Assembly (NCBI GenBank): GCA_041655595.1
Contig: JBBAFB010000002.1
Location: 1 to 64,000 of the forward strand
Direction: 5' to 3'
Origin: Bacillota bacterium
Lineage (GTDB): Bacteria > Bacillota > DULZ01
DNA length: 64,000 bases
Positions 1 to 64,000 of the stretch are shown here, piece after piece. How positions within the stretch are numbered: position 1 is the first letter of the stretch; the number at the start of each line of letters is the position of its first letter. The notes below the pieces were generated by a model, which saw only the letters and a program-made list of their open reading frames with translations, was not told the DNA's origin and made no database searches. Position numbers and translations under genes: made by a program.

Positions 1-7
1 TAGGGAA

Positions 8-982
8 ATGGCAGAAGCTTGGGAAGAAAGAGAACTTTCCTCCCTGGCTGCTCTTAGCAAAAACAGTAAAGGCAGAGTAATACCCTTAGAGCCCTGTCAG
101 GTGCGCACCGAGTTTCAAAGGGATCGAGATCGAATTGTTCATAGCAAAAGTTTCCGGCGTTTAAAAGACAAAACCCAGGTATTTATTGCCCCAAAAGGTG
201 ATCATTATCGGACCAGGTTGACACATACCCTTGAGGTTGCCCAAATAGCCCGAACGGTTGCCAGAGCACTGAGGCTAAACGAAGACTTGGTTGAAGCAAT
301 TTCCTTAGGACATGACCTTGGACATACCCCCTTTGGCCATGCGGGGGAAACTGCCTTGGCAGCCGTGTGCCCCTGTGGCTTCACCCATAATGAACAAAGC
401 CTACGCCTGGTAGAGGAATTAGAAGAAGGCAAAGGTCTCAACCTCACCTGGGAGGTTAGGGACGGTATATTAAACCATACGGGTGATGGCTTTCCAAAGA
501 CTCTAGAGGGGCAAATTGTTCGTTTGGTTGATCGGATTGCCTATGTTAACCATGACCTTGATGATGCTATCAGGGCCGGGATAATCACTATTGCCGATTT
601 GCCCCAAAACTGCGTTAGCTTATTGGGGGAAAAGCATGGTCAGAGAATAAATACCATGGTGCAGGATTTAATAAAATACAGCCAAGAACAGCCCCTTTTA
701 ACTATGAGCGAGGAGATACAGCGGGCTACCAATGACTTGAGGGAGTTTCTGTTTGCCAAGGTTTATGTTGGCTCTCCTGCTAAGAAAGAGGAAGACAAGG
801 CAAAAAGAATGCTACAGGACTTGTTTTGGTTCTACAACGAAAATCCCGATGTTTTTAAACTGGAAGCCGAATGGAAACTAGGGCAAGATTTAAAGCGCCA
901 AATTTGTGATTATATTGCAGGTATGACAGATCGTTATGCCGTATCTAGATATGAAATGCATTTTGTTCCCAAAGGATTTTAA
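8..982 (+). CDS. dgt: dGTP triphosphohydrolase-like HD-domain phosphohydrolase (dGTPase family)
   Basis: 324-aa ORF with an HD motif (HSKSFRRLKDKTQVF...LGHDLGHTPFGH). It sits upstream of dnaG and rpoD, which is the classic Firmicute arrangement. Confidence 0.8.
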   Translation: MAEAWEERELSSLAALSKNSKGRVIPLEPCQVRTEFQRDRDRIVHSKSFRRLKDKTQVFIAPKGDHYRTRLTHTLEVAQIARTVARALRLNEDLVEAISLGHDLGHTPFGHAGETALAAVCPCGFTHNEQSLRLVEELEEGKGLNLTWEVRDGILNHTGDGFPKTLEGQIVRLVDRIAYVNHDLDDAIRAGIITIADLPQNCVSLLGEKHGQRINTMVQDLIKYSQEQPLLTMSEEIQRATNDLREFLFAKVYVGSPAKKEEDKAKRMLQDLFWFYNENPDVFKLEAEWKLGQDLKRQICDYIAGMTDRYAVSRYEMHFVPKGF

Positions 983-1003
983 TTTTTTAGGAAGCGACGA
1001 GGA

Positions 1004-1723
1004 GTGAGTTGTTTGCCCCGCCTCTATGCTATTGCTGATCTTCATTTACCCGGCGGCTTCAATAAAACCATGGATCTGTTTGGAGACAAGTGGGTAGATC
1101 ATGTAGCTAAAATCGAAGAAAACTGGCGAAGAAAAATCAAGGATGATGATTTAGTCTTAATAGCCGGCGATATTTCTTGGGCCATGAAATTAAATGAAGC
1201 TAAAGAAGACCTTGTTAAAATAAGCAGTTGGCCCGGCACAAAGATCATGATTAGAGGTAATCACGATTATTGGTGGCAGGGAATTGGCAAGGTAAGGAAA
1301 ATATTGCCCGAAGGTCTATTGGCCCTACAAAACGATTCTTACCGTTTTCAAAATTGGTTCATTTGCGGCACCAGAGGTTGGAAGACCCCTGGTAGCTATG
1401 ATTTTAAGCCGGAAGACGAAAGGATTTATTTAAGGGAATTAGAAAGATTGAAGCTTTCCCTGCAATCTAGACCGCCACTGGAAAAAGATTTAAAGACCAT
1501 AGTTATGCTGCATTACCCTCCCTTTACGGAACAGGGTGGGGCCTCGGGTTTCGTTGATTTAATGCAGGACTACCGGGTGAGTGCATGCGTTTATGGCCAC
1601 TTACATGGCCGGCTTACTTTTCGCCCAGTTCAGGGTTTAGTGGAAAAGATTAGCTACCATTTTGTAGCCTGTGACCATTTAAATTTTTCTCCTTTATTAA
1701 TTGACAACTCAAAAGGAGGGTAA
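1004..1723 (+). CDS. calcineurin-like metallophosphoesterase
   Basis: Translation carries DLHL...GDISWA...GNHDYWW...HYPP...GHLHG metallophosphoesterase motifs. Start is probably GTG/TTG, so the start coordinate is uncertain. Confidence 0.65.
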   Translation: MSCLPRLYAIADLHLPGGFNKTMDLFGDKWVDHVAKIEENWRRKIKDDDLVLIAGDISWAMKLNEAKEDLVKISSWPGTKIMIRGNHDYWWQGIGKVRKILPEGLLALQNDSYRFQNWFICGTRGWKTPGSYDFKPEDERIYLRELERLKLSLQSRPPLEKDLKTIVMLHYPPFTEQGGASGFVDLMQDYRVSACVYGHLHGRLTFRPVQGLVEKISYHFVACDHLNFSPLLIDNSKGG

Positions 1724-1970
1724 CCCTTCTTCGCTAGTCAAGCTATTCAGGTAATGACTAAATACCCGACAGAGAGTACCCTCACCCGTAGTTTTGCCAA
1801 ACTGAGAAAAATTATGCCACAATTAAAATTATCGGACTACTGAAAACTAAGTATAAGGTTTGATGTTTTCAACTTTCTTCCATGCATTCAGTTGATCAAA
1901 GCAGGGAAGTTTCTTTTTTGTAGGGATGAAAAATATTAATAATGGTTTTTTATAGAAGAGGGGAAATTCA

Positions 1971-2438
1971 ATGCGTATTTATGTTGACGGGGATGCATGC
2001 CCCGTTGCAATTATGGATATTATCCAAAAAGCAGGTATCGAAAATGATTTAAGGGTACTTTTCGTCACCAGCACGGCTCATATCAGAAACGAAGAAAAGG
2101 CTCGGGGGTATCAATTTTTAATCGTGGACCAAGAGCCGGAGGCAGTAGATTTAGCAATTGCAAATCAACTAGAAGCAGGGGACTTGGTTGTTACTCAAGA
2201 TTACGGACTGGCAGCCTTAGTTCTTGGTAAAGGTGCAAAAGCGGTAACTCCTTACGGTTTGATTTTTACTGATGAAAATATTGATTCCCTTTTAGATTGG
2301 CGCTATTTAAGCGGGGTTGAAAGGCGTAAAGGGGTAAGGGTCAGAGGAGGCATTAAGAACTTATTGCCGGAGCAATCCTTAAGGTTTCAAGAAGCATTGG
2401 AGATTGTTTTAAAAGGGGAGCCTCGGGATTCACTTTGA
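1971..2438 (+). CDS. UPF0178/YaiI family protein (DUF188)
   Basis: 155-aa ORF beginning MRIYVDGDACP, typical of the YaiI/YqxD family. This family is commonly found directly upstream of dnaG in Firmicutes. Confidence 0.6.
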   Translation: MRIYVDGDACPVAIMDIIQKAGIENDLRVLFVTSTAHIRNEEKARGYQFLIVDQEPEAVDLAIANQLEAGDLVVTQDYGLAALVLGKGAKAVTPYGLIFTDENIDSLLDWRYLSGVERRKGVRVRGGIKNLLPEQSLRFQEALEIVLKGEPRDSL

Positions 2439-2514
2439 TTTCTTTTCCGGTGGATTTGCAGGAAAGTAGAATGCTGATAGCGAAATCCTAAAAAAACTGC
2501 TTGGAGTGGTTAGA

Positions 2515-4323
2515 ATGGCCGGTGGTTTTAGTGAAGACATAATTGAAGAGATTCGGGCCAAAGTTGACTTAGCTGAACTAATAGGCGAATATGTGCACCT
2601 TCGCAAACAGGGAAATCGCTTTGTCGGTCTTTGTCCTTTCCATTCCGAGAAAACTCCTTCTTTCCATGTAACGCCGGAAAACGGGCTGTTTTACTGTTTT
2701 GGCTGCGGTACGGGCGGTGATGTTTTTTCCTTCGTGATGAAGCAGGAACATTTGGATTTTCCTCAAACAGTGGAAAAACTAGCCCAAAGAGCCGGTGTTA
2801 CTTTACAGCGTGATTTAAGCCCCGGACAACAAAAAAACCTTGATCAGCTACAAAGGCTGAGGGAACTTAACAGGGAAGCCGCTTATTATTTTTATCAAAC
2901 ATTAAGAGCCGAACCGGGCAAGGACGCTTTGGCTTATTTGGGTAGAAGGCAAGTAAAACAGAGCAGTTTAACGGAATTTGCTCTGGGTTATGCCCCGCCA
3001 AGTTATAATGAATTATATGATCATCTTGTGAGTAAAGGCTTTACTTTGGAAGAAATGGTGGAAGCCGGGCTTTTGCTGCTTAGGGATAACGGAGCAGTTA
3101 TGGGGCGTTTTCGGGATCGAATCATCTTCCCCATCACCGATACGAGGGGTAGAGTGGTGGGTTTTGGCGGGCGTCTTTTGGCACAGGGAGAACCGAAATA
3201 CCTTAACAGTCAGGAAACAAAGGTTTTTAATAAGAGGGGTTTGCTGTACGGCCTTCATCTTGCTTTGCCCGAAATAAGAAAATTGGGGCGAGTAGTATTG
3301 GTTGAGGGTTACTTGGATGTGATTGCTCTTTATCAGGCCGGGTTTAAAAATGTGGTGGCCTCTTTAGGAACCGCTTTTAGTCAGGAACATGCTGTTTTGT
3401 TGAAAAGGTACACCAGAGAGGTTGTTATTTTGTTTGATAATGACGAGGCCGGCATTAAAGCAACAGAGAGAGCAATTGATATTTTTAGGGATCAAGGCAT
3501 TAAGGTAAAAATGGCAGCTTTGCCCGAGGCCAAGGATCCTGATGATTTTATTAAGGATCATGGGGAAATCGCCCTGCAAAAAGAAATTGACAGGGCTAAA
3601 ACGATTATTCCTTATCGGTTGGAACAGTTAAAGAAACGCTACACCCTTGAAAACCCGAGCAGCAAAATAGATTTGTTGCAGGAGTTATTCCCTGATCTGG
3701 CTAAGTTAACCAGCCAAGTAGAAAGGCATGAGTATATTCGTTACCTAGCTCAAGAGTTGAAGCTGTCGGAAGCCGCGATTTGGGACGATTATCGAAGAAA
3801 ACAAGGTGAATTAAGGGTAAAACAACAGTATGTAAAGGATAAAAGTCCGGAAAAAAGGAATAATATCAAAGTAAATGTCAATTCTTTCCGAGATCCTTAT
3901 CAGAAGGCGCAAGAGGGTTTAGTTCGCCTAATTTTAAATCATCCCGAACTGGTTTTAAAAATAGAAAACAAGTTGAATTTGGAAATAATTCTGGATGAGA
4001 CTTGTAAAGGTGTTTTAACTTTGACCGGAGAATTATTTAGGAGCGCCGGTGATGAACCGATTACAGCCACCGATATTTACCATCATGCACCCGGTGAAGC
4101 TAAAGATTTAATAGCAAAGTTAACCGCGGGAGATAGCTTGCCCGTTACGGAACAGATACTTGCAGATGTCTTAAACGGGGTCCAGTTGCAACATTGGTTG
4201 TACCTGGTAGAGCTAAAACAAAAATCTATCAGGGAGGCGGAAGAAGCAAAGGATTTCTTGAAGGTGCAAAACATTTTGCAGGAAATTGATGATTTACAGC
4301 GAAAGATACATTCATTGAGATAG
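2515..4323 (+). CDS. dnaG: DNA primase
   Basis: CHC2 zinc finger (GLCPFHSEKTPSF...CFGCG) followed by a Toprim region (EGYLDVIAL...LFDNDEAG). The ATG at 2515 is preceded by the SD GGAGTGG; the ORF-track GTG at 2506 lies inside that SD. Confidence 0.9.
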   Translation: MAGGFSEDIIEEIRAKVDLAELIGEYVHLRKQGNRFVGLCPFHSEKTPSFHVTPENGLFYCFGCGTGGDVFSFVMKQEHLDFPQTVEKLAQRAGVTLQRDLSPGQQKNLDQLQRLRELNREAAYYFYQTLRAEPGKDALAYLGRRQVKQSSLTEFALGYAPPSYNELYDHLVSKGFTLEEMVEAGLLLLRDNGAVMGRFRDRIIFPITDTRGRVVGFGGRLLAQGEPKYLNSQETKVFNKRGLLYGLHLALPEIRKLGRVVLVEGYLDVIALYQAGFKNVVASLGTAFSQEHAVLLKRYTREVVILFDNDEAGIKATERAIDIFRDQGIKVKMAALPEAKDPDDFIKDHGEIALQKEIDRAKTIIPYRLEQLKKRYTLENPSSKIDLLQELFPDLAKLTSQVERHEYIRYLAQELKLSEAAIWDDYRRKQGELRVKQQYVKDKSPEKRNNIKVNVNSFRDPYQKAQEGLVRLILNHPELVLKIENKLNLEIILDETCKGVLTLTGELFRSAGDEPITATDIYHHAPGEAKDLIAKLTAGDSLPVTEQILADVLNGVQLQHWLYLVELKQKSIREAEEAKDFLKVQNILQEIDDLQRKIHSLR

Positions 4324-4372
4324 TTTATTTAAGGTTTTATCCTTGAGGATAGAATAGGAGGGGGGTAAGAAG

Positions 4373-5461
4373 GTGCAAAAAGAGGCAAATAAAATGGACA
4401 GTATTAAAGAACTAATGAAAAAAGGTAAAGAACGAGGTGTTCTCACAAATAATGAGGTCATTGAGCATTTGCATGGAATGGATGTTACTGCAGAGCAATA
4501 TGAAGAAATTCTCGAGCAGTTAAGCAGTATGGGAATTGATGTGCTTCCGGATGATTCCAGCGAAGCTGACAAGGCAAAAGATGGGGGAGCCTCTAAAGAA
4601 GATGAAATAGATCTTTCTGTACCCGAAGGTGTTGGCATTGACGACCCTGTACGGATGTACCTCAAGGAAATTGGCAGAGTACCTTTGTTAAATGCTGATC
4701 AAGAAATCGAACTGGCCAAGAGAATGGAGTTGGGAGATGAGGATGCCAAACGCTTATTGGCCGAAGCTAATTTAAGATTGGTAGTGAGCATTGCTAAAAG
4801 ATATGTGGGTAGGGGTATGCTTTTTCTGGACCTAATTCAAGAAGGGAATCTAGGTCTGCTAAAAGCGGTAGAAAAGTTTGATTATCAAAAGGGTTTCAAA
4901 TTCAGCACTTATGCAACTTGGTGGATTCGTCAAGCCATCACTAGGGCCATTGCCGATCAGGCACGAACAATCAGAATACCTGTGCACATGGTGGAAACGA
5001 TTAATAAGCTAATTCGTATTCAAAGGCAATTATTACAGGAATTGGGCAGGGAACCTACTCCGGAAGAAATAGCGGAAGAAATGGATATTACTATTGAACG
5101 GGTTAGGGAAATTATGAAAATCGCTCAGGAACCGGTTTCTTTAGAAACTCCTATCGGGGAAGAAGAAGACAGCCATTTAGGTGATTTTATAGAAGACGAG
5201 GATGCTTTGGCTCCTGCGGAAGCAGCTTCTTTTATGCTGCTGAAAGAACAGTTGGAAGAAGTGTTGGAAACTTTAACATCCAGGGAAGAAAAAGTTTTAA
5301 GGCTCCGCTTTGGTCTAGACGATGGCCGATCCCGTACCTTGGAGGAAGTGGGGCAAGAGTTTGGGGTTACCAGGGAAAGAATTCGGCAGATTGAGGCGAA
5401 GGCGTTAAGAAAACTAAGACACCCCAGCCGCAGTAAAAAACTTAAGGACTATTTGGAATAG
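4373..5461 (+). CDS. rpoD: RNA polymerase primary sigma factor (sigma-70/SigA)
   Basis: Region 2 ([44 protein letters not shown]) and region 4 ([29 protein letters not shown]) of a primary sigma factor. Start is GTG 4373 (SD AGGAGGGGGG) or ATG 4394. Confidence 0.9.
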
Positions 5462-5492
5462 CTTTCAGGAAATATTTTTTCTTGCTAAGCCC

Positions 5493-5521
5493 TTGACCGT
5501 GGGGCCAATATGCCTTATAAT
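5493..5521 (+). promoter_or_regulatory. sigma-A type promoter for the tRNA cluster (TTGACC-N17-TATAAT)
   Basis: Near-consensus -35 TTGACC (5493-5498) and -10 TATAAT (5516-5521) with a 17-nt spacer, about 20 nt upstream of the first tRNA. Confidence 0.6.
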
Positions 5522-5539
5522 AGCCAATGTGAACGGCCT

Positions 5540-5614
5540 TCCTCGGTAGCTCAAAGGTGGAGCATCCGGCTGTTAACCGGAGGGTTGTAGGTTCGAATCC
5601 TACCCGGGGAGCCA
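5540..5614 (+). tRNA. tRNA-Asn (GTT)
   Basis: Cloverleaf with acceptor tcctcgg/ccgggga, anticodon loop cuGUUaa, T-loop GGTTCGAATCC and a 3' CCA. Confidence 0.85.
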
Positions 5615-5680
5615 TTATTGATAAGACAGTGACTAGTAACTACTTAGCTGCTAGTCATTTTTAACTGATAATCCTTTCGT

Positions 5681-5754
5681 GGGCCCATAGCTCAGCGGTA
5701 GAGCCGCCGGCTCATAACCGGCTGGTCCCTGGTTCGAACCCAGGTGGGCCCACC
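5681..5754 (+). tRNA. tRNA with CAT anticodon (elongator Met or lysidine-modified Ile2)
   Basis: Acceptor gggccca/tgggccc, anticodon loop cuCAUaa, T-loop GGTTCGAACC, CCA end. Met cannot be distinguished from Ile2 by eye. Confidence 0.8.
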
Positions 5755-5767
5755 ATTTATTTTACTT

Positions 5768-5842
5768 GGCCCGTTGGTCAAGCGGTCAAGACATCGGCCT
5801 TTCACGCCGGTAACGGGGGTTCGATTCCCCCACGGGTCACCA
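5768..5842 (+). tRNA. tRNA-Glu (TTC)
   Basis: Acceptor ggcccgt/acgggtc, anticodon loop cuUUCac, T-loop GGTTCGATTCC, CCA end. Confidence 0.85.
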
Positions 5843-5848
5843 TGATGC

Positions 5849-5924
<76 letters not shown>

Positions 5925-5932
5925 GGAAGATA

Positions 5933-5958
5933 AAACCACCAAAGGGTGGTTTTTTTTG
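5933..5958 (+). terminator. rho-independent terminator after the tRNA cluster
   Basis: aaccaccAAAgggtggtt hairpin followed by a run of T residues. Confidence 0.75.
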
Positions 5959-6108
5959 TAAAATTTAAAACTAACACCGGTACTATGTATCTCAATGTCT
6001 ATGTTGTCTCATATCTAAAGGGATACGGCAAAGATTTCAGCTTTTGCCTCGAACAGCGGCCTTTTTATGCAAGATTGTTTGTGGCTCGGCAAACCGGTCA
6101 AAAAGGGG

Positions 6109-6819
6109 ATGGCAGTTGTGGGCTCTTTAAAAAAAATCAAACTATCTCCCAGATTGCAGTCAGCGGCTAAGTTTGTCATTTCAGGGGAGCCGGTAGCTGA
6201 TATAGGCAGTGATCATGTTTTGCTGCCTCAATACTTAATTCAGGAAGGGTTTGTGACACAAATAGTAGCAACAGAGTTAAAAAAGGGACCGGCTGAAAAA
6301 GTAAAAAAAATAATTGATTGTTATCAACTGGAAGATAGGGTAGAATTAAGAATAGGGGATGGGCTTAAACCTTTAAAACCCGGAGAAGTAAGCTCTGTGA
6401 TTTTGGCCGGCATGGGTGCTCAAACCATAATAAAAATTTTATCGGAATCCAAATCCGTTTTGGACACCATTAAAAGGCTAGTTTTGCAGCCCATGACAGA
6501 GGTTTTTTTGTTAAGAAGGTGGCTATACCAAAATGGCTGGAAAATCATTGATGAAGACTTGGTCAAGGAGGAAAAGCGTTTTTACATAATCTTGGTTGCC
6601 GAGCAAGGCTGGGAAGCTTTGCCCTCGGAACTGCAATTACAATTGGGCACAATTCTTTTATCCAAAAGCCATCCCTTGGTAAAGGATTATATTAAAGAGC
6701 TGATAAAAAAGGAGCAAACTATCCTTTGGAAGCTGGGTAACGCTCAAACAAAAAAAGCGCAAAAAATGAGGGAGCTTTCTGAGCAAAAAATCAAGCAATT
6801 GTCGGGGGCGATAGAGTGA
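6109..6819 (+). CDS. trmK: tRNA (adenine22-N1)-methyltransferase TrmK (YqfN family), class I SAM methyltransferase
   Basis: LSPRLQSAAKFVISGEPVADIGSDHVLLPQYL...ATELKKGP matches the TrmK N-terminus. The position downstream of sigA matches B. subtilis yqfN. Start is ATG 6109 or GTG 6118 (SD AAAAGGGGA); the ORF-track start at 6067 is probably too early. Confidence 0.65.
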   Translation: MAVVGSLKKIKLSPRLQSAAKFVISGEPVADIGSDHVLLPQYLIQEGFVTQIVATELKKGPAEKVKKIIDCYQLEDRVELRIGDGLKPLKPGEVSSVILAGMGAQTIIKILSESKSVLDTIKRLVLQPMTEVFLLRRWLYQNGWKIIDEDLVKEEKRFYIILVAEQGWEALPSELQLQLGTILLSKSHPLVKDYIKELIKKEQTILWKLGNAQTKKAQKMRELSEQKIKQLSGAIE

Positions 6820-7023
6820 TAACAAGTTGTAAGCAGACAGGATACGACAAGTTAATGCCACTCCCCTTTCCTTTGGAGGGATCTTTAAATGAGACAAATT
6901 TAAAGGAAGGCTTGCTGAGGGCTGTTTATTTGCATAAAGATAATATGAATGCTTGGCTTAATCATTAGGATAGTGACTTTGTTTACTATCCTTTTATTTT
7001 TATAAAAATAAGGAGGACGGGAT

Positions 7024-7743
7024 ATGTCATTGATAGAGCTTTGGCAAAAACAACAGCTGGAAATAGAAAAAAAACAGGAAGCGAGTAAGCCTTTTAAAGA
7101 AAAGTTAAAGAAGTTAGGGGAGGAAAAGGAAGTTTTATTGGTAAAAGAGCAAGAGTTAAATGAAAAAAAACGGAAGCTATTGCAATTGCGGCAATCTGCC
7201 AAAAAAACCGAGGATCACTTGGCAGACTTGGAAAGTAAAAGGTATAAAATCACCAAGGAGCTTTACGGAGGAAATATCACTAACCCCAAGGAATTGAGCA
7301 GTTTGGAAGACAAAGGAAGAAGTTTGGATAATCAAATAAATAAATTGTTGGAATTATATCTGGAATTAGAGGAAAAGGGAGCTGTCGCCGAGAAAAATAT
7401 TAAGGGCGAAGAAGAATTATTAGCAGCAGCCAAGAGCGATTACAATCAAAAGGCTCGTCTGCTGAAAAAGGATTGGGAAGCCAGTAAAACAAAAATAGAA
7501 GCCCTTGATAATCAAATTCGACAGGTTGAAGACAAAATTTCTCCCTTATTACTGGCTAAATATAAACGGTTACAGGTTCGTTTAGGGGCAAATACCTTGG
7601 TAGAGGTGCGTAAGGGGATTTGTGTCGGTTGCGGTATCAAGCTTTCATCCTTACTATATCAGCAGCTCAGATTGGGGGAATTGGTTCAGTGCGAAAATTG
7701 CGGCCGTTTGCTAATAATTCCGGGGGAAAACCCTGAATCCTAG
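7024..7743 (+). CDS. C4-type zinc-ribbon coiled-coil protein (COG1579/DUF164-like)
   Basis: Long coiled-coil region followed by CxxC...CxxC (CVGCGIKL...CENCGRLL) at the C-terminus. Confidence 0.6.
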   Translation: MSLIELWQKQQLEIEKKQEASKPFKEKLKKLGEEKEVLLVKEQELNEKKRKLLQLRQSAKKTEDHLADLESKRYKITKELYGGNITNPKELSSLEDKGRSLDNQINKLLELYLELEEKGAVAEKNIKGEEELLAAAKSDYNQKARLLKKDWEASKTKIEALDNQIRQVEDKISPLLLAKYKRLQVRLGANTLVEVRKGICVGCGIKLSSLLYQQLRLGELVQCENCGRLLIIPGENPES

Positions 7744-7774
7744 CGGATTAGTCTGACAACAAGGAGAGGTTAGC

Positions 7775-8188
7775 ATGGAAAAGGTTACTATTTATACAGA
7801 TGGAGCCTGTAGAGGTAATCCTGGGCCGGCGGGGGCAGGCGCCTTAATTTTGGATGGTAAAGGGCAGCCAATTGCCGAAATAAGCGAGTTTTTGGGTAAT
7901 GCAACTAATAATATTGCAGAATACACTGCGCTGATCAAAGCGTTGGAAAAAACCCTAGCTTTAGGAATCCATAAGGCGGAAATCTTTACCGATAGCCAGC
8001 TTTTGGTTAAACAAGTTTTAGGCGAGTACAAGGTAAAAAATGAAGGGTTAAAAAGTCTATACCAAAGGGTAAAAGAGTTGGAACAGCAATTTGAACAATT
8101 TGCTATTAGCCATGTGCCAAGGGAGAAAAATAAATTGGCAGACAAGCTGGCAAATAAAGGTATTGATCAGGGCAATTTGGGAAGATAA
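7775..8188 (+). CDS. rnhA: ribonuclease HI
   Basis: IYTDGACRGNPGPAGAGA...EYTALIKALE...IFTDSQLLVKQ RNase H fold motifs. Confidence 0.85.
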   Translation: MEKVTIYTDGACRGNPGPAGAGALILDGKGQPIAEISEFLGNATNNIAEYTALIKALEKTLALGIHKAEIFTDSQLLVKQVLGEYKVKNEGLKSLYQRVKELEQQFEQFAISHVPREKNKLADKLANKGIDQGNLGR

Positions 8189-8208
8189 CTGTCAAGGAGA
8201 TAAATGAA

Positions 8209-9342
8209 ATGAAAACACCGCAATTAGATCAAATTCTTCAAAATGCAGTTGATGTTTTGGAGGATAGCAAGGAACAAATTTTTGAAATAGCAGAGGAAGC
8301 AAGAGAAGAATGTCTCCGATTGGAACAAGAATTAACAGAGATTAAAAGGCAAACTATTAGGATTATTGAGGAAGTGGACGCCTGCGAAAAAGAAGAAAAA
8401 AGGGCTCGGCTGAATTTATTAAAAGTTAACCGAGATACAAATAAGTATTCCGAACAGGAAATGAAGGAAGCCTACGATGCAGCCTATGAATTGCAGGTAA
8501 AATTGGCCCTGTTGAGGGACAGGGAAATTCAATTAAAAAGAAAGAGGCATGAAGTAGAATTAAGGCATGTAAACATGCAGCAAACTGCTGAAAAAGCAGA
8601 GAAATTAGTTACGCAGGTGGGAGTAGCCATGTCTTACCTAACGAGCAGTTTGCAGAATATTTGGGAGGAGATCGAAAAACTACAGCAACAGCAGCAGGTG
8701 GGCTTTGCTATTATTAAAGCACAGGAAGAGGAAAGAAGAAGGGTGGCAAGAGGCATCCATGACGGCCCTGCTCAATCCCTGGCAAATGTTGTTTTAAGAG
8801 CGGAGTATTGCGAGCAATTGATTGATAAAAAGCCCGCGGAGTTAAAGAAGGAATTGACCGACTTGAAAATTTTTGCCCGGGCTAACCTAGAGCATCTAAG
8901 AAAAATAATTTTTGATCTCAGACCGATGAATCTTGATGAATTTGGTCTGATAACAGCAATTGAAAGCTATGTCCTGGATTTTGAAATTAAAAACCAAATT
9001 CCCGTGGAAATTACAATCATCGGTGACCAGCGGACCTTTAACTCGGCAACGGAAGTAGCGGTCTTCAGAATTATTCAGGAGGCCTTGAATAATATCCTAA
9101 AACATTCCCAAGCTACTCAGGTGGAAATTATTATAGAAACCACTTCCTTAGCTTTGGCCTTTTCAATCAGAGATAACGGGGTTGGTTTCGATATAACCGA
9201 GCCTCTTGATAATGAATGCTTTGGCCTAAAAGGAATGAAAGAGTGGGTCAGCTTTTTGAAAGGGAGCTTTAAAATTAATAGCAATCCTAAAGAGGGAACA
9301 ATTATTAATGTTAAAATTCCACTGGAGGAGGAGCGGAGATGA
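8209..9342 (+). CDS. degS: sensor histidine kinase, DegS-like (HisKA_3 + HATPase_c)
   Basis: DegS-like N-terminal coiled coil, H-box RRRVARGIHDGPAQSL, and a C-terminal ATPase region (NILKHSQA...RDNGVGFD). Confidence 0.7.
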   Translation: MKTPQLDQILQNAVDVLEDSKEQIFEIAEEAREECLRLEQELTEIKRQTIRIIEEVDACEKEEKRARLNLLKVNRDTNKYSEQEMKEAYDAAYELQVKLALLRDREIQLKRKRHEVELRHVNMQQTAEKAEKLVTQVGVAMSYLTSSLQNIWEEIEKLQQQQQVGFAIIKAQEEERRRVARGIHDGPAQSLANVVLRAEYCEQLIDKKPAELKKELTDLKIFARANLEHLRKIIFDLRPMNLDEFGLITAIESYVLDFEIKNQIPVEITIIGDQRTFNSATEVAVFRIIQEALNNILKHSQATQVEIIIETTSLALAFSIRDNGVGFDITEPLDNECFGLKGMKEWVSFLKGSFKINSNPKEGTIINVKIPLEEERR

Positions 9343-9983
9343 GCAAAATTACTGTTATGGTTGTTGACGATCACCCTTTGTTACGTGAAGGCCTGATTAA
9401 GATTCTCTCCCTAGATGACTCCATTGAAGTTGTGGGGGAGGCAGGGGATGGTGAAACCAGCATTACTATGGCCGAGGCTTTACGTCCTCAAGTAATTTTG
9501 ATGGATATTAATCTGCCCGGAATGAATGGTATAGTTGCTTGTCAAAAGTTAAAACAGGAGTTGCCCGAGACGCAAATAATAATACTGACGGTTTGTGAAG
9601 AGGAAAGACAGGTTTTAGAAGTGGTAAGGGCAGGTGCTAATGGTTATTTGTTAAAAGATGTTGAACCGGAGATGTTGATTCAATCCATTAAGGATGCGGT
9701 AATGGGGAGAGCACCTTTAGATCCGAAAATCGCGGGAACAGTGCTGAACCAGTTTTCCAGAATGTCTAAAATGCTGGAAGGGGAGAAAAACCCGGTACTA
9801 ACGGAAAGAGAAAAAGAGATAATGGTTTTAATGGCTAAAGGAACGACCAACCGTCAAATTGCAGAATCCCTATTTATCAGTGAAAAGACTGTTAAAAATC
9901 ATGTTACCAACATTTTTCGCAAACTCGAAGTGGGGGGCCGTACAGAGGCCGTTGTGGAAGCTATGAAAAGGCAAATAATTTAA
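9339..9983 (+). CDS. degU: NarL/LuxR-family response regulator, DegU-like
   Basis: REC domain (VMVVDDHPLLREGL...ILMDINLPGMNG) plus a C-terminal LuxR HTH (TEREKEIMVLMAKGTTNRQIAESLFISEKTVKNH). Overlaps the kinase by 4 nt. Confidence 0.75.
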   Translation: MSKITVMVVDDHPLLREGLIKILSLDDSIEVVGEAGDGETSITMAEALRPQVILMDINLPGMNGIVACQKLKQELPETQIIILTVCEEERQVLEVVRAGANGYLLKDVEPEMLIQSIKDAVMGRAPLDPKIAGTVLNQFSRMSKMLEGEKNPVLTEREKEIMVLMAKGTTNRQIAESLFISEKTVKNHVTNIFRKLEVGGRTEAVVEAMKRQII

Positions 9984-10121
9984 AGCAGACTCTGTCGGGT
10001 TTTGCGGAAGATTGGGACCGGTCCTACTAAAAAATGTGACTATTGTCGGATTTTAAGGCTTTATGTGTTTTGGTATACTTTAACTGAGGAACATTTTTAG
10101 ACCTCCCACAATCCCTTTTTA

Positions 10122-10147
10122 CCCCACATCCGTGGGGTATTTTTTTT
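10122..10147 (+). terminator. rho-independent terminator after degU
   Basis: ccccacATCCgtgggg hairpin followed by eight T residues. Confidence 0.75.
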
Positions 10148-10226
10148 AAGATGACAAAAAGACGAAGATGACAGCAGAAGATGACAGCAGAAGATGACAG
10201 GGGAAGATGACAGGGGAAGATGACAG
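10148..10226. repeat. imperfect tandem array (~6 copies) of a 13-nt unit containing GAAGATGAC(AG)
   Basis: aagatgacaaaaagacGAAGATGACagcaGAAGATGACagcaGAAGATGACaggggAAGATGACaggggAAGATGACagggggg, lying between convergent genes. Confidence 0.9.
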
Positions 10227-10327
10227 GGGGGCGGGGGTTTTGATGCATTATTTAGATGACTGGGTATGTATCTACCCTAGGAAGGTGTTAAAACCTCCAT
10301 CCCCCCGTCATTCCAGTGAATAGATGG

Positions 10328-11248
10328 CTATGGCGTAATGATACTTACCCTTCCTTCACTAATGATCTTCAATTTGTGTTTTCCTTCTCCCCATTTGGCA
10401 CTGCTTCTATAGTATTTTACGCTGTTGCTACCCAAACCTTCCTCCGCGAGATCCTGCTCCTGCCATTGGACTGTACCTTCTAAATAAGAAGCCCTTGGTA
10501 CCAATGTGTTTATTTCTAAATTTTCGTTACTTAGCAGCAAAACATCTACTGAGCCCTGGGAATTAATCAGCCAATCGCTTTCCAAGTTATCCACTTCAAC
10601 TTTCAAATGGTTGTAATTAAGCCCTTCAATTTCCAAGGGCAGGTTTTTCGGAACAACCAAGGTCAGATTGCCGGTGGAGCGGTTAAAATTTGCGGTACTG
10701 CTGTTAAAATCCAACAACAAGATGTTTCCGGTAATATAAGTTTTTAAAATATTTTCCGGCAGCATTTTTTTTGCTTCTTCTTCACTGGAGGCATTTATGC
10801 TGATGTTACCAAAGACTAGCATTTCGTCGGAATCGCCGGTAAGAAGCTTAAGATTTTCTTTAGAACCCATTATCTTTAGCTTCCCTATATCTTCGGGTAC
10901 TACCAAGGTGGTTTCTTCCAAAGGCAGGGTATAGGTCTGCACCAAAAATCGTTCACTAAAGTAATCAAGAACTCCTGTAGTTGTTAAACTATAAAAGCCC
11001 AAGGTGAACAATCCTAAAAAAGCAATAAAGATTACACTCAAAAAATCGTATTTGATGATCATCTGATCCGTTTTGGCAAACTTCAAGTAAATTAGAATTT
11101 CTGACCCCAATAAAATTAAGACTAATGGCCACCAATTAAGTATACTTTTAATAATAGAAAATTGGTTAAATTGCCCAACCAAAAGTATGATTCCCGTTGC
11201 TATCAGCACAAGCCCCATGGATAAGGTGCCTACACGCCACTGTCTCAT
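10328..11248 (-). CDS. membrane protein with N-terminal TM helices and a C-terminal DUF4097/LiaF-like beta-rich domain
   Basis: N-terminal hydrophobic helices, then a repetitive beta-strand-rich extracytoplasmic region. It is the last gene of the ECF sigma operon. Confidence 0.5.
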   Translation of the reverse strand: MRQWRVGTLSMGLVLIATGIILLVGQFNQFSIIKSILNWWPLVLILLGSEILIYLKFAKTDQMIIKYDFLSVIFIAFLGLFTLGFYSLTTTGVLDYFSERFLVQTYTLPLEETTLVVPEDIGKLKIMGSKENLKLLTGDSDEMLVFGNISINASSEEEAKKMLPENILKTYITGNILLLDFNSSTANFNRSTGNLTLVVPKNLPLEIEGLNYNHLKVEVDNLESDWLINSQGSVDVLLLSNENLEINTLVPRASYLEGTVQWQEQDLAEEGLGSNSVKYYRSSAKWGEGKHKLKIISEGRVSIITP

Positions 11249-12018
11249 TCTTCTACCTCCTCGGATACCTGTTTTTTAGTGCCAATTACCAGCTTAATTC
11301 CACCGCCAATAAAGGCCAAGGCCACTAAAAGAGTTTTAATTAGGTTTTGCATTTCCCAGGTAAGGTAGGCCTGAAAAAATTGCTGGCCGATAACTTTTTC
11401 TAATAGGATTAAGCAGCCTGCGGCTATTAAAGCATAGCCGATATATTTTGGTTCTGTAAAAGGCAGTCTAATTTGGCTTTTACCTGTTTCATCTGCTTTA
11501 AATTGCAGGGCCTCAAAAAAGCTATAGACCCAAATTACCGGTAAGATAAAAAGAAAAATACTGAGTCTGACCCAATCTAATAAGAACAAGGAGAGGAAAA
11601 AGGCAGCTAAAAGCTGCACACCTTCTTTTTTATAACCCCAATAAAGATGGCCGGCTCCCGGTAGAATGGAGAAGATCACTGCCAAAGATTTATTTCTTTT
11701 CCCCTCCAAAACATCATTCCATTCTACTAAAACAGAGTGATCATATTCCTTTACACCATCGTAGTTTAGATTGTTTTGGCGTATCAGCCCCAATAGTCTG
11801 GTAGCATCAAAAAGTGAGTAAAGCCAAATAACAGGTAACAATCCAAATAAGATAGCAAGATTATTAAGTCTGGTAAAACCGGCAAAGCCGCCTACGATCA
11901 TCGCCCAACCAGCAAAGCTTAGCATAAATGATAAGCCTCTTTGCATAAACCCTAAATAAAAATGTCCTGCCCCGGGAAAAAACGAAAATAAAATTGTCCA
12001 AAATTTACTTTTTTTCAT
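11245..12018 (-). CDS. polytopic membrane protein with two TM2-like (GxGH[FL]Y[LW]G) motifs
   Basis: PGAGHFYLGFMQRG and PGAGHLYWGYKKEG repeats within hydrophobic helices. Confidence 0.45.
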   Translation of the reverse strand: MKKSKFWTILFSFFPGAGHFYLGFMQRGLSFMLSFAGWAMIVGGFAGFTRLNNLAILFGLLPVIWLYSLFDATRLLGLIRQNNLNYDGVKEYDHSVLVEWNDVLEGKRNKSLAVIFSILPGAGHLYWGYKKEGVQLLAAFFLSLFLLDWVRLSIFLFILPVIWVYSFFEALQFKADETGKSQIRLPFTEPKYIGYALIAAGCLILLEKVIGQQFFQAYLTWEMQNLIKTLLVALAFIGGGIKLVIGTKKQVSEEVEE

Positions 12019-12509
12019 TCTCTAGTAGCCTCCTTATTATCAATCAGTATGTCAATCCAATCCGATGTTTTCTCTACAAGGGTAGAAGACCACCCGCCGG
12101 GTGCTCCTCTGGCCAGTTTAGTCTCTAAAACCGGCAAACCGCCTATCTTTGCCGGTATTTTATCGGTGAAGGCATCAAAATAGCCATTAAAGGTAAAGAA
12201 AACTGCAATGCTGGCGGCAGCGGCGTAATAAAGCAACAAACGAGTTTTTTCAGAAGCTGAAGATTTTGGCGACCCGGAGGCCCGGGGCTGGGATTTTTTA
12301 AAAGCCTTGACGGATTTTAAAATTTGGCTGCTGAAGTTTTCCCGTAACAGGGATTCCGCCTGTTCAACTTCAGATAACTCAATAGTTTGCAAATAGATGT
12401 CTAAGCAAAGATTGCATTGGTATAAATGTTCTTCCATTACAATTTTTTGTTTAGCTTTAATTAAATCATCCTTATAGGCCTGCCACTCGGCTCTGTTATA
12501 ATGTGCCAT
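12015..12509 (-). CDS. anti-sigma factor, zinc-binding (zf-HC2/ZAS-like) with one TM segment
   Basis: HLYQCNLC matches the HxxxCxxC motif, and a hydrophobic helix LLLYYAAAASIAVFFTF follows. The gene overlaps and sits directly downstream of the ECF sigma gene. Confidence 0.6.
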   Translation of the reverse strand: MAHYNRAEWQAYKDDLIKAKQKIVMEEHLYQCNLCLDIYLQTIELSEVEQAESLLRENFSSQILKSVKAFKKSQPRASGSPKSSASEKTRLLLYYAAAASIAVFFTFNGYFDAFTDKIPAKIGGLPVLETKLARGAPGGWSSTLVEKTSDWIDILIDNKEATRE

Positions 12510-13101
12510 CTTTTCCCTCCTCCCAGCTACGTTTTAGTAGTTGTTTAGCCCGGTAGAGCCTGGACTCCACAGTTTTTACCGAAATTTTTTCCTCCTGAGC
12601 AATTTCCACATAAGTTTTCCCTTGATAATAATATTTTTCGATGGTTTCTTGATAAATCGTCGGCAGGCCTTTGCAAGCCTCAAGGAGTTCTGTCCTTTCT
12701 TCCCATTGGAGCTGTACCGTTTCCGGTTGATTTTGGCTGGGATCCCAATCTGTCACCTGCACGTCCATATCTTCAGTTAAGTGTTCAATCTTTTGTGCTG
12801 CATTTTTTCTTTTCCAATCAATTGCTTTGTTTGTGGCAATTCGAGCAAGCCAAGTTTTCAGCCCTTTATGTTGGTATTGGGGAAGGGAACGATAAATCTG
12901 CAAAAAAGTTTCTTGAAGTACATCTTCTGCACTATGTTGTTCCCTAATAATGGGGAAAATCACTGCAAAGAGAAAGGGGCCATATAGGCTAACAAAATCC
13001 ATAAAGGCTTGTTCATCGCCGGCTAGAATTGTCTCGATTAATCGTTCATCAGTAATACGGATCCCCCCTTCCCTAATATTATAGACGAGGAAGATTACCA
13101 A
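12496..13101 (-). CDS. ECF-family RNA polymerase sigma factor (sigma-70 region 2 + region 4)
   Basis: Region 2 (FLQIYRSLPQYQHKGLKTWLARIATNKAIDWKR) and region 4 (GKTYVEIAQEEKISVKTVESRLYRAKQLLKR). The exact start is uncertain. Confidence 0.8.
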   Translation of the reverse strand: MVIFLVYNIREGGIRITDERLIETILAGDEQAFMDFVSLYGPFLFAVIFPIIREQHSAEDVLQETFLQIYRSLPQYQHKGLKTWLARIATNKAIDWKRKNAAQKIEHLTEDMDVQVTDWDPSQNQPETVQLQWEERTELLEACKGLPTIYQETIEKYYYQGKTYVEIAQEEKISVKTVESRLYRAKQLLKRSWEEGKDGTL

Positions 13102-13267
13102 AACCCTGCAAGATTTTATAAGATATTTTAAAATTAAATTTTATCCACAGAGCCTTACCGGAGAACCTATATTTATGAATCATAAAGCTATATTATTTTA
13201 AACCCCCAATTTGACTATGTAACCCGACCATGTTAAAATAATTAGTAGCATAAGCGGCTAATTAATT

Positions 13268-13689
13268 GAGTAAATCAGATGATCGCGGATACCGGTCCGA
13301 AAGGTGGTATCTGAGGAAAGTCCGAGCTCCGCAGGGCAAAGTGCTGGGTAACACCCAGTGGGGGCAACCCTAAGGAAAGTGCCACAGAGATATACCGCCT
13401 GGCACTCAGCCAAGGATTTACGCTCAAGCTACAGAGAATGTTTTTTAATTTATTTGTTATTGTGGTGTAAATGCTTTGCTGAGTGCCAGGTAAGGGTGAA
13501 AAGGTGAGGTAAGGGCTCACCAGCAACCAGGTGACTGGTTTGGCTAGGTAAACCCCACTTGGAGCAAGACCGAATAGAGGAACACAAGAATGGCCCGTTC
13601 AGTTCCCGGGTAGGTCGCTGGAGGCAGTTGGTAACAACTGTCCTAGATAGATGATCATCCAAGACAGAACTCGGCTTATAGATTTGCTC
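13268..13689 (+). ncRNA. rnpB: RNase P RNA, bacterial type A
   Basis: P4 signature GAGGAAAGTCCGAGCTCC, plus GGGCAA..GTAACACCCAGTGGGGGCAACC, ACAGAGA, GGTAAGGGTGAAAAGGTGAGGTAAG, GGTAAACCCCACTTGGAGCAAGACCGAATAG and GAACTCGGCTTATAG, all aligning to the E. coli-type consensus. The P1 stem pairs gagtaaatc (13268-13276) with gatttgctc (13681-13689). Confidence 0.9.
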
Positions 13690-13708
13690 AATTTAATTTT
13701 AAAAATTA

Positions 13709-13736
13709 ACTTCCCAAATTTCGGGAGGTTTTTTTT
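13709..13736 (+). terminator. rho-independent terminator after rnpB
   Basis: cttcccAAATTTCgggagg hairpin followed by eight T residues. Confidence 0.7.
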
Positions 13737-13782
13737 GTTCAAAATGGATTACCGGCTTTCAGCTTGCTGCCTTGAGTTTAAA

Positions 13783-13831
13783 AACAATTGACAAAGCCTT
13801 TTCCATCCTTCATAATTTGAATATAGATTCA
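13783..13831 (+). promoter_or_regulatory. promoter (TTGACA-N17-CATAAT) with a 14-bp palindrome TGAATATAGATTCA as putative TetR operator
   Basis: ttgacaaagccttttccatccttcataat followed immediately by TGAATaTAGATTCA at 13818-13831. The same palindrome recurs at 16956-16969. Confidence 0.55.
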
Positions 13832-13847
13832 TTTTTTAGGAGGGGCC

Positions 13848-14459
13848 ATGGTTTACAGAAAAACCGATAAGGTAGAAGCGAAACAACAGCAAAGGAAAAA
13901 TAGCATTTTGCGGGCCGGCAAGGAAATGTTGGCCGAAGAAGGATATCAAAAAATATCCATTAAAGGTTTAGCGGAAAAGGCCGGTATCGCCACCGGAACC
14001 TTTTATTTGTATTTTACCAATAAGGATAAGCTGGTGGAAAGTATTGCCGATGAAATGTACGAACAGCTAATTGACGAGATTCGGCTGGAAAGGAGCAAAT
14101 ATGCTTCCGTGTTTGAAAAACTTCAAGCGAGTATGCTTGTTTGCGTTAATTTATTTGCCCGAGAAAAACAGCTGGCAAAAATTTTATTAATCCAAGCACC
14201 GGGAATCTCTAAGATCTTAAATTTTAAATTGGTAAACATAGAAAAGGAGCTGGTTCGTTTAGTAAAGATTGACCTGGATGAGCTTATGGAACAAGGCTTA
14301 ATCCCCGGGCAGGATACGCTGATCAGCGCTTGTGCTTTTGTAGGGACCTTCAGGCAAGTGATCATCAGCTGGCTTAGGGAAGGACGGCCACAAAACCTGG
14401 AAAAATCCTTTGAAACGCTACTGGGCTATAATCTGAGGGGATTGGGAAAACATGACTGA
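13848..14459 (+). CDS. TetR/AcrR-family transcriptional regulator
   Basis: N-terminal HTH (ILRAGKEMLAEEGYQKISIKGLAEKAGIATGTFYLYFTNKDKL). Confidence 0.8.
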   Translation: MVYRKTDKVEAKQQQRKNSILRAGKEMLAEEGYQKISIKGLAEKAGIATGTFYLYFTNKDKLVESIADEMYEQLIDEIRLERSKYASVFEKLQASMLVCVNLFAREKQLAKILLIQAPGISKILNFKLVNIEKELVRLVKIDLDELMEQGLIPGQDTLISACAFVGTFRQVIISWLREGRPQNLEKSFETLLGYNLRGLGKHD

Positions 14460-15219
14460 AAATTTTTTGGAGATAACATCCCTAGGGGCCGATTACGGCG
14501 AAAATAACACAAAAACACAAGTATTAAACAATGTCAGCCTGAATTTGGCTAAGAGCAAAATTGGGGTGTTAATCGGTCCCTCCGGCTGCGGAAAAAGCAC
14601 TTTATTAAATATTATTGCCGGCTTAAAAAAAGAGTTTCAGGGGACGGTCTTAATTGATGGTAAAGCACCTGCTTACTACCCCCATACGGCCCTGATTCTG
14701 CAGGACTACGGCCTGCTGCCCTGGAAGACCGTTTGGGAAAATGTGATCCTGGGTTTGAAGATAAAAAAGATGCCCCAAGCCATAATTGCAGATAAGGCAA
14801 AACAGATTCTAGACCAACTAGGACTCTATAAGTTAGCAAGTAGATATCCCAGCCAATTAAGCGGTGGGCAAAGACAGAGAATTGCCATAGCAAGATCTTT
14901 AGTTTTAGAACCTCAGCTGTTATTAATGGACGAACCCTTTTCTTCATTGGATGCCCTTACCAGGGAGGAAATGCAACAGCTCTTGTTGGAGATTTGGCAA
15001 AAAACAAAGCTTACTATCTTGTTGGTTACCCATAATATCGAAGAAGCGGTGTACCTGGGACAGGACATTTTTTTAATGACCGCCCTACCGGGTGCGGTTA
15101 AGGAAAAACTGTGTAACAAGATTGCATCCGGGAAAGGGGCTAGGGAAACTGCCGAATTTTTAGAATTGGTTAACTATATTAGAAGCAGTCTGCATGAGGT
15201 GCAAAATGACGGTTTTTAA
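14452..15219 (+). CDS. ABC transporter ATP-binding protein (nitrate/sulfonate/bicarbonate SsuB/TauB-like)
   Basis: Walker A GPSGCGKST, signature LSGGQRQR, Walker B LLLMDEPFSSLD. Confidence 0.85.
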   Translation: MTENFLEITSLGADYGENNTKTQVLNNVSLNLAKSKIGVLIGPSGCGKSTLLNIIAGLKKEFQGTVLIDGKAPAYYPHTALILQDYGLLPWKTVWENVILGLKIKKMPQAIIADKAKQILDQLGLYKLASRYPSQLSGGQRQRIAIARSLVLEPQLLLMDEPFSSLDALTREEMQQLLLEIWQKTKLTILLVTHNIEEAVYLGQDIFLMTALPGAVKEKLCNKIASGKGARETAEFLELVNYIRSSLHEVQNDGF

Positions 15220-15970
15220 AAAGGGTTTTAAAAATTGGGGAAAATATTTGCTGGCTATTTTTATTTTATTTGTTGGCTGGTGGTTTTTAGCCTTGGCGGT
15301 TGATCATAATGCACTGCCGACACCCAACCACGCTTTTTTGGGTTTTTTAAAAGGTCTAAAAAACGATTTGTTGATTCACCTGGGAGTTAGCCTTTATCGG
15401 GTTATTGTGAGTCTGTCCATTGCCTTGCTAATGGCGGTGCCTTTAGGATTGCTGTTGGGGAAAAATAAAAATCTTGATACCTATATCGCCCCAATTATCT
15501 ACCTTACTTACCCCATACCTAAGGTGGTTTTTATGCCGATTTTTTTTGTGTTGTTAGGAATTGGGGATCTGTCCAAAATTTTATTAATCACCCTAATTGT
15601 TTTTTTCCAAATACTAGTAACAACCAGGGATGCCGCCAGAAATTTGGAAAAGGAATATGTTTTATCCGTTCAATCCTTAGGTGCCGCGGGCTGGAATTTA
15701 TATACCCATGTTTATTTTCCAGGAACCTTGCCGGAAATTTTGACCTCTTTACGGTTAGGGCTGGGAACTGCTATGGCCATTTTATTTTTAACGGAGACTT
15801 ATGCCACTCGCCAGGGGGTCGGTTACTATATAATGGATTCCCTGTCTAAAATGGCCTATATAGATATGTTTGCCGGTATTATTGCCATGTCCCTAATGGG
15901 CTTCACGCTTTACTTGTTAATTGACGGTTTGGAGAAAAAGGTTTGTCTTTGGAAATCCTTAAGCAAGTAA
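15194..15970 (+). CDS. ABC transporter permease (SsuC/TauC family)
   Basis: Six predicted TM helices and the EAA-like loop (TTRDAARNLEKEY); follows the ATPase. Start is probably ATG 15206. Confidence 0.75.
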   Translation: MRCKMTVFKKGFKNWGKYLLAIFILFVGWWFLALAVDHNALPTPNHAFLGFLKGLKNDLLIHLGVSLYRVIVSLSIALLMAVPLGLLLGKNKNLDTYIAPIIYLTYPIPKVVFMPIFFVLLGIGDLSKILLITLIVFFQILVTTRDAARNLEKEYVLSVQSLGAAGWNLYTHVYFPGTLPEILTSLRLGLGTAMAILFLTETYATRQGVGYYIMDSLSKMAYIDMFAGIIAMSLMGFTLYLLIDGLEKKVCLWKSLSK

Positions 15971-16846
15971 ATTATTTAACAGGTAACCAGCTGAATAAAG
16001 GAGGCTGTAAACTAACTCCAGTTGAGCAGTTTTAGCCAAGGTTTTATTTAAAGCTGCTCCCTCCTTAGTATAAATCTCTCTTACTAAAGATATGACTAGG
16101 GGTGTTGCTAAAAAAGGCAACAACAGCCAGGGGGAATAAAATCCAAAAAGTACGGTTAAAACCGGAATGATAAAAGCAAGCGATAAAAATAACAGGTATT
16201 CTCTTTGGGTGGCCCTTTTTCCCAATCTAACAGCCAATGTTTTTTTCCCTGTCTTCGCATCAGTCTTGATATCCCTTAAATTATTGACCACTAAAATAGC
16301 CATAGTTAGAAAACCGACAGGTATGGAGGCCAACCAGACATGGGGGTTAAGGCTCAATGCTTGTACATAATAGGTGCCGCAAACAGCCACCGGACCAAAA
16401 AAAATGAACACAAAAACTTCCCCCAGGCCATTATAGCCTATGGGATAGGGTCCCCCTGTATATAGAATAGCCGAAACAATGGACAAGCTACCAATTAACA
16501 AAATAGGCCAGCCGCCAATTTTAATAAGGTAAAGACCTATAAGAAAAGCAACAAAAAAGGTAAGACCCATTCCTACAAATACTTGCCTTGGTGTTAGTAG
16601 ACCCGCTTGAGTTACCCTTAAGGGTCCCGTTCTTTCTGTAATATCGGTTCCTTTTTTGAAATCAAAGACATCGTTGGCCAAGTTGGAACCTATTTGTAAT
16701 AATAAAGCCGCCGATAAAGCCGCAACTGCCGGCCAAAAACTAAAAAAGCCATTTCCCAGGGCTACTGCGGAACCAACCAGTACCGGTCCAGAGGCGGCCG
16801 GTAGTGTTTTTGGTCTAATGGCCAGCAACCAAGTTTTAAGATTCAA
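15959..16846 (-). CDS. menA: UbiA-family prenyltransferase, MenA-like (1,4-dihydroxy-2-naphthoate polyprenyltransferase)
   Basis: Polytopic protein with MNLKTWLLAIRPKTLPAASGPVLVG at the N-terminus and an NDVFDFKKG (NDxxDxxxD-like) motif. Confidence 0.65.
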   Translation of the reverse strand: MNLKTWLLAIRPKTLPAASGPVLVGSAVALGNGFFSFWPAVAALSAALLLQIGSNLANDVFDFKKGTDITERTGPLRVTQAGLLTPRQVFVGMGLTFFVAFLIGLYLIKIGGWPILLIGSLSIVSAILYTGGPYPIGYNGLGEVFVFIFFGPVAVCGTYYVQALSLNPHVWLASIPVGFLTMAILVVNNLRDIKTDAKTGKKTLAVRLGKRATQREYLLFLSLAFIIPVLTVLFGFYSPWLLLPFLATPLVISLVREIYTKEGAALNKTLAKTAQLELVYSLLYSAGYLLNNLLA

Positions 16847-16944
16847 CGATAAACACCCCTTTTTGATAGTTTAACACATGTCAGGGTTTTTCGTTAACAT
16901 TTTGCAGCAAAGTATTGCTTTATTTTTTTGTTAGGGTTAAACTC

Positions 16945-16976
16945 TTTACAAGAAATGAATTTAGATTCATTTTAAT
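16945..16976 (+). promoter_or_regulatory. promoter region carrying a second copy of the TGAATnTAGATTCA palindrome (16956-16969)
   Basis: tttacaagaaaTGAATtTAGATTCAttttaataaggagg lies immediately upstream of the SBP gene SD. Confidence 0.5.
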
Positions 16977-16990
16977 AAGGAGGTTTGATT

Positions 16991-17950
16991 ATGCGTTCAA
17001 AAAAAATAATAGCTATGGTTTTGTTTTGTTGTCTGGCATTAGCAATTATTACCGGCTGTACCGGCAATAAAAAAAGTGATCAAGACTACGAAAGTTTAAA
17101 GTTGGGGGTTCTTTCCCTAGAGGATATTCTACCTATGGTAGCTGCTACCGAAAAGGGGTATTTTGCTCTAGAAGGTTTGAAAGTGGAATTAATACCTTTT
17201 CAAAGTGCCGTTGAAAGCCAAACTGCCATTCAATCTGGACAAATTGACGGCATGATGACCGATTTAATAGTGGCTGCTTTGTTAAAAGATTCGGGCACGG
17301 ATTTAAAGGTAACTTCTGTAACTCTTGAAGCAACAGATACGATGAGGCGTTTTGCTATCATAGTGCCCCGGCAAAGTGAGCTGGAAACCTTGGCTGATCT
17401 TGTGGGCAAGGAGCTTGGCATTTCTTTTAATTCCGTTATTGAATATGTATCCGATGGGATCTTAAAAGAGGCAGGAGTTGACCCGAAGGAGGTGGAGAAA
17501 GTTGCTATACCGAAGATACCCATCCGTCTGGAGATGTTATTAAATAACAAGATAGCTGCTGCAAACTTACCGGATCCTTTGGCGGAATTTGCCGAGTTGA
17601 ACGGCTGCCGGGTAATAGCAGATGATTTAGGACACAATTTTTCCCAAGCAGTCTTAGTGATGACGGACAAAACCTTAACTACGAAAAAATCTCTTTTAAA
17701 AAAATTCTACCGGGTGTACACTAAAACTGTTCAGGAAATTAACGATGCTCCCCAAAACTACAAGGAGTTAATGATTTCCAATATCAGTATTCCCGAGCCG
17801 ATGATAGCACAATATAGGGTGCCAAATTTTCCTCCGCCCAAATTGCCAAGTTTGGAGGAGGTAACACGAGTTCTGGAATGGTTAAGGGAAAAAGACATGA
17901 TTTCAGACCAGATTACTTACGAGACTTTTGTAGAGAGGGAGTTATATTAA
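16991..17950 (+). CDS. ABC transporter substrate-binding lipoprotein (NMT1/THI5-SsuA-like)
   Basis: Signal peptide plus lipobox (LALAIITGC). Periplasmic-binding-fold length of about 320 aa, with the SD TAAGGAGG 8 nt upstream. Confidence 0.7.
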   Translation: MRSKKIIAMVLFCCLALAIITGCTGNKKSDQDYESLKLGVLSLEDILPMVAATEKGYFALEGLKVELIPFQSAVESQTAIQSGQIDGMMTDLIVAALLKDSGTDLKVTSVTLEATDTMRRFAIIVPRQSELETLADLVGKELGISFNSVIEYVSDGILKEAGVDPKEVEKVAIPKIPIRLEMLLNNKIAAANLPDPLAEFAELNGCRVIADDLGHNFSQAVLVMTDKTLTTKKSLLKKFYRVYTKTVQEINDAPQNYKELMISNISIPEPMIAQYRVPNFPPPKLPSLEEVTRVLEWLREKDMISDQITYETFVERELY

Positions 17951-18543
17951 TGGAAGAGCAGCCGGTCAGTCATTTTTTTGCATATTTGGCCAGAATGAAA
18001 TTAATTAACCGTTGGGGTTTAATGCGAAATACCTTAACAGAAAATATTCAGGAGCATAGCTTGCAGGTAGCCATGGTTGCTCACGGTTTGGCCATTATCA
18101 GAAATGAATTTTTCGGGGGACAAATGGATCAGGACAGGGTGTTGGCTTTAGCAGTTTTCCATGATGCAGGGGAAGTGATCACCGGGGATTTAGCAACTCC
18201 AATAAAATATTTTAACCCGGAAATTCACCAGGCTTACCAATCAATTGAAAAGGTTGCCAAAGAAAAGCTTCTTCGTTTGTTGCCCTCCAAATTAAAAAAT
18301 GCCTACAAAAGATACTTTTTGATCGGTGAGGAGGACATGGAGTCCTGGCAGCTGGTTAAAGCCGCAGATAAAATTTGTGCTTATTTAAAATGCCTTGAGG
18401 AGTTAAAGAGCGGTAACGAAGAATTCAGCAAGGCTAAGCAGGTAATCGAAAAGGAACTGCAAGAGAATCCCCTGCCCGAAGTTAATTATTTTTTAAAAGT
18501 CTTTGTGCCAAGCTTTATGCTAACAATAGATGAGCTTAATTAA
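17950..18543 (+). CDS. HD-domain 5'-deoxynucleotidase (YfbR-like)
   Basis: QEHSLQVAMVAH...FHDAGEVITGDLATP HD motif. The ATG overlaps the upstream stop (TAATG). Confidence 0.7.
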   Translation: MEEQPVSHFFAYLARMKLINRWGLMRNTLTENIQEHSLQVAMVAHGLAIIRNEFFGGQMDQDRVLALAVFHDAGEVITGDLATPIKYFNPEIHQAYQSIEKVAKEKLLRLLPSKLKNAYKRYFLIGEEDMESWQLVKAADKICAYLKCLEELKSGNEEFSKAKQVIEKELQENPLPEVNYFLKVFVPSFMLTIDELN

Positions 18544-18546
18544 CCC

Positions 18547-18801
18547 TTAGGCCCGGGGATTAGTTTTTAGCTGGTTTTTTGTAGGGTAAGGCTCTTTTTT
18601 ATCTGTTCTATTTACAAGGTAGTCAATACTGGTTTCAAATAAACAGGCAATCTTATCAAGGGTAGGTACGGGAATATTTAGATAACCCAGCTCATAATCG
18701 GAATAAGTTGTTTGATGGATATTTAACAGCTTTGCCATTTGAGCCTGGGTAATTTTTTTGTCCTCTCTTAAAGTGCGAATTCTCTCATACAAATCAACCA
18801 C
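18547..18801 (-). CDS. XRE-family helix-turn-helix transcriptional regulator
   Basis: 84-aa protein containing ITQAQMAKLLNIHQTTYSDYELG. Confidence 0.75.
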   Translation of the reverse strand: MVDLYERIRTLREDKKITQAQMAKLLNIHQTTYSDYELGYLNIPVPTLDKIACLFETSIDYLVNRTDKKEPYPTKNQLKTNPRA

Positions 18802-18924
18802 CTCAACCTAATTATGCCGTAAATCATAGCAATCATTGACTTTTAAGGGTTATTCCCTTACACTAATAATTAAACATAATGATGTCTACTCTAAATGATT
18901 GGTATTCAAAGTGGGGGGGCCAAC

Positions 18925-20442
18925 ATGAAAAAGAGCGGTAATAAAACTGATGGTCATGATATGGTTTTACCTATGAATGATGATCTGGATGTTTTATTAT
19001 GTAAGGATTCCTTGTTAACACCTATTTGTCAGCATAAAAAATGTTACCAAACACTGGTAGCTATTGGGGACGCTATTATGGTGGTTAATATGCATGGGGG
19101 AGTGGAATTTTTGAATCCCATGGCATCCGAATTAACCGGTTGGACCCTAGAAGATGTGTCAGGGGTGAGCTACAAAAAAATTTTTCTGTTGTCAGGGGAT
19201 CGGAAAGGTGTTGTTATCCAAGATTCCGTTGAAAAAGTGTTAATGAGTGGGAAGGGCCAAAAACTGACCGACTATGCTATTTTAACTTCAAAAAAAGGTG
19301 TTAAATATTTTATTGAGGGTAATGTATCCCCTATTATTGATACAAAAGGGAAGTCGGTTGGGGCAGCGATTGCTTTTAGGGACATTAGCGAAAAGAAAGA
19401 AGAAAGAACTAAAATTGAGTATTTAAGTTACCATGATTATTTAACTGGACTATATAACAGGCGTTATTTTGAAGAGGAATTAAACCGGCTTGATACAAAG
19501 CGGAACTTACCTATCTCTATTCTAATGGGCGATGTTAATGGCTTAAAATTAATTAATGATATCTTTGGACATAGTTATGGGGATAAAATGCTAAAGGAAG
19601 TTGCCGGTATTATGCAAAACGAGTGTCGCTCGGATGATATCATCGCTCGTTGGGGTGGGGATGAATTTGTAATGCTACTACCTAAAACAGATTTAAATGA
19701 AGCGGAAAAAATTGCACTCAGAATCAAAAACAAGATTTCCACAATCAAGGACTATGCAATAGAAATTAGTATTTCTATAGGTTGTGATAGTAAAACTCAT
19801 GAAAACCTTGACATGATACGAACATTAAATAAGGCCGAAACAAAAATGTATTATTCGAAAACGCTGGAAAAGAGCAGCAAACAATGTGATGAGCTTGAAG
19901 CCATTGTAAATTTGTTTTTTGAAAATTATGAGAGAGAAAGACAACATGCTGAGTATGTCAGTAAAATGTCTCGGGAGGTTGGGATCGCATTAAATCTTTC
20001 TCAACTAGACATTCAAAAATTAATGAAGGTGGGGCGGCTTCATAATATTGGAAAAGTTATTTTAGAGCCGGGCATTTCAGGTAAGGAGCAATTGTTAAAA
20101 CTATCAGAATATAAAGTTGAAGAATCTCATCCACTGGTGGGTTACAGGATATTGTCAAATTTTGATGATACCTTGGAATTAGCAGATATCGTTCTGGCGC
20201 ATCATGAAAATTGGGATGGCTCGGGCTTTCCAAAGCGGTTAAAAGGTGAAAAGATCCCTTTGATGGCACGAATTATAAATATTGTAGGTTCCTTTGAACA
20301 AATGATTCATTCCTCGGGGCAGGCCACAGTTAAAAGTTATAGTGACGCTATTCTAGAAATTAAAAATGGCGCAGGCACAAAATTTGATCCAAAGATAGTA
20401 GATGTTTTTATTGAGTTATTACATGCCAAAAAAGGCAACTAA
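18925..20442 (+). CDS. PAS–GGDEF–HD-GYP multidomain c-di-GMP signalling protein
   Basis: PAS region (MASELTGWTLEDVSG), GGDEF region (YHDYLTGLYNRRYF...RWGGDEFVMLLP) and HD-GYP region (HNIGKVIL...HHENWDGSGFP, where GFP replaces GYP). Confidence 0.75.
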   Translation: MKKSGNKTDGHDMVLPMNDDLDVLLCKDSLLTPICQHKKCYQTLVAIGDAIMVVNMHGGVEFLNPMASELTGWTLEDVSGVSYKKIFLLSGDRKGVVIQDSVEKVLMSGKGQKLTDYAILTSKKGVKYFIEGNVSPIIDTKGKSVGAAIAFRDISEKKEERTKIEYLSYHDYLTGLYNRRYFEEELNRLDTKRNLPISILMGDVNGLKLINDIFGHSYGDKMLKEVAGIMQNECRSDDIIARWGGDEFVMLLPKTDLNEAEKIALRIKNKISTIKDYAIEISISIGCDSKTHENLDMIRTLNKAETKMYYSKTLEKSSKQCDELEAIVNLFFENYERERQHAEYVSKMSREVGIALNLSQLDIQKLMKVGRLHNIGKVILEPGISGKEQLLKLSEYKVEESHPLVGYRILSNFDDTLELADIVLAHHENWDGSGFPKRLKGEKIPLMARIINIVGSFEQMIHSSGQATVKSYSDAILEIKNGAGTKFDPKIVDVFIELLHAKKGN

Positions 20443-20569
20443 CAGGCAGGCAATTTTGTGGAAAATGAAAACATCGGCTTTTTTATAATTCCCATAGAAG
20501 AATATGAAAAAATGGTAGGCTTGTTAAGGGTCTTGAAACGACTAAACCTAGCCCAATTTAAATTTTTTG

Positions 20570-20599
20570 TTGACAGCAACAAAATTTTAATGCTAAACT
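20570..20599 (+). promoter_or_regulatory. putative sigma-A promoter of the trp T-box leader
   Basis: TTGACA at 20570-20575 and a TAAACT-like -10 17-18 nt downstream. Confidence 0.45.
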
Positions 20600-20617
20600 T
20601 AGGTCAATATGTGAAAC

Positions 20618-20872
20618 CAATGAGCGGGAGCAGTAGAAATAATGATTTGTATCAAGAGAGTCGTCGGTTGGTGGAAGGCGATTACAATAATTATTTTGAA
20701 TGGACCTGTGAGGGAGGCCCGAAACCTTAGGGAAGTAGGCGCCTACGGAATCCAAAGCCGTTATTAATGGAAGGTATAGTTGCTATACAAAACAAGTGGG
20801 CATTTTGCCAATTTGGGTGGTACCGCAGGAGCTAAAGCTTTTGTCCCTATTTTTGGGATGAAAGTTTTTTAT
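20618..20872 (+). promoter_or_regulatory. T-box riboswitch leader, Trp-specific (specifier UGG), controlling trpBA
   Basis: Stem I begins AATGAGCGGGAGCAGTAG..AGAGAG. Specifier loop is ggTTGGTGGAagg (UGG-A at 20672-20675). Conserved T-box core AATTTGGGTGGTACCGCAGG at 20808-20829. Terminator is aaagcttttgtccc/gggatgaaagtttttt. Confidence 0.8.
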
Positions 20873-20975
20873 TTTTATTAAGATATCCGGGTAGACCTCC
20901 CAGTGGTTGGTAATAAGCTTGGTACAACACTGTTTGAAAATGACTGAGGCAATTTAAAAAGGAGGATGATGAGAA

Positions 20976-22169
20976 TTGAGGAGTGCAGTTGAGGGGAGGT
21001 TTGGCATTCATGGGGGGCAATATTTACCTGAAATACTGATGAATGCCGTAATTGAACTGGAAGAAGCCTATAACCACTACAAAAAAGACCCGGGGTTCCA
21101 GAAAGAATTGAATGATTTACTTAATAATTACGCCGGTAGGCCGTCTTTGCTTTATTACGCGGCAAAAATGACGGCAGATCTCGGCGGAGCAAAGATTTAT
21201 TTAAAAAGGGAGGATCTGAACCATACCGGTTCCCATAAAATCAACAATGTTCTCGGACAGGTTTTGCTGGCTAAAAAAATGGGCAAGGTGAGGGTGATTG
21301 CAGAAACCGGGGCCGGCCAGCACGGAGTTGCAACTGCTACGGCGGCAGCTTTAATGGGCTTGGAATGTGAAATTTTTATGGGCAAGGAGGATACCGAAAG
21401 GCAAGCCTTAAATGTTTACCGAATGGAATTGTTAGGGGCTAAGGTTCACCAAGTAACCTGCGGAACCCAGACACTAAAGGATGCAGTTAACGAAACTATG
21501 AAGGAATGGGTCAGCAGAATTGAGGATACCCACTATGTCTTAGGTTCGGTGGTAGGCCCTCATCCCTTTCCGGTAATTGTTAGAGATTTACAAAGCATCA
21601 TTGGCAGGGAAATCAAAGGTCAACTGCAGACAGCAGAAGGTCGTTTGCCTGATGTGGTACTGGCGGCCGTTGGCGGCGGTAGTAATGCTATGGGTGCCTT
21701 TTATGAATTTATTGGGGATGAAAATGTTCGCTTAATCGGTTGCGAGGCCGGTGGACGGGGCTTAGATACAGAAGATCATGCTGCCAGCGTCAATAAGGGT
21801 TCAGTCGGTATTTTTCACGGAATGAAATCTTACTTTTTCCAAGATAATTATGGTCAAATAAAACCCGTTTATTCTATTTCTGCCGGTCTTGATTACCCCG
21901 GGGTGGGTCCGGAGCACTCCGCCTTACATGATTCGGGCAGGGCTCAATATGTAGCTATAACCGATGAAGAGGCGGTGGATGCTTTTGAGTATCTGTCCAA
22001 AGTTGAAGGGATTATTCCGGCTATAGAAAGCGCCCATGCCGTAGCCTATGCAAAAAAAATTGCGGGTCAACTGAGTAGGGAGCAAATAATGGTTATTTGT
22101 CTTTCCGGCAGGGGGGACAAGGATGTGGCTGCTATAGCCCGCTATAGAGGAGTGAAACTTTATGACTAA
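20976..22169 (+). CDS. trpB: tryptophan synthase beta chain
   Basis: Motifs HTGSHKINN and GGGSNA(MG). TTG start 10 nt after the SD AAAAAGGAGGA. Confidence 0.9.
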
Positions 22170-22911
22170 TTTGCAAAAAATGTTCAGCAAGGAAAAAATG
22201 CTTATCCCTTTTATCACAGGCGGCGATCCCGAAATAGCCTTTACCGAGCAATTGATTCTAGGGTTCAAAAAGGGCGGATTTAACTTGGTCGGGGTAGGAA
22301 TTCCATTTTCTGATCCGGTTGCCGGGGGACAAATAATTCAAGATGCGGATTTCAGGGCTTTGTCTGGTGGAGTAACAACAGATAAAATCTTTGAAATGCT
22401 AAAAAGCGTCCAACAACAAATTGATATTTCAATAATTCTGGTAAGCTATGCTAACCCTATTTTTGTATACGGCCCGGATAAATTTATGCAAAATTGCCGG
22501 GAAGCAAAGGTGGAGGGTATAATAGTACCGGACCTCCCCTTTGAGGAAAAAAAGGAGTTTCTGCCTTTTTGCCGGGAATACCGGCTGGCCTTGATTTCCA
22601 CCATAGCACCTACCTCGAAAAATCGCATCGAGATGATTACCGAGGAAGCGGAGGGGTTTATTCATTGTATGCCATCTATTAGTTTGATGGATCAGCCCGA
22701 GAAAATGCTGGACGAGCTTAAAAACACGGTGGAAATGATCAAAAAAGTAAAGGATATCCCCTGCGTTGTAGATTTCAACCCTGTTAATGCCGAGCAGAGG
22801 AGGCTGATAATGGAGCAATTTGATGGAATGTTAATCAGCAGCAGGGTAGTTGAAATAATAGGTAAGCGTGGGCAGGGCAGTTTACCCTATGTGCTGGACT
22901 ATCTCAAATAG
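22162..22911 (+). CDS. trpA: tryptophan synthase alpha chain
   Basis: [11 protein letters not shown]...[10 protein letters not shown](G)G motif. Overlaps trpB by 8 nt. Confidence 0.85.
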
Positions 22912-22954
22912 TAGGGCTCTGTAGGGTATTCTATCCAAGTCTGCTAAAGAGGTG

Positions 22955-23614
22955 ATGGCATTGAAGCAGAGAACTTTGACAAAAAAAATGATCATTGAAA
23001 CAGGGAAAGAGATGTTTTCTTGTGGCCTGGTGGTTGGCACCTGGGGTAATATCAGCGCTAGGCTTCCGGGGGAAGAAAATCTACTAGCCATTACCCCTAG
23101 CGGTATGGATTATTTGAGTTTAACCCCGGAGGATCTTGTGTTGGCTGAATTAACCGGGGAGATTATGGAAGGCAGCAGAAAACCTTCTATTGAGCTTCCC
23201 CTGCATTTAGCGGTGTATAATGCCAGACCGGAGATTCAAGCAGTTGTTCATGTCCATAGTGTTTACGCAACCGCCTGGGCAGCGGCTAGAAAAAGCATAC
23301 CCGGGGCTTTAGAAGATTTAGTGCAAATAGCAGGCGGGGATGTAAAAGTAGCCGATTATGCCTTGCCGGGTACGGAGGAATTAGGCGGAAATGCAGTTAG
23401 GGCTTTAAAAGGCCGGCAAGGGGTGCTTTTGGCTAATCATGGCCTCCTGGGTGCCGGACGGGATTTAAAGGAGGCTCTAAAAGTTTGTCAGATAGTAGAG
23501 AAGGCCGCCAAAACTTTATTGGCTGCACAACTGCTGGGCGGTGCGGTGGCATTATCTGAGGAAGATATTCTAAATATGAGGGATTTTTATCTCAATTCCT
23601 ATGGGCAGAGGTGA
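22955..23614 (+). CDS. class II aldolase/adducin-family protein (fuculose-phosphate aldolase-like)
   Basis: GTWGNISARL...AVVHVHS...ANHGLLGAG metal-dependent aldolase motifs. Confidence 0.75.
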   Translation: MALKQRTLTKKMIIETGKEMFSCGLVVGTWGNISARLPGEENLLAITPSGMDYLSLTPEDLVLAELTGEIMEGSRKPSIELPLHLAVYNARPEIQAVVHVHSVYATAWAAARKSIPGALEDLVQIAGGDVKVADYALPGTEELGGNAVRALKGRQGVLLANHGLLGAGRDLKEALKVCQIVEKAAKTLLAAQLLGGAVALSEEDILNMRDFYLNSYGQR

Positions 23615-23618
23615 TTTC

Positions 23619-24809
23619 ATGAACGCTAAAAGAAAACAAAAACTTGGTTTTAATACCTTAAGCATCCATCAGGATGACAGGCAGCCCTTGAAGGCACTAA
23701 ATCCGCCTATTTTTATGACCTCTACCTTTTCATTTGACAGCATTGAAGATGCCGACGAGGTATTTTCTTTTGAGAAGGATGATTTTGTCTATACTAGGGG
23801 CAACAATCCAACCCTACGTTTATTGGAAGAAAAAATGGCAGCCCTGGAAAACGGGGCGGCGGGGGTAGCCTTCGGATCAGGTATGGGGGCCATCAGCAGC
23901 ACCTTGTTATCCCTGCTGGCTCCGGGGGATGAAGTCCTGACCCATCGCACCGTCTATGGCAGCAGCTACAATGTATTAAAAAACATCTTGCCTCGTTATC
24001 AAATTGAAGCAAGGTTTGTTAATTTCACTGACCTGGCTAGAGTGGAAGGTTTAATTAGCAGCAAAACGAAGGTCTTTTATTTTGAAACGCCTGCTAACCC
24101 TAATTTAGAAATAATAGATTTAGCAGGGGTTAAGGAGGTAGCCCGGCGGTATGGGATCCGTATAATTGTAGATAATACCTTTGCCAGTCCTTTTTTTCAA
24201 AACCCATTAGATTACGGCGCCGATGTAGTTGTTCACAGCGCCACTAAGTACATAGCCGGTTTTGGGGCAGGCTTGGGAGGCATTGCAGTAAGCCGTGATT
24301 TAGATTATATCCAAGAATTAAAATTCGGCTATATGTGTGAGTTGGGCAGTGTGATGAGTCCTTTTAACGGTTGGTTGTTCTTACAAGGACTAAAAACATT
24401 GGGGCTTAGGATGAAGCAGCATGAAGCAAATGCCTTTGAAGTAGCAGGATACTTGGTTCGACATCCAAAGGTTGAACAAGTTTTTTACCCCGGGTTGCCC
24501 GGTTTTTCCGGTCATGAAATAGCCAAGAAGCAAATGAGGGGCTTTGGAGGCATGTTGAGTTTTGAGCTAAAAGGAGATTTAGCTACTTCAAAAAAGCTGA
24601 TCAATAATTTTAGACTGATAAAATTGGCTGTAAGCTTAGGCGATGCCGAAACCTTGGCAGAACACCCTGCAGCAATGACCCATAGAGGCTACCCTCGTGA
24701 AGAACTAAATAGCTTTGGGCTAACAGAAACTATGATTAGGCTTTCCGTCGGCCTGGAAGATGTGGCAGATATTATTTTTGACCTGGAACAAGCCCTGGAT
24801 AAAATCTAG
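23619..24809 (+). CDS. PLP-dependent Cys/Met-metabolism enzyme (methionine gamma-lyase / cystathionine gamma-synthase family)
   Basis: YTRGNNPT...HSATKYIAG(FG) pyridoxal-lysine motif, about 397 aa. Confidence 0.8.
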   Translation: MNAKRKQKLGFNTLSIHQDDRQPLKALNPPIFMTSTFSFDSIEDADEVFSFEKDDFVYTRGNNPTLRLLEEKMAALENGAAGVAFGSGMGAISSTLLSLLAPGDEVLTHRTVYGSSYNVLKNILPRYQIEARFVNFTDLARVEGLISSKTKVFYFETPANPNLEIIDLAGVKEVARRYGIRIIVDNTFASPFFQNPLDYGADVVVHSATKYIAGFGAGLGGIAVSRDLDYIQELKFGYMCELGSVMSPFNGWLFLQGLKTLGLRMKQHEANAFEVAGYLVRHPKVEQVFYPGLPGFSGHEIAKKQMRGFGGMLSFELKGDLATSKKLINNFRLIKLAVSLGDAETLAEHPAAMTHRGYPREELNSFGLTETMIRLSVGLEDVADIIFDLEQALDKI

Positions 24810-24859
24810 GCGAAATACAGTTTAGGACGCAGTAGGAGTCTACCTATTACCAGCGGATC

Positions 24860-25549
24860 TTGGAGGCGGTTGCGATAAAAGAAGCATTAATTATTTTGGA
24901 TCAAATTCCTTTTGCCTTGGACGTAGATAATTATCTAAAAAAGCTTAGATTAGGTAGTAGAGTTAAATATATTGAACGAGCAAGGGCTCTTGCCTTTGAG
25001 GCACAGGAAATAGGTAGGCCGAAAGCTTTTTCCCGTCCGGCCTACATCGAAAAAAAAGGTGATGGGACAATTGTTGTGGAAGGAATTACCTTTAACAGCA
25101 GCCTTTTTAATTTAAATTTACAGGATGTTTTCCGGGTTTTTCCCTTTGTTGCCACTTGCGGAACAGAGTTGGAGGATTGGAGTAAGACTAAAACCAGTAT
25201 CTTGGAACAATTATGGGCAGATATGTTGAAACAGGAGGCCTTAAGGGTTGCTATTAATGCACTGGTGGCTTATCTGAGTAATAATTTCGGGTTAAAAAAA
25301 GTAGGTCAGATGAATCCCGGATCTTTACCTGCGTGGCCCCTAACGGAGCAAATTCCCTTATTTCACCTACTAAACAAATCCGAGGAGGCCATTGGTGTGG
25401 TTTTAACCGAAGGTTTGGCAATGTACCCCGTTAAATCAGTTTCGGGATTTCTTTTTCCCTCTGCAACGGAATTTAAAAACTGCCAGCTTTGTCAAAGGGA
25501 GGGCTGCCCGGGCCGTAAAATTCCCTATGCCGCAGATCTTTTAAAGTGA
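24860..25549 (+). CDS. vitamin-B12-dependent methionine synthase activation-domain-like protein
   Basis: About 229 aa with a C-terminal CQLCQREGCPG. The assignment rests on recalled family resemblance and the TTG start is uncertain. Confidence 0.4.
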   Translation: MEAVAIKEALIILDQIPFALDVDNYLKKLRLGSRVKYIERARALAFEAQEIGRPKAFSRPAYIEKKGDGTIVVEGITFNSSLFNLNLQDVFRVFPFVATCGTELEDWSKTKTSILEQLWADMLKQEALRVAINALVAYLSNNFGLKKVGQMNPGSLPAWPLTEQIPLFHLLNKSEEAIGVVLTEGLAMYPVKSVSGFLFPSATEFKNCQLCQREGCPGRKIPYAADLLK

Positions 25550-25709
25550 TAGAATCGGTGTTTGTTTTGCTACTGTCTTTTGAAAAGGGAAGGAGCTTTT
25601 AAAATTTCAGGAAGGAATAACCATTATCTTTCTGCTTTTTCTTGCATAATCCACTTCTTTCTACCTCATACTAGTTTTAGCTTTAACAATTATAAAAGGA
25701 GTGGATTTC

Positions 25710-26270
25710 ATGAACTTTCAAATTCAGCAGCTGGAATCTAGGATTAGTCAACTGCAGAGGGAATTATCTAATCTCAGCAGTCAAATTCATCAAATCTCTT
25801 CTCTGGGTTCATCCTATTCAGGTTCCTCAGGTATGGCAGGGGGGATGGGAGGCTTTGTAGGCGGTTCCGGTTTTGGAGGCAGCTCCGGAATTGGTAGCAG
25901 CCCTTGGTCGGGTTCCTCCCAGGGTTTCCCCGGCAATGTGGCTTCCTTTACACCTCCACAAAGCGGCAAGGCGGGTGTTGGTGACTTTGGTGACCAAAGC
26001 TACAAGGGCCCGGGCATGGGTCAAAGCTGGGAAAGTGGTTACATGGGTTCTAGCCATTACGGGGGTTATCCCGGTAGCGGTATGAGCGGAAGCGGCGGCG
26101 GTTTTGCCGGCGGCTTTAGCGGCAGTGGTTTTGGGGGCGGTGGTATTTCTTCCAACATTGCAACTCATACCAGCCCCAGTCCCTTGGCAGGCAGTGTGGT
26201 AGATTCACCCTTGGGCAGGCAAGATTACGGCATTGGCGGCGGTCAATCCCACAGATTAGGACAGTATTAA
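25710..26270 (+). CDS. Gly/Ser-rich low-complexity protein with N-terminal coiled-coil (possible spore coat/exosporium component)
   Basis: MNFQIQQLESRISQLQRELSNL, then long GSGFGGSSG/GYPGSGMSGSGGG tracts. SD AAAGGAG 8 nt upstream, with a strong terminator after the gene. Confidence 0.55.
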   Translation: MNFQIQQLESRISQLQRELSNLSSQIHQISSLGSSYSGSSGMAGGMGGFVGGSGFGGSSGIGSSPWSGSSQGFPGNVASFTPPQSGKAGVGDFGDQSYKGPGMGQSWESGYMGSSHYGGYPGSGMSGSGGGFAGGFSGSGFGGGGISSNIATHTSPSPLAGSVVDSPLGRQDYGIGGGQSHRLGQY

Positions 26271-26273
26271 AAG

Positions 26274-26302
26274 TTTAAAAGGGCCATGTTGGCCCTTTTT
26301 TT
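26274..26302 (+). terminator. rho-independent terminator
   Basis: gggccaTGTtggccc hairpin followed by seven T residues. A second hairpin followed by a T-run lies at 26363-26389. Confidence 0.75.
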
Positions 26303-26391
26303 CTGTGTTTTCAGTAGCGGTTTTGAAGGTGGTGAACTTGATAAAATTAATTCGTAAGCTTTGCCGTTTAGATCCCGTGGGATCTTTTTTG

Positions 26392-26667
26392 TTAAGCTGT
26401 GATCATCTGTTGAGAAGTGTTTCTAAGTGATTCTATTTCTCCCGGTGAAGCCGGGGTAGTTTGGTACCAACCTAGGTGGCTCATTAATTCAAAAATGTGT
26501 TCCTGATGTCTTAAGGACATATCTAAAGTTTTTAATACTTCGTTTCTCAACTCAAAATTGGCACATTCCATTGCTAAATTAAGTAGATGTACACTACAGC
26601 TTTTGTGATGGTCCAAAAGAATTTGCATCATTTCCTTGCCCGGAATTTGTCCCTGCAAAATTTTCAC
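26392..26667 (-). CDS. Coat F domain-like small spore coat protein
   Basis: About 90 aa with an LLDHHKS...ELRNEVL...HQEHIFELMSHLGWY pattern, recalled as typical of CotF/YraD-like proteins. Confidence 0.5.
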   Translation of the reverse strand: MKILQGQIPGKEMMQILLDHHKSCSVHLLNLAMECANFELRNEVLKTLDMSLRHQEHIFELMSHLGWYQTTPASPGEIESLRNTSQQMITA

Positions 26668-26682
26668 TCCTTAAATTAGTAT

Positions 26683-26883
26683 TTAGATAAATCGTGCTAA
26701 ACCGGCAGCTTGTTGTTGGTGATCCTTTACCATTGTTTCGCAAATGTTTTTGCAACTGGGTTCAATGCAGTTTTGCCTGGCAAATTCCATTAACTGTACC
26801 AGCGCAAGGTCAGACTTGTAGTGATTTTCCAGCATAATGCATTCGATATTTGTTAGCTGGCTCAAACTCTCACCCCCTTTCAA
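26683..26883 (-). CDS. Coat F domain-like small protein (paired with the gene at 26392-26667)
   Basis: 66-aa ORF with a similar helical pattern (ENHYKSDLALVQLMEFARQ...ICETMVKDHQQ). Confidence 0.4.
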   Translation of the reverse strand: MKGGESLSQLTNIECIMLENHYKSDLALVQLMEFARQNCIEPSCKNICETMVKDHQQQAAGLARFI

Positions 26884-26916
26884 AGTGCAGTATTGCGTCT
26901 GTTTCCGAGACCCAGT

Positions 26917-27270
26917 TTAGAAGTGGGGATAGATTCTGGAAATACGGCCTCTTTCATAGATTGATTGAGCAGCTTTGTCAGGATTGCTTTGCTCCAAGTA
27001 AAGGTCCTTCCTGGCATCCCAACCGCCTTCTTCTACCAAGGGCAAAATTTCTGCCAACACGGATTCCAACAGGCCTTCCCTGTGGAAGGATAATTCTGCG
27101 ATATCCTCGGAAAATTCGTACCCCAATCTTGCAAGTTCCTTTTTAAATTGTTCACTTTGGCTTTGATGAACAACCGGTAGTGTACCACGCACATGATCCA
27201 AGGGTAGTTTACCTCCTTTCAGTTTATTTTGGTCATTAAGCTCGGGTTTCATGCAAAAAGAGCAAAACAA
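26917..27270 (-). CDS. hypothetical protein
   Basis: ORF only. Likely starts at the internal Met (MKPELN...). Confidence 0.3.
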   Translation of the reverse strand: MFCSFCMKPELNDQNKLKGGKLPLDHVRGTLPVVHQSQSEQFKKELARLGYEFSEDIAELSFHREGLLESVLAEILPLVEEGGWDARKDLYLEQSNPDKAAQSIYERGRISRIYPHF

Positions 27271-27383
27271 AATGCCTAATCAAAAAAAATTTGCTGGACA
27301 TCCGATAGGTTTTAGTATAAAATATCTGCAAGTCCGGCATAAACCGGAAGAGAAGAGATTAGATTAGGAGAGGAGAGACAGAG

Positions 27384-28748
27384 ATGAGTAAAAATCATCC
27401 CACCAAAATTATTTTAGAAGAGAGGCAGATGCCTACTCGCTGGTACAATGTACAAGCGGATCTGCCAAATCCACTGGAGCCGCCTTTGAATCCCCAAACA
27501 CAGGAGGTGGCCGGTCCTCAAGATCTGGCAGTAATTTTCCCGGAAGAATTAATTAAACAGGAAGTGTCTCAGGAGCGTTGGATAGACATACCGGAGGAAG
27601 TCCAAAAGCTTTATCACTTATGGAGGCCATCGCCTCTTTATCGGGCATTTCAATTGGAGAAAGCCCTAAAAACACCGGCAAAAATTTATTATAAATACGA
27701 AGGGGTAAGCCCTGCAGGCAGTCATAAGCTGAATACATCAATACCCCAAGCTTATTATAATAAAAAGGCAGGTATTAAAAGGCTGACCACCGAGACCGGT
27801 GCAGGCCAATGGGGAACAGCTCTTAGTTTAGCGTGTAATTATTTTGATATGGAATGTAGAGTGTATATGGTTAAAATCTCCAGTCAACAAAAACCCTATC
27901 GTAAATCCTTGATGGAGGTTTTTGGAGCAACGGTAATTCCCAGCCCCAGTAACTTAACGGAGGCGGGCAGGCAAGTGCTGGCAAAGGACCCGGATAGCCC
28001 CGGCAGTCTGGGAATTGCCATCAGTGAAGCTGTAGAAGAAGCTGCTTCAAGAGAGGACACAAATTATGCCTTAGGTAGTGTTTTAAACCATGTAGTTGTG
28101 CATCAATCTGTGATTGGACAGGAAGCCAAAGCACAGCTGGAGCTGGTTGATACTTATCCAGATATAGTTATTGGCTGCTGCGGCGGCGGTAGTAACTTTG
28201 GGGGAACCGCATTTCCTTTTTTCCCCGATGTGCTGGCGGGTAGAGGGCCCAGATTAATAGCAGTTGAACCGGCGGCGTGCCCCACACTGACGAGGGGTAA
28301 ATTTGCTTATGACTATGGTGATTTAGCCAAGCTAACACCTATTATGAAGATGTATACCTTGGGACATGACTTCATTCCCCCCGGAATACATGCAGGGGGA
28401 TTGCGCTACCATGGGGATTCCCCCTTGGTCAGTCAATTATATCATGACGGCTATATTGAGGCAGAGGCAGTAATGCAAACGGACGTTTTTAAAGCCGCTG
28501 TCCTTTTTGCCAAGACGGAGGGCATTTTGCCGGCACCGGAAAGCGCCCACGCAATTACAACCGCCATTAATGAGGCCAACAAGGCCAAAGAGGCGGGGGA
28601 GGAAAAGGTTATTCTCTTTAACTTAAGCGGCCACGGTCACTTTGATTTAACCGCCTATGATTTTTACCTTGCCGGGGGCATTGAAGACGTGGATTATAAC
28701 GATGATTATGTCAAACAAGGATTAGCTTCTTTACCGGTGATAAAATAA
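27384..28748 (+). CDS. TrpB2-type tryptophan synthase beta-subunit paralog
   Basis: 454 aa containing [16 protein letters not shown] and [10 protein letters not shown]. The length and motifs fit the TrpB2 subfamily. Confidence 0.8.
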
Positions 28749-28762
28749 CAGCAAAAGAAAGG

Positions 28763-28793
28763 ATCATGCTCTCGGAGCATGGTCTTTTTTTTA
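28763..28793 (+). terminator. rho-independent terminator after trpB2
   Basis: gatcatgctcTCGGgagcatggtc hairpin followed by eight T residues. Confidence 0.75.
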
Positions 28794-28826
28794 TTAGCCC
28801 GGGTACAGCCGCGGCTATTATAATTG

Positions 28827-28858
28827 CAATAGTCTTGCAATGTATTGCAAGACTATTG
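28827..28858. repeat. perfect 15-bp inverted repeat (caatagtcttgcaat-gt-attgcaagactattg)
   Basis: Read directly from the sequence. Neither strand has a following U-tract. Confidence 0.9.
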
Positions 28859-28896
28859 TCCAAACAAAAAACAAATTTACAAACCATTTTCCCCTT

Positions 28897-28975
28897 CCAC
28901 CTCCCACCTCCCACTTTCTACTTTCTACTTTCTACCTTCTACCTTCTACTTTCCACTTTCCACTTTCCACTTCCC
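28897..28975. repeat. heptanucleotide microsatellite (~11 units of CYACYTY: cacctcc / cactttc / tactttc / taccttc)
   Basis: Tandem 7-mer array in the intergenic region, which the ORF track translates into two overlapping repetitive ORFs. Confidence 0.9.
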
Positions 28976-29208
28976 CCGACAACCAACAAGAAATATTTAA
29001 AAAAATCCCTACAGCTACCCAATCATTTGCCAAAAGGCAAATATTTTGCAACGAAGTTGTGATAATTTAATATATGTAATACATTTGCAATGTTTGGGCA
29101 ACATTTTTTAATTTATAACATTTTAACTGGAGGTGGTAAATGCTTGATAAAGGTTTTTCCTAACTATGGAAAAGTGTTTTAAATTGATTTTGAAAGGAGC
29201 TAATTTGC

Positions 29209-29937
29209 ATGAAAAAGGATTTTACTTCCCCGGTAAAAGGGTTGTTGATTACTGCCTTGGCAGTGGTGTCAATTTTTACCCTGACAGGTGGTATTGGCAC
29301 TACTTGTGTTGCATGGAATGCAGCTAATTTGGGGCCATTTGCGGTAATGGTTCCTTATGCACCGTTTTATAAATCAATGGTTGTAGTTAATATTTTGGTA
29401 GGTCTTGCTCTATTTATTATTACTTACGCCTTTGTCCGTTCCGAAAAATGGGCATATAATGCCGCACTCATTACCTTGTTTATCGGTGGCGGCTCTGGCC
29501 TGGTAAAAATGTATATGTCCCAAACCATTAGGGGAGGCACAGCCCCAACGAATGTGCGCGTATATTTTACACTTGCCGCCTTAGTTATTTTCTTAATTGT
29601 CAGGTTGCCCTTCATTTGGAATAGAATTGATTTGGCTAAAAAACCCGAGGGTGAATCTTCTTATGTTATTCCCACAGGAGTTGCTTTCCTGGTAGGCGGA
29701 ATAAGCCAGCTTGCCATTACCCTTTTTGCAATGCCTTCCCACATAGTTGAGGGCGTAAATTACGTAAATTATCTCGCACCTCAGTTTTACGCGATCAGCG
29801 GTATCTTAATGGCTGTTGGTGCAGGTCTGCTACTGACGGTAAAATTAAAATTGAATTTGGATGCACGCATTGCCTCTGTTGTCAAATCTATTTATAATGT
29901 ATTTGTGTCATCAAAGGAAGCTAAGGAGTTTAAATAA
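29209..29937 (+). CDS. integral membrane protein (hypothetical, ~6 TM)
   Basis: Hydrophobic helices throughout; SD GAAAGGAG upstream. Confidence 0.5.
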   Translation: MKKDFTSPVKGLLITALAVVSIFTLTGGIGTTCVAWNAANLGPFAVMVPYAPFYKSMVVVNILVGLALFIITYAFVRSEKWAYNAALITLFIGGGSGLVKMYMSQTIRGGTAPTNVRVYFTLAALVIFLIVRLPFIWNRIDLAKKPEGESSYVIPTGVAFLVGGISQLAITLFAMPSHIVEGVNYVNYLAPQFYAISGILMAVGAGLLLTVKLKLNLDARIASVVKSIYNVFVSSKEAKEFK

Positions 29938-30015
29938 GAGGTAAGGGAAGGGGCATGGTAGGATGGTTCTGCTAGGCCCCTTTTCTCCGGGTAGATCTGG
30001 TGATCAAGGAAGGCG

Positions 30016-30561
30016 GTGGTAGGCTTGGATGCACAAATTATTAAATGGGAGATAACTGGCTTTTTTGTTATTTTTGTTGTTGGTGCCGCTTGGCATTTCT
30101 TTTACAGTTCAACCGGTGTTCAGTTGATTGGACTTATTTCCCCTGTAAATGAAAGTGTTTGGGAGCATTCAAAAATGGGGACATATCCTATTTTGATTTT
30201 TTCTATCATAATGGGTTTTTATTTTAAAGAACAGATTCCTCACTTCTGGGCTGCTCAAGCTATTGCTATTTACTCGGTTCCTATAATTATGATAGGGCTT
30301 TTTTACTTTTACACTTTTTTCACCGGACATCATATTTTGGCAATTGATATTTCGATTTTTGCAATTTGCATAGCCTTGGCTCAGTGGTTGAGCTATAAGC
30401 TTTTAACAGGACAGCTTAACCCGGTAATTTCTCCGTCTGTTGCTTTAGCATCAATCGCTGTTCTGGTATTAGTCACCAGTTATTTCACTTATTTTCCACC
30501 CAAGGTGCATTTATTTTTAGATGCTACCAATGGGACATATGGAATAAATCAGGTAAAATAG
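30016..30561 (+). CDS. integral membrane protein (hypothetical)
   Basis: Five or six hydrophobic helices. Followed by a bidirectional terminator. Confidence 0.45.
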   Translation: MVGLDAQIIKWEITGFFVIFVVGAAWHFFYSSTGVQLIGLISPVNESVWEHSKMGTYPILIFSIIMGFYFKEQIPHFWAAQAIAIYSVPIIMIGLFYFYTFFTGHHILAIDISIFAICIALAQWLSYKLLTGQLNPVISPSVALASIAVLVLVTSYFTYFPPKVHLFLDATNGTYGINQVK

Positions 30562-30620
30562 GGGGAAATTTTTTGTTTAAGTAGGTTCTCCCGCAACATA
30601 AACAAAAACTCGCCAACAAA

Positions 30621-30645
30621 AAAAGACCTGTCAGGTCTTTTTGTT
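30621..30645. terminator. bidirectional rho-independent terminator
   Basis: aaaaagacctGTCaggtctttttg, flanked by A and T runs, between convergent genes. Confidence 0.7.
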
Positions 30646-30647
30646 GG

Positions 30648-31715
30648 TTAGGCTACCAGGTTGCCATAAGAACATAGCTTTTGTAAGGTGTCGGCAATAA
30701 CCTCCTTCAGTGCTGCGGGTGGATCAATATTATGGCGTAAATAGCTCTTAAAAAGGATAAAGCTAACCAGTTTCAAATAATTAATATCTAATTCTTGGGC
30801 CATCACTGCCAGGGAGGCTCTGGCACCCAGGGAAGGTGTGCCGTTAATATCAATTATATAGGGGTTTCCAAAGCTATCCTCTTTAAAATCAATTCGTATT
30901 ACATCGGAGGCTCCTACTGCATCGAAGGCCGCTTTAGCAAGGGTGGTCAGCTGAAACCAGCGTGGATCTGACACCGAAAGAAAGTCCCAGGGGTAATCTT
31001 TGGTGTCTCTCTTTTTTGCTAAACTTCTAACCTTGGTGTCCGGAGGAAAAATAATTGGCGGAAGGACATATTGGGGATCATTACCCAGGATACCGATAGT
31101 ATATTCTCTGCCGGGAAGGTAGGTTTCAATCAGCACAGGCAGATCACCTAATTGCAAAAAAAGCCCCTTTAGCTTGGATATCAGTTCTTGTTGATTGCCA
31201 ACTATGGAAGATTCATCGATGCCTAAACTGGCACCACCTCCTGCAGGCTTAACGAACAAGGGGTAGGTCAACTTTTGGGATAGCTCTGCTGGCTGAAAGC
31301 TACTAGGTATTGCTACCTGAAAATCCGGTGCCGGCAGTCCAAAACTTTGCAGCCGTGAGGAGGTCAATTGTTTGTGTCGGCAAATTTGCATTATTTCAGC
31401 TGTGGAATGGGTGCTGGGAATACCATAGTTAGCAAGGATTTGTCGCAAGAGACTAGGGCCGCTGCCATCCCATAAGGTTTCAGGGATACCTAAAAAGCCT
31501 TCGGCATAAACAAAAGCTAAATGGGGGCGCGGAAGCTTTTTTAAATAATTAATCAGTTGAGTCGGGGTTTTAACATTAATGGGAAAAACCCGGTGCCCTG
31601 TGGCTTGAAAGGTTTTGTTTAAAGCATCAATTGTGGCTGCTGAGGCGCATTCCCCGAAGGGTCCTTGACGGAGCTCATTGCTTAGGGAGTTGTACAAAAA
31701 AAGCAGTTTTTTCAA
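30648..31715 (-). CDS. ATP-grasp family ligase, D-Ala-D-Ala-ligase-like (stand-alone)
   Basis: 355 aa with Ddl-C-like motifs (PLFVKPAGGGASLGI...ETYLPGREYTIGILGN...IRIDF...IIDINGTPSLG). Confidence 0.6.
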   Translation of the reverse strand: MKKLLFLYNSLSNELRQGPFGECASAATIDALNKTFQATGHRVFPINVKTPTQLINYLKKLPRPHLAFVYAEGFLGIPETLWDGSGPSLLRQILANYGIPSTHSTAEIMQICRHKQLTSSRLQSFGLPAPDFQVAIPSSFQPAELSQKLTYPLFVKPAGGGASLGIDESSIVGNQQELISKLKGLFLQLGDLPVLIETYLPGREYTIGILGNDPQYVLPPIIFPPDTKVRSLAKKRDTKDYPWDFLSVSDPRWFQLTTLAKAAFDAVGASDVIRIDFKEDSFGNPYIIDINGTPSLGARASLAVMAQELDINYLKLVSFILFKSYLRHNIDPPAALKEVIADTLQKLCSYGNLVA

Positions 31716-32003
31716 ATACCATTCCTCCTAAAAATTGACTGTCTATCCTAATTGTAATAGAAAATGGTGAATTTGTTAAGCTATCTATGAAAATTTTTAT
31801 TTTGAAAACATTTAAATGTTGGCTAGTCGTGGCTTTAGTTATGAATTCCGTTAAAAGTATTGCTAAATATGAGAATAACCGCGGCAAGTGATCTAAATTT
31901 AGTTGTGGTAAATTGCAGGAAAATCCATTACTGATGGTGTATTAGTTAAGCAGTTAAATTTTCAAAACCGGTTACCAGTTGTTATTAATAACCGACAGGA
32001 GGA

Positions 32004-32375
32004 GTGGCTATGTCTTATTGTCCTCTGTGCAGGGCTGAATACCTTGGCGAGCTAGAAAAATGTCCGGATTGTAAGGTAAAACTGGTGGAAAATCTTGAGG
32101 TAGATTCTTTGTCAGAAAAAGACAAGGGGGAACCTGGCGAAAACAATTGGGCTTTGATAAAAGGCATTTTAACAGACCTTGAGGCCGATATTATTGCAGG
32201 GCTGTTGGAAACCAATGAAATTCCCGTATTGCGAAAATATCCTGGTATGAGTGGCTTAACAAAGGTCTATATGGGCTCATCTTTCAGTGTTGATCTTTAT
32301 GTCCCATCAACAAGGCTACAAGAAGCCAGAGAACTTTTAAATCAGATTCAAAAAGAGGTAAGGAAAGGTGATTGA
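32004..32375 (+). CDS. zinc-ribbon + DUF2007-like small protein
   Basis: N-terminal CPLC...CPDC ribbon. The C-terminal part (IIAGLLETNEIPVLRKY...) resembles the DUF2007 putative signal-transduction fold. Confidence 0.45.
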   Translation: MAMSYCPLCRAEYLGELEKCPDCKVKLVENLEVDSLSEKDKGEPGENNWALIKGILTDLEADIIAGLLETNEIPVLRKYPGMSGLTKVYMGSSFSVDLYVPSTRLQEARELLNQIQKEVRKGD

Positions 32376-32377
32376 AA

Positions 32378-32467
32378 ATGAAAAAATCATTTTTAATTGT
32401 AGGTTTGGTGGCAGCGGCGGTAATTGCATACCTCTTGCTTTCACTGCCTATTTTTCAAGGGTTTTAG
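32378..32467 (+). CDS. 29-aa hydrophobic micropeptide (MKKSFLIVGLVAAAVIAYLLLSLPIFQGF)
   Basis: Not in the ORF track because it is under 60 aa. ATG lies 3 nt after the upstream stop, with the SD AGGAAAGGTGA. Single predicted TM helix. Confidence 0.4.
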   Translation: MKKSFLIVGLVAAAVIAYLLLSLPIFQGF

Positions 32468-32624
32468 CTTTTTAAAGCGGAAAGCCGGTAACGGCCGGCC
32501 CGGATGATAGAGGACCGGGACGGAAGGGGCTTAAGGTGTTCTTTTCTTTGCTTGTTTTCTAATTGATGCGTAGTTTCCGAAAAAAACTATAAAACAGAGT
32601 TGCGATTCAAAGGGGAAGGTAAGG

Positions 32625-34307
32625 GTGGCGAAAACCAGTTTTTTTAATAAGTTGAGCGTTCGCTTGTCCATTAATCTGGCAATTATTGTTCTGGTGGTTT
32701 CTCTGACTAATTTCCCCTGGATCTCCGAACGCTTGAAATTAAACCTAGAGTGGGAGCTGGCGGAAAAAGCTAGGGTGGCCACCTCTTTGTTTGTAGAGAC
32801 CAGATTTTTCCCGGGGGGAAATGATTTGAATAATGGCCCTATTGCTGATTGGGTAAGGGTGGCGGATTTTAAACACAGAACTGTTTCAGCGACGGAGCAG
32901 TCCATTAATAAACTCTACAAAGAAAAATCCTGGTTGTTTAACGAAATCCTATTTGATACCGGCCGGGTTGAGTCCCTCCCCACTGCGACACTTGCTTTAG
33001 TGGAGGAGTTTATAAAAGACCCCGAGGTTCAAGAAGTTTGGGATATCCGAACAAGTGCCAAAGAAAAAATGTTTTACTATTTTGCCCCGGTACGCGTGGA
33101 GGAATCCTGTTTAAGTTGTCATGGAAGTGAAAACACTTTTGCCTCCTTTGAAGGGATACCCACCTACACCCGGGATCAGCTGCTTGGTGTGATTGGGCTG
33201 GAGATGCCTATGTTTGCTCAAAACAAAATGATTAAAATGGAGCTAACATTGCAGATGGTGTTTATTGTTCTAATGCTGACCTTAATTGCCTTTGCAGTTT
33301 TTATCTTTGTGCAGAGGGCAGTAGAGCAGCCGCTTAACAAGTTGATATTGGTAGCCCAAAAATACGGGCAAGGCCATTTAGATAGTCCTTTTCCCAAGAT
33401 CAATGCACCGGCAGAAATAGAGCTGATGGCTGAGCAGTGGTTCGCTATGACTGAGCGGCTAAAGGGTTTTTATATTGACCTGGAGCATCAAGTTAAAGAA
33501 AGAACCGCTAAATTAAAGGAAGCCAACAGAACCTTGGAGGAGCAAAAAAGGGAACTGGAGGAAGCCAATAAAATAAAATCGGAGTTTTTGGCCAGCGTCA
33601 GCCACGAGCTGAGAACACCCCTAACTTCAGTTATTGCTTTTGTGGAGTTGTTGTTAGAAGGTATTGGCGGGCCTGTTAACGAACAGCAAAGAGACTACTT
33701 AGAAGGCGCTTTGCGGGGCAGCCATCGTTTGGAGGATTCAATCAATGATTTATTAGATATGGCAAAAATTGAGGCAGGGAATGCCAGCCTTTACCCTACT
33801 TATTTTTCCCTTGAGGATCTGGTTTTGGATTTAGAAAAAAGGCTGCATTCCTTGATTTTAACAAAAAGAATTGATTTCAGAATTGAGTTAGCAACTGGGC
33901 CGGAGAAAATTTACGGGGACAGAGAAAAAATAGAAAGGATTTTGCTGAACCTGCTCAGCAACGCCGTTAAATTTACTCCCGTTGGCGGCATGGTCTCCAT
34001 TAAAGCTGAAACAAATGATCAAGGGCTGGTTGTTCAGGTTAAGGATACAGGTTTGGGCATTAAAAAGGAGGACCAACAATATATATTTGATGCCTTTAGG
34101 CAAGTGGACGGCTCCACAACAAGAGCATACAAGGGTACTGGTCTGGGCTTGGCAATTGCTAAAAAATATGTAGATTTACACGGAGGTTTTATCTGGGTTG
34201 AAAGTGATTTAGGCAAGGGCTCGACGTTTTATTTCACCATACCTAAAGAGGGGATAGAAACGGAGGTGGTTAAGGATGGAACAGAAAAAGATTTTGGTAG
34301 TGGATGA
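32625..34307 (+). CDS. sensor histidine kinase with extracytoplasmic CxxCH (c-type-haem-like, DUF3365-like) domain
   Basis: N-terminal TM, then a periplasmic domain with ESCLSCHGS. Second TM, coiled coil, HisKA (SHELRTPL) and HATPase_c (N-box LLSNAVKFT, G-boxes DTGLGI and GTGLGL). Confidence 0.8.
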   Translation: MAKTSFFNKLSVRLSINLAIIVLVVSLTNFPWISERLKLNLEWELAEKARVATSLFVETRFFPGGNDLNNGPIADWVRVADFKHRTVSATEQSINKLYKEKSWLFNEILFDTGRVESLPTATLALVEEFIKDPEVQEVWDIRTSAKEKMFYYFAPVRVEESCLSCHGSENTFASFEGIPTYTRDQLLGVIGLEMPMFAQNKMIKMELTLQMVFIVLMLTLIAFAVFIFVQRAVEQPLNKLILVAQKYGQGHLDSPFPKINAPAEIELMAEQWFAMTERLKGFYIDLEHQVKERTAKLKEANRTLEEQKRELEEANKIKSEFLASVSHELRTPLTSVIAFVELLLEGIGGPVNEQQRDYLEGALRGSHRLEDSINDLLDMAKIEAGNASLYPTYFSLEDLVLDLEKRLHSLILTKRIDFRIELATGPEKIYGDREKIERILLNLLSNAVKFTPVGGMVSIKAETNDQGLVVQVKDTGLGIKKEDQQYIFDAFRQVDGSTTRAYKGTGLGLAIAKKYVDLHGGFIWVESDLGKGSTFYFTIPKEGIETEVVKDGTEKDFGSG

Positions 34308-34974
34308 CGAAGAGGATATAGTAAAAGTTATTGAACACCGATTGTCTAAGGAGGGGTATAGGATTATCACAGCCGGAGACGGTGAGGAAGCCCTGTGGCT
34401 ATTCCAGCGGGAACGGCCTGATTTAATGATTCTTGATTTAATGTTGCCAAAAATTGATGGATTTGAGGTCTGCAGGTTAATTAGAGAAAAATCTGATGTG
34501 CCCATTATTATTTTGTCGGCAAGAACAGATGAGTTGGACCGTTTGCTGGGTTTTCGAATGGGTGGGGATGATTACATGACCAAACCATTCAGTCCATCTG
34601 AACTAGCCCTTCGCGTTAAAGCCATTTTTAGGCGGATGTCCGGTGTAGAGTCGGCTAATAAAACTGCTTTTGACCTAGTTAAGCAAAAAGGGTTGGAAAT
34701 TAACCCTAACAACTACACGGTAACCTTGGCTGATAAGGAGGTTCAACTGACTCCCAAGGAGTTTAAACTGCTTTGGTTAATGGCTTCTCAACCAGAATAT
34801 GTATTTAGCCGCGAGCAGTTGCTGGAGCAAATTTGGGATAGCGATTCCGTGAAAGATGCCGACAATGTAACGGTTATGATCAGCCGTTTACGGGATAAAA
34901 TAGAGGAAAACCCCGGTAACCCCAGCTATATTAAAACAGTGTGGGGTGCTGGTTATAAATTTTCCAGCAGCTAA
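34276..34974 (+). CDS. OmpR-family response regulator
   Basis: REC domain (KILVVDDEEDI...LMILDLMLPKIDG) plus a winged-helix C-terminus (LTPKEFKLLWLMA...VWGAGYKF). Confidence 0.85.
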   Translation: MEQKKILVVDDEEDIVKVIEHRLSKEGYRIITAGDGEEALWLFQRERPDLMILDLMLPKIDGFEVCRLIREKSDVPIIILSARTDELDRLLGFRMGGDDYMTKPFSPSELALRVKAIFRRMSGVESANKTAFDLVKQKGLEINPNNYTVTLADKEVQLTPKEFKLLWLMASQPEYVFSREQLLEQIWDSDSVKDADNVTVMISRLRDKIEENPGNPSYIKTVWGAGYKFSSS

Positions 34975-35057
34975 AACAGCCGGAAAGATAAAAAATACAG
35001 ATTTTACCCGGCTAATTTTTGCCTCTTTGCTCAAACTATGAGCAGGAGGTGGTTAAA

Positions 35058-35303
35058 ATGCAACAAAGTATTCATTGCAGTGTAGATAACTGTCACTATT
35101 GGCACGAAGGCAACAGGTGTCACGCTGATCAGATCATGGTAACAGCGGATACGATTGGTGCTTCAATGCCCGATAGTTTTGATGCATTGCAAGCAGCTAA
35201 TGCACCGTCTACGCCGGTCAATTCCTGTATGGAAACCTGTTGTAAATCTTTTGTGCAAAAGGGTTCCCAAAGCATTAGAATGGACGGTCTTAAACGCATC
35301 TAG
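35058..35303 (+). CDS. DUF1540-family cysteine-rich small protein
   Basis: IHCSVDNCHYWHEGNRCHADQIMV pattern. SD AGGAGGTG 8 nt upstream of ATG 35058; the ORF-track start at 35019 has no SD. Confidence 0.55.
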   Translation: MQQSIHCSVDNCHYWHEGNRCHADQIMVTADTIGASMPDSFDALQAANAPSTPVNSCMETCCKSFVQKGSQSIRMDGLKRI

Positions 35304-35310
35304 CTACCCC

Positions 35311-35342
35311 CAGCAGCAATCCGACAGGTTGCTGCTTTTTTT
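35311..35342 (+). terminator. rho-independent terminator
   Basis: agcagcaaTCCGACAGGttgctgct hairpin followed by seven T residues. Confidence 0.75.
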
Positions 35343-35611
35343 AGTATTTAATTGTTAATCATGATAAATAGCAGTTGGGTTTACCATTTGCAGTTAATTG
35401 GCGAAAATCCAATTCGCCCATATAGGGGTTGATTCAACCTCCACCATCAGCTCTGTTGAAAGGGTCCCTTTCCGCCGCTTGTTCATACCACCAGCAATCA
35501 GTGAAATTGCAAACTCTGCTCATAAAAACACCCCTCGGAAGTAGAAATTTGTTTTCAGCTTTCCCGAGGGGGTTAGATTATATTCCGGTGACCTGCAGTG
35601 CTTTAGAATAT

Positions 35612-36097
35612 TTATCCCAGCAATTCGGCTTTAACAATAGCAAGCTTTCTCAGGTGAGTTTGTTCTTCTTGAATCAAAAGATTAATGACCTCCTTGTCCT
35701 TTTCGGATACAAGTTCCTTTAGTTCTTTAAAGAATAAAATGGTATCCTTTTCAAAGCCCATAGCAAAATTTAAGGCATCAATTTCTGTGTTAACTTTTTT
35801 TAGGGCTTCTTCAGCACTGTTCACCTTGCCAAAGATGTGGGTGTCTACTAAAATTTTAAGATAATCTTCGTATTCACCCGGGTAGGTTTCCCTTAAGTTG
35901 GCAGGAGTTAAATTTGGCAACAGACGCCTAAATGTTTCTTCATGCTTTTTTTCTTCATTTTTTAAATGATTAATTAAATCCTTGACCCCTTGGTCAGTTA
36001 GTTTGTCTTCCAAACCCGCATAAAATATATAGCCATTTTGTTCTATTCTGATTGCAAATTCAACCACTTCACTGGCTTGAAATATCTTCCACATCAT
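35612..36097 (-). CDS. ferritin-like/rubrerythrin-family diiron domain protein (no rubredoxin domain)
   Basis: Helical ExxH-containing pairs (EVVEFAIRIEQNGYIFY ... EEKKHEETF ... FEKDTILFFKELK ... EEQTHLRKL). SD GGAGGTA upstream. Confidence 0.6.
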   Translation of the reverse strand: MMWKIFQASEVVEFAIRIEQNGYIFYAGLEDKLTDQGVKDLINHLKNEEKKHEETFRRLLPNLTPANLRETYPGEYEDYLKILVDTHIFGKVNSAEEALKKVNTEIDALNFAMGFEKDTILFFKELKELVSEKDKEVINLLIQEEQTHLRKLAIVKAELLG

Positions 36098-36106
36098 TTG
36101 TACCTC

Positions 36107-36259
36107 CTATTTCTTTTCTTGGGGATCTACTAAACCACATTCCGGAGTATAGCAAGTATCATCCACAAAGGGGCATTTATTGTGACACTGGGGGCAAACT
36201 TCAGGCGGGGCCTCTGCTGTGAGTGTGTATCCGCAAATTGAGCAACGCCAGTTAATCAT
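36107..36259 (-). CDS. 50-aa rubredoxin-like zinc-ribbon protein (rubrerythrin rubredoxin-domain homolog)
   Basis: Translated by hand as [50 protein letters not shown], with CxxC...CPxC. SD GGAGGTGAAAT upstream. The stop overlaps the SD of the ferritin-like gene. Under 60 aa, so absent from the ORF track. Confidence 0.55.
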
Positions 36260-36363
36260 GATTTCACCTCCTGTTATTTTGCAATCTTACTCCATTTTTT
36301 ATATTCGGTGGAATAAGGCCTTTTCCTTTATTCCCAAAAAAAAAGGCTTCGAAAAGCCGTTAT

Positions 36364-36615
36364 TTATTTTACTTGCTTTAACAACCCTTTTAGCGATCTT
36401 AAGTTGTTTTCTTGTTTGCCTTTGTCCTTGTTCTGTAGAGACTGTTCTTTTCTGAGGTTTGAAAAGCTTTGAACACTGCTTGTAAGTTGCCCTACTTTAG
36501 GATCATTTAACAGGTCAAATACATTTTCCAAAGTGTTCAAGGCTTCTACGCCCTGTTTGTTAACAAAGGGCTTTAGGCTTCGCAGAAAATTAATTATTTC
36601 CGTTTGTCCCGACAA
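36364..36615 (-). CDS. hypothetical small protein (Lys-rich C-terminus)
   Basis: TTG start with the SD AAGGGAGGG. No recognisable domain. Confidence 0.4.
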   Translation of the reverse strand: MSGQTEIINFLRSLKPFVNKQGVEALNTLENVFDLLNDPKVGQLTSSVQSFSNLRKEQSLQNKDKGKQENNLRSLKGLLKQVK

Positions 36616-36808
36616 GCTAAACCCTCCCTTGATAAATTTTTACTAATATAGTTTATTTCAATTAACACTAACTGCTACTATAAAAGGGTGAGCAGGAAAG
36701 CTCTTAATAATTTGAAAGAGGCAGCTATATTGGCAGGATTTAAGGCCCCAGAAGGCGAACCTTTGTTCCATAGTTTCTTTTTAAATAATTACCGGGGGTG
36801 CTAAAAAA

Positions 36809-37747
36809 ATGAAAAAGATTTATCTGTCCGATTTAAATGAAGGGCAGCAGGTTTATAATATTTTTCAGGTTAAAAAAAAGGAGCTGGTTCCTTTTAAAGA
36901 AAAACAGGGGAAGTTTCTTTCCTTAGTTCTGGGAGACAGAAGCGGTGAAATGGATGCGAAGGTTTGGGAAAGGGCAGAGGACTTGGCCCAGGGTTTTGTT
37001 TTGCACGATTTCATCGTAGTAAAGGGTGTTGTTACAAAATACAATCAAAAATTGCAAATAACTATTGAAAATCTTAAAAAAATTGTGGTTAAGGACAAGG
37101 ATTTGTTCCACTTTTTGCCGGTTTCTCCCCGGGATGGGGACGAAATGTGGGCGGAATTAGGCAATGTGATTAATATTATTACGAACAAGCATTTAAAAGC
37201 TTTGGTTAACCAGGTATTTTCCGATCTTGATCTAGCCGATAAATTTCGAAGAGCTCCGGCGGCTAAATCTCACCACCAGGCTTATCTGGGCGGCTTGTTG
37301 GAGCACACACTAAATGTGGCTCTGGTAGCGAAAAAAATCGGCGAAAACTATGCGGAAACGGATCTTGATTTGCTGTTAACGGGAGCCTTATTCCATGATA
37401 TAGGTAAGGTTGCCGAGTTTTCCTATGATAAAGTAATTGATTACAATGATGCCGGCAGGTTGTTGGGGCATATCGTAATGGGGGCAAGCCTAATAGATCA
37501 AAAAATTGCGGCGATTGATCAATTCCCCGAAATTTTGCGGGTTAAGGTTTTGCACATGATAGTAAGCCACCATGGAAAGTATGAATGGCAATCTCCGAAA
37601 CGCCCCAAGTTTTTAGAAGCGGCTATCTTGCATCAAGCGGATCTTTTGGATGCGGAAGTGGATAAGTTTGTTAAGGTTAAAACGGAAGAAACCGAGGAAT
37701 TGTGGCCCTATGTAAGAAACCTTGATCGTTATGTTTTTAAAGGTTAA
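36809..37747 (+). CDS. yhaM: 3'-5' exoribonuclease YhaM (OB-fold + HD domain)
   Basis: N-terminal OB-fold (FLSLVLGDRSGEMDAKVWE) and an HD domain (HTLNVALVAKKIGEN...LFHDIGKV...VSHHGKYEW). Confidence 0.8.
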   Translation: MKKIYLSDLNEGQQVYNIFQVKKKELVPFKEKQGKFLSLVLGDRSGEMDAKVWERAEDLAQGFVLHDFIVVKGVVTKYNQKLQITIENLKKIVVKDKDLFHFLPVSPRDGDEMWAELGNVINIITNKHLKALVNQVFSDLDLADKFRRAPAAKSHHQAYLGGLLEHTLNVALVAKKIGENYAETDLDLLLTGALFHDIGKVAEFSYDKVIDYNDAGRLLGHIVMGASLIDQKIAAIDQFPEILRVKVLHMIVSHHGKYEWQSPKRPKFLEAAILHQADLLDAEVDKFVKVKTEETEELWPYVRNLDRYVFKG

Positions 37748-37761
37748 AGGGGGAGATTAAT

Positions 37762-38913
37762 TTGATTAGCTTTTTACATTTAGCAGATTTGCATTTGGGT
37801 TGGCAACCAAATTTTTCGGACCGGGAACTGGGGGTTGAAATAGGTGCCGAAAGAGATGGATTTTTAAAAGCAGTAGTGGATTTTGCCTTGGACCCCGAAA
37901 ATAAAATTGATTTAGTTATCATTGCGGGGGATTTGTTTGAAAGTCACCGCCCAGTTGCGAAAGTTATTGGTCAGGTGATGAAGGAATTGACCCGTTTAGT
38001 AAGGGGTGGTATTCAGTTAGTGACAGTGCCCGGTAATCATGATGAGATCACTTACCCTGACAGCGTTTATCGTCAGGAACAAAATCGCTGGCCGGGGTTC
38101 CTGGTGACTAATCCTTCACCTCAATTGTCCTTCCGATTGGATGTCAACAGAAAACAGGTTTTTGTTTACAGCTTGGCATATACAGGGGGAATAACCGGCT
38201 TTACGGATACACTAAAGGACTTTCCTCGGGAAAAAGAGGAAGGTTTTCACCTAGCGATTTTTCATGGCAGTTATATTGACGGCGATCCCGGCTGGGAACT
38301 GGGGACCAGGAGTCTTCCCTTGGATGCCAAAAGTTTGGAACAAGCTAATTATGATTATGTAGCACTGGGTCATTTTCATTCTCATCGGGTTTTTCAATTT
38401 GGAAAGGGAATCGGAGCCTATGCAGGTGCCATTGCAGATAAGGGTTTTAATGATTTAGGGACCGGATTCCTGTTAAAGGGGATTTGGCGACAAAATATGG
38501 GGGTGCAATTGGAGAGAATACCTTTAACGGTAAAACCAAAATTTGAAAAATTAGAGATTGACTTAAGTAGGTTCAACAATTCGGATGAGCTGTTGTCGGC
38601 CGTCGAGGAATTAGGCAGGCCTGATGCCGTAATGCAAGTGGAGCTCAAAGGCATGAGGAACTTTTTATTTGAGCCCAAAAACTTAAGGGAAAGGTTGTTG
38701 CCTTTTTTTCGCTACGTGGAAATCATTGATCAATCGTTTTTTTTATCGGCTGCAGAATTGGAAAAAATGGCTCGAGAAAAAACCATCACGGGGTTTTTCC
38801 TCCGAGGAATGCTGGAAAAGCTTAAGGAGGCTGTCACAGACGAGCAAAAGCGGCTGTTAAATCGAGCTTTAGTAAAAGGCATACAGGCATTGAAAGGGGG
38901 GGACAAAAGTTGA
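37762..38913 (+). CDS. yhaO: SbcD-like metallophosphoesterase nuclease (YhaO/SbcF-like)
   Basis: LHLADLHLG...IIAGDLFE...VPGNHD...GHFH motifs. Confidence 0.75.
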   Translation: MISFLHLADLHLGWQPNFSDRELGVEIGAERDGFLKAVVDFALDPENKIDLVIIAGDLFESHRPVAKVIGQVMKELTRLVRGGIQLVTVPGNHDEITYPDSVYRQEQNRWPGFLVTNPSPQLSFRLDVNRKQVFVYSLAYTGGITGFTDTLKDFPREKEEGFHLAIFHGSYIDGDPGWELGTRSLPLDAKSLEQANYDYVALGHFHSHRVFQFGKGIGAYAGAIADKGFNDLGTGFLLKGIWRQNMGVQLERIPLTVKPKFEKLEIDLSRFNNSDELLSAVEELGRPDAVMQVELKGMRNFLFEPKNLRERLLPFFRYVEIIDQSFFLSAAELEKMAREKTITGFFLRGMLEKLKEAVTDEQKRLLNRALVKGIQALKGGDKS

Positions 38914-41585
38914 AAGGGGTCCAATGGGAAACAATCAGCCTGGAGGGTTTTGGCCCTTTTACAACAAAAAAAGGGCTCAAGCTGGAACCTGGGTTAAACT
39001 TATTGATTGCACCGAATGAAACAGGTAAATCTACCATAGCAGAGGGTTTAAGGGCTGTAATTTTCGGCTTGCCTAACTCTAAAGACCCGGTAGGTTTTAC
39101 GACCGCTCGTTTTCGCTCCTGGCAAAGTACTGATAATTTTGCGGGGGAAGTAAGCTTTATGGTTGCAGGGAAACGGTATCGAATCAGCAGAGATTTTGCC
39201 AGCCACAGGGTTGTGATTGAAAAAAAGGTCTTTGATCTATGGGAAGTTCAGCTGGAAACCGAGCATAACCCTGCTGCTTTAAAAACCGTTGGTGATTACC
39301 AGAGCTATCTTGAAAAACTGTTTGGTTTAACCAGCGGCAAATTATTTGCAGATACATTTTATCTTACCCAGCCTTTGCCGGAAAACGACAGGCTTGCCGA
39401 AGAACTGAGAATCTTACTGTCCGGCTCGGGAAGCGACTACGAAAATTCATTAAAATTGTTGGAAGATGAGATGGCCGGTTTTACTAAATTTTTAAAAGAA
39501 AGGGGTTTCCCTCGGAATAAAAATAACAATCGCCGGTTGGAAGAATTAGAGGAGCAAATACTAAATTTAGAAAACGGACTAAAGGAAGCCCGAGGGCAGG
39601 TAGATGAGCTGCAGCATGTTTTGGTGCAAGCTAATCAAGTAACGGAAGACCTGAAAAGCAATCAGGCTCAATACCAAAACAAAACTGCCTTCTACAAGGC
39701 CTGGCAGGAGGGAAGGCGTTTGCAATCCCGTTATGAAGAACTTCTGGAAAAACAAGTTAAGCTTACCAAAACTAAAGAAGAATTGCTGTTTTTAGAGGCC
39801 CGGATAAATAATGTTAATCAGGAAATAGCGGGTTCTTATCAAGATTTTTTGGGGCTCAGCAAGGAATTTCCTGAAGAACTTGAACAAATGTTAAAATGGG
39901 AAGAGGAAATCTTGCGCTTAACGGAAAATGCCTTGAAGCTGGGAAAAGAGCTTGAAGATCAGAAGGATAGCCTATTGCGTCTTTCTGACAGATTAGCGGG
40001 ATTTTATCACTTTCAGCAAAATCCTCATTTTGTGGTTGATTTTAAGGTGTTTAAAAGAACAGAGGAAAAATTTTTACAGGAATTAGAACAAGCAAGGCTG
40101 TTATTGGAAGAATTGACGGACTTAAGGGCAAAGGAGGAAGGCAAGGAACGAAGCAAAAAAGTTTTTTTGAAAAGAACTGGAGCAGCCCTGGCGGCGGCAG
40201 CCGTTCTATCCTTGCTGGGAGGGCAAACTGCTGGTGTCTCGGGGTTGGTTGTCGGTTTTATTATTGGCAGCGTTTTAGGTTGGGGTTTAAGCCATTTAAT
40301 CTTTGGTGGCAAGAAGGCCGCCTTACTGCTCCCCCAAACAAAGTCGTTTTTAGCAAGCCTAGCCCGCCGGGATTCTGAATTAAATAAAGCCGTTAAAGAA
40401 TTAACTGTTGCTGAATTACAAGCACTCCTTCTTAGTTTGGATTATTTATTAAATCAAAAAAAGTCTTCGAGCGATCCCCAAGGAAGTTATCAAGAAATGG
40501 CTGAAGCAGAAAGGTTGGAAACTCTCAATGCTACGCCGCTAATGAAGGTACGACGGGAGCTCATTGACCTTGCCAAGCTAATTAGTCCCTACCGGGTGGA
40601 TGTTTCGGTGGAAACGGTCGAAAAAGATTATTTGCAGTATGATCAGCTCAGAAGGGAAAGCAACTTTGGGGAATCGGTTGCTATTAAGCTGGAGCGGGAA
40701 ATTTTTCAAACTGAACAGAAAAAGAAGAATCTTTATACCGAAATTAACTTAGTTAAAGAAAGGTATCCATTTTTGGCGGATCCCTCGTCCAGCGAAGCTG
40801 GAATAATCAAGGAGCGCTGGCAGGTTTTTCAAGGTTTAAAAAATGAGCAGGCCGGATTAATTAGTGAGTTTCAGGGAATCTTGAAGGGTGCTCAAGTTAA
40901 GGATTTAGAGGAACTGGATTTTAGCTTTCATGAAGTTCAGAATCAAGTTATTGGCATTCAAAAAGATCTAAGCGATTTAGGGGTGAAACACCCGGGGTTG
41001 CCTGCTTTTATCGGCAACAAAACCACAGGGTGGGAACAGCTGGAGGAAATGTATGGAAAATTAGAGGAGGAGCTGGCAGACCTTTCGCTGGAGGAAGAAA
41101 GACTCTTGGAGAAACAGCAGGAATTAAAATTAGCTCAAGTAACATTGGAGGGTAAGGGGGCTATTAATATTGCCCAAGGAGAAATAGAATTGCAAGAGCT
41201 TTGTAATATTAAAGAAGGGCTGCTTTTCGAATTAGATGCCTTAGAAATCGCTTATCGGGAATTAAAAAGCACAATTACCGACTATAATCTCTCCTATCGG
41301 GAGCGTCTGGGTGAACAAATAACTTTTTATTTTAATAAATTTACTGATTCTAGCAGGACTATTATAGTTACCGAGAATTTTGAAACCAAAGTTATTGCCG
41401 CCGGGCAGGAAAGAGATGTCCGCCAATTTAGCCAAGGTACCAAGGATTTACTTTTCTTTGCTTTGCGTTTGGCTGTCGGAGATATTTTGGCTGAAGATTT
41501 TCAGTTGCCCTTCGTGTTGGATGACCCCTTTTTGAATTATGATCACAATAGACTGCAGGAGGTTAAGAGACTGCTGCAATCTTAG
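38910..41585 (+). CDS. yhaN: SbcC/SMC-like ATPase (YhaN/SbcE-like) with central hydrophobic segment
   Basis: Walker A APNETGKST, long coiled coils, and a C-terminal Walker B/D-loop (LPFVLDDPFLNYD). Residues ~420-470 (nt ~40170-40320) are strongly hydrophobic. Confidence 0.75.
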   Translation: MKGVQWETISLEGFGPFTTKKGLKLEPGLNLLIAPNETGKSTIAEGLRAVIFGLPNSKDPVGFTTARFRSWQSTDNFAGEVSFMVAGKRYRISRDFASHRVVIEKKVFDLWEVQLETEHNPAALKTVGDYQSYLEKLFGLTSGKLFADTFYLTQPLPENDRLAEELRILLSGSGSDYENSLKLLEDEMAGFTKFLKERGFPRNKNNNRRLEELEEQILNLENGLKEARGQVDELQHVLVQANQVTEDLKSNQAQYQNKTAFYKAWQEGRRLQSRYEELLEKQVKLTKTKEELLFLEARINNVNQEIAGSYQDFLGLSKEFPEELEQMLKWEEEILRLTENALKLGKELEDQKDSLLRLSDRLAGFYHFQQNPHFVVDFKVFKRTEEKFLQELEQARLLLEELTDLRAKEEGKERSKKVFLKRTGAALAAAAVLSLLGGQTAGVSGLVVGFIIGSVLGWGLSHLIFGGKKAALLLPQTKSFLASLARRDSELNKAVKELTVAELQALLLSLDYLLNQKKSSSDPQGSYQEMAEAERLETLNATPLMKVRRELIDLAKLISPYRVDVSVETVEKDYLQYDQLRRESNFGESVAIKLEREIFQTEQKKKNLYTEINLVKERYPFLADPSSSEAGIIKERWQVFQGLKNEQAGLISEFQGILKGAQVKDLEELDFSFHEVQNQVIGIQKDLSDLGVKHPGLPAFIGNKTTGWEQLEEMYGKLEEELADLSLEEERLLEKQQELKLAQVTLEGKGAINIAQGEIELQELCNIKEGLLFELDALEIAYRELKSTITDYNLSYRERLGEQITFYFNKFTDSSRTIIVTENFETKVIAAGQERDVRQFSQGTKDLLFFALRLAVGDILAEDFQLPFVLDDPFLNYDHNRLQEVKRLLQS

Positions 41586-41668
41586 CTGAGGACAGACAAG
41601 TTTTTCTTCTTAGTCATAGAGAAGAATTAACTGATTGGGGTAATAAGGTGGATATCGGGAGGATGTGA

Positions 41669-44600
41669 TTGCAAATGGGTTTACGCTTCATAGTAGGTAG
41701 GGCAGGTTCAGGCAAAACCACTACCTGCCTTCAGGAAATCCAAGCCGAATTAGCTGCAGATAATATCAGTGGACCCCCTTTGATTCTATTAGTGCCTGAA
41801 CAGGCTAGTTTTCAGATGGAAAAAACCTTGACTACGAAAACAAATATAAAGGGTGTCACCAGGGCACAGGTAATGAGCTTTAGGCGTTTAGGCTGGCTGG
41901 TATTCCAGGAAGCGGGGGGAACTAATCGGCGATACTTGGATGAACTGGGTAAAAGAATGGTTTTGCGCTCCATATTAATAAAACAGGGGGCAAATTTGCG
42001 GGTTTTTCAAGGGTTGGCTGGGGAGCAAGGCTTTATTGATAAGTTGTCCGGTTCTTTTAAGGAATTCAAAAATTATTTAATTACCTCACAAAAACTTCAG
42101 GAGGAATACCAGAGGTTGGTTCAGGAAGGCAAAGAGGTAGAAATAGTTGCTAGAAAAATTTATGATCTGGCTTTGCTATTCGGTGAGTTTGAGAAATACA
42201 CCCGAGACTATCAAACGGATCCTGATGATTATTTAACCTTGCTTGCTGATAGAATAAAACAGGCTCCATCGCTAAAGGGGGCCAGAATATGGATAGATTC
42301 CTTTGCCGGTTTTAACTTGCAAGAGCTGAGGGTTATTGAAAGCCTTCTGCACCATACCCAAGAAGTAAATTTAACCCTTTGTTTAGATCCCGAAGATTTA
42401 AACAGGCAACTTAGCGAATTGGATCTATTTCACCCCACTTGGTTCACTTATCAGCAAATAAAGGAACTAGCTTATTCCAGGGGGATACCTTTTGAGCTGA
42501 CTAAAGTAGTTGGAAATGGTGAGGGCTGCTCACGCTTTCAAAATATCCATTTGGGCTACTTGGAAAAAAATTTTGACCGTCACCTTCCCTTGGAAGGGGA
42601 GCCGAGGGCTATAGAACTGGTCAAGAGCGAGAATCGGAGGGTGGAGGTAGAGGGGATTGCGAGAAAAATTAAACAACTAAGCAGGGAAAAGGGCTATCGC
42701 TATCGGGAAATGGCCCTAATCCTACGGGATTTTACCGGCTACCAACAGTTGGTGGAAACAATTTTTCAGGAAGAAGGCTTGCCCTTTTTTATGGATTTAA
42801 AAAGGTCTGTTGCACATCACCCCTTGGTGGAACTTTTAATTGCTTCTTTGGAAACTATAAATACCTACTGGAGCTATGAGCCGTTATTTCGTTATCTAAA
42901 AACCGACTTAATAAGGGTTTCACGCCAAGATATAGATTTATTAGAAAATTTTGTTTTAAACTATGGAATTCACGGTAGTGCCTGGCTAAAAAACGAGCCT
43001 TGGACCATAGGTCTTGAGAGCCAGGACCACGAAAACAGGGCTCATTATGTCAGAATAAATCAAATTCGGATTAGAAGTACGGCGGCATTAAAAGAATTGC
43101 AGGCTTTTATCGGCAGTAATAAATTGCATACCGTCAAAGAAATTACAAGCCATTTATACCACTTACTAATTAGCCTCAAGGTCCATAGGCGCCTAGATGC
43201 CTGGTATAGACGCGAGGAAATGGGCGGCAGGCTGGAACGGGCTAGAGAGCACAAACAAATTTGGGATGGGGTAATGGAACTATTCGATCAACTGGTTAAC
43301 GCTTTAGGTGAAGAAGAAATGACCGTAGCCGAATACAGTAAGATACTTGAGGCCGGTTTACACGGTTTAAAATTAGGCCTAATCCCCCCTGCTTTAGACC
43401 AAGTTTTGGTGGGGACTGTTGATAGATCCAGACAGCCGGAGCTTAAGGCGGTCTTTCTGGCAGGTCTTAACGAGGGGCTTTTCCCCGCGAGAGTTAAAGA
43501 AGATGAAATTTTTTCCGATGGGGAAAGGGAGAATTTACACGATAAAAATTTAAGGTTGGCCCCTACAAGTAAATTAAAAACTTTTCACGAACAGTATCTT
43601 GCTTATATCGCTTTTACCAGGGCTTCGGAATACCTTTGGATTAGTTATGCCGGTGCCGATGATAATGGCAAAGAATTGATGCCTTCGTATTTAATTAGAA
43701 AGGTTAAAGAACTGATGCCCGGGTTGAGCGAAAAAATACTGACCGTTGAGCCGGGTTTGGGCCATTTTGCCCCTCTTTCTTATTTGTCTGGTCCGCAAAA
43801 AGCTATTGGTTATTTAGCGGAAAAATTGGCCGAGAGAGGTAACAGTGCGGAATTAGAACCTTTTTGGTCTAATCTTTGCTACTGGCTGCTCAGCCAAAAA
43901 GAAATTAACTTATTGGAGTCCTATCCCATACAGGCCCTAAATTACCATAACAGTTCCGAACCCTTGGCAGCTAAATTAGTAAACGCGCTTTATGGAGAAA
44001 AAATTAAAGGAAGCGTTTCTCGTTTAGAAACCTTTGCTGCTTGCCCCTTTAAATTTTTTGTGCAGTATGGGTTGGGTCTGAGAAAGAGAGCAATCTATCA
44101 AGTGGATGCTCCCTTAAAGGGTAACTATTATCATTTAGCCTTAAAAGAGCTGGTAATACGAATGAATGAATTAGGGAGAAGTTGGGATCAGTTCGAGGAA
44201 AAGGAATTGCTTGAGTTAACCAAAAAGATTTCGGCCGAAATTTTACCGACAGTAGGTCATGGTATTTTCATGCAAAGCCCTGGTTTGCTTTATTGGGCCA
44301 AGGTAATGGAGAAAAATTTAGAAACCGCGGTTAAAGTCCTGACTACCCACGCTAGGGCGGGAGCTTTTCGGCCTGTAGCTGCGGAACTGGGTTTCCCCCC
44401 CGATGACAACTTTTCCGCCGGTGAACTTGTTTTGCATCATGATAAAAAACTTCAATTAAGAGGGCAAATAGATCGGGTAGATCTGGCAAAAATCAATGGT
44501 AAGACTTATTTGCGGGTAATTGATTATAAAAGCAGTCAAAGGGGTTTGGATCTACTACAGGTTTACTATGGTTTAACTTTGCAGCTTCCATTATATTTAA

Positions 44601-45118
44601 AAATGGCTTTGGAAATCTTTAGTGCAAAAGAACCTGTGGCCGCGGGAATGCTTTATTTTCCGGTTATGAGTCCTTTTATTCCCGCAAAAAATCCGGTAAC
44701 GGCTGTCAAAGCTGAGGAAGAACTTTATAAAAAAATGAAAATGACAGGCAGAATTCTAGCTGATCCCCAAGTGGCGGAAGGTATGGGGGTCAAGGAAGGT
44801 TTGCCTAGTTTAATAGACGTAAAATTAACGAAAAACAAGGAGTTTTACAAAAACGCCAAAGTGCTTGAGGCAGGAGAGTTTGAAGTTTTAGAAAACTATG
44901 TTTGGAGTAAAATAGCCGAACAAGGTCAAAGCATTTATGCGGGGGAGACAAGCATAAATCCTTATCGCCTTGGTGATAGCAGCCCATGTGGTTTTTGTGA
45001 CTACCGGGCAAGCTGTCAGTTTGATAGCCTTGTTTTTGGAAATCAGTATAATTATCTGCCCAAATTGCCCCGGGATCGGCTTTGGGAGTTAATGAAAGCA
45101 GATATATCAAACCAATAG
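41669..45118 (+). CDS. addB: ATP-dependent helicase/deoxyribonuclease subunit B (AddB/RexB) with C-terminal Fe-S nuclease domain
   Basis: N-terminal VGRAGSGKTT. The C-terminal cysteine cluster CPFKFF...CGFCDYRASCQFD is typical of the AddB nuclease. Confidence 0.9.
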   Translation: MQMGLRFIVGRAGSGKTTTCLQEIQAELAADNISGPPLILLVPEQASFQMEKTLTTKTNIKGVTRAQVMSFRRLGWLVFQEAGGTNRRYLDELGKRMVLRSILIKQGANLRVFQGLAGEQGFIDKLSGSFKEFKNYLITSQKLQEEYQRLVQEGKEVEIVARKIYDLALLFGEFEKYTRDYQTDPDDYLTLLADRIKQAPSLKGARIWIDSFAGFNLQELRVIESLLHHTQEVNLTLCLDPEDLNRQLSELDLFHPTWFTYQQIKELAYSRGIPFELTKVVGNGEGCSRFQNIHLGYLEKNFDRHLPLEGEPRAIELVKSENRRVEVEGIARKIKQLSREKGYRYREMALILRDFTGYQQLVETIFQEEGLPFFMDLKRSVAHHPLVELLIASLETINTYWSYEPLFRYLKTDLIRVSRQDIDLLENFVLNYGIHGSAWLKNEPWTIGLESQDHENRAHYVRINQIRIRSTAALKELQAFIGSNKLHTVKEITSHLYHLLISLKVHRRLDAWYRREEMGGRLERAREHKQIWDGVMELFDQLVNALGEEEMTVAEYSKILEAGLHGLKLGLIPPALDQVLVGTVDRSRQPELKAVFLAGLNEGLFPARVKEDEIFSDGERENLHDKNLRLAPTSKLKTFHEQYLAYIAFTRASEYLWISYAGADDNGKELMPSYLIRKVKELMPGLSEKILTVEPGLGHFAPLSYLSGPQKAIGYLAEKLAERGNSAELEPFWSNLCYWLLSQKEINLLESYPIQALNYHNSSEPLAAKLVNALYGEKIKGSVSRLETFAACPFKFFVQYGLGLRKRAIYQVDAPLKGNYYHLALKELVIRMNELGRSWDQFEEKELLELTKKISAEILPTVGHGIFMQSPGLLYWAKVMEKNLETAVKVLTTHARAGAFRPVAAELGFPPDDNFSAGELVLHHDKKLQLRGQIDRVDLAKINGKTYLRVIDYKSSQRGLDLLQVYYGLTLQLPLYLKMALEIFSAKEPVAAGMLYFPVMSPFIPAKNPVTAVKAEEELYKKMKMTGRILADPQVAEGMGVKEGLPSLIDVKLTKNKEFYKNAKVLEAGEFEVLENYVWSKIAEQGQSIYAGETSINPYRLGDSSPCGFCDYRASCQFDSLVFGNQYNYLPKLPRDRLWELMKADISNQ

Positions 45119-45131
45119 GGGGAAGAAGGAA

Positions 45132-48100
45132 ATGGGCAAAACTCTTCAGTGGACGACTTCACAAATAGAGGCTATTGAAACAAAGGATTGCAATATTTTG
45201 GTTGCGGCGGCGGCCGGATCGGGCAAAACGGCTGTATTGGTGGAAAGGATTGTTGAGGGTGTTTTGCGAAAGGAGGACCCCCTTGATTTGGAACGCTTGC
45301 TGGTTGTTACCTTCACGGAGGCTGCGGCCCGGGAAATGAGCAGCAGGATCGGAGCCGCCCTGGAAAAAGCTTTGGCGCTGAATCCCTCCAATGAATATCT
45401 GCAAAAACAATTGTTATTAATCAATAGAGCTTCTATTTCCACTATCCACAGTTTTTGCTTGGGCATTGTTAGGCAGTATTTTTTTCAGCTTGAACTTGAC
45501 CCTATTGTTGAAGTGATGGGTGAAAATGAAAGCGGACTGCTAAAACAAGAAATTTTGGAAAATATTTTAGAAAAACATTATGAGGAAGGCAGTGAGGAAT
45601 TTTTTCAACTGGTGTCCGGTTTTGGTTGGGGGCGAGAAGAAAAACTGGGGGATTTAATTTTAAGATTAGAAAATTTTCTTGCTACCCAAGTAGCACCCGA
45701 AAATTGGCTGCAAACCGCCTTAAAAGCCTATCAAATTAAAAATGAGACCACTATTGAGGATTTGCCTTGGTTTCCGATAGCTCTCCAGATTATTGGGGAT
45801 GAGTTGAAAAGCGGTCTTTGGAAGTTGGCGGAGGCTTCAGATATCTGTCAGCAACCCGGGGCCCCTCACGCTTACTTGGAAAACCTTCGTAAAGAAAAAG
45901 CTGCCTTTGAGGAATTGCTTGCTTTTATAAAAGAAAAACCTACCTGGCAAACCTTACGTTCGCAGCTAGTTGACTGGAAACCCTTTTCCAAGCTGCCGGG
46001 AGTAAAAAAGGAAGATGTGGAGGAAGTTCTTAAAACGGAAGTGACTAGGCTGAGAGATGGAGCCAAAGGCGATTTAAATAGTGTTCAAGAGTATCTTGTA
46101 AGATCTCCGCAGGAACTATTACTGGAGTTGCAAACACTGGCTCCCCTTTTGCAGGAGTTGGCCGATTTGGTGTTGCAGCTCCAAAAGGAATACGGTTCAG
46201 CAAAAAGACAAAAGGGTCGAGTGGATTTCAATGATCTGGAGAGGTATGCCTTGGACATTTTAGGCCATCGGGATCCCCGGACCGGGGAGCTACGTCCCAG
46301 TGCCGTGGCTGTATCTTTAACAGACAAGTATCAGTCAGTGATGATTGATGAGTATCAAGATATTAATGATTTGCAAGAGGCCATTCTGAAGCTGGTTTCC
46401 GGAGGTGAGCCAGATAGACCGAACCTTTTTATGGTGGGGGATGTCAAACAAAGCATTTATGGGTTCCGTCAAGCAAATCCGGGGTTATTTTTAGATAAAT
46501 ACAAAACTTATTCCAAAGTCCGGGGTGCAGTCAACAGGAAAATATTGCTCTCGGCGAATTTCAGAAGCCGTCGGGGAATCATTGATGGAACCAATTATGT
46601 GTTCAGCCGTATTATGAACGGCGAAATAGGAGAAATTGATTATGATGAAGATGAAAGGCTCATTTTTAGTGCTCATTACCCTCAACCGACTACCGGCATC
46701 CCAATCTGTGAAGGACCTGTAGAATTGCATTTGCTTAATAGGGACAGCCAAATTGTTGATGAGGAAAATGAGGCGGAGCTAGAAGACATTGGCACCTTGG
46801 AAAAGGAAGCCTATTTAATTGCTGATCGCATTCATAATTTGGTGACGCCACAAGATGAAAAATCAAGGGTCCAGGTTTGGGATAGCAGTATCCAGCAGTA
46901 TCGCCCGGTAAGTTATCGAGATATCGTCATTCTTCTTAGGGGTACTAAAAATAAGGCTAATGTTTTTTTAGAAGTTTTTCAGCAATTGGGCATTCCCGCC
47001 TACGCGGAGGTGGGAACAGGCTATTTTAGAGCAGTTGAAGTGGGTATCATGCTGTCCCTTTTAACTATCATTGATAACCCTATGCAGGATATTCACTTGG
47101 TAGGGGTTCTTCGTTCCCCTTTAGTAGGCTTGACCTCGGGGGAGCTAGCTAAAATACGGGCCCACACAGTAAAAGACAGCTTTTGGTCAGGGGTAACAGA
47201 TTTTGTCAGGGAGAAACCTGATCAAGCGTTAGCCTTGAAGCTGGAAAGCTTTTTAAGAAAGCTGAAAAATTGGAGAACTGAGGCTAGAAGGGGCCCTTTA
47301 AGTCATTTAATTTGGCAAATTTATCAGGAAACGGGTTTTTTAAGTTACGCCGGCGCCATGCCTGGGGGAAAGCAAAGAAAGGCAAATTTACACGCTTTAT
47401 ATGAAAGGGCTATGGAATTTGATTCCTTTGCTCGACATGGCCTGTTTCGTTTTTTAAGATATATAGAAAAGTTGCAAGCACAGGATGAGGATTTAGGTTT
47501 AGCCGGGGCGTACGGAGAAAACACCGATGTGGTGCGAATTATGAGCATTCATAAAAGCAAAGGCCTGGAGTTTCCAATTGTCTTTGTGGCAAATTTGGGA
47601 GGGAAATTCAATCAGCAAGACCTGCGTCAGGAACTTTTGTTTCACCCTGAACTGGGGATTGGCTCTTTATACTTTGATTTGGAGCTGAAAATAAAATACC
47701 CCACTCTACCTCATTGGGTACTCAAAAGTGTTCTCAGGCACGCCAATTTGGCAGAGGAGTTAAGGATTTTATATGTTGCTTTTACCAGGGCTAGAGAAAA
47801 GCTTATTTTAGTCGGTTCGATCAAAAAACTTGAGGACAAGTTGGTCAACTGGGACAAAATTCAGCTAGCAGCGGCTGAAGCCTTGCCTGCCCCCCTTTTA
47901 AAAAATGCCGATAGCTTTTTAGATTGGGTTGGACCTGCAGTTATGGCTCAAAAATCTAATTCCCCTTTAGCCGCTTACCCTTTTCGGGTATACTCTTGGG
48001 ATCTGGAAAAAGAGGGGTCCCTAATTCAAACTATGGGGAGTAAAAAGACCTTGTATCAGGGGTTTACGGAAAAAGAATTACAACAGCTCTGCTCACAGGA

Positions 48101-48836
48101 TGTCGTTGATTCCGATTTGCAACAGGAATTATCGGCACAATTGGCCTGGGTTTATCCCTACCAGGCTGCTACAGAAAAGCCTGCTAAAATTACAGCTACC
48201 GAGCTAAAAAGGCAGGTGGATTTTCCTGATGATGGTCAAAGGCTAGTTTTTCAAACTAAAATAGCCAGTCGGCCGCAGTTTATCCAAAAAACGAAGGGCT
48301 TAACCGGTGCGGAGCTGGGTACTGCCATGCATTTAGTAATGCAATTCCTTGATTTTAAAAAAGTTAATACCAGGGAAGAAATTTCTTTACAAATTGAAGA
48401 AATGGTCTGTCGGGAGTTTTTGACGGAGGAACAGGCCCTGGCTGTCGGCTGGAAAAGTTTTTTAGGCTTTTTTCAAACGACTGTCGGTCAAAAACTGATT
48501 GCGGCAGCGCCCAATATGATAAAAAGAGAAATGCCCTTTACTTTGGCCATGCCTGCCGGCGAGCTCTTTCACCAATTGGAAGGCAGGTACCGAGAAGAAG
48601 AATTGATAGTTCAGGGCATCATAGATTGTTTGCTGATCGAACCGGGTGGAGTTATCCTAATTGATTATAAAAACGATTATTTGCGATCCGGGGGCTTGAA
48701 AGAATTGGCCCAGAATTATCGCCCCCAACTTGAGCTGTATGCTAAAGCTACCGAAACAATTTTTCAATTACCGGTTAAAGAAAAATACCTCTATTTTTTT
48801 AGACAGGAAGAGGGAACAGGGGTAGTGGCCCTCTAG
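45132..48836 (+). CDS. addA: ATP-dependent helicase/nuclease subunit A (AddA/RexA, UvrD-like helicase + PD-(D/E)xK nuclease)
   Basis: UvrD helicase motifs (AAAGSGKT, DEYQD, the FRS(RRG)I region) and a C-terminal nuclease (IIDCLLIE...IDYKNDY). Confidence 0.9.
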   Translation: MGKTLQWTTSQIEAIETKDCNILVAAAAGSGKTAVLVERIVEGVLRKEDPLDLERLLVVTFTEAAAREMSSRIGAALEKALALNPSNEYLQKQLLLINRASISTIHSFCLGIVRQYFFQLELDPIVEVMGENESGLLKQEILENILEKHYEEGSEEFFQLVSGFGWGREEKLGDLILRLENFLATQVAPENWLQTALKAYQIKNETTIEDLPWFPIALQIIGDELKSGLWKLAEASDICQQPGAPHAYLENLRKEKAAFEELLAFIKEKPTWQTLRSQLVDWKPFSKLPGVKKEDVEEVLKTEVTRLRDGAKGDLNSVQEYLVRSPQELLLELQTLAPLLQELADLVLQLQKEYGSAKRQKGRVDFNDLERYALDILGHRDPRTGELRPSAVAVSLTDKYQSVMIDEYQDINDLQEAILKLVSGGEPDRPNLFMVGDVKQSIYGFRQANPGLFLDKYKTYSKVRGAVNRKILLSANFRSRRGIIDGTNYVFSRIMNGEIGEIDYDEDERLIFSAHYPQPTTGIPICEGPVELHLLNRDSQIVDEENEAELEDIGTLEKEAYLIADRIHNLVTPQDEKSRVQVWDSSIQQYRPVSYRDIVILLRGTKNKANVFLEVFQQLGIPAYAEVGTGYFRAVEVGIMLSLLTIIDNPMQDIHLVGVLRSPLVGLTSGELAKIRAHTVKDSFWSGVTDFVREKPDQALALKLESFLRKLKNWRTEARRGPLSHLIWQIYQETGFLSYAGAMPGGKQRKANLHALYERAMEFDSFARHGLFRFLRYIEKLQAQDEDLGLAGAYGENTDVVRIMSIHKSKGLEFPIVFVANLGGKFNQQDLRQELLFHPELGIGSLYFDLELKIKYPTLPHWVLKSVLRHANLAEELRILYVAFTRAREKLILVGSIKKLEDKLVNWDKIQLAAAEALPAPLLKNADSFLDWVGPAVMAQKSNSPLAAYPFRVYSWDLEKEGSLIQTMGSKKTLYQGFTEKELQQLCSQDVVDSDLQQELSAQLAWVYPYQAATEKPAKITATELKRQVDFPDDGQRLVFQTKIASRPQFIQKTKGLTGAELGTAMHLVMQFLDFKKVNTREEISLQIEEMVCREFLTEEQALAVGWKSFLGFFQTTVGQKLIAAAPNMIKREMPFTLAMPAGELFHQLEGRYREEELIVQGIIDCLLIEPGGVILIDYKNDYLRSGGLKELAQNYRPQLELYAKATETIFQLPVKEKYLYFFRQEEGTGVVAL

Positions 48837-49148
48837 AAAAAAACCGGGACTGGGGTCGTATAAGCAGGCTTTTTGTTAATTTAATTAATGCCGGGGCAGG
48901 GATTTGGCTTGCCTTGGCAGAATATCTACTAAATACGAAAATCATCCTTTATTGATGATTTGGGCATCCACCAAAGTCAGTTGATTAAAGAATCAGAGAG
49001 GTCTTTTCACTACTATGGTGCGGGGGCTTTTTGGTTTTTTTTATTCGCTACCATGGGGAGACTAGAATTTCAGATAAATTTTACTGCCAATGCTATAAAA
49101 ATGTTTAGTGCACAAATATATTGCGGGGCCGAAGGAGGCGGCTGGTTA

Positions 49149-49745
49149 ATGGTTGAAGACGAATACACTACTATACAAACAGCGACAGAGCTAAAACTGG
49201 TTATAGAAAGATCTCGTTTTATCGCAAACCTGGTTGAGGCAGATACGGAAACCGAGGCAAAAGTATTTATAAATTCCATAAAGGCTAAATACCATCAAGC
49301 CACTCACAATTGCTCCGCTTATTCCATCGGTCTGCCTTCCCATGGAATTACCTTTTTCGATGATGATGGCGAGCCGTCCGGGAGCGGGGGCAAGCCCATC
49401 TTAGGTGCTATTTTGAGGCAGAATCTTACTAATGTGGTAGTGGTAGTAACTCGTTACTTTGGTGGGAAAAAATTAGGTATTAGAGGGTTAATAGACGCTT
49501 ATGGGGGAATTGCGGAAGAAGCACTTGTTGCGGCCGGCAGGGTTAATAAAATACTTGGCAGTGAAATTCAATTGGTTGCAGACTATGAACAAGTGACTAG
49601 GGTTATGTATCTGATTGATAAATACCGGGCCAAATTAACGGCCAGTGATTATGGTGAAAAGGTAAAAATGAGCTTGGTAATCAGAAAAAGTCTACATGAA
49701 GCGTTGGAAACAGAACTTAGTCCATATGTAATTTTAGTGGATTGA
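49149..49745 (+). CDS. yigZ: YigZ/IMPACT-family protein (UPF0029)
   Basis: VVVVVTRYFGGKKLGIRGL signature. ATG 49149 with the SD AAGGAGG; the ORF-track start at 48960 is probably too early. Confidence 0.7.
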   Translation: MVEDEYTTIQTATELKLVIERSRFIANLVEADTETEAKVFINSIKAKYHQATHNCSAYSIGLPSHGITFFDDDGEPSGSGGKPILGAILRQNLTNVVVVVTRYFGGKKLGIRGLIDAYGGIAEEALVAAGRVNKILGSEIQLVADYEQVTRVMYLIDKYRAKLTASDYGEKVKMSLVIRKSLHEALETELSPYVILVD

Positions 49746-49848
49746 TCAGCAGGAAAACGGGCGGCGATTGAATATTTCAAAAAGCAGGGTTAGATTTTAG
49801 ATAGAAAAAGAAGGGATTGATTGGAGGCCACAAAGGGGGCAAGGAAAG

Positions 49849-51846
49849 GTGAACAACGAAGAAGGGCTGATTATTGAGAAGAAAACCATAGAAGAGGCTT
49901 TGTCGGAGGCGGAAAGTATCCTGGGTGTTTCCCGGGACGTGATGGAGATAGAGATTATCAGAGAAGCCAAAAAGGGTTTATTTGGATTAATGGAGCATAA
50001 TGCCATCATTCATGTTCAAACAAAAAAGACAGAGACAGAAGATTTGCCCGAGGAAGCCCCAACTGCTGCAGATGAAATTATTTTGTATGATGGTTCGGTA
50101 CAGGTCATCGGAGGTAAGGTAATTGTAATTGATCCAGCCACGGAAGGCTTGGCTGCTACCATTACCCCGGGAGATAATCTGCATATTGTGGTCAACGGAC
50201 AGTTAATTGATGGGCTGACAGAGGTTTATTCAAAGGATGAGATAGGGCTGATACCGGTTCAGACAGAGCCAAGCTGGAAAGCGGATCTCAGGGTGAGCAG
50301 CGACAGGCTTGAGGCCTATTTAAAAGTGACAAAAAACTCGGGCTATAAGTTTTTTGTACCAAATACTAAGCCTAAGAGAGAAGCGATCATTCATGCCAAG
50401 GTGGAGGAAGCCGTTGACCCCCAAATCAGCTTGGCAGACCTGAATAGTTTTTTAAGGGACAATAATATTTCTTACGGAATTATAGAATCAGGTTTGCTTG
50501 AGGCGATTGATTCCCACGGAGTAGAGAAGCTGGTTGCCAAGGGCGACCTTCCTAAAGAGGGCAAAGATGCTAATGTGAAAGTTATGTATTTAGAGGAAAA
50601 GCTTGTCGCCGACGGGGGCGAAGACGGGGAAGTGATAATGGAAAGGGTTGCCCGCCATGCAGTTATCAGCGTGGAACCGGGGCAATTGTTGGCGGAGATT
50701 ATACCTCCCATCCCGGGCCAGCCGGGTAAGGATATCTATGGGCAAATCATTGAGCCCAAACCTATAAAGGAACTGAGTTTAATAGCGGGTAAAGGTGCCG
50801 AAATTGACCAAGAGGGACAGCGCGCCTATGCTACAATTAGTGGCAGGCCCGAGGTGGTGAAAAATAGGGTTTCTGTGCACTCCACCTACACTGTTACCGG
50901 TGATGTAACTGCCAAAGTGGGCAGGATTCTTTTTAAAGGTGATGTGCAAGTTACCGGTAATGTTTTAGATGAAATGCAAATAGAAGCAACGGGAAAGATT
51001 GTAATAAATGGCTATACTGCCAATGCCACCATTATTGCCGGCGGGGATGTCATAATTCGCAGAAATGTTATCGGAGGGGTTATTCGTGCAGGTGGGTTAG
51101 CAACTCTTTGCGGAAAGACAATGGTTATTCTGGAGGGGATTCATAGTCAATTGCCCCAATTGTTGAATGGAGCAAAACAGTTGCTAGCTCATCCATCTTT
51201 TGCGGAAAACAAAGATTTGGCAAAGGTGGGGCATGGTATTATTTTCAAGATGCTCTTAAGCGGTAAGTTTCAGCCCCTATTGTCAAAGTTCCAGGAAGCA
51301 GCCCAAGATTTAAGTGAAATAAAAAATCAATTGGATTATCTGGATTTCGAGATCTTCTTAACGGAGCACGCCAAGCTACGGGAGTTGTTAACCGGCAACA
51401 ATGTTTTAGCACTTAAGACCATGGATCAGGCAGATAATATGTTTGATAATTATTCCTTTCATTTAAGCCAATTGTTAGATTACTTTAAGGATAAATCAAT
51501 GGACAGGGCAAATCTAGTGGTGACTACAGTGCAAAACTCCCATTTGGAATGCAGCGGAGAAATAAAAATAATGGGGCAAGGCGCTTATAACTGTAATATT
51601 TATGCCGGTGGGGATGTTTTTATACAAGGGATGCCGGGTATTTTCCGCGGAGGTGAAATAGTTGCGGGCGGGAATGTAGTGGTAAGGGAGCTAGGGAGTC
51701 CGGCGGAAATTAGTTCGGAAGTAAAAATAGGCCCCGGGAAAAGCCTAAAGGCCCAAAAAATCTACCCCAGAGTGGTTATAGAAGCCGGTGGTCGAGTAGA
51801 AAGGATTACTTATGAGCAATCGGCCTATGTTTTAGTCGGTGAATAA
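49849..51846 (+). CDS. FapA-like (DUF342) flagellar-assembly-associated protein with Jag-like N-terminus
   Basis: 665 aa with repeated G-x-V/I beta-helix-like motifs (GDVIIRRNVIGGVIRAGG, GGDVFIQG, GGNVVV). Located upstream of cheW. Confidence 0.6.
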   Translation: MNNEEGLIIEKKTIEEALSEAESILGVSRDVMEIEIIREAKKGLFGLMEHNAIIHVQTKKTETEDLPEEAPTAADEIILYDGSVQVIGGKVIVIDPATEGLAATITPGDNLHIVVNGQLIDGLTEVYSKDEIGLIPVQTEPSWKADLRVSSDRLEAYLKVTKNSGYKFFVPNTKPKREAIIHAKVEEAVDPQISLADLNSFLRDNNISYGIIESGLLEAIDSHGVEKLVAKGDLPKEGKDANVKVMYLEEKLVADGGEDGEVIMERVARHAVISVEPGQLLAEIIPPIPGQPGKDIYGQIIEPKPIKELSLIAGKGAEIDQEGQRAYATISGRPEVVKNRVSVHSTYTVTGDVTAKVGRILFKGDVQVTGNVLDEMQIEATGKIVINGYTANATIIAGGDVIIRRNVIGGVIRAGGLATLCGKTMVILEGIHSQLPQLLNGAKQLLAHPSFAENKDLAKVGHGIIFKMLLSGKFQPLLSKFQEAAQDLSEIKNQLDYLDFEIFLTEHAKLRELLTGNNVLALKTMDQADNMFDNYSFHLSQLLDYFKDKSMDRANLVVTTVQNSHLECSGEIKIMGQGAYNCNIYAGGDVFIQGMPGIFRGGEIVAGGNVVVRELGSPAEISSEVKIGPGKSLKAQKIYPRVVIEAGGRVERITYEQSAYVLVGE

Positions 51847-51982
51847 TGATTGCAATGGAAACTACTTTGGGCCGTTAGTTGATTTTTTTTGAGGCTGCGA
51901 AAAGTTCAAAGGATTTTCGGGAATTTTGTTGAAACAATAGTGTTATTACAAGGAAAAACATAAAACATAATTTTTAGAAAGG

Positions 51983-52495
51983 ATGATAAATGTGGATCAG
52001 GAAAAAAACTTAGTTGGCGCCGCGGAAGAACAGCTGGTAGTTTTTCAACTCGGCAACGAAACTTATGGAATTGAGATTTCCGCAGTACACGAAATTATTA
52101 GAATGCAAAGTATTACAAAGGTTCCCAGAACCCCTAGTTTTGTTGAAGGGGTCATTAACCTCCGTGGAAGAATTGTCCCGGTAATTGATTTGCATAAAAG
52201 ATTTGAGCTGCCTTTAGAAGAAGAAACTCCCCATTCCAGGATTATTGTTGTAGAGGTTAAAGGGGTTACAGTGGGTATGATTGTGGATTCAGTTTCTGAG
52301 GTGCTCCGGATTCCTCAAAACAAAATTGAGCCACCTCCACCGGCAATTACCGGCGGTATTGAAACAGAGTATTTACGCGGCGTTGGTAAATGGAAAGAAG
52401 AATTGATAATTCTCCTTGATTTAGAAAAGGTTCTGGATAAGTCCGAGTACAAAATTTTAGAGCAACATAGCCAAGAACTGGCCGCTACAAAATAA
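51983..52495 (+). CDS. cheW: chemotaxis coupling protein CheW
   Basis: QLVVFQLGNETYGIEISAVHEI...VINLRGRIVPVIDL. Start may be GTG 51992. Confidence 0.85.
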   Translation: MINVDQEKNLVGAAEEQLVVFQLGNETYGIEISAVHEIIRMQSITKVPRTPSFVEGVINLRGRIVPVIDLHKRFELPLEEETPHSRIIVVEVKGVTVGMIVDSVSEVLRIPQNKIEPPPPAITGGIETEYLRGVGKWKEELIILLDLEKVLDKSEYKILEQHSQELAATK

Positions 52496-52538
52496 TTTAC
52501 CCTATAAGGGTTTTATTAGACAACAGGGGGTGTACTGT

Positions 52539-54587
52539 ATGTCAAAAGATTTTGATATCGACCAGTATCTTGGTATTTTCTTAGATGAAGCAGAAGAGCA
52601 ACTACAAATACTGGACGAATCCTTGGTTCTTTTGGAGCAGGAAAGAGATAACAAGAATTTGCTCAACCAAATTTTCAGGGCCGCTCATACTTTAAAGGGT
52701 TCCTCCGCCTCCATGGGTTTTGAAAAAATGGCGGAGTTGACGCATGTTTTAGAGAGTGTTTTAGACGATCTGCGTCATGGTAAGCTGACAGTAACCACTG
52801 AAATAATAGACTACCTTTTGAATGGCTTAGATGCGCTAAAGGTGATTAAAGCGGAAATTATTTCCGGGGAAAGTAATGGTGTTGAGATCAGCTCATTAAT
52901 AAATGATTTAAAGAAAATCAAAGGAAAAGAAGATCCTCCAGCCTTCATAACCGAAACAAAAAAAGCGGTAAGTGCCGCAGAATCCTCACCCTCAGAGCTG
53001 CAAATTGAACTTGATGATGTGGAAATGCATGTAGCTTCAGCAGCAAAGGCAAACGGTTACAATGTTTGGCACACAAAAGTAAATTTAGCTCCAGATTGTT
53101 TGATGAAGGGCGCAAGGGCTTATATTGTTTTTAACAATTTAAAGGATAAAGGTGAAGTGATTAAAACTATTCCTCCTATTGATGAGATTGAGGAAGAGCG
53201 TTTTGAGGATTCATTTGAATTTGTGATTGTGACCAAGCTTTCCAAGGATGTACTTAATAGCATAATTAAATCCATCTCGGACATAGCGGCAGTACAAATT
53301 GAGGCCGTTCAGATCGGTTTTATAGCTGAAGGTATTTCAGAGGGTGAAAGGGTGGAAGGCGACGGCAGAATTTCCTCGGATAAGGTTCATGGTCAGGCCA
53401 AGGTTGCTCAAACAGTTAGGGTGGATGTGCAGCGGCTTGAAAATTTAATGAATTTGGCCGGTGAATTGGTGATTGATAGAACACGTTTGGCAGATGTCAA
53501 CGGTAGCTTAAAGACTACTCTAGGGGCTGATAAAACCATTGAGACCTTGGAGGAAGTGACTGTTCATTTGGGCAGGATTGTGGGGGAATTGCAAGAGGAA
53601 ATCATGAAAGCCAGAATGTTTCCCATTGATCAAGTGTTTAATCGTTTCCCAAGAATGGTTAGGGATTTGGCTCAAAAAGCGGGCAAGGAGATTAATTTTA
53701 TCGTCGAAGGGCGAGAGACCGAGTTAGATAGAACAGTCATAGAAGAAATTGGGGATCCCTTAATTCACCTGCTAAGGAATGCCATTGATCATGGTATCGA
53801 AGGTCCCCAGGAAAGAATGAGAGCAGGGAAGCCGGCCATCGGTACCATTAAATTGAGAGCCTTCCATCAGGAGAATCAAATAGTTATTACAGTACAAGAT
53901 GATGGGAAAGGAATGGATCCGGCGGCTATAAAAGTGAAAGCCATTGATAAGGGAATTATAACCTCCGATATAGCTTCGCGGCTTTCAGAAAGGGAAACCC
54001 TGAATTTGATTTTTGCCCCGGGTTTTTCAACTGCTACCGTGGTCAGCGATGTATCCGGCAGGGGCGTAGGGATGGATATTGTCAGAAACCATATTGAGAA
54101 AATTAATGGCTTAGTAGATATAGATTCTGCTTGGGGGAAGGGGACAAAATTTACCATAAAATTACCCTTGACTCTGGCAATTAATCGCTCTTTGCTAGTT
54201 TATTTAGGTAAGCAGGTTTTTGCCTTTCCTTTGGCCAATGTGCTGGAGATTATTAATGTGGACGTGGGGCAGATACAACAAGTTCAGCAAAGGGATGTTA
54301 TCTTGGTGAGAGGGGAAGTGTTGCCCCTCTTTAAGCTCTCCGATATATTGCCCTACCCTGATGATGGTATCCAAAGAGATAAACCGCCGGTAGTGGTGGT
54401 GGGTATTTCTGAAAAGAGGCTGGGTTTTATAGTGGATGAGCTGATGGGGGAGCAAGAAATTGTTATAAAATCCTTGGGTGAGTTTATCGGCCAGGTACCG
54501 GGTCTTGCCGGGGCAACTATTATGGGTGACGGAGAGGTGGCTTTGATTTTAGATGTCCGGGGGTTGGCAGGTCAGGCAGGTGTATAA
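52539..54587 (+). CDS. cheA: chemotaxis histidine kinase CheA
   Basis: P1 phosphorylation site (FRAAHTLKGSSASMGF), HATPase region (GDPLIHLLRNAIDHGIE ... DDGKGMD ... GRGVGMDIV) and a CheW-like C-terminus. Confidence 0.9.
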   Translation: MSKDFDIDQYLGIFLDEAEEQLQILDESLVLLEQERDNKNLLNQIFRAAHTLKGSSASMGFEKMAELTHVLESVLDDLRHGKLTVTTEIIDYLLNGLDALKVIKAEIISGESNGVEISSLINDLKKIKGKEDPPAFITETKKAVSAAESSPSELQIELDDVEMHVASAAKANGYNVWHTKVNLAPDCLMKGARAYIVFNNLKDKGEVIKTIPPIDEIEEERFEDSFEFVIVTKLSKDVLNSIIKSISDIAAVQIEAVQIGFIAEGISEGERVEGDGRISSDKVHGQAKVAQTVRVDVQRLENLMNLAGELVIDRTRLADVNGSLKTTLGADKTIETLEEVTVHLGRIVGELQEEIMKARMFPIDQVFNRFPRMVRDLAQKAGKEINFIVEGRETELDRTVIEEIGDPLIHLLRNAIDHGIEGPQERMRAGKPAIGTIKLRAFHQENQIVITVQDDGKGMDPAAIKVKAIDKGIITSDIASRLSERETLNLIFAPGFSTATVVSDVSGRGVGMDIVRNHIEKINGLVDIDSAWGKGTKFTIKLPLTLAINRSLLVYLGKQVFAFPLANVLEIINVDVGQIQQVQQRDVILVRGEVLPLFKLSDILPYPDDGIQRDKPPVVVVGISEKRLGFIVDELMGEQEIVIKSLGEFIGQVPGLAGATIMGDGEVALILDVRGLAGQAGV

Positions 54588-54589
54588 AG

Positions 54590-55687
54590 ATGACAGTAAA
54601 AGAACTGATTAAGGTATTTATAGTTGATGATTCCGCCTTTATGAGGCGTTTATTTACCACTATGCTGGAAGAAGATCCGGAAATAAAGGTCGTTGGATAC
54701 GCAAGGGAAGGTAGAGAGGCTTTAGAAAAAATTCAAAGATTGAAGCCCCATGTAGTTACACTTGATGTAGAGATGCCCGGCATGGACGGACTGACTACCT
54801 TAAGAGAGCTAATGGATACAAATCCACTGCCGGTAGTAATGCTCAGTTCAACTACGACAGCAGGGGCAACAAATACTATCCGCGCCTTGGAGTTAGGTGC
54901 GGTTGATTTTGTGCCGAAGCCGGAGAACCGGGCAGAGTTGATGCTGTTGGGCACAGAGTTGGTTGCAAAGATTAAGCTTGCTTCCGGTGTAACGGCCGAA
55001 AGAATCATCATGCAGAAAAAATTATGTGATGGTGGGCCTTGCCCTCCAATTTTTCCTTCGGCAGTAACGGCGGCAGATCGCACTGTTCCGGCTTTTTTGG
55101 GATCGAAGGGGCAAATCGAACTGGTGGCTATTGGCACCTCAACCGGCGGACCGGCGGCATTAACAGAGGTTTTTAAAACACTACCTAGGAACCTACCTGC
55201 CGGCGTAATAATTGCACAGCATATGCCCCCGGGATTCACCAAATCCTTGGCCGCAAGGTTAAATGATTTGGGCAGTATGCCCGTTAAAGAAGCCGAAGAT
55301 GGTGATCTCATTCAAAAGGGTAGGGCTTATCTGGCGCCGGCCGGTCTGCAAACAGAAGTTGAGCGCAACAAAGGGGAAGTAAAGTTAAAGGTGTTTGAGA
55401 AACCGCCTTTTCCGACTCTCTATAAACCTTCGGTGGATGTTTTGTTTTTATCGGTGGCAAAAGTTTACGGATCGGCTGCACTGGGGGTTATTATGACCGG
55501 CATGGGTAACGATGGAACCATGGGTTTAAAAGCCATCAAAGAAGCAGCCGGTCAAGTGTTGGCACAGGATGAAGCTTCCTCCATTGTTTACGGTATGCCC
55601 AAGTCTGCAGTAGAAGCCGGAGTTGTGGATAAAATTTTGCCCTTGATAAAGCTGTCGGAGGAGATCGGCAATTTGGTCAAGCGGTGA
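54590..55687 (+). CDS. cheB: chemotaxis response regulator protein-glutamate methylesterase CheB
   Basis: REC domain (FIVDDSAFMRR...VTLDVEMPGMDG) plus the methylesterase catalytic region (GTSTGGP...HMPPGFT...MTGMGNDG). Confidence 0.9.
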   Translation: MTVKELIKVFIVDDSAFMRRLFTTMLEEDPEIKVVGYAREGREALEKIQRLKPHVVTLDVEMPGMDGLTTLRELMDTNPLPVVMLSSTTTAGATNTIRALELGAVDFVPKPENRAELMLLGTELVAKIKLASGVTAERIIMQKKLCDGGPCPPIFPSAVTAADRTVPAFLGSKGQIELVAIGTSTGGPAALTEVFKTLPRNLPAGVIIAQHMPPGFTKSLAARLNDLGSMPVKEAEDGDLIQKGRAYLAPAGLQTEVERNKGEVKLKVFEKPPFPTLYKPSVDVLFLSVAKVYGSAALGVIMTGMGNDGTMGLKAIKEAAGQVLAQDEASSIVYGMPKSAVEAGVVDKILPLIKLSEEIGNLVKR

Positions 55688-55694
55688 TTTTTTT

Positions 55695-55722
55695 TAAAGT
55701 ATTAACAACTTCCTGCCGATAT
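55695..55722 (+). promoter_or_regulatory. sigma-28 (SigD/FliA)-type promoter upstream of flgM (TAAA-N16-GCCGATAT)
   Basis: TAAAgtattaacaacttcctGCCGATAT matches the sigma-28 -35 and -10 consensus. Confidence 0.65.
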
Positions 55723-55756
55723 ATATATCAGGAATAAAAAACAGGTGGTGACTCCA

Positions 55757-56050
55757 ATGAAAATTTTTAGACAGGGATCTATTAACCCCTTTGAAGCTTA
55801 TCAAAAACAGCAAGCTCAGCTTAAAAAGGTGGACACCCAGGACAACCGAGACCCTGCCATTTCAAAGGGGGATATATTGGAGCTTTCTTCTGATATAAAA
55901 AGGATTGAGAACTACGCAAAAAAAATCAAGGATTTGCCTGAAATCAGAGAGGGACTGGTCAAGGAAATTAAGGAGCAGATGAAGGCCGGTACTTATTATA
56001 TTCCACCGGAGAAAATTGCAGAAAATCTTTTAAATTTGATGGGAAAATAG
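55757..56050 (+). CDS. flgM: anti-sigma-28 factor FlgM
   Basis: About 97-aa protein in the FlgM position, with a FlgM-like C-terminal helix (YYIPPEKIAENLLNLMGK). ATG with the SD AGGTGGTGA. Confidence 0.7.
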   Translation: MKIFRQGSINPFEAYQKQQAQLKKVDTQDNRDPAISKGDILELSSDIKRIENYAKKIKDLPEIREGLVKEIKEQMKAGTYYIPPEKIAENLLNLMGK

Positions 56051-56059
56051 GGTGAACTT

Positions 56060-56530
56060 ATGGTTATAAAGGAACTGCAAGAAATTTTGGAAAGCCAGTT
56101 TTTGCTGGCAGAATCAATCCTTCATGCAACAAGAGAGCTGACTGTTTCCCTTGTCGAAGATAACTTGAGTAAAATCATGAGGCGAAACGAAGAACTGGAG
56201 GATTTGGCCGAAGAGATGCAATCCTTGGAGGAAAAGCGCATAGCCGGCCTTGCCAGGGCTATAAAATCCCTAGGGTTGGAACAGGAGCCCACCTTGAGGG
56301 AACTGGCGGAGGAAGTTGCTTTGCCTGATGACCTCCGGCAAGCGGCAAGCAAGCTCAGAAAAAAGTTTCAGGAACTTCAGGAACAGAATCGGTTGAATGA
56401 GCTGCTTTTAAAACAATCTGTCTACTACAATCAAAAAATGCAAATGGCTATTAACCAGGGAAGCAATTATCAGCCGGATGGTAAGTTGGAGCAAAAGAAG
56501 GGGTCTTCCCTGTTGGATCGCAGTGTTTAA
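56060..56530 (+). CDS. flgN: FlgN-like flagellar export chaperone
   Basis: Helical 156-aa protein between flgM and flgK, matching the position of B. subtilis yvyG. Confidence 0.55.
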   Translation: MVIKELQEILESQFLLAESILHATRELTVSLVEDNLSKIMRRNEELEDLAEEMQSLEEKRIAGLARAIKSLGLEQEPTLRELAEEVALPDDLRQAASKLRKKFQELQEQNRLNELLLKQSVYYNQKMQMAINQGSNYQPDGKLEQKKGSSLLDRSV

Positions 56531-56552
56531 CTGATACTAGGGGTGAATTGAA

Positions 56553-58046
56553 ATGTCAGGTACTTTTTTTGGTTTTAATACAGCACTAAAAGGTTTATTC
56601 GCTCAGCAAAAAGCAATGAACACGACAGCCCATAATATAGCCAACGCAGGCACGGAGGGCTATACTCGCCAGCAAGCGGTGATGGAGGCAACCCCCGCTT
56701 TTGCTGTTCCTTCTATGAGCAGGCCCGGGGGCTCGGGGCAGGTGGGTACCGGCGTTAATGTCAATGAGATCCGCCGTATAAGGGATGTTTTTTTGGATAC
56801 ACAAATCAGAAATGAACTGGCCGGCCTGGGAGAATGGGAACAAAAAAGTGAAACCCTGCGGTTGGCAGAAACCGTTTTTATTGAGCCCTCAGATGATGGA
56901 CTGAGCAGTATTTTTGATGAGTTTTGGAAGGGCTGGCAGGAGCTCAGTAAAAATGCCGAAAATATTCCTATCAGGACATCATTAAAAGAAACTGCCATTT
57001 CCTTAGCGGATGCCATTAAGCACTCCTATAATCAATTGAACACCGTGGTTACCGACCTGAAAAGAACGGCAGAGATTAAGGCATTGGCCGTTAATACCTT
57101 GGCTACCCAAATAAATGATTTAAATCAGCAAATAGCTACTATCCAGCTTTCGGGTGATTCCCCCAACGATTTGAAAGACCAAAGAGATAATTTGCTGGAT
57201 AAATTAGCCAGGTTAATTGATTTCACGCCCGAGGATACCACAGTGGAACGCCCGGTGGGGGTCACAAAGAATCCGGACGGCACCTTTGACGTGGCTATGG
57301 GGCATGTGCCCGATGGGCAAATCAGGATTTATATGGGCGATCCAGCGACCAAAATTGAAGACAGAAAAGAGCAAGACTACTTAGTTTACGCTCAACCAAA
57401 TAAGTTTCAAACTATTGCCTACAGTGAAGCCGACAAGGAATTTAAGTGGATGGAAGATGCAAGCACAGTTCCCCCAACCCTTGGCGATACTTTTCCGGTT
57501 TTCACCGGGGAGCTGTTTGGCCTGATGGAAGTTATGGCCCAAATAGAAGAATATATCAGCGATTTAAATGAGCTTGCCGAAAACCTGGCAACGGCCGTTA
57601 ATGAAAAACATCTAAACGGGGTGGACCTTGATGGTCAGCAGGGAGAACAGTTTTTTTACTTTGATTCCGGGAATGCAGCCGGTACCATCAAGGTAAATGC
57701 AGAAATAACAAAAGATGTTACAAAAATTGCTGCTTCAATAGATTCGGCAGGTGGCCATGATGGTGGTGTTGCTTTAGAAATAGCTAAACTGCGCCCGGGG
57801 ATTGACAGGCAGTATGACCAGCTTGTTTCCCGAATCGGTGTGAAGACCAATGAAGCTATCAAACGAAGACAAGGCCAGGAAGTTTTATTAGGACAGTTGG
57901 AATCCAGAAAAGAAAGTATTTCCGGGGTGAGTCTGGACGAAGAAATGGCTTTTATGATGCAGTATCAAAGAGCTTACCAAGCAGCAGCTACAATAATTAC
58001 AACCTTGGACGAAATGGTGCAAACCATTTTGGCTCTTAAAAGGTAA
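56553..58046 (+). CDS. flgK: flagellar hook-associated protein 1 FlgK
   Basis: N-terminus MSGTFFGFNTALKGLFAQQKAMNTTAHNIANAGTEGYTRQ and C-terminus LDEEMAFMMQYQRAYQAAA. Confidence 0.9.
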   Translation: MSGTFFGFNTALKGLFAQQKAMNTTAHNIANAGTEGYTRQQAVMEATPAFAVPSMSRPGGSGQVGTGVNVNEIRRIRDVFLDTQIRNELAGLGEWEQKSETLRLAETVFIEPSDDGLSSIFDEFWKGWQELSKNAENIPIRTSLKETAISLADAIKHSYNQLNTVVTDLKRTAEIKALAVNTLATQINDLNQQIATIQLSGDSPNDLKDQRDNLLDKLARLIDFTPEDTTVERPVGVTKNPDGTFDVAMGHVPDGQIRIYMGDPATKIEDRKEQDYLVYAQPNKFQTIAYSEADKEFKWMEDASTVPPTLGDTFPVFTGELFGLMEVMAQIEEYISDLNELAENLATAVNEKHLNGVDLDGQQGEQFFYFDSGNAAGTIKVNAEITKDVTKIAASIDSAGGHDGGVALEIAKLRPGIDRQYDQLVSRIGVKTNEAIKRRQGQEVLLGQLESRKESISGVSLDEEMAFMMQYQRAYQAAATIITTLDEMVQTILALKR

Positions 58047-58059
58047 GGGGGAATAAGAA

Positions 58060-58950
58060 TTGCGAGTTACTAATAGAATGCTTGTGGATAATGTTCTAAA
58101 AAACATTAACAGCAATTTGGCAAGGTTACAAAAATTAGAATACCAGCAATCTTCGGGACAGATCGTTTCCCGCCCTTCAGATGACCCTATTCGCGTAACG
58201 CAGGCCCTCTACATGAGAAGTAATTTGTCTGAGCAACAGCAGCATATAAAAAACATGGAGGATGCCAAGAATTGGGTAGATGTCAGTGATACCGCCCTGG
58301 ATAATGCCAGTGAAATTATTCAAAGGGCTAACGAAATAGCAATTAATGGTGCCAATGGCACCCTTCCAAAAGAGGCGAGGGATGCCTTGGCCGATGAACT
58401 GGATGAACTAATAGATCATTTAGTGCAAATAGCCAATACCAGTCATGCGGGTAGGTTTATTTTTGCCGGTACAAAAACTACTGCCGTTCCTTTTACAACG
58501 GAAAAGGAAGCAGATAAGATTACGAAGGTTATCTATCAGGGGAACGACGGAGTTTTAGATTGGGAGGTTTCTCCCGATGTAACCTTAGATGTTAACAGGC
58601 CGGGAAATGAGATTTTTGATGGCATTTTTGAAGTTTTAATAGATTTAAGTCAGGATCTACGGGATGCCAATATTGAGGGAATTAATGATGCCATCGAAAA
58701 TTTAAACACAGAGTTGGACAACAATCTCTCTCACAGGGCGATTTACGGCGCTAAATATCGTCGGATGGAAATGGCAATAGCACAGGCAAAAACTTCGGAA
58801 AACAATGTTACCGAATTATTGTCTAACTTAGAGGATATAAATTTGGCAGAGATCAATATGCTTTTATCCATGCAGTCCTACATTTACCAAGCTTCTTTAA
58901 TGACTGCCGCCAAGGTGCTGCAGCCTTCATTAGTGGACTTTATGCGTTAG
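58060..58950 (+). CDS. flgL: flagellar hook-associated protein 3 FlgL
   Basis: Flagellin-like N-terminus (MRVTNRMLVDNVLKNINSNLARLQKLEYQQSSGQ) and C-terminus. 296 aa. Confidence 0.85.
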   Translation: MRVTNRMLVDNVLKNINSNLARLQKLEYQQSSGQIVSRPSDDPIRVTQALYMRSNLSEQQQHIKNMEDAKNWVDVSDTALDNASEIIQRANEIAINGANGTLPKEARDALADELDELIDHLVQIANTSHAGRFIFAGTKTTAVPFTTEKEADKITKVIYQGNDGVLDWEVSPDVTLDVNRPGNEIFDGIFEVLIDLSQDLRDANIEGINDAIENLNTELDNNLSHRAIYGAKYRRMEMAIAQAKTSENNVTELLSNLEDINLAEINMLLSMQSYIYQASLMTAAKVLQPSLVDFMR

Positions 58951-58969
58951 GCAACCGGGGGGTTTTAAC

Positions 58970-59422
58970 ATGCAATTGGATACCAGTCGTTTTGGGCAAA
59001 TACAATATGGTGTTGAGGAGTTAACCGTCTTTAGGGAAGGTTTGCTAGGCTTTGAGCATTTGAAAAATTTTCTTTTAATTCCCTTTGAGGGAAATCCGGC
59101 CTTTTTTTGGTTGCAATCTGTTGAGGATGGGCGGATCGCTTTTTTGATTACGGACCCTTTTTGGTTTTTTCCCGACTATGGCTTGGAAATAGATGAGGAG
59201 CTTAAAGGGAACTTGCAAATAACTGAAAGGAAACAGGTAGTTGTTTATACTATTTGTACCGTGCCGGGCACCAATATTAAAGCTATGACCGCAAACTTGG
59301 TAGGCCCCTTAGTAATTAATGTAGATAACCGTCAAGGTGCCCAATATATTTTAAACGATTATAAATATCATACCAAGCACAACTTGTTTCAAGAAACCCC
59401 TGAAACGGGGGTTGGTAGCTAA
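58970..59422 (+). CDS. fliW: flagellar assembly factor FliW
   Basis: FREGLLGFEH...FFWLQSVEDGRIAFLITDP. Immediately precedes csrA. Confidence 0.85.
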   Translation: MQLDTSRFGQIQYGVEELTVFREGLLGFEHLKNFLLIPFEGNPAFFWLQSVEDGRIAFLITDPFWFFPDYGLEIDEELKGNLQITERKQVVVYTICTVPGTNIKAMTANLVGPLVINVDNRQGAQYILNDYKYHTKHNLFQETPETGVGS

Positions 59423-59423
59423 A

Positions 59424-59654
59424 ATGCTGGTACTTACCCGGAAAATTAACGAAACTTTAATTATTGATAATCAGATAAAAATAACGGTAGCCGCAGTTGA
59501 AGGAGATAAGGTTAAATTAGCTATTGATGCTCCGAAAAACATTCCCGTTTTGAGGCAAGAGATTTTTGAGGCAGTTAAAGAGGCTAATGAAGCAGCCGTT
59601 AATGTTATGATGGATTTGGAAGGATTGTCCCAATTAAAGGATTTGCTTCCTTAG
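59424..59654 (+). CDS. csrA: carbon storage regulator CsrA
   Basis: MLVLTRKINETLIIDNQIKITV...GDKVKLAIDAPKNIPVLRQEI. Confidence 0.9.
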   Translation: MLVLTRKINETLIIDNQIKITVAAVEGDKVKLAIDAPKNIPVLRQEIFEAVKEANEAAVNVMMDLEGLSQLKDLLP

Positions 59655-59749
59655 ACCGGGTTTGAGCAAGGTCCGTTAAGTAAGGCTGCCATAAGGGAAG
59701 CCTTATTATGCTTTTATACATAAATTTTTCTTTCAGGGGGAGGATTAGC

Positions 59750-62700
59750 TTGTTAAAACCAAAAGCTGTTGTTTTTTTCTTATTATTCGCTTTCATCTTT
59801 GGTTTTGGCCTTCTGCAAGCGGGAGTTCTGTTTGCGGAGGAAGAACCGGAAGAGCCGGTAGAGGAGCCTAATCCCCCGAGAATTGAATCTATTAACCCCA
59901 ACTTCGGACAAGCAGGGGATCTAATCACCATCACTGGTAGGTATTTGAAAGATGTAGTCAGCATTAGAATTGGGAACATAACCGTTACCGAAGGTGATGT
60001 TAATTGGAGAACACCCAGTGCTACCGCCGTTGGCTTAGTAATCCCGGATGGCCTTACAGGAGTTGTTGAAATTGAAATCATAAGCAGGGATGGCCACCAA
60101 GCAAAGCTGGAAAGTGCCTTTACTTTTTCTGGGGAGATAGACCCTGTTGTTAGCAGCATTAGCCCAAACATTGGCGGCTTGAGTGGAGGCACCTCTGTTA
60201 CTATTAGTGGAGAAAATTTCAAGCAAAATATTGGCCCGGATGGTAACCCGGTGTTGCCTCAGGTAAGGTTCGGGGAGGTAATGGCCAGGTCGGTCTCTCT
60301 CTTCAATACCAGGGAAATTACGGCCATTACTCCCGGGGCAATAGCGGAAGGCAAGGTTGATGTTTGGCTCAAAAACCCGGTGGAAGGGGCTGAATGGGTC
60401 AAAACAGATCTCGAATTTGAATATGTAAACGAGGGTAAATTGGCCAGAATCTTAAATATTACTCCTAATAGCGGCACCATGCTCGGCGGCACTGAAATAA
60501 CTGTCCAAGGGGTGAACTTCCCGGCCAGCTTGGAAGAAGCAGCAGTAGATCTGTTGATTGGGCGGGTGCCTGTAGAGCGTGGCTCCATAGAAATAGAGCC
60601 CTATGGCTTTTATGATGAGGATGGGAACTTTGTTCAATATTTCGAGGAAGGAAACCCGATCTATATTATTAATGCCAGAACTGACCAGTCCCAGTTATCC
60701 GGCGAACAAGATGTGGAGCTATTAATTGACTGGACAGAGGGCCCGAAGGCAGGCAGGAGCGAGATTGCCCTTTTTGAGAAAGGGTTTACCTACTACTATC
60801 CCAGCACCAAACCGGTAATAGAAAGGGTAGTTAATATTGTAACCCAAAAGGATGTTGGCCCGGTTGGCGGCGGGCATGAGATAGAAATACGGGGTAGCGA
60901 TTTTAGATCCGGCGCCAAGGTTTTTTTTGGTGACAAGGAAGCAAGAATTATCGGATCAGTTACCTTGAATTTAATTAGAGTAGAGTTGCCCCCCAGTGAT
61001 TTTTCTGGGCAAGTGGATGTCTTGGTTGTGAACTACATAGATGACTTTCCCACGGGCCAATTCTTATTTGAAAATGGGTTTACTTACAGAAGGACGGGTA
61101 TGGAGATATCATCTGTAACCCCGAAGGAAGTTTCCACCGTAGGTATTAGAAACTTTACTATCACAGGGCATAACTTTAATGAGGACATTAAAAGGTTAAC
61201 AAAGGTATATTTTGAGGTAGAAAAGCCCGACCCCATGCATCCCGGGGAAACATTCATAGACCAGGAACCTTTAACCATTATTTATTTTGACCCCCAGGCT
61301 GACGGTACTTTGTTGGTTGCAGAATCACCAACTAACCCATCCTCCGGTTTAAAGTACTTGGTAGTTGAAAACTCTTATGGCAGAGTTATTTCAAAGGAAC
61401 CGGTTTTGTTTTACCCGCCGGATATTAAGCCGGAAATCCACACAGTTACTCAAGCTGTTTACGAGGGGGATCAACCTCCTTCGCCAAGGGGCCCAACTGC
61501 AGGGGGGACCAGGTTTATCATTAACGGTAATTATCTGACCACCGGCACCAGGGTTTTCGTAGGGGATGTGGAGGCTGCTGTTGATGAGCGTTTGAGTGAT
61601 TTTACAAGGCTGGAGGTTGTTTCTCCTCCCGGGACTCCCGGTTGGAAGGATGTGCGGGTGCTTAGCCTAACCGGAAACACGGCTACTATGGAAGCAAATC
61701 CGGATGCCGAGGAAGGTTATAAGGGTTTTTATTACTATTCCGAACCTAAAATTAATAATGTCAGCCCAAATAGAGGCAGCATCCTGGGCGATAACATAAT
61801 TACAATTACCGGGGAGCAATTCTACCCCGGAGCTGTAGTTAATTTCGGTTACTTTGATGAGGCAAATAAATTTGTCTCTGTGACAGAGGAAGTCCGGGAA
61901 TTAATAGTTTTAGATAGCAAGACTATCAAGCTTCGGCTGCCCCAATTGAAAGAAGGTGAGATCCTAAGACCTGAGGGCTACCTGGTACAGGTAGTAAACA
62001 CTGATAACAGGTCTACCACCTGGGCTAAAAATTTTCAATACAGAATACCGGATTTGGAAAAGAAGATCAAAATTCACTCGGTGAATCCCGCTATCGGACA
62101 TGTAGATGGAGGGACAAAGGTTGCCATCAGGGGGGAAAACTTTCATCCGGATGCAGTCGTGCACTTTGGTTGGGAAAAAGCGGATATTCAGGCTATTAAT
62201 GATCGCGAAATAGTGGTTATTATTCCCCCCAATTTAGCCGGCGAATATGTGGTGACAGTCAGCAATTATGCGGATACCGGGACCGACACTTGGGAATCCT
62301 TTGAATACCTTGACCCCAGCAGTTTCCCAAAGATTATGGGTGTTTTCCCCGAAGTAGGTCCTGCCAAAGGCGGTACTAATATTATCATCACCGGCATTGG
62401 TTTTTGGAATGGAGCAAAGGTCTATATAGGCGGCCGAATTGCCGAAGATGTGGAAATTTATCATACCTATATTACGGCCAAGACTCCTGCCAGTGATAAG
62501 GCGGGGCCTGTTGATGTCATGGTAATTAATCCTGACGGAGGGGCAGATACCCTTTTTGATGGTTTTACTTATAAGTTTCCTGATAGCGAGCCTAAAATTA
62601 CTTCCGTGAACCCCAATAAAATACCTGCAACAGGTGGTTCCATCGTTACTATTAAGGGGGAAGATTTTAGAAAAGAAGTTGTTGTCTATTTTGGTACCGA

Positions 62701-64000
62701 AAAAGCCGAGATTTTGGAATTTATAGAGCCCGATACAATTATTGTTAAAGCCCCGCCCTATACCCTTGGAGAAGAAGGTATTGTGGATGTGACAGTTCTA
62801 AACCGGGACGGAGGTATTGCCCAATCCCTAGACGAGAGTCAGCAAATACACTACTATTCCGCAAAAAGCGAGCCGATTATTGATAGTATTACTCCGAAAA
62901 GAGGTCCGGCGGCAGGTGGCACCCGAGTAATAATTGAGGGGGATGGCTTTAGCAGCAAAGGTGTTAAAGTTTATTTTGGGGGTAGGGAAGCTACTTTGGC
63001 GGAGGATGCACCCCTGAGATACGACCGGTTGGAAGTCATCACTCCGCCGGGAGTACCGGGGTCGGTTGTTCATGTAACTGTGATGAATACCCATCAGGAT
63101 GCTTTAGGTAGTGCCACCCTTTCTAATGCCTATACCTATGATGCCTCAAAACCGGTTATTGACAGTATTGCCCCCAACCAGGCAACCTACTTAGGAGGTA
63201 CCTTAATTACTATTAGGGGATCAGGATTTACTAAAGCGGGAGCTGAGGTTTATATAGGTGAATGGCAAGGGGAGGAAGTAAGGGTGATTGATTCTGAAAC
63301 AATTACCTTTGTTACTGCCAGAATTGCGGAACGACCTGAGGATTTGACGGAGCTCAGGTGGTGGGATGTTAAGGTTATTAATGCAGATGGCATAGAAGTC
63401 GTTAAAGAAAAGGCTTTTAGATATTTATTTCCTGACAGCGAACCACGAATTATTTCCATTAGCCCGGAGGAAGGGTCAACCCTGGGAGGAATGCCGCTGA
63501 CTCTTATCGGGACAGATTTCAGGCAAAGGGCAAAAGTGGTTATCGGAGGAAAGGAAGCAGAAATTTTAAGCATTGATGACAGTCCGGGTGCAGGTAATGC
63601 TAAAATAATAGTCAAAACCCCCGCTCACACCCCGGGGGAAAAGGATGTAACCGTAATTAACTATGAAGGGGCAATCTCTAATTCAAAAACATTTACCTAT
63701 GTAACACCCCTTAGCTTTCCCGAAATTTTTGAGTTGGACCCAAAGTACGGTTCAACCCTCGGTGATACGGAAGTTATTATAACCGGTATCGGTTTTAAAG
63801 CGGGAGCTAAGGTGTGGTTCGGAATGTATGAAGCAGGTGAAGTTGAATTTATTGATTATAAAACTTTGAAAGTACTTACACCGCCGGGCAATGAGGGAAT
63901 GGCGGATGTGTTGGTACTAAATGAGGATATGGGTCAGGCGGTTCTGGAAAAAGGCTTTAGGTATGTTAAATCTAAAGAATTTGTGGTGAACAGCATTACT
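59750..64000 (+). CDS. very large secreted cell-surface protein made of tandem IPT/TIG (Ig-like) repeats (5' partial: runs off window end)
   Basis: TTG start after the SD GGGGGAGG, followed by a Sec signal peptide (KPKAVVFFLLFAFIFGFGLLQAGVLFAEEE). I hand-translated 61442-64000 with no stop. The unit I.SI.P..G...GGT.I.I.G..F......V.FG repeats every ~90 aa, at least 15 times. Absent from the ORF track because no stop falls inside the window. Confidence 0.8.
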   Translation, partial: MLKPKAVVFFLLFAFIFGFGLLQAGVLFAEEEPEEPVEEPNPPRIESINPNFGQAGDLITITGRYLKDVVSIRIGNITVTEGDVNWRTPSATAVGLVIPDGLTGVVEIEIISRDGHQAKLESAFTFSGEIDPVVSSISPNIGGLSGGTSVTISGENFKQNIGPDGNPVLPQVRFGEVMARSVSLFNTREITAITPGAIAEGKVDVWLKNPVEGAEWVKTDLEFEYVNEGKLARILNITPNSGTMLGGTEITVQGVNFPASLEEAAVDLLIGRVPVERGSIEIEPYGFYDEDGNFVQYFEEGNPIYIINARTDQSQLSGEQDVELLIDWTEGPKAGRSEIALFEKGFTYYYPSTKPVIERVVNIVTQKDVGPVGGGHEIEIRGSDFRSGAKVFFGDKEARIIGSVTLNLIRVELPPSDFSGQVDVLVVNYIDDFPTGQFLFENGFTYRRTGMEISSVTPKEVSTVGIRNFTITGHNFNEDIKRLTKVYFEVEKPDPMHPGETFIDQEPLTIIYFDPQADGTLLVAESPTNPSSGLKYLVVENSYGRVISKEPVLFYPPDIKPEIHTVTQAVYEGDQPPSPRGPTAGGTRFIINGNYLTTGTRVFVGDVEAAVDERLSDFTRLEVVSPPGTPGWKDVRVLSLTGNTATMEANPDAEEGYKGFYYYSEPKINNVSPNRGSILGDNIITITGEQFYPGAVVNFGYFDEANKFVSVTEEVRELIVLDSKTIKLRLPQLKEGEILRPEGYLVQVVNTDNRSTTWAKNFQYRIPDLEKKIKIHSVNPAIGHVDGGTKVAIRGENFHPDAVVHFGWEKADIQAINDREIVVIIPPNLAGEYVVTVSNYADTGTDTWESFEYLDPSSFPKIMGVFPEVGPAKGGTNIIITGIGFWNGAKVYIGGRIAEDVEIYHTYITAKTPASDKAGPVDVMVINPDGGADTLFDGFTYKFPDSEPKITSVNPNKIPATGGSIVTIKGEDFRKEVVVYFGTEKAEILEFIEPDTIIVKAPPYTLGEEGIVDVTVLNRDGGIAQSLDESQQIHYYSAKSEPIIDSITPKRGPAAGGTRVIIEGDGFSSKGVKVYFGGREATLAEDAPLRYDRLEVITPPGVPGSVVHVTVMNTHQDALGSATLSNAYTYDASKPVIDSIAPNQATYLGGTLITIRGSGFTKAGAEVYIGEWQGEEVRVIDSETITFVTARIAERPEDLTELRWWDVKVINADGIEVVKEKAFRYLFPDSEPRIISISPEEGSTLGGMPLTLIGTDFRQRAKVVIGGKEAEILSIDDSPGAGNAKIIVKTPAHTPGEKDVTVINYEGAISNSKTFTYVTPLSFPEIFELDPKYGSTLGDTEVIITGIGFKAGAKVWFGMYEAGEVEFIDYKTLKVLTPPGNEGMADVLVLNEDMGQAVLEKGFRYVKSKEFVVNSIT

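Follow-up and report, generated by a model that had tools for sequence, protein, structure and literature searches.

The spacer upstream of a small membrane-protein operon in an uncultured Moorellales bacterium is crowded with repeats, and it raises the question of which of them, if any, serve the regulation of the operon. The spacer was analysed as part of a 64-kb stretch of DNA (the window, denoted W in all comparisons between lineages), which also carries dnaG-sigA, DegS and chemotaxis and flagellar genes, confirming that it is a Firmicute chromosome region. The gap comprises 460 bp, from the stop codon at 28748 of a TrpB-like gene (trpB2, 27384-28748, matching NCBIfam PRK12391) to the next ATG at 29209. 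From left to right it contains the intrinsic terminator of trpB2 (28754-28792, + strand; an 18-bp stem followed by T8, −21.8 kcal/mol), a perfect inverted repeat (IR), an A-rich stretch, 11 heptamers, GCAA-cored palindromes and repeats set in AT-rich sequence (29025-29101), a mini-ORF and, at its right end, the Shine-Dalgarno (SD) sequence and ATG of the membrane-protein gene. Given the A/T-rich run on the opposite side of its stem, the terminator may act in both directions. The operon itself (29209-30561, + strand) encodes a 242-aa multi-pass membrane protein (29209-29937), for which no Pfam match was found, followed by a DUF6512 protein. The initial annotation had suggested that the repeats act as an operator array, as a phase-variable simple-sequence repeat or as an RNA element; its coordinates proved correct except for the last small palindrome, which lies at 29089-29105, about 10 nt to the right of the approximate position given.

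The history of the gap is best described as having two parts, a reading to which we assign a probability of roughly 60 %. The proximal part would be a promoter/operator block of the operon, and the distal features would be products of replication errors in a fast-evolving spacer. Striking intergenic repeats need not be the functional part of a spacer, and comparison with sister lineages shifts the regulatory signal at this locus to a plain-looking block of 77 bp.

The family of the membrane protein is very small, with 10 clusters among 5.8 billion proteins, and exact-protein look-ups recovered its relatives. They included the same or near-identical strains (L001 and L003, with partial contigs L002 and L004) and three sister lineages (L006/L007/L019, L005 and L018), the first of which is labelled as an uncultured Moorellales MAG. 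The comparison set consisted of four related uncultured Moorellales lineages: W, L006/L019, L018 and L005. The full gene order trpB2, gap, membrane protein, DUF6512 is common to W, L006 and L018 and is found on shorter contigs in L007 and L019; the L005 contig starts within the gap. The DNA of the membrane-protein gene is 75–81 % identical between lineages and 89 % identical between L018 and L005. More distant homologues of the protein (L008-L015) are non-syntenic and have no 77-bp block. The scan of a genome collection with the block pattern returned a single match (L017), which is L006, the uncultured Moorellales MAG, and a metagenome scan with the left flank of the heptamer array returned one unrelated chance 22-mer match (L016) and no further strains.

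The 77-bp block (29025-29101, + strand) has equal length in the four lineages, being free of indels in W, L006, L019, L018 and L005, and is 81–92 % identical. It is more conserved than either flanking gene: identity is 75–89 % in the adjacent gene and 62–85 % in the leader, and the distal spacer of 240–276 bp is only 54–58 % identical, and this includes L018 versus L005, whose genes are 89 % identical. The block opens with the 18-bp palindrome ATTTGCC-AAAA-GGCAAAT (29025-29042), kept in the relatives except for a C to T change in L005 and L018; the shorter palindrome TTGCCAAAAGGCAA recognised earlier at 29027-29040 is its core. It overlaps the direct repeat AGGCAA-N5-TTGCAA (29035-29051, + strand), followed by an invariant AT-rich 16-mer, TGATAATTTAATATAT (29060-29075, + strand), with the −10-like hexamers GATAAT and TAATAT, and by a second direct repeat, TTGCAA-N5-GGGCAA (29085-29101, + strand). 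GCAA is invariant at the four hexamer positions, which form two pairs at 11-bp spacing on the two sides of the 16-mer; the N5 spacer and the first two bases of the hexamers vary. The first pair reads AGGCAA-ATATT-TTGCAA in W, AGGCAA-ATACC-CTGCAA in L005 and AGGCAA-ATACT-CCGCAA in L018, and the second reads TTGCAA-TGTTT-GGGCAA in W, TTGCAA-TAATT-AAGCAA in L006 and ATGCAA-TAAAT-AGGCAA in L005. The third small palindrome of the initial annotation exists as AATGTT-TGGGC-AACATT (29089-29105), and since it is not kept as an inverted repeat in the relatives it is, on this comparison, incidental.

The hexamers are also concentrated in the spacer. Five of the 38 copies of TTGCAA in the window fall within the 316-bp repeat region (about 27-fold enrichment), four of the six window matches to GCAA-N7-GCAA lie in the gap (shuffle mean 1.7), and all three matches to KKGCAA-N5-KKGCAA lie in this spacer (shuffle mean 0.09). 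The layout of OmpR/WalR-type direct repeats (11-bp period, conserved cores, free spacer) was found, conserved in the four lineages, at 29035-29051 and 29085-29101, and in W also at 28824-28840.

Taken as a whole, the block is conserved and is probably a functional promoter/operator of the membrane-protein operon, in which the two GCAA hexamer pairs flank the AT-rich 16-mer, an architecture that would fit a regulator binding direct repeats on one face of the helix. No clean sigma-70 promoter was called in the block by the promoter scan. The L005 sequence has a strong bidirectional terminator (272-318) downstream of the distal palindrome and about 60 bp before the block, which places the operon promoter within or after the block. 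The consensus fold of block and leader contained no compensatory pairs, so the conservation lies at the DNA level.

A candidate for the regulator is encoded nearby. The genes of a histidine kinase and an OmpR-family response regulator (32625-34974, + strand) lie 3.4–5.8 kb downstream, and the start of the histidine-kinase gene is syntenic in L006; the response regulator (34276-34974) scores below every NCBIfam equivalog cut-off. We infer that this response regulator may bind the GCAA hexamers of the block, and perhaps also the distal palindrome in W. Sites of WalR/VicR-type members of the OmpR family are direct repeats TGTWAH-N5-TGTWAH (PMC4168254). The arrangement described here resembles them in its two hexamers, 11-bp periodicity and free spacer, with several repeats around a promoter and an OmpR-family gene in the neighbourhood, but the core differs (GCAA, in the form KGCAAH) and the operator here is a prediction. 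The hexamer motif was not found as a conserved site upstream of the two-component genes. Its lone match, GCAA-N7-GCAA at 32424 upstream of the histidine kinase, was considered as a sign of autoregulation and rejected, as the match falls within a conserved small ORF for a membrane peptide and is not shared by L006. The comparison yields a putative operator motif of GCAA hexamers spaced 11 bp apart, both for the membrane-protein operon, which is uncharacterised, and for the two-component system in its neighbourhood. The small ORF just mentioned (32379-32468; 8722-8811 in L006) lies between a zinc-ribbon/DUF2007 gene and the histidine kinase and falls short of the cut-off of the ORF list; its product, MKKSFLIVGLVAAAVIAYLLLSLPIFQGF, is a single-pass membrane peptide.

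Between the block and the operon lies the mini-ORF MLDKGFS* (29131-29163, + strand), with a strong SD sequence, GGAGGTGG (29131-29138), and an ATG. All lineages keep the SD sequence; as start codon, W, L006, L019 and L005 have ATG, and L018 has GTG. A mini-ORF with a very strong SD sequence, GGAGGTGGTAAATG, precedes the membrane-protein gene in every lineage (5453-5518 in L006, 487-507 in L005, 5922-5978 in L018), and a mini-ORF with the SD sequence GGGGGTGTTAAATG was also seen before the 47 %-identical homologue L008 (1486-1525), which stands in an unrelated context. The peptides are not conserved (MLDKGFS*, MPIKTKCTLVNGIESN*, MRF* and MTVDYCFKV*), and instead of being a coding gene the mini-ORF may serve as a leader element that loads ribosomes or stabilises the mRNA.

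The distal part of the gap behaves differently from the block. The perfect IR, CAATAGTCTTGCAAT-GT-ATTGCAAGACTATTG (arms 28827-28841 and 28844-28858, 15+2+15), is real and sits exactly at 28827-28858. It is the only perfect IR in the 64-kb window with arms of at least 12 nt and a spacer of at most 6 nt (20 shuffles gave none), and folded as RNA it reaches −20.6 kcal/mol (z = −8.9). The earlier view that it is not a simple terminator holds: no T-run follows it on either strand, and it was not reported by the terminator scan. Its hexamers, TGCAAT-N5-TGCAAT on the + strand (28825-28841) and GACAAT-N5-TGCAAT on the − strand, have the hexamer-N5-hexamer layout of the conserved proximal sites. Directly upstream of the IR there is a lone, perfect TATAAT (28819-28824, + strand) with neither a −35 nor a TG partner, which was not called by the promoter scan and could at most be a weak promoter.

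The IR is perfect in W, imperfect in L018, absent or present as an imperfect remnant in L006/L019 and separately formed in L005. The segment TTGCAATAGTCTTGCAAT of W is homologous to ATGTAATAGTTTTGCAAT of L018 and ATGCAATATTTTTGTAGA of L005, and this ancestral 15-mer forms the left arm of the W palindrome and the right arm of that in L005, where the perfect 15+2+15 IR reads TACAAAAATATTGCA-AA-TGCAATATTTTTGTA and has a different centre. L006 retains a right-arm-like ATTACAAAAACTATTA, and L018 and L006/L019 have imperfect remnants only. Since the same segment serves as opposite arms in W and L005, comparison of the lineages indicates that each of the two formed its perfect palindrome on its own, around a single ancestral quasi-palindromic segment. 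Being thus lineage-specific, the 15-bp IR is, as far as the four lineages tell, not a conserved operator. Of the operator array proposed initially, the promoter-proximal palindromes survive, as parts of the indel-free block, and the distal IR does not.

A palindrome that is perfect in W and L005 and imperfect or decayed at the orthologous site in L018 and L006/L019 is the pattern sought as a sign of template switching. Template switching is known to make imperfect palindromes perfect, and in quasipalindrome correction (the Ripley model, studied with lacZ QP reporters of E. coli) an imperfect inverted repeat is perfected in one step (PMC7202029). The situation in the gap is alike in that imperfect versions occur in the relatives, and the perfect 15+2+15 palindromes of two lineages have their centres on different sides of one segment. 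It differs from the lacZ reporters in that the event is deduced by comparing lineages, and the same pattern could also be the outcome of selection, either for a hairpin or for a site of protein binding. The lineages were also found to differ in the order of terminator and palindrome segment (W 28754-28858 versus L018 5546-5646 and L005 151-318), which indicates that the spacer was rearranged. In W and L006 the trpB2 terminator precedes the palindrome segment; in L018 the segment is upstream of the terminator and would sit in the trpB2 3' UTR, and the same order apparently applies to L005, whose contig stops short of trpB2.

The heptamer minisatellite (28898-28974) bears out the earlier count of about 11 tandem C/T-rich copies: it consists of 11 clean YAC[CT]T[CT]C units of five variants arranged in blocks, preceded by degenerate units at 28884-28897, and TRF reported a period of 7 at 28893-28914 and 28913-28972. 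In register, units 1-7 are CACCTCC (twice), CACTTTC, TACTTTC (twice) and TACCTTC (twice), and units 8-11 are TACTTTC, CACTTTC (twice) and CACTTCC. The array belongs to a 119-nt run free of G on the + strand (28859-28977), A-rich at first and then C/T-rich, which is the only run of at least 60 nt lacking a single base in a window whose + strand is otherwise G-rich. The repetitive proteins predicted by the ORF track over the microsatellite are spurious, as had been suspected, because the sequence covered by the ORFs 28766-29062, 28840-29070 and 28845-29000 is missing from the sister lineages. The variants in W form runs of identical neighbours, a pattern suggestive of local duplication followed by point mutation. 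Identical units never occur more than two in a row, and no 20-mer recurs, so that slippage is now expected to be slow. The first units, CACCTCC CACCTCC CACTTTCTA (28898-28930), were observed to be exact complements of the mini-ORF SD sequence and to resemble the 3' end of 16S rRNA, CACCUCCUUUCUA; this is probably a coincidence in a C/T-rich tract.

In the sister lineages the array varies at one and the same place. L018 has six units at the orthologous site (5741-5782: CTTTCAG three times, CTTTCCG twice and CTTTCAA), 34 nt upstream of the block, as compared with 11 units ending 50 bp upstream of the block in W, and about one unit-like stretch is present in L006/L019 (ACATTTTCCGCTTGAC) and L005 (ACATATTTTCAAATGAC). 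The 3' ends align (CTTTCCACTTCCCCCGACAACC in W, CTTTCCGCTTTCAACCGG in L018, TTTTCCGCTTGACTGA in L006). With 3' ends that line up and copy numbers that differ, the site would represent an old, short seed, which from lineage to lineage either grew to a different length or collapsed. The IR and the array occur in all four combinations (both in W, array only in L018, IR only in L005, neither in L006/L019), and therefore they do not form one functional unit.

These comparisons suggest the following course of events under the two-part reading. The distal spacer, from the trpB2 terminator to the block, would be rapidly turning-over DNA, in which slippage during replication enlarged a short ancestral CTTTCCGCTT-like seed at a fixed site into the array, and an ancestral imperfect palindrome of TGCAAT-type hexamers was made perfect by a template switch, for which TTGCAA, itself a palindromic hexamer, may have served as a foothold. 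The palindrome and the microsatellite are thus best explained, on the comparison of lineages, as young, lineage-specific products of replication errors, and neither of them is required, according to the same comparison. The locus would then be a natural example, in environmental Firmicutes, of independent quasipalindrome perfection and recurrent minisatellite growth at one site. In W the distal palindrome could still act as an auxiliary binding site, with the array setting its distance from the block. It retains three hexamers spaced by 10–11 bp. The distal GCAA cores at 28826, 28837 and 28847 lie 211, 200 and 190 bp from the core at 29037, which corresponds to 20.1, 19.0 and 18.1 helical turns, so a role as an auxiliary operator is possible; the chance of such an in-phase spacing arising by accident is roughly one in four.

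A more ambitious interpretation, which we regard as unlikely, treats the array as a tunable or phase-variable repeat that alters how far the distal palindrome is from the block, and in which helical phase, and thereby switches or grades expression of the operon. The position of the array 50 bp upstream of the conserved block, the copy numbers of 11, 6 and about 1 at the orthologous site and the present helical phasing of distal and proximal hexamers, from which each 7-bp unit would shift them by two-thirds of a turn, are all in its favour. So is a precedent: the hmw1A/hmw2A promoters of nontypeable Haemophilus influenzae carry 9–28 copies of a 7-bp repeat that grade hmwA mRNA levels, more repeats giving less mRNA (PMC2424069). 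The locus described here is similar in having a heptamer array upstream of a gene for a surface or membrane protein, with a copy number that differs between lineages. The hmw unit, ATCTTTC, has the same CTTTC core as the present array. However, the hmw arrays consist of uniform units and differ from isolate to isolate as well as in the course of infection, and the array in W is made of five unit variants with no more than two identical neighbours, which argues for slow slippage, and was found identical in the independent assemblies of two near-identical strains. Also, its place is upstream of the conserved block and not in a mapped transcript leader.

The comparison of copy number across strains, proposed with the initial annotation, went against phase variation: W, L001 and L003 have the same array despite 5 SNPs in 12.7 kb, and copy-number variation was seen only between lineages whose genes are 76–89 % identical. 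The break of a Logan contig (L004) within the array at 28942 was considered as a sign of polymorphism and rejected, as the contigs of that sample are all short. The uncoupling of IR and array across the lineages is a further point against a switch built from both. What remains of the phase-variable repeat suggested at the outset is a CTTTC-core array at the same site with different copy numbers between lineages; its heterogeneous units and its identity in near-identical strains speak against rapid switching, and the data point to evolutionary instability without lending support to rapid phase variation. An array that turned out to vary in length within populations would be one of the rare loci of the contingency type that occur outside host-associated pathogens.

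It can also be argued that recurrent selection, and not neutral mutation, could have put a heptamer array at the same site in two of the four lineages and given two of the four a perfect 15+2+15 palindrome. In its full form, which seems to us rather improbable, both the repeated expansion of the heptamers and the perfection of the palindrome would have been selected, with the array acting as a helical-phase dial of three settings between a distal and a proximal operator of a dedicated two-component regulator. If this were true, an uncultured anaerobic member of the Moorellales would possess a heritable, tunable expression switch for an uncharacterised membrane-protein operon.

Comparably improbable is the proposal that AGGCAA-N5-TTGCA (29035-29050) is a sigma-54 promoter, with the distal palindrome as the upstream activator site and the pyrimidine tract as a looping spacer. 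The likeness to such systems is limited to the exact GG-N10-GC spacing, kept in all four lineages while three spacer bases vary, and to a palindrome about 190–210 bp upstream. Matches to the consensus with two mismatches occur in the window at chance rate (20 found versus 18.5 expected), the bases of the flanking consensus are lost (where a conserved T is usual before GG, every lineage has A, and TTGC is changed to CTGC in L005 and CCGC in L018), and no activator domain was found in the scanned ORFs, which took in every ORF next to the spacer and the majority of the large ORFs in the 64-kb window. The palindrome is unconserved, being absent in L006/L019 and placed behind a terminator in L005. 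Finally, the hexamer pair recurs at 29085-29101 and in the distal IR, and a repeated protein-binding site, as in the promoter/operator reading of the block, fits this better than a single promoter.

The idea that the distal part encodes a lineage-specific + strand RNA, with the IR as a 5' hairpin and the 119-nt G-free, unstructured, C/U-rich stretch as an anti-SD regulator or sponge or a Rho rut site, has very little to recommend it. It could draw on the perfect TATAAT at 28819-28824, on the uniqueness of the G-free run within the window, on a weak hairpin with a U-rich tail at 29025-29050 and on two CCACCUCC units that are exactly complementary to the mini-ORF SD sequence GGAGGUGG and pair with it in the predicted fold. 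Against it, the TATAAT has neither a −35 nor an extended −10 to go with it, and when the gap was scanned for sigma-70 promoters and terminators, no promoter was called on the + strand. The hairpin at 29025 fails the terminator criteria, the stretch is unconserved in all sister lineages and the array of L018 contains G. In the Rfam search over the region nothing reached the gathering score, the best permissive E-value being 0.55, for miRNA models matching the hairpin. With no Rfam match above chance and no covariation in block and leader, the earlier suggestion of an RNA element finds no support.

The view that the IR is one copy of a dispersed REP-like element or mobile-element end, for which perfect palindromes of about 30 bp are typical, can practically be dismissed: a search for further copies of the arm found none closer than 3 mismatches in the 64-kb window, the IR is the sole long perfect IR of the window, and the homologues of its arms in the relatives are single-copy sequence located at this very site. 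TRAP/HutP-type triplet arrays, a minus-strand CsrA GGA-repeat sponge and H-DNA were dropped, judged on sequence alone, because of the wrong period, the interrupted tract, the lack of a minus-strand promoter and the unconserved array.

Several other elements were noted elsewhere in the window. A Gly/Ser-rich low-complexity ORF of 189 aa (25701-26270) adjoins CotF-like spore-coat genes and keeps this position in the sister lineages; its product is possibly a spore-coat or exosporium protein. A class A RNase P RNA (13267-13694), a T-box leader upstream of trpB/trpA (20611-20851) and four tRNA genes (5540-5921) are ordinary. A second intergenic tandem repeat (10164-10229), consisting of five copies of the 13-mer GAAGATGACAG(G/C)(G/A)G with 96 % matching, follows a terminator-like hairpin between convergent genes.

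Follow-up and report, generated by a model that had tools for sequence, protein, structure and literature searches.

A conserved TIG–SLH cell-surface cassette behind csrA in a late flagellar gene cluster, and sigma-28-type promoters before its relatives

Results and discussion

A flagellar operon followed by a giant TIG-repeat gene

Near the end of the window, by which we mean the whole 64,000-nucleotide stretch of DNA that was analysed, six genes lie on the forward strand in the order flgM-flgN-flgK-flgL-fliW-csrA (55745–59654) and are followed after 95 nt by a giant open reading frame (ORF), an arrangement first read from the letters alone and confirmed here by Pfam. The six genes encode the anti-sigma-28 factor FlgM (55745–56050; PF04316, E = 8e-15), FlgN (56060–56530; PF05130), the hook-associated proteins 1 and 3, namely FlgK (56553–58046; FlgK_D1, Flg_bb_rod and Flg_bbr_C domains) and FlgL (58060–58950; Flagellin_N domain and position after flgK), FliW (58970–59422; PF02623, E = 3e-40) and a CsrA of 76 amino acids (59424–59654; PF02599, E = 4e-22). 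Intergenic gaps from flgM to csrA are 22 nt or less. The CsrA has a C-terminal extension typical of FliW-partnered CsrA, and the identical protein was found on five contigs. Upstream of flgM, pattern and position weight matrix (PWM) scans both located a sigma-28/SigD-type promoter (TTAAAGTATTAACAACTTCCTGCCGATATAT, 55694–55724, forward strand; 24.2 bits), with a motif that recurs in related loci before flgM, fliD and flagellin genes.

The giant gene (hereafter TIG; 59750–64000, forward strand, by ORF and Pfam) starts at a TTG, placed 5 nt behind a Shine-Dalgarno sequence (GGGGGAGGA, 59736–59744), and leaves the window after 1417 of its 1792 codons. A frameshift or stop that might have been missed was looked for, and the ORF proved open to 64000; tblastn against an independent assembly gave 100% identity to the window sequence. 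An alternative in-frame start, ATG at 59708, is without a Shine-Dalgarno sequence. By inspection, the N-terminus of the protein, LLKPKAVVFFLLFAFIFGFGLLQAGVLFA/EEE, resembles a signal peptide. The full gene, available in a longer assembly (L001:10327–15705), encodes 1792 amino acids comprising 15 TIG repeats, an FN3 domain and a C-terminal domain.

Several claims of the sequence-only reading about this protein stood. The repeats are indeed of the IPT/TIG family, as the Pfam TIG model (PF01833) matched them in tandem and well above the gathering score, with 459.6 bits and 12 significant stretches in the window part (cut-off 20.9) and 485.9 bits and 14 stretches in the full protein. The number of repeats, put at 15 or more, was counted with a self-built repeat HMM besides Pfam, which found 15 in residues 43–1492 of the 1792-aa protein; the figure is right for the full protein and slightly overstated for the window, because only 14 of the repeats are complete there. 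Neither Flagellin_N nor Flagellin_C matched the window part or the full protein, in agreement with the stated lack of flagellin domains, and the description as a secreted IPT/TIG-repeat surface protein is upheld. No vWFA domain (PF00092) was matched in the TIG protein. Anchoring domains had been named as something to seek downstream: the protein itself, in which only TIG, FN3 and the C-terminal domain were found, has no SLH, LPXTG or CWB anchor, but both of the proteins encoded next carry SLH triplets.

A three-gene cassette in the place of hag

TIG opens a conserved cell-surface cassette of three genes, TIG-SLH1-SLH2, whose second and third members follow at L001:15790–18303 and L001:18318–19844. 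The TIG product is a secreted rod of ~1800 amino acids, built from 15 Ig-like TIG domains, one FN3 and the conserved C-terminal domain. SLH1 begins with an SLH triplet and continues as a string of small DUF5666/OB-like beta-barrels, and SLH2 consists of a predicted beta-barrel of about 12–14 strands with an SLH triplet at its C-terminus. From their gene neighbourhood, we infer that the TIG protein may bind SLH1 and SLH2. These two would attach to secondary cell-wall polymer and tether the rod to the cell surface, where it would serve as a fibre or adhesin with a putative role in motility or adhesion. Behind SLH2 stands a terminator-like hairpin with a U tract, after which fliD is placed under a fresh sigma-28 promoter (L001:19958); inside the cassette, no terminators were found above chance. 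The GC content of the cassette is that of its flanks.

The SLH2 barrel is predicted to be outer-membrane-like, which is odd for its host lineages, generally regarded as single-membrane, and its strands have a rather polar look.

In Bacillus subtilis, hag lies between csrA and fliD, and its mRNA starts at its own SigD promoter. TIG was proposed to occupy this flagellin slot, which is correct as to position, as it too lies between csrA and fliD. It is not a lone replacement for flagellin, being instead the first gene of a conserved cassette. A flagellin gene further downstream was sought, and none occurs between position 1 of the window and fliJ, a distance of ~81 kb; tblastn with three flagellins likewise gave no match in the window or in L028.

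The cassette in relatives

Synteny in related genomes showed the cassette to be recurrent, in dozens of Clostridia loci. Either TIG-SLH1-SLH2 or a variant, Big5-TIG-X552-SLH2, was found at 16 genome loci and 64 metagenome loci. Moorellales-like lineages carry it in their late flagellar cluster, behind csrA or behind flgL, and a flagellin gene usually lies downstream of it. The cassette directly follows csrA in the window and in L005, L015, L017, L029 and L037, and in the last four of these (L015, L017, L029, L037) is inserted between csrA and a flagellin gene that is still present. Elsewhere, it lies between flgL and fliW-csrA (L016, L018, L035), between flgL and flagellin (L006), or before flagellin (L020, L033, L034). 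Identity to the window proteins is 54% in L005 and 74–89% over the three cassette proteins in L012, and linkage to the flagellar cluster persists down to 31–35% TIG identity with varying insertion point (csrA or flgL). Cassettes outside flagellar loci occur in Fervidicola, Gelria, Thermosediminibacter, Tepidanaerobacter and Petroclostridium.

Sigma-28-type promoters before cassette genes

For a scan covering 2.43 Mb, a sigma-28 PWM was trained solely on promoters of flgM, fliD and flagellin genes; it returned 23 non-training matches of at least 18 bits. Eight of these precede flagellar genes and nine directly precede cassette genes; the other six entries represent five unrelated sites. The cassette matches lie before the first cassette gene in L010, L021, L027, L039, L045, L061 and L062, before the first recognisable cassette gene in L085 (where TIG was not detected upstream), and inside the cassette, before X552, in L031. 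By chance, 0.005–0.02 such motifs would be expected per locus. Thus stand-alone cassettes repeatedly carry a sigma-28-type promoter, TAAA-N15-17-CCGATA, directly upstream, and two loci with the cassette behind flgL (L018, L035) have one directly before flgL. Among stand-alone cassettes, the motif was searched for in L023 and not found, and those of Fervidicola and Thermosediminibacter have only a weak variant (TAAAAAG-N15-GCGACAAAT).

In the 95-nt csrA–TIG spacer of the window (59655–59749, forward strand), scans found neither a sigma-70 nor a sigma-28 promoter; the spacer therefore presumably lies between cistrons of a single operon mRNA, with TIG probably transcribed by read-through from the flgM promoter at 55694. 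Gene order, domain content, conservation of the cassette and the sigma-28 motifs, all observed directly, suggest that the cassette belongs to the late flagellar (sigma-28/SigD) class, encodes a wall-anchored fibre and forms, at this locus, the distal end of the flgM operon, a reading to which we assign a probability of roughly 60%. In such a scheme, the cassette would be co-transcribed with flgM-flgN-flgK-flgL-fliW-csrA from the sigma-28 promoter at 55694, the operon would end at the hairpin after SLH2, and the hairpin after csrA would reduce read-through in the manner of a leaky terminator or attenuator. Placement at the distal end of a sigma-28-driven operon would in turn mean that the fibre is made only after completion of the hook-basal body and export of FlgM. 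The tie to the flagellar system proposed earlier is strongly supported, but at the level of transcription, through sigma-28.

The csrA–TIG leader and possible control by CsrA

The sequence-only reading had tied TIG to the flagellar system through its leader, in which it saw retained CsrA-binding determinants. The features themselves exist: the leader is 95 nt long, and contains a hairpin (59679–59707, forward strand; −13.4 kcal/mol, z = −1.9, with 8 of 200 shuffles folding as well) with a core of taaggct/agcctta (59681–59705) and a U-rich stretch (AUGCUUUUAU) behind it, and the Shine-Dalgarno sequence holds two GGA motifs (59739–59741 and 59742–59744). Exposure of the GGA near the hairpin apex (59696–59698) depends on the fold: the minimum-energy structure has the loop AUAAG, with two G of the motif paired, whereas the motif would be exposed in an alternative 11-nt loop. 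Rfam gave no match to the spacer.

Were CsrA to bind the hairpin GGA together with the Shine-Dalgarno GGAs (59739–59744), it would block translation of TIG until FliW, freed upon export of flagellin, lifted the block, so that fibre synthesis would follow the FliW-CsrA partner switch; such control could add to that by sigma-28. We regard this as possible but doubtful. In its favour, csrA lies immediately upstream, flagellin is absent from its usual place in this genome, and the three GGAs have a hag-like geometry, one near the apex ~43 nt upstream of two overlapping the Shine-Dalgarno sequence. The B. subtilis hag leader reportedly serves a Hag-FliW-CsrA partner switch (Yakhnin 2007, Mukherjee 2011; summarised in PMC11898703), and the likeness extends to a gene that follows flgM...fliW-csrA and to a ~90-nt leader with a GGA near the hairpin apex and another in the Shine-Dalgarno sequence; the window spacer differs in that no promoter was found there, and TIG encodes a protein other than flagellin, unable to bind FliW in the way Hag does. 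The same grammar is shared with flagellin leaders of relatives, which combine a GGC-A(A/U)GGA(A/U)-GCC hairpin with the Shine-Dalgarno sequence UCA(A/G)GGAGGAA. L005, the closest relative with an available leader, likewise combines a GGA close to a small 5' hairpin with another in the Shine-Dalgarno sequence. In the fliC leader of Clostridioides difficile, a Shine-Dalgarno site alone is enough for CsrA control (PMC11898703).

Comparison with relatives does not bear out retention, however. Orthologous leaders do not keep the GGA sites: the post-csrA hairpins of L015 (−21.6 kcal/mol, z = −3.4), L029 (−11.2 kcal/mol, z = −4.1) and L037 resemble terminators, each with a U tract and a GGA-free loop, and the L029 TIG Shine-Dalgarno sequence is without GGA as well. 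In relatives with both genes, it is flagellin that retains a sigma-28 promoter of its own, together with a canonical leader that has GGA both in a hairpin loop and in the Shine-Dalgarno sequence. Conversely, GGA-rich Shine-Dalgarno sequences are also found at loci with the cassette elsewhere than behind csrA (L016, L018, L019), and the leaders of the stand-alone cassettes L010 and L027 contain no GGA at all. The TIG leader shows no significant sequence similarity to the flagellin leaders of relatives (p 0.05–0.5). Moreover, a slightly looser form of the grammar is common within the window, where 37 of 51 genes have a GGA in the Shine-Dalgarno region, nine have a GGA-loop hairpin (stem of at least 6) upstream, and eight have both. 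The claim that CsrA determinants were retained thus finds no support among relatives, and a CsrA reading of the leader is only partly supported; the likeliest role of the post-csrA hairpin is that of a weak terminator or attenuator, and it is a candidate CsrA site as well.

Two further explanations seem unlikely. The cassette could be a housekeeping S-layer or wall module, placed beside flagellar genes by ancestry or chance, unlinked to motility and transcribed from an unrecognised promoter. The many copies outside flagellar loci, the GC content matching the flanks and the motif-free L023 fit this idea, but cassette genes are directly preceded by nine independent, high-scoring promoters of the sigma-28 type, and within the 2.43 Mb no other non-flagellar target of the motif recurs. 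In addition, flagellar linkage is kept over the range of divergence described above, and the 30–60 nt between post-csrA hairpin and TIG start leave no room for a promoter. Equally unlikely is that the hairpin at 59679–59707 is an efficient intrinsic terminator of the flgM-csrA operon and that the cassette is a silent or weakly expressed insertion. The terminator-like U-tract hairpins in L015, L029 and L037, of a kind that could stop most transcription, speak for this, but the window U tract is broken and its stem base A/U-rich, a terminator scan did not call the hairpin, and the intact 5.4-kb ORF in two assemblies and the conservation of the cassette proteins (L005, L012) argue for expression under selection.

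Comparison with known systems

SLH-barrel tethers are known from two-membrane Terrabacteria as OmpM/SlpA (PMC10628300, PMC9388160). In SLH2, the barrel, a putative membrane barrel, precedes the SLH triplet, the reverse of the order in OmpM. As an OmpM-type outer-membrane tether, SLH2 was rejected for this wrong domain order and for host lineages generally regarded as single-membrane. The cassette also differs from the intimin/invasin inverse autotransporters, its parts being split over separate proteins. A more far-reaching reading, which we consider rather improbable, is that of an undescribed, wall-anchored complex accessory to the flagellum or motility machinery of Gram-positive bacteria, in which the SLH2 barrel would hold an Ig-like fibre of ~60 nm made only late in flagellar assembly, with flagellin gone from between csrA and fliD and FliW-CsrA gating added. 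If true, the TIG fibre would be the first non-flagellin structural target of the FliW-CsrA partner switch.

Surface proteins in a SigD regulon have precedents. The autolysins LytC, LytD and LytF of B. subtilis belong to the SigD regulon and are not flagellar parts. In C. difficile, cbpA and CD0514 are non-flagellar members of the regulon that encode surface proteins, expression of the adhesin gene cbpA falls in a sigD mutant, and the promoter consensus for such genes is TAAA-N13-16-GCCGATAW (PMC3865298). The likeness lies in cell-surface products switched on alongside late flagellar genes; the known cases are single autolysin or adhesin genes, whereas here an SLH-anchored TIG cassette of three genes would keep sigma-28 control across many Clostridia.

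The closest precedent for the TIG protein is CmoA of Paenibacillus sp. NAIST15-1, a secreted protein of 1064 amino acids with one vWFA and eight IPT/TIG domains (PMC5072692). Its gene is co-transcribed with yvyC-fliD-fliS, and CmoA is needed for motility on hard agar; it has been proposed as a member of the flagellar regulon that acts extracellularly in flagellum-driven surface motility (PMC5072692). Both proteins are large, have a signal peptide and tandem TIG domains, and are encoded within a late flagellar cluster. They differ in that cmoA follows fliS and has no SLH partner genes, whereas the window gene follows csrA and travels with two SLH proteins, and in that the window protein has no vWFA domain but 15 TIG domains, one FN3 and a distinct C-terminal domain. 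Similarity is limited to the TIG repeats and the two are not orthologues; homologues of the window protein do include Paenibacillus TIG + vWFA proteins, with 26–30% identity.

The TIG gene and its downstream neighbours

Pfam searches identified the window ORFs upstream of the TIG gene as CheW, CheA, CheB, FlgM, FlgN, FlgK, FlgL, FliW and CsrA, with FlgL assigned on a Flagellin_N match only. The csrA gene (59424–59654) is followed by a 95-nt spacer and then by the TIG ORF, which starts with TTG at 59750, is preceded by GGGGGAGGA, and runs without a stop for 1417 codons up to the window end. The sequence-only reading had described a secreted IPT/TIG protein lacking flagellin helices, and this description holds: the N-terminus has the look of a signal peptide by inspection, the repeats match the Pfam IPT/TIG family at 459.6 bits (cut-off 20.9), and no Pfam flagellin domain is present in the ORF. 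An independent assembly gives the identical sequence, and thus no frameshift was missed. An in-frame ATG lies at 59708, 42 nt 5′ of the TTG and directly after the 3′ arm of a hairpin; it has no Shine–Dalgarno sequence and is probably unused as a start.

Using the exact CsrA protein as query, we recovered a 74.7-kb contig of GCA_964547055.1 (L001, a longer version of the window locus), and reached the next stretch downstream (L028) via an SLH2 cluster member; the 58-aa FliD N-terminus, used as a query for downstream extension, gave no match. The full TIG protein has 1792 aa, with 15 TIG repeats (two carrying insertions), then FN3, then a domain of ~200 aa with no assignable family. Next comes SLH1 (837 aa), with an N-terminal SLH triplet followed by repeated small DUF5666/CusF/OB-like barrels, of which the SLH part alone matched in a profile search against PDB, and then SLH2 (508 aa), whose SLH triplet is C-terminal. 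SLH2 is followed by a U-tract hairpin and then a sigma-28 promoter, and past this promoter the gene order is fliD-flaG-orf-flaG-fliS-flgB-flgC-fliE-fliF-fliG-fliH-fliI-fliJ. Between fliD and fliS lie two flaG-like genes and an ORF of 139 aa without a family match.

The earlier reading had also placed the ORF in the flagellin (hag) slot. No flagellin gene was found in the ~81 kb from window position 1 to fliJ (window 1–64000 plus L028:1–21527), a stretch that runs through che and late flagellar genes into the first part of the fla operon. The cassette TIG-SLH1-SLH2 therefore occupies the hag position of B. subtilis in this genome, whose flagellin gene, if it has one, must be elsewhere. Of the two features sought downstream, surface anchors are present as the SLH triplets of the next two genes, while flagellin is absent up to fliJ.

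Conservation and genomic positions of the cassette

TIG homologues at 29–54% identity are in every case followed by the two SLH genes, and scans seeded with SLH2 yielded 16 genome and 64 metagenome loci, on which cassettes were mapped by tblastn. The unit is a conserved three-gene cassette, not a lone gene. Two forms occur, TIG-SLH1-SLH2 and Big5-TIG-X552-SLH2, in which X552 (~552 aa) is the SLH1 body minus its SLH part. The latter, led by a Big_5-like protein, is found in Tepidanaerobacter- and Petroclostridium-like lineages (loci L030, L031, L040–L042, L052, L059, L062, L091). Among named relatives, the closest is an ‘uncultured Moorellales’ MAG (L012), with 89% identity in SLH2. A foreign origin of the cassette is unlikely, as its GC content (0.43–0.47) matches that of its flanks.

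The location of the cassette is variable. It follows csrA in the window and in L005, L015, L017, L029 and L037, and these relatives keep a flagellin gene downstream of it, as in isolate LX-D (L029; csrA-cassette-flagellin-flaG-fliD). Elsewhere, it adjoins flgL, either between flgL and fliW-csrA (L016, L018 of Neomoorella sulfitireducens, and L035) or between flgL and flagellin (L006), or it lies outside flagellar loci altogether (Fervidicola, Gelria, Thermosediminibacter, Tepidanaerobacter, Petroclostridium and others). The late-gene order of N. sulfitireducens SLA38 (L018:373–14806) is unusual: a sigma-28 promoter, flgL-TIG-SLH1-SLH2-fliW-csrA, a second sigma-28 promoter and flgM-flgN-flgK, so that flgL is split from flgK. 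At L015:1290–1380 (a MAG), the part coding for the TIG signal peptide is out of frame with the ORF body, which reflects an assembly error or else a genuine frameshift.

Sigma-28 promoters and transcription

Promoters of the form (C)TAAAG-N15-17-(G)CCGATA(T/A) precede flgM, fliD and flagellin genes in cassette-bearing lineages, in agreement with the B. subtilis SigD consensus TAAA-N13-16-GCCGATAW (PMC3865298). With a PWM built from nine flagellar promoters, both strands of 2.43 Mb of non-duplicate loci were scanned, giving 23 hits of 18 bits or more outside the training set. Eight precede flagellar genes and nine lie directly 5′ of a cassette gene (L010, L021, L027, L039, L045, L061, L062, L085 and L031, the last internal to the cassette), where chance would give 0.005–0.02 per 400-nt upstream region; the other six entries represent five unrelated sites. 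In L062, the sigma-28-type promoter lies 5′ of the Big5-like first gene. In both L018 and L035, a sigma-28 promoter stands directly 5′ of the entire flgL-TIG-SLH1-SLH2-fliW-csrA run. In general, the cassette thus appears to be a late-flagellar-class module.

In the window, we found neither a sigma-70 nor a sigma-28 promoter in the 95-nt spacer, no intergenic gap between flgM and csrA exceeds 22 nt, and the sigma-28 promoter nearest to the TIG gene is at 55694. We therefore infer that the flgM operon includes the cassette at its distal end. The best sigma-28-like candidate near the spacer, a weak site at 59575–59604 (TTAAAGAGGCTAATGAAGCAGCCGTTAATG, 11.2 bits) with CCGTTA in place of CCGATA, was not adopted, as it lies within the csrA 3′ end and L005 does not share it; a TIG mRNA starting there, were the site active, would have a leader of ~140 nt including the hairpin. 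The tie to flagellar regulation proposed from the sequence is real, but it is most likely transcriptional and its unit is the three-gene cassette.

In Fervidicola and Thermosediminibacter, clustered DnaA boxes (TGTGGATAA / TTATCCACA) lie 5′ of the TIG gene (L008:534–830 and L011:9597–10020). They are perfect or near-perfect and conserved between the two genera (e.g. TTATCAACAGCTGTGGATAACTCTGTGGATAACGTGGATAA, GTGGATAAGTTATCCCCAATGGGGATAA), and past them lies a conserved element, TAAAAAG-N15-GCGACAAAT.

Relation to known systems

Little is known of the surface structures that Gram-positive S-layer bacteria build alongside flagella. SigD is known to control surface proteins in C. difficile (PMC3865298) and in B. 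subtilis. A three-gene cassette for a putative wall-anchored Ig-like fibre, with a late-flagellar promoter signature across many Clostridia (thermophilic acetogens and lineages in biogas and bioreactor metagenomes among them), suggests that a surface structure coupled to motility has been conserved. Our literature search found no paper describing the cassette. The closest precedent, and the sole relative studied so far, is CmoA of Paenibacillus, to which the window protein is not orthologous; the two share the idea but not the architecture. Were SLH2 truly an outer-membrane-type barrel, it would bear on barrel reuse or retention in lineages regarded as single-membrane Firmicutes.

The leader hairpin and the CsrA question

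Hairpins at the same position between csrA and TIG in L015 (−21.6 kcal/mol, followed by UUUUCU), L029 (−11.2 kcal/mol, UUUUUCG) and L037 (6-bp stem, UUUUU) are terminator-like, with no GGA in the loop. Only 30–60 nt separate them from the TIG start, so transcription must read through, and the best reading of the post-csrA hairpin is a leaky terminator or attenuator. The window hairpin is weaker (−13.4 kcal/mol, with a broken U tract) and contains AAGGGAA.

It is possible but doubtful that CsrA controls the TIG leader as an optional extra layer. The hairpin and GGA motifs are located where the sequence-only reading put them. In favour of CsrA control, their geometry is right, L005 has a similar GGA pair, csrA adjoins a TIG gene at a locus missing flagellin, and CsrA control of C. 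difficile fliC needs no more than the SD site (PMC11898703). However, 37 of the 51 window genes have a GGA in their SD region, and eight combine it with a GGA-loop hairpin. TIG leaders are GGA-rich in flgL-adjacent loci too and GGA-free in L010 and L027, such that GGA content did not separate csrA-adjacent from other loci; and in relatives with both genes the canonical two-site leader belongs to flagellin, behind its own sigma-28 promoter. A scan of 55000–60500 against Rfam returned no family, even at E values up to 1. The suggestion that CsrA determinants were retained from a flagellin leader is not supported, given the GGA-free loops of the relatives and local alignments to four flagellin leaders that were not significant and no better than shuffles (p 0.05–0.5); homology is rejected, and we keep the likeness only as a resemblance of grammar. 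For the CsrA field, the locus is a simple candidate case in which the FliW–CsrA switch would act directly on a second target.

An AAGGG motif recurs shortly after csrA in several csrA-to-TIG loci (AUAAGGGAAG, GCAAGGGUUU, GCAAGGGUAG), with instances at window 59688–59698, L015:1237–1280 and L029:579–610; the corresponding motif is GAGGGAAA in L005 and AAAGGGG in L017. It could be a remnant Shine–Dalgarno sequence, belong to a terminator stem or serve as a binding site for a protein.
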